Shown: positions 1 through 34,446 of the stretch, piece by piece
How positions within the stretch are numbered: position 1 is the first letter of the stretch
How the letters are laid out: the number at the start of each line of letters is the position of its first letter
Source of the DNA: a virus
Lineage: Duplodnaviria > Caudoviricetes
Virus record (IMG/VR): IMGVR_UViG_3300032218_000050
Location: 1-34,446 of that record
Direction: 5' to 3' (one strand)
DNA length: 34,446 bases
Translations under genes and position numbers: made by a program
Notes under the pieces: generated by a model
Database searches by the model: none
Seen by the model: the letters and a program-made list of their open reading frames with translations, nothing else
What the model was told of the DNA's origin: nothing

Positions 1-298
1 GGCGAATGTTTTTAGACAACCATGAATCACTAGCCATGTCTGCGTTCCAGCGCCCTGTGACATTGTTATCTTCGTTCTTCATAGCGTCTGCCGCTACTTT
101 GGTCATCTCTAATTCAAGTTCCGCTATTTTCTGCGCGGCTTGTGGGTCACCAGCAATAGCCTTGGCTACCGCCTCGACAGAATCACTACAACCCAGCCGA
201 CCAGAAATAGCAGTAACAGCGGCAAGACCCAGAGGCCCAGCAACAGCACCAGCAAGACTAGGCGCAATGCCTTTAAGCAAGTTAAATAAATCATTCAT
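1..298 (-). CDS. Putative holin (3TM-holin-like), 3' end truncated by the window edge
   Basis: Not in the ORF track. Read by hand from ATG at 298 (TAATG overlap with the upstream stop): MNDLFNLLKGIAPSLAGAVAGPLG...RWNADMASDSWLSKNIR. The R-W-x-A-D-M-x-S-D-S-W-L-S-K-N-I-R stretch is typical of the region before the TM helices in this family. Would sit next to the endolysin if the genome is circular. Confidence 0.65.
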   Translation of the reverse strand, partial: MNDLFNLLKGIAPSLAGAVAGPLGLAAVTAISGRLGCSDSVEAVAKAIAGDPQAAQKIAELELEMTKVAADAMKNEDNNVTGRWNADMASDSWLSKNIR

Positions 299-441
299 TA
301 TTTTTCCCTTAGTTGTTGTAACTGGCGGTTAATTTGGCGTTCTTTCTTTTCAATCCGCATTTCTGCCTTTTGTATCTTTATCCACATCATCACCATCACA
401 GGCGTAATGATTAAGATGATGGACAAAATAACGCAAAGCAT
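298..441 (-). CDS. Small membrane protein (N-terminal TM plus basic coiled coil), lysis region
   Basis: MLCVILSIILIITPVMVMMW followed by a K/R/Q-rich tail. Start uncertain (441 or 474). Confidence 0.55.
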   Translation of the reverse strand: MLCVILSIILIITPVMVMMWIKIQKAEMRIEKKERQINRQLQQLREK

Positions 442-443
442 AA

Positions 444-1151
444 TCAGAATCCCTCGGTAAATGAATTTATCCATACGGCATAAAGCCAAGAAACAATCAT
501 TAGCACCAAGAACAACCCCATGCTAAGTTCAATTTTTTCTTGTCTAAACCTTTCCCGTTTGTAGGCTTCGCGTTGCCTTCTGATTCTGATTTGCTCTTTT
601 CTCTTTTGTTGTTCTATTTGTACCTTAGAGTAAATCTGGTTGTAGTTGTCCCAGAGTGGCCCCAGTTGATAAGGAACACCAGCGCCCCTCATCATTCCAC
701 TTAGTTTTACATAAAACTGGTCTAGTTCGTTTTTGTAAACAGAGAGTTCCAAAATCTCTTGAGGGTCTGGGTCAGCGCTTCTAAATACTTCTTCATATTT
801 AATTTCAACATATTCGGTTAACTCCTTATGATGTTTAAAAAATTGTCCTAAATGTCCTATAAATTGTTGGACTATTTCGGATTCGTTTGGGATGTGGGTT
901 GTGTAGGTTTCTTTCTTTTTGCCCACAGGCTTGGCTTCAGAGGTGGTTGTTTCGGTTTTAGACCCAAATAATCCGACAAAGAAACCCCAGATTCCCTTGG
1001 CTTCTTTGACAATGGTTTGTGCATCTTCGGTTGCCTGTTTTACCTTTTTTATCGCTACTTTGCCTTGGTTAAGCGCTTCACAGCAATAGGTAATCCCATC
1101 GTATGCAAGTTGCAATGCTTTGAACGCAACGCCAATGGTAAGCGGGTCAAT
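444..1151 (-). CDS. Hypothetical protein with coiled coil and C-terminal TM helix
   Basis: Long ORF with C-terminal LSMGLFLVLMIVSWLYAVW. Start is either TTG at 1115 or ATT at 1151 (see findings). Confidence 0.75.
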   Translation of the reverse strand: MDPLTIGVAFKALQLAYDGITYCCEALNQGKVAIKKVKQATEDAQTIVKEAKGIWGFFVGLFGSKTETTTSEAKPVGKKKETYTTHIPNESEIVQQFIGHLGQFFKHHKELTEYVEIKYEEVFRSADPDPQEILELSVYKNELDQFYVKLSGMMRGAGVPYQLGPLWDNYNQIYSKVQIEQQKRKEQIRIRRQREAYKRERFRQEKIELSMGLFLVLMIVSWLYAVWINSFTEGF

Positions 1152-1377
1152 TTTGTTTGCCTATGAAATGGGAAATATAACCAATAGCAGAAGATAAAGC
1201 GCTAATAAACACCATGCCAGCCCAAAAGCCACCGCGACCCTTATTAGCAAGTTCGATAAGTTTTTCAAGTTGAGATTCCATCTTCTCCATCTTCTTATCC
1301 ATATCATCAAAGCGTCTTTCGTAATCTTCAACTTTCTGCCAAAGTACGCCATATTTGACTAAATCAATGTCAGACAT
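1147..1377 (-). CDS. Small coiled-coil plus TM protein
   Basis: Heptad-like MDKKMEKMESQLEKL followed by hydrophobic GFWAGMVFISALSSAIGYI. Tightly packed with neighbours. Confidence 0.75.
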   Translation of the reverse strand: MSDIDLVKYGVLWQKVEDYERRFDDMDKKMEKMESQLEKLIELANKGRGGFWAGMVFISALSSAIGYISHFIGKQN

Positions 1378-1378
1378 A

Positions 1379-2119
1379 TTAAGACTTCTGGATATACGCT
1401 AAAGCGTAGTAAGTTGGCAAGATAGAGAAAGCAGTACCAGAAGCACCGCCAGAACCGCCACCAGAAACAGAAACAGTAAGATTAGTTGATACAGCAGATG
1501 TGAGTGCAGAACCCGCTGAACCCAATCCACCAGTACCACCACCGCCAGGCGATGCTGGCGTGTTGTATGAGTGTTGGTGCGGAGTTTCATTAACAGTTGC
1601 GGTGTGCGTATGCGCTGGCAAATTAGTTGATGCCAACGATACAGTAGTTGCACCGCCCGTGGCGTTTACCGCATAAGTAGTACCAGCACCAACAATAAAT
1701 CTGTCTGTCAGGTTAGGTGTGCCGTTAGAGCCATCGCACAAATACCAGCCACTAGGAATAGAACCAATCGAGCCAGACCACATGGCAATAAGTCCAGCGG
1801 GAATCGTAGCGCCCGTTGCTGGCTGTGTACCAATAATTCCATACAAGTTATCGTATGTTTGTATAGTAGTTCCACCAGAGTCTTTAAGTACAAACTTGTA
1901 GTTATAGCCGTAGGTCAGCCATATCTCGCTAGATGGTCTGCCATCAGTACCCAACACGATAGGGTTAGCGTTAGCCGTGTTACCCGTGTTATCGGTATAG
2001 GTAGCAAGGGGTGTAGATGAACCCGCTTGGTAAGTGTAGATTAGACCGCCAGCAAGGGGTTGACCAGTAGTGGTAAAGAACTGAAAGCCGTTACCGATTG
2101 GGGAAAGATTGACTGCCAT
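1379..2119 (-). CDS. Tail fibre/tail-collar domain protein
   Basis: IPAGLIAMWSGSIGSIPSGWYLCDGSNGTPNLTDRFIVGAG collar motif, LPAHTH metal-type motif, ends PTYYALAYIQK. AAGGA RBS upstream. Confidence 0.85.
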   Translation of the reverse strand: MAVNLSPIGNGFQFFTTTGQPLAGGLIYTYQAGSSTPLATYTDNTGNTANANPIVLGTDGRPSSEIWLTYGYNYKFVLKDSGGTTIQTYDNLYGIIGTQPATGATIPAGLIAMWSGSIGSIPSGWYLCDGSNGTPNLTDRFIVGAGTTYAVNATGGATTVSLASTNLPAHTHTATVNETPHQHSYNTPASPGGGGTGGLGSAGSALTSAVSTNLTVSVSGGGSGGASGTAFSILPTYYALAYIQKS

Positions 2120-2128
2120 GTGTGTCCT

Positions 2129-3778
2129 TTAAGGTCTATCAGGAAGCATATTGCTTAGTTCAATACGATTCGGATTTGTTTGTTGGTCGGTATATAGTAA
2201 ATTTGCTAAAGCGTTTGCATTTCTTGGGTTTAAACCAGTTACATCAGCAAAGTCTGATAGTTTTCTTGCCCCACGACCGCCAAGATATAAACCTTCACCA
2301 ACAACTCTTGGCGTTTGAAAAGGAATTGATGCTAAAAATGCGGGGTTTGTAAATCCAGCAACAAGAGAACCAGTTTCAACTCCACCAGCCAAACCTCTAG
2401 CCGTAGGGGAACTTAGCGCTTGACCAGACAAAGCACTAATAAAAGGTCTGCCACCTTCCATCTCAAGTTGTTGTGCAAGACTTAAACGATTGCCGTAATT
2501 GGTGCTTGCATTGTTTCTAGTCAAACTTTGTAATTTACGAATTGCAGTATCAGCAGAAGCGCGGTCACCCAAAGATAAAGCGCGTTCAATTTCATTAATA
2601 TCGTCTGAAGCATTTGCGTAATCTGACATTACTTCAGCATATTTAGGCGCTTGTCTAGATATAGTTCCTCTTACAGAATCATAAATATTTTTTCCTATAC
2701 GACCAGCATTTCTTTCGTTTGGAGGCAATTCATTGTTGATAGCACCAAGACGCTGTTTAAGTTTGTCTAAACCTTCTGGCGTATGGTAAGTATCAGGATG
2801 TGACGCTTTCCAATCTGCAATTTCTTGTTCTAATTTTTGCAAATGATTAAATGCCGAATCATCTACAACTTTTCCATGATAAGTCACATCACCAATAGCA
2901 TCTGTTATTGATTTGTCAATGTCAGCAAAATCTAAAACGCTTTTGTCTTTAGAAATGTCAACCATGCCAGAACGATAGGCTTGGCTTTTCTTTTGGCGCA
3001 TTACATTTAAATTGTGTTTTGCGTCATCTAATGCTTTTGTCATTGGTGCTTCACCACGCAAATTAGCAAGGAAAGTTTTATCGCCTTGAAAACCCGCTTT
3101 AGCGGCATTGGAAATATTTTCTGAGCCTGTTCCCGTCAGTAAACCTAATGCTGGTGTACCAACTTTTCCTACTAAAGATGTAACAGCAGTTAATGGGTTA
3201 GTGTATTTAGCACCAGTTTCCAATATTTTTTCTGACGCACGAAGCACAGGCGCAACTTTTGTTGCACCACCTATTTCGCTAAGTTTTGCTAAACCGCCCA
3301 TGCCACCAGAACCCATAGATAGGACAGTAGAAATATCAGAAGCAACACCTACTGGGTCTTTTGCCAAAGCCTGTTTAAAACCTTCAGCGCTTCCATAACG
3401 CTCTTTGAAATGTTCTGCCATAGCCTGACCAGCAACTTTGCCGCGACCTATGGCTGGTTTGGCATTTGGGTCAATCATTGATTCTGGAATTACCTTAGAC
3501 AACCCTGCTTGCATTAAATCAGAAATAGAAGATAGCGTTTGTTTTGGGTTAGTTATGCTGTCATACAAACCTTTAGCAAACTCTAAAGCGCTAGGGCCAA
3601 CATTTGCGTAGGCTTGTGTGGCTACATCAATCAAAGGCATACCTTCTTGTGGTTGTGCGTTTTGAATTATGTTTGCAAAGTTTTCTGAAGATACAGGCGT
3701 TGACTTTCCTGCTGGCTTTCCTTCTTGAACAAGACCAAATAAATCGCTAGAACTGATAGGTTTTTTTGTATCGCCCAT
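2129..3778 (-). CDS. Putative DNA ejection/internal virion protein
   Basis: 549 aa, helical and Ala/Gly-rich; third of three large ORFs after the tail hub (P22 gp7-gp20-gp16 position). Function inferred from synteny. Confidence 0.6.
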   Translation of the reverse strand: MGDTKKPISSSDLFGLVQEGKPAGKSTPVSSENFANIIQNAQPQEGMPLIDVATQAYANVGPSALEFAKGLYDSITNPKQTLSSISDLMQAGLSKVIPESMIDPNAKPAIGRGKVAGQAMAEHFKERYGSAEGFKQALAKDPVGVASDISTVLSMGSGGMGGLAKLSEIGGATKVAPVLRASEKILETGAKYTNPLTAVTSLVGKVGTPALGLLTGTGSENISNAAKAGFQGDKTFLANLRGEAPMTKALDDAKHNLNVMRQKKSQAYRSGMVDISKDKSVLDFADIDKSITDAIGDVTYHGKVVDDSAFNHLQKLEQEIADWKASHPDTYHTPEGLDKLKQRLGAINNELPPNERNAGRIGKNIYDSVRGTISRQAPKYAEVMSDYANASDDINEIERALSLGDRASADTAIRKLQSLTRNNASTNYGNRLSLAQQLEMEGGRPFISALSGQALSSPTARGLAGGVETGSLVAGFTNPAFLASIPFQTPRVVGEGLYLGGRGARKLSDFADVTGLNPRNANALANLLYTDQQTNPNRIELSNMLPDRP

Positions 3779-5424
3779 TATCTTGCTCCACGAACTAGAT
3801 TTTCCAATTCTTGTTTCTTCTCAAACAACTTATCCATTTGGTCTTTTGACATTCCACCAAATGTTTTTTTCAGTTGTTGCACATCAGATTTAGATAAATC
3901 TTCCATTGCTCTATCACCAACAATACCAAGCAAATGAGTCACATTGCGGTCTTGGTTAAGCATATTAAACTTGTTTTCAAAGTCATTGATAGCCGCTAAG
4001 TTTGGTTTATTTGGGTTTCCTTGGTATTTCAAAATACCTTGGTTTAGCAAACGCTGTGAAGCCAACAAACCTTTGTCGTTATAAATAATGTCACGCAACG
4101 CATTTATGTCAGTACCAAAACTTCCAGATGCCATCTTTTGTGAATCTTCGTCTTGGTTAGAACGCAAAGCATTTTGACGAATTCTTTGTTCAAGATATTT
4201 TTGAATTTCTACTTCTTCAGAATTTAAACCAATGCCACCAGTCTTTTTGGAAATTGCTTCAGCAAGTTTACCAACGCGAATGTTTTTGCTTTCCAACAAT
4301 TTAAGAACTTTGTTGTTTGTAAATTCTTGGTTAGGAATTGAATCGTTGTTAGCCAAACTAAGTTCTTTATTTGCTTGCGCAGGCAATGCGGCCAATCTAG
4401 CAACACGCGCTTTATAAGTGTCCACGTGTTCGCCTTGCGACATTTCCAAACCGCCTTTTGCGCCAAACTGTTGGTTCATACCAGTTGCCGCACCGCTAAC
4501 TGGCGCAACAGCAGGCGCTCTGGTAGGCGCACCAACAGGCGCACCAGCAGGCTGTCTAAATTGCATTGCTGGTGGCTGTAAAACTGGGTTAGGTGCTGGG
4601 TTAATAATTCCAGAAGAATTACCACCGCCATATTGTTTTGGTAATCCAGTTTCGCTTGTAGCAAGTTGGGGCGCAAGAGTTTTGTCAGAAATAACACCAG
4701 TTTTTGCAATGCTTGGTGTTAATCCTCCAACACTAGGTGTAGCAACGGTTGAAATAATATTTCCACCAGCATCAACAGACCCACCTTTGGGTGAAAATGC
4801 CGCTATTGCTTCTGTTGGATTTAAAAGATTTTCCATTGCTCTTATGCCCGCTGATGCCATATCAGCATCTTTTGGCATTTGTTTAATTAAATCTTTTTGC
4901 GCGTCAATTAGTCTTTGTAATCTTTTATTATCAGGGTGAAATTTTGCTTGGTTATCAAGTTCTTGAAGATAAACATTTTTATCTTTTACATTCATTCTTC
5001 CTAAAACACCAAGAGGGCCAGCAATAATGGCGCGTTCACCTTGAGTTAAATCTTGTGTGGCTTTAAGATTTTCGGTTTGTGACTTTGCTAATGTAGTTAA
5101 TTTTTCAATGTGGTCACGACCAGTTAAAGGCGCAATTTTTGTAACTTCAGCATTGATTTTGTTTACATCTACATCGCCAGTTTCATTTTGCCAATTTTGT
5201 GGGTTTGACATAAATGACTGTAAATTTTTACGCTCTAAATCACCTTGTTCTTTTACGCTTAAATCAATTTGCCCAGTTCGAGCCTCTTGCTGTGCGCGTT
5301 GCAACACCAACGGGTTAACTTGTTCTGCTTGTTGATAAGCCTGTGCGCCACGCGCCATATTAACCATGTCCCCAAGAGACATCATTGCTGGTGGTTTAAT
5401 CGAAAGTGCTACTGGTTCTGCCAT
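3778..5424 (-). CDS. Putative DNA ejection/internal virion protein
   Basis: 548 aa, Gln/Ala-rich N-terminus, Pro/Ala linker; follows the gp7-like gene. Confidence 0.6.
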   Translation of the reverse strand: MAEPVALSIKPPAMMSLGDMVNMARGAQAYQQAEQVNPLVLQRAQQEARTGQIDLSVKEQGDLERKNLQSFMSNPQNWQNETGDVDVNKINAEVTKIAPLTGRDHIEKLTTLAKSQTENLKATQDLTQGERAIIAGPLGVLGRMNVKDKNVYLQELDNQAKFHPDNKRLQRLIDAQKDLIKQMPKDADMASAGIRAMENLLNPTEAIAAFSPKGGSVDAGGNIISTVATPSVGGLTPSIAKTGVISDKTLAPQLATSETGLPKQYGGGNSSGIINPAPNPVLQPPAMQFRQPAGAPVGAPTRAPAVAPVSGAATGMNQQFGAKGGLEMSQGEHVDTYKARVARLAALPAQANKELSLANNDSIPNQEFTNNKVLKLLESKNIRVGKLAEAISKKTGGIGLNSEEVEIQKYLEQRIRQNALRSNQDEDSQKMASGSFGTDINALRDIIYNDKGLLASQRLLNQGILKYQGNPNKPNLAAINDFENKFNMLNQDRNVTHLLGIVGDRAMEDLSKSDVQQLKKTFGGMSKDQMDKLFEKKQELENLVRGAR

Positions 5425-5433
5425 GATTATTCC

Positions 5434-6267
5434 TTATGTTGTTCTCAGCACTAAACCTTGACCACCACCCATATCTGGGTTTGGTTGTGAAATAGTTGGT
5501 GATGAAGTAGGCGTATACCCACTATTACTTAATGAATAATTAACACCACTTTTAGGCGCTAACATTTGAGACAACATATAGTTTTGACCAGCACCAACAA
5601 TACCGCCACCTAAAGCATTTGCAGAACCAACGATTCCACTTGCTTGTGCTTGTCCTAATCCTTGAATAGTGTTTCCAACATTAGTTGCCGCATTGCCTGC
5701 CGCAGTTGCGTAAGTATTTGTAGCGTTTTGACCAAGACCAGCAATCCCAGCCAAAGTGTTGTAAATGTTTGTACGACCAGTTTGAAAACGATTAAAGGCG
5801 TTAGTAAATTCACCTGACGCTAATCCTTGGGTGTAATCTTCTTGCCCTTTTAAAGCATTTCCACTAAGCATACCGCCACCCATGTTTGCCATGCGGTTGG
5901 TGGCTTCTTGACCTTGTTGCAGTCGGAATTGGTAGCCTGGGTCTTGTCCCTTTGCAAATTCTTCTGGCGTGTATTGTTGGGTTAGATAACCAGAGCCTGT
6001 GCCAGTTCCAATTTGATTTCCATTGGCATCGTACATTCCATATGTGCCAGAACCCAATGCACCTAATTGATTTAAAGCATTAGCACCAGCCGCACGACCG
6101 CCAGTCGTCTGTTGTTGAATAGTGTTGAACTGTTGTTTTTGAAATTCCAACGCTTGTTGTGCCGCATTTGCTTGAACATCCGCCGCTTTCTTGGCGGCTT
6201 CTGAACCCATATAACCAGCCGCGAGAGTTCCACCTCCCATAATCATTGCCGCAGTTACATATGCCAT
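5434..6267 (-). CDS. DNA transfer/ejection protein, P22 gp7-like
   Basis: Gly/Ala/Gln-rich, with DPGYQFRLQQG...GGMLSGNALK motif typical of gp7-like pilot proteins. Confidence 0.75.
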   Translation of the reverse strand: MAYVTAAMIMGGGTLAAGYMGSEAAKKAADVQANAAQQALEFQKQQFNTIQQQTTGGRAAGANALNQLGALGSGTYGMYDANGNQIGTGTGSGYLTQQYTPEEFAKGQDPGYQFRLQQGQEATNRMANMGGGMLSGNALKGQEDYTQGLASGEFTNAFNRFQTGRTNIYNTLAGIAGLGQNATNTYATAAGNAATNVGNTIQGLGQAQASGIVGSANALGGGIVGAGQNYMLSQMLAPKSGVNYSLSNSGYTPTSSPTISQPNPDMGGGQGLVLRTT

Positions 6268-6708
6268 TTACTTATCCTCCAAGGCTTGCACCTTTAGTTT
6301 GTTTGATGAGTCGTAAAGTGCCAACTCATCTGGTTCTATCAATTCTTTTTCAATCTTGTCTAAATTTGTTTTATTTGTTTTATGAAAGTTAATGTAAATT
6401 GAATCATTAACAGCCAAAATCACTCTTTTTGTGCCTGCTTTTGAACAAAGTACATCGCCAGCGTTCATTGTTACCATGCCGTTTTCCGACCAAGCAATAA
6501 TTTGACCTTTGGCGCACATAAAAAAATGGTCTTTCTTATGTATCTTGCCAACAACCAACAAGCCTGCTGGCGCTATTAACTTTCGACAATACATTCCACC
6601 AGAAAAGTAATGCTCAGTTTCCAACTCAGGTTGGGGCATTTCACTTATTTCACTCTGTAAACGCTTAATTTCGTCAAGCGTTGGTACATGGTGTTCTGTT
6701 AATTCCAT
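6268..6708 (-). CDS. Cupin-fold (double-stranded beta helix) protein
   Basis: HYFSGGMYCR...PAG...GKIHKKDHFF...G...AGD...AGTKR pattern. Start reassigned to ATG 6708, just after the upstream stop. Confidence 0.65.
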   Translation of the reverse strand: MELTEHHVPTLDEIKRLQSEISEMPQPELETEHYFSGGMYCRKLIAPAGLLVVGKIHKKDHFFMCAKGQIIAWSENGMVTMNAGDVLCSKAGTKRVILAVNDSIYINFHKTNKTNLDKIEKELIEPDELALYDSSNKLKVQALEDK

Positions 6709-6709
6709 A

Positions 6710-6946
6710 TTAGACATTGTAATATGGCACTTTGTATGGCACACCATTTATGGTGATGTTTATGAACCCAACGGGGTTAGCAGGCAAAGTCGCAGAGCCA
6801 GCCGTAGCCGTAGGCGCAGAACTGAAGTTAAGCAGATTAAGGAAGAACTGTTGCCATGCCCTTGTGGGGCGCTTAGTCTGTCCATCCAAGAACTCAGTCT
6901 GTGGGTACGGGTTTAACTGCGTGGTGTTGGAAATGCCCGTAGCCAT
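6710..6946 (-). CDS. Small virion-associated hypothetical protein
   Basis: 78-aa ORF coupled to the tail-hub stop (TAATG); RAWQQFF motif. Confidence 0.7.
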   Translation of the reverse strand: MATGISNTTQLNPYPQTEFLDGQTKRPTRAWQQFFLNLLNFSSAPTATAGSATLPANPVGFINITINGVPYKVPYYNV

Positions 6947-9237
6947 TAGTTTTCCCCTGCCGTTGCTTTTAAATTAGCCGAGATAATTACCGCGTTGATA
7001 GGGTCACTTACCACTACCTCAAACACTCTATCTCTAGCCATACCCAATCTGCGCCAAATAGCACGATTCTTGTACTTACCTATCTTGCCAATAGAAGTCC
7101 AATATTCTTTTGACCAAGTAGAGCCACCATCGTTTGACCAACGAAGCATAGCCTGCGGGTCAGCGCCTACTGTTTCGCTATTTAAAGGAGTAGTAATGCC
7201 AGAGATGCCCACGCCAGGCTGAAACTGGATTTGCAGTTCATCAAAGTATTGACGTTGGAAATCAGATACAAGGTGTGGCGCTCTGCGAAGCCTGCGCGTG
7301 TATTGACCATTATCTGTGTAGTTGTTTTTGTCTAACTCGTAAATAGAGCCATTGGAGTAATCACCAATCAAAACCATACCTTGAAACACCGCACAGCAAT
7401 TACCTCTGTGACGAGTATATGTTCCATTATTGTTGGTGTACAGCCATTTGTGCCACATTCCAGAGGCTAGGTCATATGCCCAAGTTAACTCTAGCGTTGG
7501 GAAAGACACTACATAAACTTCGTGACCTTCTAACTGGTAAGTCCAAGCAATAGCATCATCTACATATTGATTGGTTATGGAGTTTTCGACAGCGTGGTTA
7601 GATATGCGAGTAGGAACATACCCTTTCATCTGCATAATCTGCGCTTGACCTCGGTTGTTGCGCGATACATAACAGAATGAATCACCAAACCTAGCAAGGG
7701 AAAACTTAGCCGCAATGCCGTGTTGGGTGTTAGTGCCTGGGATTCTTGAAAAAGGGAAAGGGTTTCCACCTACATCAGTCCATACCTCAGAGGAGTTCTC
7801 ACCCATTAGGTAAACTTCGCGGTGGTCAACAATAAGCGCCACTAGGTTATCTGGTGAACCATCTTTGCTAGAAAACGATGTGTTGCCAGAAATAGGCGAT
7901 GACACGCCAGATGCACCAAATTGTTGTGATGCTGGTCTGTTGTATACAAAGTAGTTATCAACAATGTCGCAAGTCTCACCGCCCGTAAATGCACCATCGC
8001 TTGATGGCAACACAGTCCAATTAAGAGCGTAAAGGGATGCACCAACAGCGGTATACATCTGTTCTGATGCTATTGTCTGTGAAGCGCTTACTGTATAACT
8101 TTGACCACTAATAGCGGTAGAAGCCGTTGCGGTTGTTTGTGTTGTATTCCAAGTACTACCCGTTCCGCTACCACTTATATTTGAGGTAATACGAGTGCCT
8201 GCCGTTACATTTGTGCCAGTTAACACTTGACCAACAGAAATAGTGCCAGAAGTTAGCACGCCAATCGTCAAAATTCCAGTAGTAACGGCAATACTTGAAC
8301 CCGTAGAGGTAAAAGGATTAGATGCTGTTATGGTAGTTCCATCAGTTACGCCAGCGCCATATACATATTGACCAACCGATATTGTTCCGCTATTTACAAC
8401 AGTTGCACTTAAAACTGTGCCAGCAATTTGCCCCGTAAAATTAGAAGAAGAAGAAATTTGAGAGTTATTAACTGTATATGTTCCAACCCCACCAGTACCA
8501 GTACCAAGAGCCGTAATAATCGTTTGAGCAGTTATGCCAGAACCTTGAATAGTCTGACCAACATATAAAGTTCCGCTAGTAACAGACGTAACATTTAATG
8601 TTGTAGCAGTTATTGCACCAGTAAAAATAGCACCAGCGCTAGAGGTATACATCTGGCTAGAAGCGATGCTTTGGGATAACCCTATGGTGTATGTACCCGC
8701 ACCACCGCTACCGCTACCAAGAGCCGTTATAACTGTTTCTTGTAACGCGCCCACAGCAAATAAGTTTTGACCAACAGCAATAGTTCCAGAATTCATGGTG
8801 GCAACAGTCAAAGTCGTGCCAGATGTAGAGCCAGTAAAAATAGCCGATGTAACAGTGGAAATACGCCATGTATAGCGATATGTGCCGTCTACGATGTAAG
8901 CATTTATGCCGTTATCAGATATGGTTACGCGACCAGTTGTTGTGTTTAACTGCCCAATCATCGTTGGTGTTAGCACATTGTTAAAAACATATACATAAGC
9001 ACCACAAACCACAAGCATCCGAGCGCCACCAGAAAGGGTACGCATACCGCGCACTTCTTGGGTGTTTGGCAATATGGCTTTAATCGTAAGACCTGGCGTT
9101 GGATAGAGCGCCACCACCCCTCGGTCACCAGGCTGTTTAAGTGGGTCAACTTCTGGAAGGAAGTTTATGCACTCATTCGAGTCTTGGTAAACCGAAGTCG
9201 CTGGATAAGAAGGGCCAACAAAGCCAAAATCTGCCAT
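6946..9237 (-). CDS. Tail hub / packaged-DNA stabilisation protein, P22 gp10-like, with about 270-aa repeat insertion
   Basis: LYPTPGL N-terminus, [34 protein letters not shown] and [17 protein letters not shown]-terminus. Confidence 0.88.
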
Positions 9238-10217
9238 TAAGTGAATCCGCCATTCAAGATAAACCCTGCATCTTTGGCACGACCAACCAGCAATGAATCG
9301 GGGTATCTTGCCGTTTGCAATGGGCTCATGTTGGTGCGCTTTAGGGTTGCTTTTGCTTGGGCGGCATAAGCGTTAATCATAGTAATTTGAACAGTAGAAG
9401 TCTTGCCATACATAGGCATTAAACGCTCTGCCAAGCACCAGCGTAGCGCCATTGAATAGCCTTGTGGCAACGCGATGTTGTCGTACAAAGTGTTGTATCT
9501 GCTAAAAATGGTGTTAGCAAACATGTGCATTTCACCCTGCGAGGGGTTTGGCCACACAAATAGATTGCCCGTATCAGCGCCAGCATTGAAATACAACGCC
9601 TTTGGCCACGGGCCGTTTAGCGTCTTTAAACCAATCATCTCGTAATCTTCTAACGCCAAAATAGATATTGGGTAATCCAAGCCACCACTTACGATGGGCA
9701 TACCATTTGAATTAGTGTTAATACGCACAAAAGCAGAACTAATACCCAAAGGCTTTTCGTAGTAAGCAGTTATGGTGGTCGATGCTACTGTTTGGCTAAT
9801 GTCCAGTTGATAAGTGCCAACCTCATTAACATTACCGCCAGCGCCCGTCAGAAAGTCCACAATCTTTGTGCCTGCCGTAATTCCTGTACCTTTTAGGGTT
9901 TGCCCTTGTGCCACAGCACCAGAGCCAATAGCGGTAACAGTTAGCACATCACCAGTAATGGAGCCTGTAAAAGATGCGCCAATGAAGTTAGCGGTCGACG
10001 CTACTGGGCCAATCGTGTACTGAGTCTGACCCGCAATGACTGGAAAAATAATCTCAGTCACATTAAAAACCATCATGTCCTCATTCGACCATTGGTCAAT
10101 AAGGTCGTTCAGCATATCTAGCGCATCTGTTGCGGCTTCTGAAGTCGGAGTTTCTCCAGCCTCTAAAGCCCCTATGTCTTTTAATGCTCTGCTGATAATG
10201 TCAATAGGCTGAGTCAT
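9237..10217 (-). CDS. Head-tail adaptor, P22 gp4-like position, with inserted beta-module
   Basis: [17 protein letters not shown]...[14 protein letters not shown]-terminus and [19 protein letters not shown]-terminus; directly upstream of the gp10-like gene. Confidence 0.75.
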
Positions 10218-10220
10218 GGT

Positions 10221-10538
10221 TTATCCCAAATTTGGCGTAAAAACTTGTGGAAGCCATGGTGGGATAACCTTTTGTTTCTCTAAGGCTACGACCTGCTCTT
10301 CTAGGCGTGATTCTATTATATTTTTGCCTTCTCGTATAGAGTCAGCCTTTACCCAAGCAATGACATCTTGCTCTGTAACTTCATCAAATGGCTTACGCAG
10401 AACTGGGTCACCAAACCGCCAATAGCCCTCGGTTTCCACTACTGTGTCGATTTCTTGCGCTACAACGCTGTACTTGACATTAGTAATCAAGCCGTCAGTA
10501 GCGTCAATATCGTGTATTTTCCATGTGTGGGTAATCAT
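10221..10538 (-). CDS. Tail-associated hypothetical protein
   Basis: MITHTWKI...PFDEVTEQDVIAWV...PPW pattern. Start reassigned to ATG 10538. Confidence 0.7.
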   Translation of the reverse strand: MITHTWKIHDIDATDGLITNVKYSVVAQEIDTVVETEGYWRFGDPVLRKPFDEVTEQDVIAWVKADSIREGKNIIESRLEEQVVALEKQKVIPPWLPQVFTPNLG

Positions 10539-10539
10539 A

Positions 10540-10809
10540 TTAAGCCTTTGGATATTTAGCCTTGACCGCTTGGCAGTCAGCAATGTATTTATCAATCTGG
10601 GCTTGGTCTGCTTTTGCTATGCCATCAAGATAATCGGTATATGGTGGATATTCTCTTGCTCGTTTTTGTGCGTAGGTTAGTTCTGTTTTTGGGCGTAAAG
10701 CCTCTGCTTCTTCATCTGTAATCTGGACTGAGCCAGCAGGAAGTAGATGAGCGAATGAATCGTCATCAAGGAAATGTACAGAGTTGTCAGGTGATTTGTA
10801 GTTTGGCAT
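10540..10809 (-). CDS. Putative tail fibre assembly/chaperone-like protein
   Basis: ITDEEAEAL plus YAQKRAREYPP..DYLD...VKAKYPK motifs; directly after a fibre gene. Confidence 0.6.
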   Translation of the reverse strand: MPNYKSPDNSVHFLDDDSFAHLLPAGSVQITDEEAEALRPKTELTYAQKRAREYPPYTDYLDGIAKADQAQIDKYIADCQAVKAKYPKA

Positions 10810-10818
10810 TTAAATTCC

Positions 10819-11619
10819 TTAGCGGAGTTCGTAGACATTAACAATTGATGGCAAAGTCAACACATAACTCATTCCTGAAGGAATAATAAATGTTGCTGGA
10901 AAAAAATAAGCGGCGTTGGACATATTTTGCAAAGCCAAAGTCACCCCTCCTATGACCATCGTGCTACTTGCATCGGCTATTCCCTTTAAGTAGAAAGTTA
11001 TTGGCTTGCCAGTTGTGTTGTAGTAAGTTGTTCCACTTGTACGAGTAACCGCTTGCCAAGTCTGTCCATATCCCAAAGAACTCATGGAATTTAAAGCCTG
11101 ACCACCATACCCTTGGATAGTTGATGGGGCTGTTAGCCATGTTCCCGCTATTGCTTGTGTAGATTCAACGTAACCTACCACACGGTATGCAACAGATGTT
11201 CTGGCTGTTGTTGAGTAATAAGCCGTAGCAGAATTAGAAGCGGCGGCAATAGTGGTTGTTGTGATTAGTGTTGTTTCATCAAGTACTGAGCCACCAGAGA
11301 TATTTACGACCGCTAATTCAACAGTTCCAGCGTTATCAATAGCCAATACAATAATACGCGATTGAACTGTGCTTACAGTACCAAGCGTAGCGGTAGATGG
11401 AATAACAACAGAAATTGCAGATGCTATTGTGCGTGTAACAGTTGTTCCACTACCAAGAGTAGAACTGCGAAAAACCAATGAACATGGGTTCAAAGTTACA
11501 GTTAACGCACTAGCACCAGCAGATGCCGTGATTGGATAGACGGGGCTAAAAGTAGCCGATGGCAATGTGCTTGAATCGTTAAAAGTAACACCAGCCGTTC
11601 CATCAAGAATCAACGACAT
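10819..11619 (-). CDS. Tail fibre/receptor-binding protein
   Basis: Ser/Thr-rich; LGYGQTWQAVTRTSGTTYYNTTGKPI fibre-tip motif. Confidence 0.75.
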   Translation of the reverse strand: MSLILDGTAGVTFNDSSTLPSATFSPVYPITASAGASALTVTLNPCSLVFRSSTLGSGTTVTRTIASAISVVIPSTATLGTVSTVQSRIIVLAIDNAGTVELAVVNISGGSVLDETTLITTTTIAAASNSATAYYSTTARTSVAYRVVGYVESTQAIAGTWLTAPSTIQGYGGQALNSMSSLGYGQTWQAVTRTSGTTYYNTTGKPITFYLKGIADASSTMVIGGVTLALQNMSNAAYFFPATFIIPSGMSYVLTLPSIVNVYELR

Positions 11620-11831
11620 TATCTATTCTCCAATGCCGCTATTCTTGCCATAAGAGCAGTAATAGTATCGGCTTGTGTTTGTATTGTTTGCTGAACTGTG
11701 GGTGTTGCTTGTCGTGTGGATTCTTCTGCCACCCAAGCGGCATGGGTAGCCTGTGCTTGCGCTACTTCTTCTGCCGTTAAATCAACAATTTTTTGTTCGC
11801 CAGTTATAACATTTACTTCAATTTTTTGCAT
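11619..11831 (-). CDS. Small tail-associated protein
   Basis: IEVNVITGE...LTAEE motif and C-terminal coiled coil LMARIAALE. Confidence 0.65.
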   Translation of the reverse strand: MQKIEVNVITGEQKIVDLTAEEVAQAQATHAAWVAEESTRQATPTVQQTIQTQADTITALMARIAALENR

Positions 11832-11833
11832 AT

Positions 11834-12436
11834 TTATCCTTCATACATAATGTTAATAGAACCAGCAGAAAAGGTGTCTGTGCCATTTACTGTGGTTATA
11901 CGGACTCTTGTTAAAACACCGCCAAGTGTTTTTGCGCCACCTGTTACAACTGGATATGGAACAGTTGTTATGTTTGTTAATACTCCACTTGCTATCCAAG
12001 TATTTCCAGATATATTTGTAAAAACAACATTGCCGCTTTGCGTGTAATAACTAGCATTTGTATAAAGAGGAATACCAGTTGTATATGAAACAACTGTTGC
12101 CGCCGCGCCATTACCAGCCGCAAAAACAACACCTGTATACCCAGTAGTTTCAACTGAAGATGCCGTTCCTAGTTGAATCAATATATTACTGCTAATGCTT
12201 ATAGATACAGCATTGAAAATCACAGTTACTCGTTTAACCCAACTAGGCAAAGAAGTAAAGTCAATGCTAGTACCAGATGTAGATGCAACCGCAGTTCCAC
12301 TAACAAGTTGCCCATATGCACCAGTAGAGTCAACAGTTAATTTTGTAGTGCCGTTTGCTTGAAATGCTAATGCGCCAGATGTATCTGCCGTACTAATCAA
12401 TCCATTTGATGTTGATGCGTTTATGGTGACTGTCAT
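11834..12436 (-). CDS. Tail fibre-associated beta-rich protein (paralog A)
   Basis: VSGTAVASTSGTSIDFTSLPSWVKRVTV ... NGTDTFSAGSINIMYE, shared with the neighbouring ORF. Confidence 0.75.
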   Translation of the reverse strand: MTVTINASTSNGLISTADTSGALAFQANGTTKLTVDSTGAYGQLVSGTAVASTSGTSIDFTSLPSWVKRVTVIFNAVSISISSNILIQLGTASSVETTGYTGVVFAAGNGAAATVVSYTTGIPLYTNASYYTQSGNVVFTNISGNTWIASGVLTNITTVPYPVVTGGAKTLGGVLTRVRITTVNGTDTFSAGSINIMYEG

Positions 12437-12441
12437 TTCTT

Positions 12442-13035
12442 TTACTCGTAAAGAATGTTTACTGAACCAGCGTCAAATGTATCTGTGCCGTTTTTTGTGG
12501 TAAGACGGATTCGGTCAAGTGTTCCAGAAAGTGTTTTTACACCACCACCATAAAAAGTTGCTGACATTGACTGCTCAATAATTGAATGCGTAGAAACCCA
12601 TATATTTGACCCAAAGTTGGTTATAAACATATGTCCATAATGGCTAAAACTAGCGCCATAGGATTGCATACAGTATCCAGCGGTTGATGTATCTGGGCCA
12701 TTTCCAGACGCCCTAGTTAACATACTTTCTGATATATACGAAGCGGTATCTATGCTTCCTGCGCCAATTTGTATTAAGAAACTTGATGAGCCACTTCCGC
12801 TAACGCCATTAAGCATCACAGTAATTCTTTTAACCCAAGATGGAATAGAAGTAAAGTCAATAGATGTTCCGCTAGTAGAAGCAACCGCAGTTCCGCTAAC
12901 AATCGAACTATTAACTCCATTAACAACAACAGAACCAGTACCAGCGGGAAGTGATAGCGTATTAGAACCCGCTACGGCTGGCGCAGATAAGGTTATCGTT
13001 CCGCTTGTATCACCTGAGATTACTACTGATGCCAT
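12442..13035 (-). CDS. Tail fibre-associated beta-rich protein (paralog B)
   Basis: VSGTAVASTSGTSIDFTSIPSWVKRITV ... NGTDTFDAGSVNILYE. Confidence 0.75.
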   Translation of the reverse strand: MASVVISGDTSGTITLSAPAVAGSNTLSLPAGTGSVVVNGVNSSIVSGTAVASTSGTSIDFTSIPSWVKRITVMLNGVSGSGSSSFLIQIGAGSIDTASYISESMLTRASGNGPDTSTAGYCMQSYGASFSHYGHMFITNFGSNIWVSTHSIIEQSMSATFYGGGVKTLSGTLDRIRLTTKNGTDTFDAGSVNILYE

Positions 13036-13044
13036 CTTTATTCC

Positions 13045-15621
13045 TTACAAAACAACCCAACGGCTACCACTTGCAATAGTTACTGCAACACCGCTAGATA
13101 GGGTTATTGGGCCAGCACTCATAGCAGAATTACCACTTGCAATCGTGTAACTTACACCGACTGTTTGGCTGTTTACTTGTAAACCGCCACTTGCAATTTG
13201 AATTGGTGAAGTCAATTCGCCTGATAGCGGGTTGTATTTCAGTTTGGTAGAACTTACATTTTCAGATGTAATCGAGCCAGATGTAGCGCTTGTAAATGTT
13301 AGATAACGGGTTGCGTTTGTGGTTGTATCGTCTGTAATCGTGATGCCAGAAGATGCCGCCGCCGCCCATGTAGGCACACCAGACGCTAGAGTAAGGATAT
13401 AGCCGTTAGTGCCAGCCGCTAAGAATGTAGTCGCACCAGAACCAGTCTGGTAAGGCACAGAGCCGTTAGCACCCCCAGCAAGGTTAGTCGCTGTGGTTGC
13501 ACTTGTTGCAGTTGCCGCGTTACCACCAATCGACAGACCAGAAGCCGTTCCCGTTAGACCAGTACCCGCACCGCTAAACGATGTAGAGGTTAAAACGCCC
13601 GTAGAAGGGTTAAATTGGTACTTGGTAGAGGCTACATACTGTGTGCTAATTGTTCCGCTTGTAGCCGCCGCATATAGCGGATAGCGCGTTGCGTTAGTAG
13701 TTGTATCGTCTGACAGCGTGATTGATGATGCTGGGCTTGTCCAAGTAGGTGTGCTTGAACCATTAGAGGTAAGAACTTGACCAGTAGTGCCAGCCGTAGT
13801 TACCGCCAACGCTGTGGTGGTAGAGCCATAAACTATGCCACCAGCAACAAACAAAGATGATTGTCCTGTGCCACCTCGGTTATATGCAACAGCATTGCCG
13901 TTCCATGTGCCAGAAGTAAATGAGCCAGCGTAATCAAATGTATTGGTTGACCAAGAAACATTGGATGGGGCAAAGTTATGCACATCCCATGAACCCGCGG
14001 CTATTGAGTTACTCAACAAAATTACATCAACATAACCGCCCGATTGAATGGTTGCAACAGTCGTGCTTGAGTTGTTTTTAACAACAATCGTTCCGCTACT
14101 TTGATTATTGTTGAATGTGTAGTTAGCACCATTAGCCAATGTAGTTGCGTCTGGTAATTGGTAAGTCTGACCACCAGAACCCGTCACTACATAGTTAGGT
14201 ACAGAAGCAACAGTAAGCACAGTTGTTGTGCCTGCCGCGGCAACATTAGAAAACCCTTCGCTTACAGCGTTTGCGCTAATGTTTACGCTTGCATCTCTTA
14301 AAACTACCGAGTTAGCACCAGTTGACGCTGTTACGCCAGTTCCACCATTTGCCACATTGAGCGTTCCAGACAATGTGACCGCGCCAGTTGTGTTGCTCGA
14401 AGGCGTGAAACCAGTTGTACCAGCAGAGAATGTGCTAACAAAGTTTCCAGACAATGCGCTCGTAGGAATCGTTGTAGACGCTGTAACAGCGCTACTAGCA
14501 TTGCCATATAGATAGCCTGTTAAACCGCTTGTAATCAGCGTTCCAAGCGTTGCAGAGCCACCCGTTATTGCTACCGAGTTAGCGTTCTGGGTTGACATAG
14601 TGCCAAGACCAGAAATGTCCGTGTTAGGGATAGTTGTTGACGCTGTAAACGCGCTTGTACCGCTTCCTTTGACATATCCTGTCAGCGTAACCGCCCCAGT
14701 ACCGCCATAAGCCACGCCAATCGTGCTTGCGTTCCAAGTGCCTGCTGTGAGCGTTCCAACACCAGTAATACCCGTGTAAGACCCGCTTAACAGACTAGAA
14801 CTAAATGTTCCAGAGGTCGTTTGGCTTGCAGATATGACAATATTTGACGCAGTTAGCGAGGTCAGTTGACCTTGTGCGTTAACTGTTGCCGTCAATGTCT
14901 GTGATGCCGAGCCGTAAGAACCCGCAGTCACACCAGTATTTGTAATACTAAAAGTGTTAGACGATAAAGATAGACCCGTACCAGCAAAGTAAGTGCCAGA
15001 GCCAGAGAATTGCACCCAAGGCATTGCAGTAACGCCAATAGTGCCTGTATCTGAGGCGGTTGTTACCCAAGATGTATTAGCGTTTGTTGAGCCGTTGATA
15101 ACGACTGTGTATGCGCCAGGCACTTCTGACCATACGTCCATGTCTGTCGAACGTGTCCAAGCCGTTGCAGACGCTAAATAGATGCCGTTTTGGGCAGAAC
15201 TTGTTTGATTCTTTACCAATATCCTGTCACCAGATAGCGTGGTGTAGGTATCTATCGTTTGTAGACCAGATAACGTGATGTTCGCTGTTGTAGCGCACTT
15301 CACAGCCTGTTTTGGGCTTAGTCCTTGGGCAATAGAGTCAACATAATACTTGTTGGCTATGTCCGAATTTGATGTTGGGCTAGTCGTTACTTGCCCAGTT
15401 GTTGTAAAGATATTGGTAAAAACCCCAGTAGAAGGAGTAGTTGCACCGATAGTCGTGCTATTTATCGTACTGCTGGTTATATCCAAACCAGACTGACTAG
15501 GATTTATATTCGCAAAGAATGGCTGACCCTGACCAATAAAAGTCTGAAAGACACCATCAACAGAAAAATAAGCCTGTACGGGCAATAAATTCTGTACGAC
15601 AGAATTGGCAGGGTTAGCCAT
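13045..15621 (-). CDS. Long tail fibre protein
   Basis: 858 aa, very Thr/Ser/Gly-rich; ATTANITLSGLQTID...GDRILVKNQT...NGIY domain, repeated GGTG motifs, internal duplication DDTTTNATRY. Confidence 0.8.
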   Translation of the reverse strand: MANPANSVVQNLLPVQAYFSVDGVFQTFIGQGQPFFANINPSQSGLDITSSTINSTTIGATTPSTGVFTNIFTTTGQVTTSPTSNSDIANKYYVDSIAQGLSPKQAVKCATTANITLSGLQTIDTYTTLSGDRILVKNQTSSAQNGIYLASATAWTRSTDMDVWSEVPGAYTVVINGSTNANTSWVTTASDTGTIGVTAMPWVQFSGSGTYFAGTGLSLSSNTFSITNTGVTAGSYGSASQTLTATVNAQGQLTSLTASNIVISASQTTSGTFSSSLLSGSYTGITGVGTLTAGTWNASTIGVAYGGTGAVTLTGYVKGSGTSAFTASTTIPNTDISGLGTMSTQNANSVAITGGSATLGTLITSGLTGYLYGNASSAVTASTTIPTSALSGNFVSTFSAGTTGFTPSSNTTGAVTLSGTLNVANGGTGVTASTGANSVVLRDASVNISANAVSEGFSNVAAAGTTTVLTVASVPNYVVTGSGGQTYQLPDATTLANGANYTFNNNQSSGTIVVKNNSSTTVATIQSGGYVDVILLSNSIAAGSWDVHNFAPSNVSWSTNTFDYAGSFTSGTWNGNAVAYNRGGTGQSSLFVAGGIVYGSTTTALAVTTAGTTGQVLTSNGSSTPTWTSPASSITLSDDTTTNATRYPLYAAATSGTISTQYVASTKYQFNPSTGVLTSTSFSGAGTGLTGTASGLSIGGNAATATSATTATNLAGGANGSVPYQTGSGATTFLAAGTNGYILTLASGVPTWAAAASSGITITDDTTTNATRYLTFTSATSGSITSENVSSTKLKYNPLSGELTSPIQIASGGLQVNSQTVGVSYTIASGNSAMSAGPITLSSGVAVTIASGSRWVVL

Positions 15622-15630
15622 AACGCCCCT

Positions 15631-15975
15631 TTAACTTTGATAGATGGAGGGTGTTACATACATGATGCCAGCAGTACCAGAATTGGATTTTGCTGTTAAG
15701 TAGTATGGGGTAACTGGTGTTGCAACAATTAAAGGTCTCGTCATGCCAGCAGGCAAAACAAAGTCTCCATTTGTTCCATCAACAGGAAAAACGGGAGCGC
15801 CTGGGTCGGTCGTTCCCCACTTCACCGCAATAGGGCTTGCACCCGTATTAAGGAAAGATGTGTAGTTCACTTGGTCGTTGGTAGCATCATCAATCAAAAC
15901 CGCCGCGTGTGCGGTAGAAGTAACTGATAACGCTACTGTTTGACCAGCAGTTCTAAGAACAGATGAGCCAGCCAT
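15631..15975 (-). CDS. Virion structural protein (decoration-like)
   Basis: 114-aa beta-rich ORF with AGGGG RBS in the structural operon. Confidence 0.65.
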   Translation of the reverse strand: MAGSSVLRTAGQTVALSVTSTAHAAVLIDDATNDQVNYTSFLNTGASPIAVKWGTTDPGAPVFPVDGTNGDFVLPAGMTRPLIVATPVTPYYLTAKSNSGTAGIMYVTPSIYQS

Positions 15976-15977
15976 GA

Positions 15978-16316
15978 TTAAGCCGCATTAGTTGCTGGTG
16001 GCGTTCCATCTGGGCGTACCACTTTAAAGTAGTAAGTACCAGCCGCAGGCGTAATCGCAGTAGCACCGCCAGAAGTGTTCTGAAACTGTACTGTCAGACT
16101 ATTGTCAACAGTTACATCACAGTTAGTAATGGCAATATCTTTAGTTTGATTACCAGCATATTGCATGAAATACACAATATCGCTTGCTTTTAATCCAGCA
16201 ATAGGAAAGGCTTGCAATGATTGGGTGGTGCTAGTAACTAAAACTGCGGGAGTGAGTGAAGGGGCAATAACAAACGCTTCGAGAATGTTGCCACGGGTGA
16301 CAGTCGTAGATGACAT
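15978..16316 (-). CDS. Virion structural protein (decoration-like)
   Basis: 112-aa beta-rich ORF with AAGGA RBS. Confidence 0.65.
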   Translation of the reverse strand: MSSTTVTRGNILEAFVIAPSLTPAVLVTSTTQSLQAFPIAGLKASDIVYFMQYAGNQTKDIAITNCDVTVDNSLTVQFQNTSGGATAITPAAGTYYFKVVRPDGTPPATNAA

Positions 16317-16357
16317 GGTTATTCCTTAAAAGAATGGGTTTATTGTATCGTAAAAGC

Positions 16358-16389
16358 AAAAAAAGCCACCCCTTGTGAGGATGGCTTTT
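16358..16389 (-). terminator. Rho-independent terminator after coat and first decoration gene
   Basis: Minus strand AAAAGCCATCCT-CACA-AGGGGTGGCTTTTTTT: stem-loop plus U-tract. Confidence 0.85.
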
Positions 16390-16405
16390 CTCTATTTATC
16401 CCCGA

Positions 16406-16837
16406 TTAAAACTCGGAGAAATCGTACCCGTAAACAAAGATGTCAACAGTACCGCCAGAAACGGCTGTGCCAACTTTTACATACAAGGTTTGTGCTGACA
16501 AGTTAGTAGTCTTTGTTCCTGCTACTACTGTGGCGTTAGTCACATAAGCAGAAGAAGTGTTGCTAGTCAACGATGCGTTAGTAACGACTTCAGTACCTGT
16601 TCCTGCTGGTGCAGTCCAAATAGCCAATGCGCCGCCGCTAACATCTTTGTTTGCGTTGGTAATGGCTACGTTCTGGATGCTGTAAGAACTTGTATTGAAA
16701 ACGGGAAGAGTAACGCTTGAATCACCAGTAGCGGAGATTGGCACACCACTAGCGAAAGCCAAAAGGCGAATCGCTTGGTTCGTTGCCAAATTGCTTGGGT
16801 GAATTGTTACTGTACTTGCTGGTCCTGGATTTGCCAT
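16406..16837 (-). CDS. Head decoration/cement-like protein
   Basis: 143-aa beta-rich ORF directly after the coat gene and before the terminator; AAGGA RBS. Confidence 0.65.
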   Translation of the reverse strand: MANPGPASTVTIHPSNLATNQAIRLLAFASGVPISATGDSSVTLPVFNTSSYSIQNVAITNANKDVSGGALAIWTAPAGTGTEVVTNASLTSNTSSAYVTNATVVAGTKTTNLSAQTLYVKVGTAVSGGTVDIFVYGYDFSEF

Positions 16838-16865
16838 GATATTTATTCCTTAAAAAAGTTAATGA

Positions 16866-18122
16866 TTAAGCGGCAACGCGGCAAGCCAACTCAGGGTAGA
16901 GAGGAGCCCAACCATACAAGACATCCAAACGCGTTGGAATACTGTCATTGTTGATTGTGTACTGCCTCACAACACGGAGGGACAAACCAATGTCTTTGTC
17001 GCTTGCACGACCAGCAAAATGGACACCTTCTGGCAATTCCAAGTCGGCCATGGCCACTGTAAATGCGTTCTTGTGCATGATGATGTTCTGTGGTGACACA
17101 GTTCCTGTGCTGTTGAACTGAGTGATAGCGGCGGTAGCAGAAGTTGTCGGGATAGACACATTCTGGAACTGACCAGCGGTAATCACAGCAGGAGACACAA
17201 CGACAGAGCCAGAAGCACCAGAAGCGATAGCAACAGTTGTTTTCACAACAAAGTTACGCAACTTGTTAGAGCCATAGGCTTGGCGGTTTTGTGGGTTGAC
17301 AGCAAACACACCAGCGATAGTGAAAGTATCACCAGCGTTGAGGTTCAAAGTACCAGTGTTAGCGGCTGTAACAGTAATAGTGCTTGAAGATGCCCAACCA
17401 GAGGTCAAGAATCCAGTAGCAGTAGTAGTTGCAACAGAGCCAGTCACAGTAGTTGTGCTGTTGTTACCAAAGGTCTGAGACACAATATTTTGGTCAAGAC
17501 GCCAACGCATACCCGCGCTGTCTGTTCCCATCAAACCTTTTTTGTAATGCTCACTAATTTTGTCATTAGGAACAAACAAGCCTTTCAAACTGTCAACGAT
17601 AGTTGCAGATGTAAAAGGTTCAACGATACATGAACGGCGACCATCGCGGGGTGCGGCTTCGCTGTCCAAGTAAGCGCCAGCAGTCAGATAGGTAATCAAA
17701 CCAGTTGGCGGTGTACCAGCAGTACCAACGATGTTGGCGGTCTGCAAGGTAGCCATTGCCAAGCCGTCTCTATCTATCTTATTTGCTATGGCGGCCACGG
17801 CCGGTTTCAAAACGCGGTCAGAGAACATATCCAAAGATAATGCTAAATCTTGCGTAGTGAACTGAGTTGACACTTGGAACTGAGTCGAAAGTGTTACTGG
17901 TACTGAAGTTTCATTGAAATCTTCCACCACCAACTGCGGCCCGATTGCGCCTACGAAGCGACCTGGTCTGCGGACATTCACAGTTGCGCCAATTTTGGCC
18001 CCAACTACGGCGAACTGGTCATCGTAATTCCTATCGACCTCGCCCGTAAATGTGAGTTCGTTTTCTAAAACCATCAACGCTTCGTTGGTGATTTTCGAGA
18101 TGGTCAATAAATTATTTGCCAT
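16866..18122 (-). CDS. Major capsid protein, P22 gp5 coat family
   Basis: MANNLLTISKITNEAL.VLEN, KIGATVNVRRP, and C-terminal RLDVLYGW..LYPELACRV. Confidence 0.93.
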   Translation of the reverse strand: MANNLLTISKITNEALMVLENELTFTGEVDRNYDDQFAVVGAKIGATVNVRRPGRFVGAIGPQLVVEDFNETSVPVTLSTQFQVSTQFTTQDLALSLDMFSDRVLKPAVAAIANKIDRDGLAMATLQTANIVGTAGTPPTGLITYLTAGAYLDSEAAPRDGRRSCIVEPFTSATIVDSLKGLFVPNDKISEHYKKGLMGTDSAGMRWRLDQNIVSQTFGNNSTTTVTGSVATTTATGFLTSGWASSSTITVTAANTGTLNLNAGDTFTIAGVFAVNPQNRQAYGSNKLRNFVVKTTVAIASGASGSVVVSPAVITAGQFQNVSIPTTSATAAITQFNSTGTVSPQNIIMHKNAFTVAMADLELPEGVHFAGRASDKDIGLSLRVVRQYTINNDSIPTRLDVLYGWAPLYPELACRVAA

Positions 18123-18155
18123 TTCATTTCCTTAAAAGTTTAAAAAAGATTAGGT

Positions 18156-19037
18156 TTAGCGAATCTTTCCCGCCCTGCGAGCCTCTTTCCATGCTTGAAA
18201 TGTTCCATGCCATTCGCCATTAGCGGACATGGGCGTATCAGCAGGGTTAGACCCTCTCAGCGGTTGGATTGGCGCTGGTGCTTTACTTCGAGTAATCGGT
18301 GTGGTTTGTGGCGCTGTTTCCTTTGCTTCAAACCTTGCCTCTAACTTTCCTATCTCTCTTAACGCTTGTTTAGGTGACAACCCTGCTATGCGCTTTGCTA
18401 CATCGTCATTCTCAGCCAGATGGTAGAGGATTTGTGGCCCCACATCGCTCTCAAGAATTGCATCACGAATGTCATCATTTACGACCACATCACTAGATGC
18501 CACTATGTCATCAAAGTCTGGCATAGACGCTTTGGCTTGTTGCACTTTGTTCGCCCATTGGTCAATGACCTTTTGGCGCTCTTGTGCTTCTTTAGCCTCT
18601 GCGTCTTGCTTTCGCATCTCACCGATTCGCTTGTCTGCTGTGAACTCTGCTAAAGCCTTCGCATATTCAAACGCATCGTTGAACTGACTGGGTTGTGGTT
18701 CTTCATCAACTTTAGGCGCTTGTGGCGCTGGCTGTCTCTCAAGAACCGCTAAACGGGCTTCTAAGGCTTCCCTTGCTGTACGCTCTTGTTGCGCTTCTTT
18801 TCGCGCTTCTTCGCGTTGCTTGGTTATCTCAGAAAATCGTCTTTCAAGTTTCGGATTCGCTTTAGGCTTTTCCTCTTGCTCTTTTACTTCCGATTCTGGT
18901 TCACTCCGTTCCGCTTCTTCTGTTGGCTCCGCTGGTGCGGCCTCAACTTCGGGTTGGTCGGCTAAACCTAATCTATTTGCATAAAACTCTTGCGAGTTCT
19001 CGCTGGTCAAAACTTGACCCGCTTCTTTCTCAGACAT
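18156..19037 (-). CDS. Scaffolding protein
   Basis: Acidic coiled coil between portal and coat; GPQILYHLA and SKAPAPI motifs; basic C-terminus. Confidence 0.85.
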   Translation of the reverse strand: MSEKEAGQVLTSENSQEFYANRLGLADQPEVEAAPAEPTEEAERSEPESEVKEQEEKPKANPKLERRFSEITKQREEARKEAQQERTAREALEARLAVLERQPAPQAPKVDEEPQPSQFNDAFEYAKALAEFTADKRIGEMRKQDAEAKEAQERQKVIDQWANKVQQAKASMPDFDDIVASSDVVVNDDIRDAILESDVGPQILYHLAENDDVAKRIAGLSPKQALREIGKLEARFEAKETAPQTTPITRSKAPAPIQPLRGSNPADTPMSANGEWHGTFQAWKEARRAGKIR

Positions 19038-19090
19038 TACGTGTCCCTACGGATTTACCCAGTTAACCTAACTGGTAAGGTTTGGTGGCA

Positions 19091-19119
19091 AATTTACCAC
19101 TTTATTGTTGCTGTGTCAA
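19091..19119 (-). promoter_or_regulatory. Sigma70-type promoter for scaffold/coat genes, overlapping the portal 3' end
   Basis: TTGACA (19114-19119), 17 bp, TAAATT (19091-19096), preceded by TGn (extended -10). Confidence 0.7.
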
Positions 19120-21204
19120 AGGATTACCCCCTTGCGCTATGTCTTGAGCCGCAAACTGCATCGCCCTATCTTGCTCTGCGTTTCGTTTGTCAATCTCAGC
19201 ATTTAGCCTTGATGTGTCCATGTGATGTAACAGCAAGTCTGTAATCGCTTCAATCTCAATCTTGTTTTGCGAGGTAATGGCGCGAGTGTTTTGGTCATTG
19301 ACCTTGACCTCTGCCATTGTTTCGGTGTTATGTGCCTTGGCTGTCTGGCGCATGAGTTCGCGCTTGTTCTCGTTGTCTTGCTTGACTTGCTCAATATCAC
19401 CGCGCTGTTGGATAAGCGTTGTCATCGCTTCCATTTGCTGTTGCATTTGTTGCATTTGCTGTTTAGCCTGCGCGATTTGCATTTGAACTTGTGGCGGCAC
19501 ATCGGATTTGTCGTCAATTTGAGCCAGCGGGTTAGAAGCGGCAAGGCGGTCAGCAATGATGTCAGCGCCTGGGAAGTCCATGTTGCGGAACACCAAGTCA
19601 CCAGCAATGTTGAACAGTTCTGGCTTAGACAGTAAAGGCATCATTGCATCCACGGCTTCTTGACGCTTGCTGTTATAGCCTGGCCCTGTCTCCATCACCA
19701 CATCGTATTGACCGATGGATGTGTTGTTCAAGATATTGCCCACAGCATCGCGCTGGTTAAGTGGCAACATATCTGGCTTGCCATCCTCACCAATGATTCG
19801 CAGAATACGCGCTGTGTCGTAAATCTTAGGGATTAAATCCAAACATATCTTGCCGATGTGGGCAATAGAACGGGTTAGGTTGTCGTAGTAGTCGTAGTTA
19901 GTCAGGTCGACTTGCTGTTGCTGACCATTGAGCGCTTTGCCTGATATATTGCCTTGACCTAATTGCGCTGGGTCAAAGATGCCCATAATGCCTTTTATGT
20001 CATCAGCGACCATGCCAGCCGCCGCCATCGTTCCCGCAGGCGGTGGTTCTGGTTGCAAGCGCTGTGGTGCTGGGGCAATACGACCCTCAATGTCTGTTTG
20101 CTTGTAGCGCAACAACGGGAATGATTTGATGTTTGCTTGCGCCCAGTCGTTCTCATGTCCCTCGTCTTGACCCTCTGCCATAACCCACTTGGCTTTAGGC
20201 GCGAGAGCAATGGATTCTGTAATAGAGGTCTGCCAGAAGTTATACATACGCTGGCTGTCTTTAGCGTAGCGCACCATGCCAAACTTCTTGCGCTTGTCAC
20301 CGATAACCACATGGCGTCCGTACACAGGCACGATAGGAATGTAACGGCTTGCCCAATCACGCTCTTCGATTACCTCGATGGCGGTCAATTTCTTGTACTT
20401 GATGGTCTTTTTGAATGATTCGCGTGTGTCAATAACTGTTATTCCAGCCATTTGTAAGCGGTTAAAGAAGTCTTTGTCATCAGCAAAGGTGCTAGAACCA
20501 TCGCTTAATAGGTATAACTTAGCCTTCTCGCGTACTGTGTAGTAATACTCGGCTAGGCGTATATCCTCTTTAGTAATCCATTCTGATTGGCTATCACCCG
20601 TACCTCGCTGAGTGAACGATGTGCCGTCATCATGGTTTGGGTACATTGACCTAAACACTTCTTTGCTCATCATCGTGGTGATTAAGCATCTTTCAGCGTC
20701 TGAGCCGTCAGGCAATATGCTGTTAGGGTCGTAATACACAGTAAACGGGTTGTCTACTGGGTCAATATATATCTCTTGGTCGAAAGAATCTTCGCTTACA
20801 TAGTCTGTGCGGACACGCACATAGCCCCAACCCATGCGTACAGCATAGTCAAAGGCGTTGTCGTAGGCGTGGTCTGCGTTGGAATTGACCTCAATGTGTC
20901 GAATAATGCCTTGTATGTCGTTGGCTTCCACCATCTGTTCGTGCGTATTGGTAGCGTGAACTTTGATGCGTGGGCGTTGCTGGCGCTGTTGGTTGGCAAC
21001 CTGACGGCAGTAGCCATCTAACTTATTGATAGTGAGAATTGGGCGTGATTCAAGATTACGGCTGTTTTGTAGTTCGATTGGCCATTGGTCACCAGATACA
21101 AACTTCAAATCTTCTAGCGCCTCTTGGCGGTTCATCGTGTCTGCGTCATTGCAGAACTTGAGGAACTCTATCGCCTCGGTTATTACTGGGTCAAAGTCAT
21201 CCAT
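19102..21204 (-). CDS. Portal protein, P22 gp1 family
   Basis: EDLKFVSGDQW, RPILTINK, IPIVPVYG, GMVRYAKDSQRMYN, YDVVMETGPGYNSKR; Gln-rich C-terminal helix. Confidence 0.93.
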   Translation of the reverse strand: MDDFDPVITEAIEFLKFCNDADTMNRQEALEDLKFVSGDQWPIELQNSRNLESRPILTINKLDGYCRQVANQQRQQRPRIKVHATNTHEQMVEANDIQGIIRHIEVNSNADHAYDNAFDYAVRMGWGYVRVRTDYVSEDSFDQEIYIDPVDNPFTVYYDPNSILPDGSDAERCLITTMMSKEVFRSMYPNHDDGTSFTQRGTGDSQSEWITKEDIRLAEYYYTVREKAKLYLLSDGSSTFADDKDFFNRLQMAGITVIDTRESFKKTIKYKKLTAIEVIEERDWASRYIPIVPVYGRHVVIGDKRKKFGMVRYAKDSQRMYNFWQTSITESIALAPKAKWVMAEGQDEGHENDWAQANIKSFPLLRYKQTDIEGRIAPAPQRLQPEPPPAGTMAAAGMVADDIKGIMGIFDPAQLGQGNISGKALNGQQQQVDLTNYDYYDNLTRSIAHIGKICLDLIPKIYDTARILRIIGEDGKPDMLPLNQRDAVGNILNNTSIGQYDVVMETGPGYNSKRQEAVDAMMPLLSKPELFNIAGDLVFRNMDFPGADIIADRLAASNPLAQIDDKSDVPPQVQMQIAQAKQQMQQMQQQMEAMTTLIQQRGDIEQVKQDNENKRELMRQTAKAHNTETMAEVKVNDQNTRAITSQNKIEIEAITDLLLHHMDTSRLNAEIDKRNAEQDRAMQFAAQDIAQGGNPLTQQQ

Positions 21205-21206
21205 AT

Positions 21207-22469
21207 TTATCCCATCCAGCCGAGAGGCTGACCATAGTTTTGTTGCTGAACCCTACGCTTTGGCTTGGGTTCGTTAATCATCAGTCCGATATATCTAAAC
21301 GCATCCGCACCATGACTGTACTGGTCGTGTAACGGTTGACGGCTAAATTGCCCCGTTTCTGGGTCAACATCGTACCGATAATGTCTTAGGCATTGTAGAC
21401 CATCATGGCAATTTTCCCTATCAAACCAGCAGTTTCTGAATATGGTTCGCGCCGCGTTGATGCTGTCGGCTATCGGTGTACGCTCAATGATTCTTGTTTT
21501 ATGTCCCGCCGCCCTGACAATTTCCTCAATAGATTTGCCGTTGCTTGCCAAGGTTTTATTCTGTGCATCGTGCGGTAGCCATAGCGTGTCATACATATAC
21601 CCATAGGTTTGCAACAAGGCTAAGTAGTGGCTAATAGTCTTTTGGTTATCTTCGTGATAGCGGATAAGGCGCGTTTCCATGCCTACAAATTGAAGTATCC
21701 AAAAAGCCGTACTGTCTGCCCAACCCAAGTCAAAAATTACATGGCAAGGCTTTGTAGGGTCATAGTTGACCTTTGTAATGCGGTCATCTAACTCCGCTAC
21801 TTGTATCTCATTGGCAAAGATAGCGCCATCTACTGTAAGTCGGCATAGACCTTCCCATACTGTCTGGTAGGCACTTGGGTCACGGCTCTTGAGCGCGTCT
21901 TTCTCTAGCGCCAACACTTCGGGAAACCAAGGGTTGTCTGACCAGTTAATCTTCTGGACTATTGCACCTTCTGGCGGTCTAACAACAAAGCGTTGGTAAG
22001 TCTCGTCAGTCTCAAGTTCTGGGTTAAAAGTCACCCATATCTCAGAGCCTTCCTTACGGATGGTAGGAATCAGTACATTCCAACTGTTGCGGCTAACAGT
22101 CTGCGCCTCTTCTACCCAGCAGTAATCTACACCCTCGAACGACTTTACATTAGAAATATTGTTCTTCAAGCCTACAAAGGCAAACTCTGTTCCGTTCTTA
22201 CCGCGTATAGCCGTTTGAGTTACTTCGTAAAACCCTTGCAAACCCAGTAGTTCTATCTGGTCGCACAACAGTTTGTGTACAGAATCTTTGATTGAGGTTT
22301 GAAACTCACGGGCGCATAAGACGCGAATTTGGCTCTTAGCGCCAAGCACTAACAAGGCTTTTGAACACGCGTGCGATTTTCCTGCACCTCTTCCACCCCA
22401 ATAGCATTTATAACGAGCCTTGTCGAACAAACTCGCCATCTTTACTGGGAACTGTGCATTACTCTCCAT
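21207..22469 (-). CDS. terL: Terminase large subunit (PBSX-like)
   Basis: Walker A GGRGAGKS, Walker B WVEEAQ, TFNP motif, nuclease FDLGWADST and SHGADAFRY. Confidence 0.95.
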   Translation of the reverse strand: MESNAQFPVKMASLFDKARYKCYWGGRGAGKSHACSKALLVLGAKSQIRVLCAREFQTSIKDSVHKLLCDQIELLGLQGFYEVTQTAIRGKNGTEFAFVGLKNNISNVKSFEGVDYCWVEEAQTVSRNSWNVLIPTIRKEGSEIWVTFNPELETDETYQRFVVRPPEGAIVQKINWSDNPWFPEVLALEKDALKSRDPSAYQTVWEGLCRLTVDGAIFANEIQVAELDDRITKVNYDPTKPCHVIFDLGWADSTAFWILQFVGMETRLIRYHEDNQKTISHYLALLQTYGYMYDTLWLPHDAQNKTLASNGKSIEEIVRAAGHKTRIIERTPIADSINAARTIFRNCWFDRENCHDGLQCLRHYRYDVDPETGQFSRQPLHDQYSHGADAFRYIGLMINEPKPKRRVQQQNYGQPLGWMG

Positions 22470-22872
22470 TAGGCTTTACAAAGGTCACATTGATGCCCGT
22501 CACCAAAGGCGCACCATCAGCACCCGTAATCTCGGTCTTTGTGCTTTCTCTGTACTTCTTGGGGAATCGTGCCGCCATACTGCGTGACCAGATTGATGCG
22601 TTTAACTTATCGCTATCCTTGTTCTCAACCATCATTGCTTGGGCTATTGACTCCCACCAATCTAACTCTAATTCCTTTGCCAAGTCCATGGCGTGTAAAA
22701 ATTCTGGGTTCTCGTCTCTCCAGTTATATAGCGTCTTTGTACCCACTCCAATTTGTGCGGCAATTTGTTCTACTGATTTACCAATTTTACCGAGTTCAAT
22801 AACTCTTTCGCAGTACATAGGGTCATACTGGCTAGGTCTACCAACTGGGCGTTTTTCTGTTGTTTCAGTCAC
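22459..22872 (-). CDS. terS: Terminase small subunit
   Basis: GRPSQY..YCERVIE, HTH (EQIAAQIGVGTKTLYNW...PEF), EITGADGAPL tail; overlaps the terL start. Confidence 0.85.
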   Translation of the reverse strand: MTETTEKRPVGRPSQYDPMYCERVIELGKIGKSVEQIAAQIGVGTKTLYNWRDENPEFLHAMDLAKELELDWWESIAQAMMVENKDSDKLNASIWSRSMAARFPKKYRESTKTEITGADGAPLVTGINVTFVKPNGE

Positions 22873-24169
22873 GATATTTCACAATCAAGTTTTTTATTGG
22901 AACATCATAAGAATTTAAAGGAAAAATCTTTCTTCTTTCTTCTTCTGTCATTTTCATTCTGGCTTGTGTGGCTCTAGATTCTGCCTCACCAGCCAAATTC
23001 CTATATGCCTCAACTGGTTCAAGCCCAGCCAATTTTCTTAAATTTTCTGCTTGAGTTCCTAATTTATTAACTAAACCATTTTTTTCAATAATGTGAAATT
23101 TGACAGCATCATTTAAATCAACGCCAAATGGGTTTTTATCTGATTTTTCACCTAATTGTGTTTTATATTTAGCAAATGCTTCATCTACAAATTTCTTGTA
23201 TTCTGGTTCTTCTTTGGCTTTAGCAATGTAATAAAGCGCTTCATCAGATGCTTTGTCATGCAAATGGCTCATTTGGCGCTCTATTTCCTTTAGGTCATAT
23301 TTTGCTTGCGCTATATCTGGGGCTATGTTTGATGCGCTTCCACCACGAGCAAAACCTTCTTTTTGTTGTATAGCGTGTTGCAGTTCGTGAAGCATTGCAG
23401 ATTTTTGAGATGTCGTGCCAGGCCCGCTTGCAGTTATTGTTTTAGTAGAAGCATCATAAGTTCCAGATGGGCGTTGCGATGCATATAGCCCACTTTCAAT
23501 ATTTGCTAACTCTGGATAGGCTTTGTAAAGTTCTTCGTGTGTCAATGCTTGCGATGCTGGGCCTGTAAAACTTTGTTTTTCTTTTATTCCGTGATAAACA
23601 TCATCGGTTATGTTTGAACCAACATCACTTATTTCTTGCCGCCATTGCTTATCTGGGCCACGGAAAGTGCCAGTTTCTTGCCATATCTTTTCTGGTTCAA
23701 CACCAGCCTTTTCCATTTCATGTGCTCTTACAGCATTTACTTTGTCAAAAGTTGCTGAGTTCGGCCCCACAAACATCCGCATTGGCTGTGGAGTGACTTT
23801 GGCTAAAGCACCTTCTCCGTACACCATAGCATCGTTTATTGCCCTACCAGCCATCTTGCCTGCGGTCTTGCCGTAAGCGCCAGCAATAGGTGCGGCAAAC
23901 ATAGCGGCTTCTGCCGTATCTTCTGGGATTAAAGGCACATTAGCCTTGCCAACATTGGTTATTGGCTCGCCATAGGATAGTTTGTTAGCCACCCTAGATG
24001 CGGCTGGTATGCCCAATGCTTCTGAGATTACGCCCGTTACTGGGTTTCTATACCCAAACTGTTGCTGTAAAGCGTTTTTGTCTAAGTAATTAAGAAAATC
24101 CGATATATGCCCCATTGTTGCATTACGAGGGGTTTCTCTCATTGACGCTATATCGGAAAGTCTAGGCAT
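22865..24169 (-). CDS. LPD23-like domain plus zincin metallopeptidase protein
   Basis: IWQETGTFRGPDKQWRQEISD, HEELYKAYPEL, HELQHAIQQKEGFARGG (HExxH) and YRNLAGEAESRATQAR. Confidence 0.75.
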   Translation of the reverse strand: MPRLSDIASMRETPRNATMGHISDFLNYLDKNALQQQFGYRNPVTGVISEALGIPAASRVANKLSYGEPITNVGKANVPLIPEDTAEAAMFAAPIAGAYGKTAGKMAGRAINDAMVYGEGALAKVTPQPMRMFVGPNSATFDKVNAVRAHEMEKAGVEPEKIWQETGTFRGPDKQWRQEISDVGSNITDDVYHGIKEKQSFTGPASQALTHEELYKAYPELANIESGLYASQRPSGTYDASTKTITASGPGTTSQKSAMLHELQHAIQQKEGFARGGSASNIAPDIAQAKYDLKEIERQMSHLHDKASDEALYYIAKAKEEPEYKKFVDEAFAKYKTQLGEKSDKNPFGVDLNDAVKFHIIEKNGLVNKLGTQAENLRKLAGLEPVEAYRNLAGEAESRATQARMKMTEEERRKIFPLNSYDVPIKNLIVKYRD

Positions 24170-24186
24170 AAATTTTTCACTAGGAT

Positions 24187-24348
24187 TTACTTCATTTTAG
24201 CCGTTTTAACAGATTCTTTAAATGCTTTGGCAGTAGGTGCGCCCTTTGAGCCTGGCGTTCTCATCTTTTCCACAGGCTTGCCCTCTTTCTTTTCGCGCTC
24301 GATACGCTCTTGCTTTTTGTGGATGTTGGCATAAAGTCCAGTTTTCAT
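24187..24348 (-). CDS. Small highly basic protein (53 aa)
   Basis: Not in the ORF track. MKTGLYANIHKKQERIEREKKEGKPVEKMRTPGSKGAPTAKAFKESVKTAKMK; TAATG-coupled to the upstream gene. Confidence 0.8.
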   Translation of the reverse strand: MKTGLYANIHKKQERIEREKKEGKPVEKMRTPGSKGAPTAKAFKESVKTAKMK

Positions 24349-24620
24349 TAGCAATTCCAATTCTTTAATGATGCTTTAGCACGCTCTGCTGGGCCTTTTG
24401 CGTTCTTTACTACACCCTCCATCCTTGCACAGAAAGAGGCTTTACGCCCTTCATCCTTCTTTGTTTTAGGATTTGGGGCTGGTGGCTTTAAGTTGCTACC
24501 ATTCTTGGCGTTGTACTCAGCACGACCTTTAGCCGTCATTCCAGCGCCTTTTTCCGTTGGGTTGTAGGTTTTCCCCTTGCCCGTGGTCTTATGCTCTATT
24601 GGCTTGTCATGCTTTTTCAT
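24348..24620 (-). CDS. Small basic protein (DUF6321-like)
   Basis: GMTAKGRAEYN...GSNLKPP...RKASFCARM.G...SLKNWNC. Confidence 0.7.
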   Translation of the reverse strand: MKKHDKPIEHKTTGKGKTYNPTEKGAGMTAKGRAEYNAKNGSNLKPPAPNPKTKKDEGRKASFCARMEGVVKNAKGPAERAKASLKNWNC

Positions 24621-24639
24621 ACCTTTTTAGCCTTTTCAG

Positions 24640-24786
24640 TTACTTTTTAGACTTTTTAGACTTTTCAGCCTCGCGCTTTTCTGAATACGCGATTGCCACG
24701 GCTTGACGGACAGGCTTGCCTGCTTTCACCTCGGCTTTGATATTCTCTTTAAACGCTTTCGGGCTTGTCGACTTCTTGAGTGGCAT
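24640..24786 (-). CDS. Small basic protein (48 aa)
   Basis: MPLKKSTSPKAFKENIKAEVKAGKPVRQAVAIAYS; GGAG RBS before ATG 24786. Confidence 0.75.
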   Translation of the reverse strand: MPLKKSTSPKAFKENIKAEVKAGKPVRQAVAIAYSEKREAEKSKKSKK

Positions 24787-24919
24787 CGTTCTTCTCCAGT
24801 TCGGATAGTGTCCATTGGCATTGCTGTAACGCACCATTGATTTGGTGCAACTGTTGTTCAAGTTCCTTACCTTTGCTGATTAGGTCTTGAATTCTTTGGT
24901 TGATTAGTTCTTTAGTCAT
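24749..24919 (-). CDS. Small coiled-coil protein
   Basis: MTKELINQRIQDL...INGALQQCQW; ATGA overlap with the GroES stop; GAGG RBS. Confidence 0.65.
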   Translation of the reverse strand: MTKELINQRIQDLISKGKELEQQLHQINGALQQCQWTLSELEKNDATQEVDKPESV

Positions 24920-25206
24920 ACTTCCTCTATTACTGCACAAATGTCTTGCCAACTCATTTTAAGGTGACGTTCACCATTTAGGTTTAGTTCCTCAAACTTC
25001 AAGTATTCGTCTTTATAATCCCTAGCAAGCGTTCCAAACATTATGCGGTCACCCACATTAACACCTTGGAATAGCGCATCTTCACCAGCGGCTATGACTG
25101 TACCGATTGATTCGGCTTCTGCCATCGTGCTTGTGTCTAAGATTAGGGATTTGACCCGTAGTTCGGGCTTGACAATGATTTTGTCTTTCAAAGGTTTAAC
25201 AATCAT
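24916..25206 (-). CDS. groES: Co-chaperonin GroES/Cpn10-like
   Basis: KPLKDKIIVK, GTVIAAG, VNVGDRIMF, DICAVI; 96 aa. Confidence 0.8.
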   Translation of the reverse strand: MIVKPLKDKIIVKPELRVKSLILDTSTMAEAESIGTVIAAGEDALFQGVNVGDRIMFGTLARDYKDEYLKFEELNLNGERHLKMSWQDICAVIEEV

Positions 25207-25436
25207 TCTGTAACCTCCGCTTTGGCCTTTGGCGGTCTACCCATGCGCTTGGGCTTCTCCACAGGCAAAAAGTCCCCAGAGGGTTCTGGGGTAAGTTCGG
25301 CAACTGCTTTCACCGAAAACTCGCCACAAGTCTCTTGTGGGCTTCGATTCTGATATGTCGGATACCTACGGCATAGCCCTAATATTGAGCCGTTGTCGTA
25401 ATAGTGTCGACAGTCTCTACAATGCTCATCAGCCAT
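25203..25436 (-). CDS. Small Cys-rich protein with basic GRP tail
   Basis: CRDC...GLCRRYP...TCGEF and KPKRMGRPPKAK. Confidence 0.7.
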   Translation of the reverse strand: MADEHCRDCRHYYDNGSILGLCRRYPTYQNRSPQETCGEFSVKAVAELTPEPSGDFLPVEKPKRMGRPPKAKAEVTE

Positions 25437-25499
25437 ATCAACCTTTCTTTGATGTGGTTAGAAGCCCCTTTAGTCCCGACTGACTATTGGGGTTTCGCT

Positions 25500-25718
25500 T
25501 TAACGATAGTTTTCGCGCTTGTGGTCGTAGCAAACGCCAGCAGTTTTGCCAGTATTGAACTCGCCTTCCATGCCCATTGTTTTATCTTCTTTGCCCATAG
25601 CAACACCGCCACGGATTTTTTCCATGCGCTCACCAGACATATCGCTGGATGTTGCACCTTTAGGTGGGGTTGCGCCTGTGGTACTTTTCATACCTTTGTT
25701 TGAGTCCATTTTTCCCAT
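25500..25718 (-). CDS. Small Met/Gly/Lys-rich protein
   Basis: MGKMDSNKGMKS...; AAGGA RBS before ATG 25718. Confidence 0.7.
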   Translation of the reverse strand: MGKMDSNKGMKSTTGATPPKGATSSDMSGERMEKIRGGVAMGKEDKTMGMEGEFNTGKTAGVCYDHKRENYR

Positions 25719-25780
25719 GATGTTTCCTTGCAAGGTTAACGACATTGTACAATGCCGACACCATTATAGGAGTTTTTTCA

Positions 25781-25948
25781 ATGGCTACAAATTTTAAATT
25801 AACCCGCGAAAAAGCAGTACACACCATACCCAAGCATTATGTTGTCGAGCGTGAGGTTAAAGCGGTTGAGCGCAAAGTTGAGTCTGTTGCAAAAGAACTC
25901 AAGACGCATGAAAAAACCAGTATGGATAAGGCTCATCCGAAAAAATAG
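25781..25948 (+). CDS. Small basic protein, lone plus-strand gene
   Basis: AGGAG RBS before ATG 25781: MATNFKLTREK...HEKTSMDKAHPKK (55 aa). Confidence 0.65.
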   Translation: MATNFKLTREKAVHTIPKHYVVEREVKAVERKVESVAKELKTHEKTSMDKAHPKK

Positions 25949-26047
25949 GTGTTGATAGCCGTTCTCATAAAGCAGAGTTCCGTCTTTCTATGTATTTGCA
26001 CAAAACGAGAAAGATAAGGCGCTAACCCTTATTACGACTACCAACGC
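25949..26047 (-). ncRNA. Candidate structured ncRNA (four-way junction)
   Basis: 14-position closing stem with G-U pairs on the minus strand, enclosing three hairpins; fills the gap between convergent stops. Confidence 0.55.
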
Positions 26048-26049
26048 AT

Positions 26050-26358
26050 TTATTTTACCCATAACCCTCTGTTTTTTAGTTCACTTAGGGTTTTCATATA
26101 AGCGTTGTCCCACATGGTCTGGCGCTCTTCCTTAGATAAGCACATTCCTTGGTCTAACTGCGCGTGACATGGGTAGCACAAGGCGGCTGTGTACTCGTCA
26201 GAAGCCTTTATACCCCTACCTTTGCCGTGTTTAGCCCAGTTACTGTGAGCCGCTTGCGTTTGCCCCTCAGCCCCGCAATGCTGGCATGGCAAGTCAGACA
26301 CATTTTGTAAATGCTTTTTGCTTCTAAAGTAATTAAATTTGGGAATAGGTAATGCCAT
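26050..26358 (-). CDS. DUF1364/YbcO-like Zn-binding HNH-type protein
   Basis: PCQHC...QAAHSN...GRGIKASD...ALCYPCH; nin-region context. Confidence 0.7.
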   Translation of the reverse strand: MALPIPKFNYFRSKKHLQNVSDLPCQHCGAEGQTQAAHSNWAKHGKGRGIKASDEYTAALCYPCHAQLDQGMCLSKEERQTMWDNAYMKTLSELKNRGLWVK

Positions 26359-26740
26359 GCTCTGCCCCCCAAGCGTTTAGCCATTCCACAAACTCTGACG
26401 CTTGTTCTTTGGTGAATTTGCGTGTTTGCATCCCAAGTTGCACAATGCCATCACCAGACAAATTAGGAATTACTACGCTTGTTTTTATGTCGTTGTCTCT
26501 ACAAAACTGGTCAACCAGCAAGCGTTTCCAACTCTCAGCATCCCATTTAGAGCCTAAGTGTTGGGCTTGTTTGGCTATCTCACCAATCATGGCGTGATAT
26601 TTCTCCTCTTGGTCACGGCTTTTGCTTGCGTCTTTTATCTCTAGCGTTAGTTTTTTGCCAGACGCAAGTGCTTCTTTAACTTTAGGCCATAGCCCTGCCA
26701 TCAGCGCGGTGGCGTTGTCTTTAGTTAGTTCTACTCGCAC
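26333..26740 (-). CDS. ninB: NinB/Orf-like recombination protein
   Basis: KSRDQEEKYHAMIGEIAKQ, WDAESWK, VQLGMQTRKFTKEQASEFVEWLNAWGAEHG. Confidence 0.85.
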   Translation of the reverse strand: MRVELTKDNATALMAGLWPKVKEALASGKKLTLEIKDASKSRDQEEKYHAMIGEIAKQAQHLGSKWDAESWKRLLVDQFCRDNDIKTSVVIPNLSGDGIVQLGMQTRKFTKEQASEFVEWLNAWGAEHGITYSQI

Positions 26741-27153
26741 TCTTGCACCATTACATTTGCGCCAGCATCTTCGGCATATACCTTTTTGATGTGCGCCTCG
26801 ACTATTTGTGAGTCATTGGCATAGACAATTCCCTGCATGGCATCGGTAATACTTTTGTAAACATTATCTATGTCCACTTTCTTTGGAAACTCTAAACCCG
26901 CTAAACAGGCTTCCTTGCGTTTTTTTGAGTATGACGCTGGTATGGCATACCGAAGGTATAAAAACACAGTTAAAGCCCCTTTTAATGGCTCTGTTGCGCC
27001 TATTGCTAGTCTGGCTTTCATTGCTACATGGGTTTCGTAGTCGATTGTCTTGGCATCGGTGTAAGTTTGGACAAACTGACCGCGCCTAGCAAAGCGTGGT
27101 CTGCCCTTGGGTACTGGGTCACCATCAACTGTAAATGTCACTACTAGGCTCAT
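26731..27153 (-). CDS. rusA: RusA-like Holliday junction resolvase
   Basis: PVPKGRPRF; catalytic DIDNVYKSITDAM...DSQIV. Confidence 0.9.
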   Translation of the reverse strand: MSLVVTFTVDGDPVPKGRPRFARRGQFVQTYTDAKTIDYETHVAMKARLAIGATEPLKGALTVFLYLRYAIPASYSKKRKEACLAGLEFPKKVDIDNVYKSITDAMQGIVYANDSQIVEAHIKKVYAEDAGANVMVQECE

Positions 27154-27401
27154 TTAATGCTTTCAGTCGTTGAACAATCAAGATACCGAGAGTAGGAAAA
27201 TCCGACTTCAGCGCTTTTGACATATACCGAGCGTGGTCGATAGTCCCTTGGTTCATCGCCATCAGTGCATAGTGATTCGCCAGATGCTCGACATAAATCC
27301 CCTGTCCGTTCCAAGGCGCTATTTGTTTCAGCCAAGGACACGGGGTGTCTATCTTTTCTTTTGATGCGGTCAAGGATGGCATGGGCTTGCGTTTTTGTCA
27401 T
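27150..27401 (-). CDS. Hypothetical protein
   Basis: ATGA overlaps at both ends (with the GT stop and the rusA start). Confidence 0.6.
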   Translation of the reverse strand: MTKTQAHAILDRIKRKDRHPVSLAETNSALERTGDLCRASGESLCTDGDEPRDYRPRSVYVKSAEVGFSYSRYLDCSTTESIK

Positions 27402-28348
27402 AAAACAATTTCCTTGATTCTTTGGATAGTTGTTTGTTTATCGTTAGCGGCTTTGGCATAAATATCATCTGACCATTTAATTTTGTTTTGTGTTGCATCT
27501 AACATTTCATTTTTGTTTGCAACAATTTGGTCTTTATGGATGTTGTAGCCACATAGCCCTAATGTGTTTTCACATGATTCGTCAAACAAGCAAATAGTTC
27601 CGCTATTCAAGGATTCGTAAAACCGATTGGCCAAATAGTTGTAGGCGTAATGAGTTTTTTCATCTTCTAGGTAAAGCGAAAACCCGTATTTAGATAAATC
27701 GCCTTTTTGTATATCCAGCCTGTTGATGTAACTTGGATTAACTTCGAGGGCATCAATCTTTGGTCTGTTTTTTAAATGGGTCGATACAGTCATACCATCA
27801 AAATACTTTTTAAAATATTTCTTTCGGTCATCACGATATGAGCCGTAATAAATACATTCTTTATTTTTGTTGTTGTCAAATGAGTAGTTGCCAAATACTA
27901 AAGAATTGATATTCATCGTTAGCCATTCGTCTACATACTTCATAACCACTTTGCTGACCTCATGTGGGTGGTTGGCTAAAACTGTGTATTTGCGGCCAGC
28001 CTTTGCCGCCATCCATAGAGTTCTAGGTTCTCCAAGGTTGTATTCATTGGTTACATAAAATAGTTTGGCATTAGGTGATTTCTCAATCCATGAGTAGTCT
28101 GTGTAAGCGTAATGGCTTGCATGGACAAACACAATGGCCTCATAGTCCCCACGCACATAGTCATTTACATCTGGGTAAGACCAAATTAAATCAGCATCTA
28201 ATGCGTCTGAAATCATTTTGGCGTTTTGCCAATGTAAGTTTTCAGCAGGCTTGTCGTTTGATGACTTGTGGCTGTCTATCACCAATATCTTTTTATTAAA
28301 TTCTTTTTTTGGTTTTAGTTCGGCAAATAAATCAAACTGATTAACCAT
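27398..28348 (-). CDS. GT-B glycosyltransferase resembling T4 DNA beta-glucosyltransferase
   Basis: Colinear motifs versus T4 BGT as I recall it: IYYGSYRDDR / IYGGSFRSGQR; NYLANRFYESLNSGTICLFDE / NFITLRVWETMASDAVMLIDE; DYEAIVFVHAS / DYDRLIVVNSS; KLFYVTNEYNL / KIYYLFTDIRL. Confidence 0.72.
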   Translation of the reverse strand: MVNQFDLFAELKPKKEFNKKILVIDSHKSSNDKPAENLHWQNAKMISDALDADLIWSYPDVNDYVRGDYEAIVFVHASHYAYTDYSWIEKSPNAKLFYVTNEYNLGEPRTLWMAAKAGRKYTVLANHPHEVSKVVMKYVDEWLTMNINSLVFGNYSFDNNKNKECIYYGSYRDDRKKYFKKYFDGMTVSTHLKNRPKIDALEVNPSYINRLDIQKGDLSKYGFSLYLEDEKTHYAYNYLANRFYESLNSGTICLFDESCENTLGLCGYNIHKDQIVANKNEMLDATQNKIKWSDDIYAKAANDKQTTIQRIKEIVL

Positions 28349-28584
28349 CAGAAGTTCTCCTTCTCATACCATTGTTGGACAGTTTGAGATACAGGCTTGG
28401 CAACGATAGGGCGCTTGTAGTCGCTGGCGCTCTTTTCCCATTGGTGCTTAGAACACTTAGGCTTATCACCGCTAATGTGGACAGACCAACGATTTTGGCA
28501 ACCAGACACAGAACACATAAGACGCTGAACTTCGTCAAAGCCGTTATCTTGGTTTTGGTTGTTTTTGAAATTAGTTAGTGCCAT
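28348..28584 (-). CDS. Small Cys/His protein downstream of the replication initiator
   Basis: CSVSGC...CSKH putative Zn site; overlaps the rep stop. Confidence 0.7.
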   Translation of the reverse strand: MALTNFKNNQNQDNGFDEVQRLMCSVSGCQNRWSVHISGDKPKCSKHQWEKSASDYKRPIVAKPVSQTVQQWYEKENF

Positions 28585-29329
28585 GGTATTTTCCTTCTAC
28601 AATTTTTGCAAAATTACTGGGTTTAAGAATCCACTCTAGGTCTGCCACAAAAGCGCGACCATCTTTGCTGTTGACCTTGCCTGTCAAGAAACGAGATGTA
28701 CCGATGTGGTCAAAGAACTCTGCAAACCAACCAAGAATGTCTGGTGCGCCTATTTCCTTGGTCTTGGATAGTTCGTCAGCAACCTCACGCCATCTCTGCC
28801 GTAAGTAGCCTTTACGGGCATCGTTCCAAACCTCTACCTTGCGTAGCGTTGGTAAGTGCTTGTGGTAAAGGTCTATGACCCCTTGGTGATTACATTTTGG
28901 TAAACCATTTCCTATATCTGGCTCACCGCTAGGTGGGCTTATAGATATATCTGGTTTATGGTTAATGGTTATTGGTTCTTGGTTATTGGTTGGTTGAACA
29001 TCCGTTGAACGGGCGTTGAACCTTCGTTCAGCAGACGCTTTACCAGCCTTAGACGCTTGTTCAATCTTCGAGTGGTAATGCTCTATTTCTTTGTTGGCTC
29101 TTGGGCTTACAAAGCCATCTGGTGTCGACAAAAAGAATTCGCTAAGAACCGAAAGAACTTCTTGTTCATGTTCGCGCATATTGATTTGCCGAGCAATATC
29201 GCGTTGAGGAATTGGCTTTTCGTGAAGATAGTAAAAGTCCAGAAGCCTGCGGTAAGCACAATCTTCTATGACATTTAAATGCCGTGTGTGGGAAGCATAG
29301 TCCCCAATATTAAATTGATAGTAATGCAT
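28571..29329 (-). CDS. Replication initiator, DUF1376/YdaU family
   Basis: MHYYQFNIGDY..HTRHL...AYRRLLDFYY N-terminus; ADLEWILKPSNFAKIVEGKY C-terminus; internal iterons. Confidence 0.85.
   Translation of the reverse strand: MHYYQFNIGDYASHTRHLNVIEDCAYRRLLDFYYLHEKPIPQRDIARQINMREHEQEVLSVLSEFFLSTPDGFVSPRANKEIEHYHSKIEQASKAGKASAERRFNARSTDVQPTNNQEPITINHKPDISISPPSGEPDIGNGLPKCNHQGVIDLYHKHLPTLRKVEVWNDARKGYLRQRWREVADELSKTKEIGAPDILGWFAEFFDHIGTSRFLTGKVNSKDGRAFVADLEWILKPSNFAKIVEGKYHGTN
28952..29032. repeat. Iteron-like arrays inside rep (candidate origin)
   Basis: TGGTTNN heptamers at 28952, 28959, 28966, 28973, 28980 and 28987; GTTGAAC at 28993, 29004, 29015 and GTTCAGC at 29026 (11-bp period). Confidence 0.75.
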
Positions 29330-29350
29330 ATAACCTGACGTTCTCGGTTG

Positions 29351-29421
29351 TCGTTACTCACAAGGAAACTATGGCAGGGCGGTAACGAGTCGCCTTTTCC
29401 CCCGCTAAGGGTAGCCTAGCC
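29351..29421 (-). ncRNA. Structured 5' leader of rep
   Basis: Three-way junction GGCTAGG / CCC-TTAGC-GGG / GGCG-ACTCGTTAC-CGCC / CCTGCC; loop TCGTTAC is complementary to downstream GTAACGA; TATAAT at 29425-29430. Confidence 0.55.
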
Positions 29422-29434
29422 TCCATTATACATT

Positions 29435-29587
29435 CTAGGCAAACCAACTTGGTTTAAGCAACTGCAACTGCCATATCCTTTGTTGAGGAACAGTTACCCA
29501 TTGGGAAACAGCCGCTTGGCTGATACCTAATAGTTTGGCAAGGTCACGCTGTGAGCCTGCGAGTGCAATAAACTTTTGTTTGTCCAT
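29435..29587 (-). CDS. cro: Cro-like HTH regulator (50 aa)
   Basis: Not in the ORF track. MDKQKFIALAGSQRDLAKLLGISQAAVSQWVTVPQQRIWQLQLLKPSWFA. Confidence 0.88.
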   Translation of the reverse strand: MDKQKFIALAGSQRDLAKLLGISQAAVSQWVTVPQQRIWQLQLLKPSWFA

Positions 29588-29593
29588 ACAACC

Positions 29594-29622
29594 ATTATAT
29601 AAGAATACTTATAATAAGTAAA
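29594..29622 (-). promoter_or_regulatory. Leftward promoter for cro
   Basis: TTTACT (29617-29622), 17 bp, TATAAT (29594-29599); ATAAG-N4-CTTAT inverted repeat at 29599-29612. Confidence 0.7.
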
Positions 29623-29680
29623 TAGGGATAAACCCTTACATTTATTTAATGTATTAGGGAAAACACCTAGAAAATAATAC

Positions 29681-29708
29681 TTGACATTGTGATAAGTTGG
29701 CTTATAAT
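29681..29708 (+). promoter_or_regulatory. Rightward early promoter 1
   Basis: TTGACA, 16 bp, TATAAT; ATAAGttggCTTAT at 29692-29705. Confidence 0.85.
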
Positions 29709-29755
29709 TATTACATGCCCTAACAAATTGTATGGGGTCTTTTAAAGGAATGATT

Positions 29756-30193
29756 ATGGAATTTGTTTTAAATGATGGTGGTCGCGCAGAGGCTGGTTTC
29801 AAAGGTAAGGCTGGTGACTGCGTAGCCAGAGCCATAGCAATAGCATCTGGCTTGCCTTATACAGAGGTTTACAACGCTCTGGCACAAGGCACAGGCAACC
29901 AACCAGCAGGCAAGCGTGGTAAGCGCCCTGCAACAGCCAACCAAGGCATCACAGTAGGTCGCAAGTGGTTCAAGGATTACATGGCTTCTATTGGCTTTGT
30001 ATGGACACCCACAATGGGTATCGGCACAGGATGCAAAGTGCATTTAGCAGATGGCGAATTACCAATGGGTCGATTGGTTGTGTCTGTTAGCAAACATTAC
30101 ACATCTGTTATTGATGGTGTTGTCAATGACACTTGGAATCCACAACGCTCTACTGGTCGCTGTGTCTATGGCTATTGGAAAAAAACAGACTAA
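29756..30193 (+). CDS. Early protein with possible papain-like Cys-His-Asp triad
   Basis: GDCVARAIAIA ... VSKHYTSVIDG ... DTWNP; AAGGA RBS before ATG 29756. Confidence 0.65.
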   Translation: MEFVLNDGGRAEAGFKGKAGDCVARAIAIASGLPYTEVYNALAQGTGNQPAGKRGKRPATANQGITVGRKWFKDYMASIGFVWTPTMGIGTGCKVHLADGELPMGRLVVSVSKHYTSVIDGVVNDTWNPQRSTGRCVYGYWKKTD

Positions 30194-30216
30194 GGGTAAG
30201 TCCCTACAAAATAGTA

Positions 30217-30244
30217 TTGACAACTATATAATCCCGCTTATAAT
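30217..30244 (+). promoter_or_regulatory. Rightward early promoter 2
   Basis: TTGACA, 16 bp, TATAAT; ATAATcccgCTTAT at 30228-30241. Confidence 0.85.
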
Positions 30245-30293
30245 ATCAACCATGCCCTAGCAATTTCGCAAGGGGTCTTTTAAGAAAGTATGT

Positions 30294-30617
30294 ATGACAT
30301 ATTCAACAGCAGACGGCACAGTAGTTAGACGCAAAGGCAACAAAGGCCCAAGACCTAACGCTCGTAAAGAATGGATTGTTATCCGCATGGACACTTATGT
30401 TGGCGCATTAAAAATGTGGAAGCCAACTTTGCCAATGACTATCAAACAAGCCGCTCTCGCATTTAATCACTTTAGCCGTTGGGATGAAGTGGCAGTAAAG
30501 ATGATTACTGTCAAAGAGTGGGAACAAATGCAAAAAGAAATGGCATGGAAACATAACGCCCCATTTAACCCACAGTTCTTAGGCGCACAACCCGCTTGCG
30601 CTGGTCAAGATTATTAA
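30294..30617 (+). CDS. Hypothetical early protein
   Basis: 107-aa ORF directly behind promoter 2; Arg/Lys-rich N-terminus. Confidence 0.7.
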   Translation: MTYSTADGTVVRRKGNKGPRPNARKEWIVIRMDTYVGALKMWKPTLPMTIKQAALAFNHFSRWDEVAVKMITVKEWEQMQKEMAWKHNAPFNPQFLGAQPACAGQDY

Positions 30618-30667
30618 ACCAACGGGGCGCAAGCCCCATCCCTTTCAACCTTTACAGGACAATTGAA

Positions 30668-30868
30668 ATGAATATTACAAACTATTGGTATTTTGTTAAT
30701 CAAGCCATAAAAGAGGCAGAACGCCTCAAACAACAAAGCATTTCCCAAATGCAATATCACAATTACATGGTGGTGCGTGATGAAGAAAATTATGTTGTCC
30801 AGATGTTCAATTATCCCGCCCGTGACCAAGCAATTGCAAACGGCAATTTGTTGTATATAACTCGCTAG
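30668..30868 (+). CDS. Hypothetical early protein
   Basis: AGGA RBS before ATG 30668 (MNITNYWYF...). Confidence 0.65.
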   Translation: MNITNYWYFVNQAIKEAERLKQQSISQMQYHNYMVVRDEENYVVQMFNYPARDQAIANGNLLYITR

Positions 30869-30878
30869 GAATCACAGC

Positions 30879-31145
30879 ATGATTAAAGATTACGCAGACG
30901 AACACACAGACTTTGACCGCATGACTTGCACTTGCGACTTTACAGAAGTTGATTGCTTCTTTGACTCCTACACCGACAGTCTGCACTTTGCATACATCGG
31001 TGGTCAGTTAGTCACCGAGATGTTGCGCGACTCAGTTATCCAAGACTTTGAACGCCAATACACCAAGGCTTGCAAAGAAGAAGCCTACAACGACAAACTT
31101 GATGCCGCCATTGCCCGTTACGAACTCAAACAGGAACTAGCATGA
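30879..31145 (+). CDS. Acidic hypothetical early protein
   Basis: AGGA RBS; 88 aa. Confidence 0.7.
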   Translation: MIKDYADEHTDFDRMTCTCDFTEVDCFFDSYTDSLHFAYIGGQLVTEMLRDSVIQDFERQYTKACKEEAYNDKLDAAIARYELKQELA

Positions 31146-31279
31146 AACACAGCAATTACACAGAACACGGCATTGAAGGCCCGTTCACCCCACCACCCAC
31201 GCTTGCCGACAAAGTATTGTTCTGGCTCTCTGGCTTTGTAACAGGCTTAGTCTTTACCCTTTTAATCACAGGAAACTAA
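31142..31279 (+). CDS. Small membrane protein (45 aa)
   Basis: Not in the ORF track. ATGA-coupled; ADKVLFWLSGFVTGLVFTLLITG TM helix. Confidence 0.65.
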   Translation: MKHSNYTEHGIEGPFTPPPTLADKVLFWLSGFVTGLVFTLLITGN

Positions 31280-31552
31280 ATGCGAATGATTACCTACTCA
31301 ATACTTTGTTGGGCGTCTCTTGTAACGGCTGGCTGTTCAACCATCACAGGCTCTGCACCACCAGCCCCCAGTCAAGAACTGATTGTCGACAAACAAGTGC
31401 AACCAATGGGGCGCAATGAAGTCATAGACGCTGTTCGCCAATGCGAATCTGCTGGGCTTCGTGCCATACCGCTATACGCCAAACGCAAGGTTGGTGGTTA
31501 CACAGTAGAAACTGTTATCGAGGTCACTTGTGGCCCTAAATACGCTTATTAA
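31280..31552 (+). CDS. Putative lipoprotein
   Basis: Signal peptide MRMITYSILCWASLVTAG-C (lipobox-like TAGC), plus two further Cys. Confidence 0.7.
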   Translation: MRMITYSILCWASLVTAGCSTITGSAPPAPSQELIVDKQVQPMGRNEVIDAVRQCESAGLRAIPLYAKRKVGGYTVETVIEVTCGPKYAY

Positions 31553-31561
31553 GGAAACACC

Positions 31562-31729
31562 ATGCAAATCGAATTAAACATTGAAGAAATTAAAGAAGCC
31601 GTAGCGCTTATCTTGTCTGTCAAATACAACCTAGATGTTAAGAAATGCAATTTCACATACGACTTGGTTGACTTTGACGAACACCTATTTGGTATGACTT
31701 GTGTAGTTTATGAAAAGGAAACAAAATGA
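31562..31729 (+). CDS. Hypothetical protein (55 aa)
   Basis: Not in the ORF track. AAGGA RBS; MQIELNIEEIKEAV...; ATGA overlap with erf. Confidence 0.65.
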   Translation: MQIELNIEEIKEAVALILSVKYNLDVKKCNFTYDLVDFDEHLFGMTCVVYEKETK

Positions 31730-32283
31730 AAAACATAGCCACAGCATTAGTTAAAGCACAAAAGGCTTTTGGGCCTGCTTTAAAGACCTCTACAAACCCA
31801 CATTTCCGTTCGCGCTACGCTGACCTCTCCGCTTGCGTTGAGGCTGTTGTAGACGCTTTAAACGCGAATGGCATTTTCCTATTACAGAAGAACTATGACT
31901 GCGCTGACGGGGTTATGGTTGAGACTGTATTTGTACATGAGTCTGGCGAGATGTTGGAGTGTGGCATCGTGCATTTCCCAGCCACCAAACGCGATAGCCA
32001 AGGCTACGCTAGTGCTTTGACTTACGCTCGGAGATATAGCCTTATGAGTGCCTGCGGCATCGCGCCCGAAGATGACGATGGTAATGCGGCATCCAAGAAA
32101 CAACCAGAGCAAAAGGCTAACCACAACCTTATGCAAGACCACATCACCGCCATCCAAGACGCTAAAACAGTTGAGGAATTGCAAACAGCGTTCAAAGATG
32201 CTTACAAAGCGGCAGGCACAGACAAAGAATGGCTTGAGGCTATAACTGGTGCAAAAGATTTAATGAAGCGTAGCCTTAAATAA
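31726..32283 (+). CDS. erf: ERF-family single-strand annealing protein
   Basis: NPHFRSRYADL, HESGE, QGYASALTYARRYSL..ACGIAPEDDDGN. Confidence 0.92.
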   Translation: MKNIATALVKAQKAFGPALKTSTNPHFRSRYADLSACVEAVVDALNANGIFLLQKNYDCADGVMVETVFVHESGEMLECGIVHFPATKRDSQGYASALTYARRYSLMSACGIAPEDDDGNAASKKQPEQKANHNLMQDHITAIQDAKTVEELQTAFKDAYKAAGTDKEWLEAITGAKDLMKRSLK

Positions 32284-32501
32284 TGTTGCAAGGAATAACC
32301 ATAGAACCCCATTGCACTTGTACTAAGTGCGGTGGCAAAGGCTATGCGGAAGTGCGTTGCCAAACAATCATTAAAACTGGTCATGTGCGCCAATGCTCAC
32401 ACCCAGCAACACACCAAGTCGATGGAGTGCCTTGTTGCCACATCCATTATTTAAAACAATATCGTGATTACAAAAAAGGAATCAAAAATGGAACAGCGTA
32501 G
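32283..32501 (+). CDS. Cys/His-rich small protein
   Basis: CTCTKCGGKG..., RCQ..., QCSH..., CCHIH; TAATG-coupled to erf. Confidence 0.6.
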   Translation: MLQGITIEPHCTCTKCGGKGYAEVRCQTIIKTGHVRQCSHPATHQVDGVPCCHIHYLKQYRDYKKGIKNGTA

Positions 32502-33108
32502 CGAAGAATGGTTTGCCGCCAGATTAGGCAAAGTTACCGCTAGTCGTGTGGCAGATGTAATTGCTAAAACAAAATCAGGTTACAGCACCAGCCGCGATAA
32601 CTACATGGCTCAATTAGTCTGCGAAAGGCTAACTGGTCAGCAAGGTGAATCTTTTACTAATGCCGCCATGCAACATGGGACTGAAACCGAACCATTAGCG
32701 CGTTCAGCGTATGAGGCTTATGCCGACCTAATGGTAGAAGAAGTAGGGTTCGTACAGCATCCTAAGATTGAGATGGCTGGCGCGAGTCCTGACGGCTTGG
32801 TGGGGCTGTTTGGTATGTTGGAGATTAAGTGTCCAAACACCGCCACGCATATTGACACACTGTTATCTCAGTCTGTGCCGACCAAGTACATCACGCAAAT
32901 GCAATGGCAAATGCGTTGCTGTGAACGCCAATGGTGTGACTATGTTTCATTCGATAACAGATTGCCCGCAGACCTTCAGTTGTTTGTTAAGCGCGTTGAG
33001 TTTGACGCGCTTTATGTAGCAACGCTAGAAGAAGAAGTAAATCTATTCCTAAAAGAATTAGATAACAAAGTAAATAAATTAAACAATTTGAAAGTAAAGA
33101 ATGTCTAA
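32488..33108 (+). CDS. YqaJ/lambda-type exonuclease
   Basis: EQRSEEWFAARLGKVTAS, AGASPDGL, LEIKCP, QMQWQM; AAGGA RBS before ATG 32488. Confidence 0.93.
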   Translation: MEQRSEEWFAARLGKVTASRVADVIAKTKSGYSTSRDNYMAQLVCERLTGQQGESFTNAAMQHGTETEPLARSAYEAYADLMVEEVGFVQHPKIEMAGASPDGLVGLFGMLEIKCPNTATHIDTLLSQSVPTKYITQMQWQMRCCERQWCDYVSFDNRLPADLQLFVKRVEFDALYVATLEEEVNLFLKELDNKVNKLNNLKVKNV

Positions 33109-33331
33109 AACACAATATGAAGTCAGCGTTATCACAGGCAAATACACCAACAAAGACGGGCAAGAAAAGAACCGCTATCAGCGCATCGGCTCGGTCATCG
33201 AGACCAAGAATGGGCCTATGCTGAAGTTTGACTGCATTCCAATGGTAGAAGGTGGCTGGTCGGGTTGGGCTTATCTCAATGCGCCAAAAGAACAAGCACC
33301 CAAGGGTGGTTTTGATGACATCGACTTTTGA
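33101..33331 (+). CDS. Small SSB-like protein
   Basis: GKYTNKDGQEKNRYQRIG beta-rich core; acidic tail FDDIDF; follows erf/exo. Confidence 0.7.
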   Translation: MSKTQYEVSVITGKYTNKDGQEKNRYQRIGSVIETKNGPMLKFDCIPMVEGGWSGWAYLNAPKEQAPKGGFDDIDF

Positions 33332-33608
33332 GCAAAGAAAGAAAGACTGGTGGGAATGGCACAAAGCCAACCCAGAGGTCTGGCAATACTTTGAGAAGTT
33401 TTCGCTAGAAGCCATCCAACGGGGCAGAAAGAAGATTAGTCATTGGCTAATCATCAATCGAATTCGTTGGGAGGTTTCTATCGTGACAACAGGCGTTGAC
33501 TTCAAAATCAGCAATGATTACATCGCTTTTTACGCTAGGTTATGGATAGCCCTATACCCAGAATATAAAGACTTGTTTACGATTAAAAAAATGATTGGAG
33601 AAACATGA
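33315..33608 (+). CDS. Conserved phage hypothetical protein
   Basis: WHKANPEVWQYFEKFSLEA...IINRIRWE...FKISNDYIAFYARL; start reassigned to ATG 33315. Confidence 0.7.
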   Translation: MTSTFEQRKKDWWEWHKANPEVWQYFEKFSLEAIQRGRKKISHWLIINRIRWEVSIVTTGVDFKISNDYIAFYARLWIALYPEYKDLFTIKKMIGET

Positions 33609-33778
33609 TTGAAGAAACGCCAGAAGAACGCGAAGTATTTAGCGCAATGGAACAAAGTTCAGTTAGAAAAGAACTAATCCGCAGTATGGACAAGTATCTG
33701 TCAGTTATGGAGGAACTTGCTATTGCCCGCGCAGAGATACGCGAATTAAAAGAACGCATAGAAAGGCTAGAAAAATGA
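33605..33778 (+). CDS. Small coiled-coil protein (57 aa)
   Basis: Not in the ORF track. GGAG RBS; ATGA overlaps at both ends. Confidence 0.7.
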   Translation: MIEETPEEREVFSAMEQSSVRKELIRSMDKYLSVMEELAIARAEIRELKERIERLEK

Positions 33779-33960
33779 ACGCATTTCACCCTGATTACAT
33801 AAAGATTTATCACCCAGAATTTAATAACTTTTTTAAGAGCCAACAAGCGCTAACAGCAGAACGCGAGATGGCTAAACGAAGTGTCAAGCCTAAACGCTTT
33901 TATGTTTATGCTTTGGCTGACAGAATCAAACCACCTAAAAGGAGATATGTAAACCTATGA
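33775..33960 (+). CDS. Hypothetical basic protein
   Basis: ATGA-coupled 61-aa ORF. Confidence 0.65.
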   Translation: MNAFHPDYIKIYHPEFNNFFKSQQALTAEREMAKRSVKPKRFYVYALADRIKPPKRRYVNL

Positions 33961-34061
33961 TTGAAAGCATACTAACCATTATTGTCGTGTTACTTATTGG
34001 CGCGTTTATAGGCGCTGGCATCCTAGTCGCTGTGCTGTGGATTAGCGTAGACAAAGACTAA
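33957..34061 (+). CDS. Single-TM peptide (34 aa)
   Basis: Not in the ORF track. MIESILTIIVVLLIGAFIGAGILVAVLWISVDKD; ATGA-coupled. Confidence 0.55.
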   Translation: MIESILTIIVVLLIGAFIGAGILVAVLWISVDKD

Positions 34062-34444
34062 GCGTGGTACTCGGCTTCTGTAAGGATGCCAATTTTGTAC
34101 TTGCCTTCTGGTTTAAAGATGGTCAATGATTGCTGGCGCATCTCGGGCGCAAACGATATGTGCATCCACTTTCCAAATTCGTGTATACATTGGTCAAATT
34201 TGATGCCGTTTTTTAGAACAATCTGACATAACTCGTAAGGAGTATGAGCAGAAGAAGAGCAGTCAATAGCCCAACCATCCATGTGGCTGGATACTTTAGA
34301 ACCGCCAACAGCAAGATTAACATCGGGCAAGCGTAGCCAAGAATTAACACGAAGAGCGCCTGTGACATTTCGCACCTCCTCCAGTTTTTCAGCCGCCGAC
34401 TTCATGTTTGCCATCTGTTGTTCATCGGGCTGGTTATTTATACC
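34058..34444 (-). CDS. Endolysin, peptidase M15 family, 5' end truncated by the window edge
   Basis: VNSWLR..VN.AVGG...SSHMDGWAID (H-x6-D) and WMHISF; the frame stays open to the window end (GINNQPDEQQ). Confidence 0.88.
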   Translation of the reverse strand, partial: GINNQPDEQQMANMKSAAEKLEEVRNVTGALRVNSWLRLPDVNLAVGGSKVSSHMDGWAIDCSSSAHTPYELCQIVLKNGIKFDQCIHEFGKWMHISFAPEMRQQSLTIFKPEGKYKIGILTEAEYHA

Positions 34445-34446
34445 CA

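Follow-up and report, generated by a model that had tools for sequence, protein, structure and literature searches.

As far as the accessible text of the surveyed literature goes, the phage DNA glycosyltransferases described so far act on a base that has previously been hydroxylated, and 5-hydroxycytosine arabinosylation is reported to run via a thymidylate synthase homologue (PMC13326640). Solitary TAGTs were counted in 288 of 753 genomes, and the same source states that T4 alpha-glucosyltransferase (AGT) co-purifies with the T4 clamp and that T4 beta-glucosyltransferase (BGT) did not bind gp45 (PMC13216743). Phage T-dioxygenases are activated by ParBs, ParB-independent forms exist, and a ParB-modifier-terminase gene arrangement has been reported for them (O'Toole et al., PMC13229309). 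Mom acts alone on canonical bases (PMC13219725). Approximately 65% of phage glycosyltransferase (GT) contigs have no 5mYOX or ThyS neighbours and were deemed less likely to modify DNA (bioRxiv 2023.12.21.572611). The family described here is a direct case for whether such pathway-less phage GTs act on DNA.

The window, by which we mean the whole stretch of 34,446 nucleotides analysed here, is a 34.4-kb phage record with a completeness rating of 99%. It encodes a P22-like portal and coat, a terminase and lambdoid replication and recombination proteins (O-like initiator, RusA, NinB, ERF and YqaJ), and no DNA polymerase gene was found in it. Gene P0001 (27398..28348, minus strand) encodes a 316-aa BGT-like GT-B glycosyltransferase and occupies a variable DNA-modification slot. 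It lies between the genes for a DUF1376/O-like replication initiator (28571..29329, minus strand) and a RusA resolvase (26731..27153, minus strand), both recognized by profile matches, with one small gene intervening on each side. The upstream flank of the slot is a 78-aa gene (28348..28584, minus strand) whose stop codon overlaps the P0001 start codon as TGATG (28346-28350), and the downstream flank is an 83-aa gene (27150..27401, minus strand) whose start overlaps the P0001 stop as ATGA (27398-27401); from these overlaps and from the slot comparison, both are read as translationally coupled to P0001. An HNH gene is also found near this operon position, together with the initiator, RusA and NinB. 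The GC content of the P0001 gene (0.362) is the minimum among the 33 window genes of at least 300 bp (mean 0.44, sd 0.032). The first-pass annotation, made from the sequence alone, had described a nearly complete genome with a 316-aa ORF in its replication operon, coupled at both ends and more AT-rich than its neighbours, and this description holds throughout. Elsewhere in the window, positions 24916-25206 encode a GroES-like co-chaperonin (PF00166), and positions 29732-30193 encode a 153-aa protein (phrog_3754) that is missing from the relatives compared and whose C...H spacing resembles by eye that of a papain-type peptidase.

Named families give little purchase on P0001. It matches no Pfam family, and PF09198, the BGT family, matches none of 104 diverse family members, of which five match PF13524 weakly. 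Among PHROGs only phrog_25584 was retrieved (E 1e-3); no match in NCBIfam or PADLOC names the protein, and the PDB returned none by sequence or by profile. The predicted structure is more informative. An AF2 model built from 87 homologues (pLDDT 93.5) has T4 BGT as its top Foldseek match (E 3e-7), with TM scores of 0.61-0.65 for BGT entries versus 0.37-0.52 for cellular GT-B enzymes. VIA aligned 284 residues of P0001 with T4 BGT (Z 21.4, rmsd 2.9), followed by T4 AGT (Z 17.1), and an unbiased pass over 48,161 chains left this ranking unchanged. The two nearest folds are therefore both base-flipping DNA glucosyltransferases. The GT-B enzymes of lipopolysaccharide, cell-wall and protein glycosylation (GT4, Gtf3), of which the first-pass annotation had named the lipopolysaccharide and cell-wall ones as hits that would speak against a BGT, are not the nearest, since all remaining GT-B enzymes reach at most Z 15.1 versus 21.4 for BGT. 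Likewise, HHalign joined the 104 diverse members to 42 BGT-family proteins end to end over 299 columns (probability 98.6%, E 6.6e-16), and the initial identification as a T4 BGT-like enzyme is thus supported by both structure and profile.

The same alignment confirms that the motifs run colinearly with those of T4 BGT, as the first-pass annotation had proposed: GSYRDDR and NRFYE match the UDP-site arginines and the R-x-x-E motif, and the acidic residue of TNEY falls at the catalytic-base position. Specifically, E102 (28043..28045, minus strand) aligns with the BGT catalytic base D100, and the position is acidic in all 104 rows (E in 69, D in 35). R172-x-x-R175 (27824..27835, minus strand) corresponds to BGT R191/R195, a nucleotide-diphosphate-binding pair by analogy, with R172 conserved in 104 of 104 rows and R175 in 103. 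R242-F-Y-E245 (27614..27625, minus strand) corresponds to R269/E272, and both residues are invariant in the 104 rows. D229 aligns with BGT D258 in the HHalign register, and N237 is the equivalent of BGT N264 when counted back from R242. In BGT, R191/R195 and R269/E272 are donor diphosphate and ribose residues, and a D100A structure of BGT exists. The acceptor loop is altered, the BGT-invariant N70/G73/G74 (N70-F-F-G-G loop) giving way to S78-x-Y80 in the family. Swaps also occur in the sugar and nucleobase pocket, where the near-invariant E22 of BGT becomes N42, G257 a conserved E228 and G214 H or S, and H233 is a conserved residue new in the family. W112, K116 and R119 (BGT W109/K113/R115) do not vary within the close family (87/87), but they do in the wide family. 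The net charge is -2 for P0001 versus +6 for T4 BGT, although the medians are reversed (family +7, BGT family -2). Mean column identity across the 104 rows is 25%.

The family comprises 328 proteins at 90% clustering and 636 clusters at 50% identity. In IMG/VR, 340 stretches matched, and 131 loci with 132 family ORFs were examined. Atlas neighbours are 94-100% viral and their clusters are unnamed, with automatic GT names. The family is thus large, viral and without a name in Pfam, NCBIfam or PADLOC. Among cultured phages, a member is encoded by Cronobacter phages S13 (gene AVV44_gp057) and LPCS28 and by Citrobacter phage Ci1 (E 1e-10 to 2e-9), and the S13 protein used as a query weakly matches annotated beta-glucosyltransferases. 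The phages that carry the gene extend from lambdoid ones of 34 kb to a T4-like phage of enterobacteria. In an unrooted tree of 47 proteins, which carries a long-branch warning for S13, the family including S13 is separated from BGT by one fully supported branch, and because the two lie on opposite sides of that branch, the tree places the family as a sister of BGT, outside the BGT family proper. A scan of 185,579 prokaryotic species genomes for LANRFYE[AS]L, limited to this single exact motif, retrieved no relatives, and a prophage or host-defence role is accordingly unsupported. The accessible portions of PMC8056088 and PMC11659082 mention S13 without DNA-modification data. The main texts surveyed, largely outside subscription journals and with 10.64898/2026.02.25.707755 and PMC13390438 among them, returned no description of the family or of canonical-base glycosylation by a BGT homologue; members may be listed in the datasets of Pyle and O'Toole.

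P0001 had been regarded as an orphan with no visible source of a hydroxymethylated base, and a wider search agrees. Homologues of T4 gp42 were found by tblastn in 47 of 59 true-BGT loci (within ~10 kb) versus 0 of 131 family loci. For genome-wide profiles, 44 carrier records were picked from the 131 loci by length and diversity and a T4 control was added; completeness reaches 90% in only 6 of the 43 carriers from IMG/VR, and many loci are near-duplicates. PF00303 matches 42 of 50 BGT records and detects the T4 gp42 control (E 4e-17), and the sole full-length ThyA-like gene among the 44 carriers is that of S13. None of the 44 matches PF00145 (C5 methyltransferase, the 5mC route) or PF12851 (TET/JBP), and PF12851 is likewise absent from 32 additional records (25 carriers and 7 TAGT records, one of them repeated). 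This profile overlaps 83-95% of phage dioxygenase contigs and so misses 5-17% (PMC13229309). In the window itself, 56 Pfam-scanned ORFs, including a few spurious frames, yielded no thymidylate synthase homologue, TET/JBP or methyltransferase. Whole-record searches of the window found no gp42 homologue and no TET/JBP, the control Mycobacterium phage Cooper gp2 being detected (E 4e-8). That Cooper gene (L241:785-1753) is annotated as a queuine tRNA-ribosyltransferase and matches Tet_JBP (E 4e-6).

Two hiding places for a hydroxymethylating gene had been suggested at the outset, the missing junction and the small hypothetical genes. The window ends fall within a holin and an M15 endolysin, and the holin is directly upstream of the endolysin in 66 of 80 related loci. 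From the six closest relatives, the missing junction would be ~236 bp (range 217-733), taken up by the end of the holin and the start of the endolysin, which leaves no room for a hidden gene unless this phage departs from its relatives. Nor does a small hypothetical qualify as partner: P0001 is the only window gene common to all 15 carrier records and loci compared, and no other travels with it. A cupin gene at 6268-6747 was set aside as a hydroxylase on account of its tail-module position and tail PHROG matches; its homologues turn up in two phages that lack the GT gene, and no carrier compared has one.

The contents of the slot itself point to DNA. In a close relative (G044, 92% complete), both flank genes are present with a C5 methyltransferase between them, and in G055 the slot holds a family allele of 24% identity. 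In 48 distinct contigs where the two flank genes are both present, the slot is empty in 14 and filled in 34, the occupants being a C5 methyltransferase (11), Mom (8), TAGT (7), a distant family allele (5), a C5 methyltransferase with a CmoA-like gene (2) and an ABC-GNAT (1). All non-family occupants belong to DNA modification or, in the case of the ABC-GNAT, are linked to it, accounting with the family for 34 of 34 filled slots. One slot allele of the family is located at L254:5074-6090. What the complete genome G094 has in common with the window is limited to genes of replication, recombination and the terminase and a few others; its virion module is unrelated, yet the same slot holds a family allele.

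Other features of these slots were recorded. Those of L288, L302, L308, L354 and L371-L373 hold a single TAGT (PF20691) gene or a pair of them, accompanied by an acidic leader peptide or domain, some of the leader peptides bearing clamp-like motifs similar to that of P0001; TET/JBP was not detected in TAGT-slot phages, the complete G101 included, which constitutes a second orphan DNA glycosyltransferase puzzle. In L295 (736-2504) and L296, a C5 methyltransferase gene precedes a CmoA-like one (TIGR00740, E 1.5e-20), a pair that probably forms a carboxymethylcytosine pathway. The slot C5 methyltransferases of L250 (10669-11619 and 10683-11582), L304, L306, L309, L312 and L313 overlap long second-frame ORFs of 150-299 aa, some of which begin with a QMSMF motif. 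L387, L388 and L358 have methyltransferases with N6/N4-type motifs located downstream of the 78-aa flank gene, and are outside the 48-contig count because one flank is unmatched. L334, L338 and L340 have a 162-aa membrane protein gene upstream of the 83-aa flank gene, presumably resembling the preQ0 transporters of deazaguanine clusters.

A second genomic setting involves ParB. A ParB-like gene is immediately upstream in 22 of the 132 family ORFs, with terminase genes commonly next, and none is directly upstream of P0001 in the window. The order ParB-TET-TerS-TerL in Mycobacterium phage Cooper matches the ParB-GT-terminase arrangement, and by gene order the family GT takes the place of the primary modifier in ParB-terminase modules. 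In the window, a gene for a 434-aa LPD23 protein (22865-24169) is immediately upstream of the terminase small subunit, a position held in the relative L104 by ParB and a family GT (the pair at L104:6030-7566), and this represents a second variable slot. Two further loci (L100:6412-11293 and L116:6-4514) have a family member and a TGT-like gene (phrog_887, E 1e-6), which follows the GT, within a phage type IV CRISPR-like operon. Also present in these operons are csf1, cas11, csf2 and csf3, a cas6f-like gene in L100 alone, and, ahead of the GT, a ParB C-terminal element that stands by itself. No CRISPR array was found near either locus. Type IV-B loci usually carry CysH. It is possible, from gene content, that these operons direct RNA-protein-guided DNA modification.

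The N-terminus of P0001, MVNQFDLF, is a flexible extension of low pLDDT, in which residues 4-8, QFDLF (28325..28339, minus strand), resemble a beta-clamp-binding motif, the consensus being of the QL[S/D]LF type. The pattern Q.[DSNA][LM]F occurs in 8 of 16 alignment rows with the extension versus 0.08 expected by shuffling, these rows being related and not independent sequences. The strict motif is found in 0 of 17 ParB-adjacent members and 7 of 60 others. Residues 1-32, modelled as a complex together with E. coli DnaN, gave a weak signal (0.59 versus 0.00 for the best control; 97% contact agreement between runs, partner pLDDT at least 48). Of the 78 solved complexes 51 reach the mark applied, as do 2 of 108 mismatches, and scores of 0.60 or below include only 5 of the 78 solved complexes, yet all 4 passing mismatches. 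Clamp-peptide complexes are a textbook type, and the DnaN score may reflect likeness to known pairs.

Given a slot shared with DNA modifiers, the ParB-terminase modules and the clamp-like motif, the substrate of P0001 is very probably DNA. We hypothesize that P0001 is a base-flipping enzyme: an unmodified base of phage DNA that has just been replicated would be turned out of the helix to receive a sugar from a host nucleotide-sugar, the donor possibly being other than UDP-glucose. E102 would serve as the general base of an inverting transfer, like D100 in BGT, and the linkage may run through a base nitrogen. The QFDLF tail could hold P0001 on the beta clamp of the host, another clade may rely on a ParB-like partner beside the terminase, and the sugar would protect certain sites against host nucleases. 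On the strength of the sister relationship to BGT, the lack of hydroxylating genes among those searched for and the swaps with methyltransferases and Mom, we lean towards such a stand-alone, post-replicative enzyme that would act directly on ordinary DNA. Cytosine N4 is our single best guess for the acceptor atom, a doubtful one made by analogy, since in BGT it is the C4/C5 edge of the flipped cytosine that faces D100. For the wider proposition of one-step canonical-base glycosylation in a widespread phage family, with loading by the host clamp, a ParB partner or a type IV CRISPR-like complex, we see about an even chance.

Any such modification is probably partial or sequence-limited. In the window the observed/expected ratios of AGCT, GATC and CCGG are 0.0, 0.0 and 0.02, as in the methyltransferase-carrying G044, and ACGT and GGCC are also strongly depleted, a pointer to host restriction systems; the palindromes avoided by carriers G026 and G005 are different ones. 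Because the window is still nearly devoid of AGCT, GATC and CCGG, nothing in it suggests blanket protection of the T4 type, although recent acquisition of the gene could also explain the persisting avoidance. Oligonucleotide bias in the window revealed no target base.

The alternative that survives best, although we consider it unlikely, is a BGT-like O-glycosyltransferase acting on a hydroxyl-bearing acceptor (5hmU, 5hmC, 5-hydroxy-C, deazaguanine or other) provided by the host, a co-infecting phage or an unrecognised enzyme. Some phage enzymes do escape TET profiles (PMC13229309). The catalytic acid is retained, the TGT-like gene after the GT in L100 and L116 could supply a swapped base, and the known TAGTs need a hydroxyl acceptor, so that the orphan TAGTs which fill the same slot without TET suggest that such an acceptor may go unseen. 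Nevertheless, the GT alone among window genes is common to carriers, and because these span lambdoid to T4-like phages, the precursor would be needed in many unrelated hosts. Moreover, methyltransferases act alone on canonical bases, as does Mom, and both are slot mates of the family.

A sugar placed on a backbone oxygen of DNA (phosphate, or a nick or end hydroxyl), blocking exonucleases or end-sensing defences, is distinctly unlikely. It would keep O-glycosyl chemistry while making a precursor base unnecessary, and it would suit the remodelled acceptor loop, the persisting restriction-site avoidance, the operon position beside the initiator, RusA, NinB and HNH genes and the terminase-adjacent slot. 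However, the two nearest folds belong to base-flipping enzymes, the slot mates modify bases, and the invariance of W112, K116 and R119 in the close family also argues against it, these residues being variable in the wide family.

The initial annotation had left the choice between a one-gene DNA-glycosylation system and a BGT fold redirected to an acceptor such as the Ser/Thr-rich virion proteins. The former is now much better supported, since the slot is common to stand-alone DNA modifiers, and redirection to a non-DNA acceptor (virion fibres, a host defence protein or a cell-surface receptor) appears improbable. Ser/Thr-rich tail proteins are indeed encoded in the window, Gtf3-type protein glycosyltransferases come next by Foldseek E-value, orphan phage GTs were judged less likely to act on DNA by Pyle et al. 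(bioRxiv 2023.12.21.572611), some distant members are near sugar-nucleotide or other GT-like genes, and nucleotide-sugar enzymes are encoded near the GT in L115. But the Gtf3 enzymes reach only TM 0.44-0.50 and Z 15, versus Z 21 for BGT, the gene is located in the replication operon, outside the tail module, and it swaps with methyltransferases and Mom, pairs with ParB and carries the clamp-like motif; G094 keeps a family allele in the slot beside its unrelated virion module. A catalytically idle protein or decoy, binding DNA (modified or not) but transferring no sugar, for which the lack of an evident hydroxylated acceptor might speak, is highly improbable given the invariance of the acid at 102 and of R172, R242 and E245 in 104 rows of so low a mean identity.

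If unmodified DNA is glycosylated, as we favour, phages common in freshwater would turn out to carry a new base modification. It would amount to a one-gene anti-restriction trick, mobile between unrelated phages, and possibly to a single-gene, sequence-selective DNA-labelling enzyme.

Among known systems, T4 BGT (PF09198) is closest to P0001, with which it shares a full-length GT-B fold, the D100-equivalent acid and equivalents of R191/R195/R269/E272, D258 and N264. Unlike T4 BGT, to which its identity is 15-17%, P0001 has neither a PF09198 match nor an accompanying dCMP hydroxymethylase, and the family lacks the N70-F-F-G-G loop and E22, conserves E228 and H233, and has a clamp-like motif or a ParB partner. 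T4 AGT, a retaining enzyme, is the second-best fold at Z 17.1, although its identity to P0001 is 8-9% and it needs 5hmC; it offers a precedent for clamp-coupled DNA glucosylation (PMC13216743). The ParB-modifier-terminase architecture and the division into ParB-dependent and -independent subclasses recall the 5mYOX(TET/JBP)-associated GT clusters (Pyle et al., bioRxiv 2023) and the ParB-dependent T-dioxygenases (PMC13229309). Unlike in those systems, the GT itself follows ParB here, and a dioxygenase or methyltransferase was not found. The glycosyltransferase of phage HY126 (PDB 9iqz) is also a phage GT-B enzyme but falls outside the family (Z 11.7, 10% identity, rank 37); we take it to be part of a guanine-glycosylating system, which would set a precedent for a canonical base. 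The solitary TAGTs (PF20691) have an unrelated GT-A fold, and like P0001 they are orphan phage homologues of DNA glycosyltransferases for which no first step is recognised and which turn up in the same slot. Mom and the orphan DNA methyltransferases of phages are unrelated to the family in fold and chemistry, but they are single-gene, post-replicative modifiers of canonical bases and occupy the same slot in relatives.
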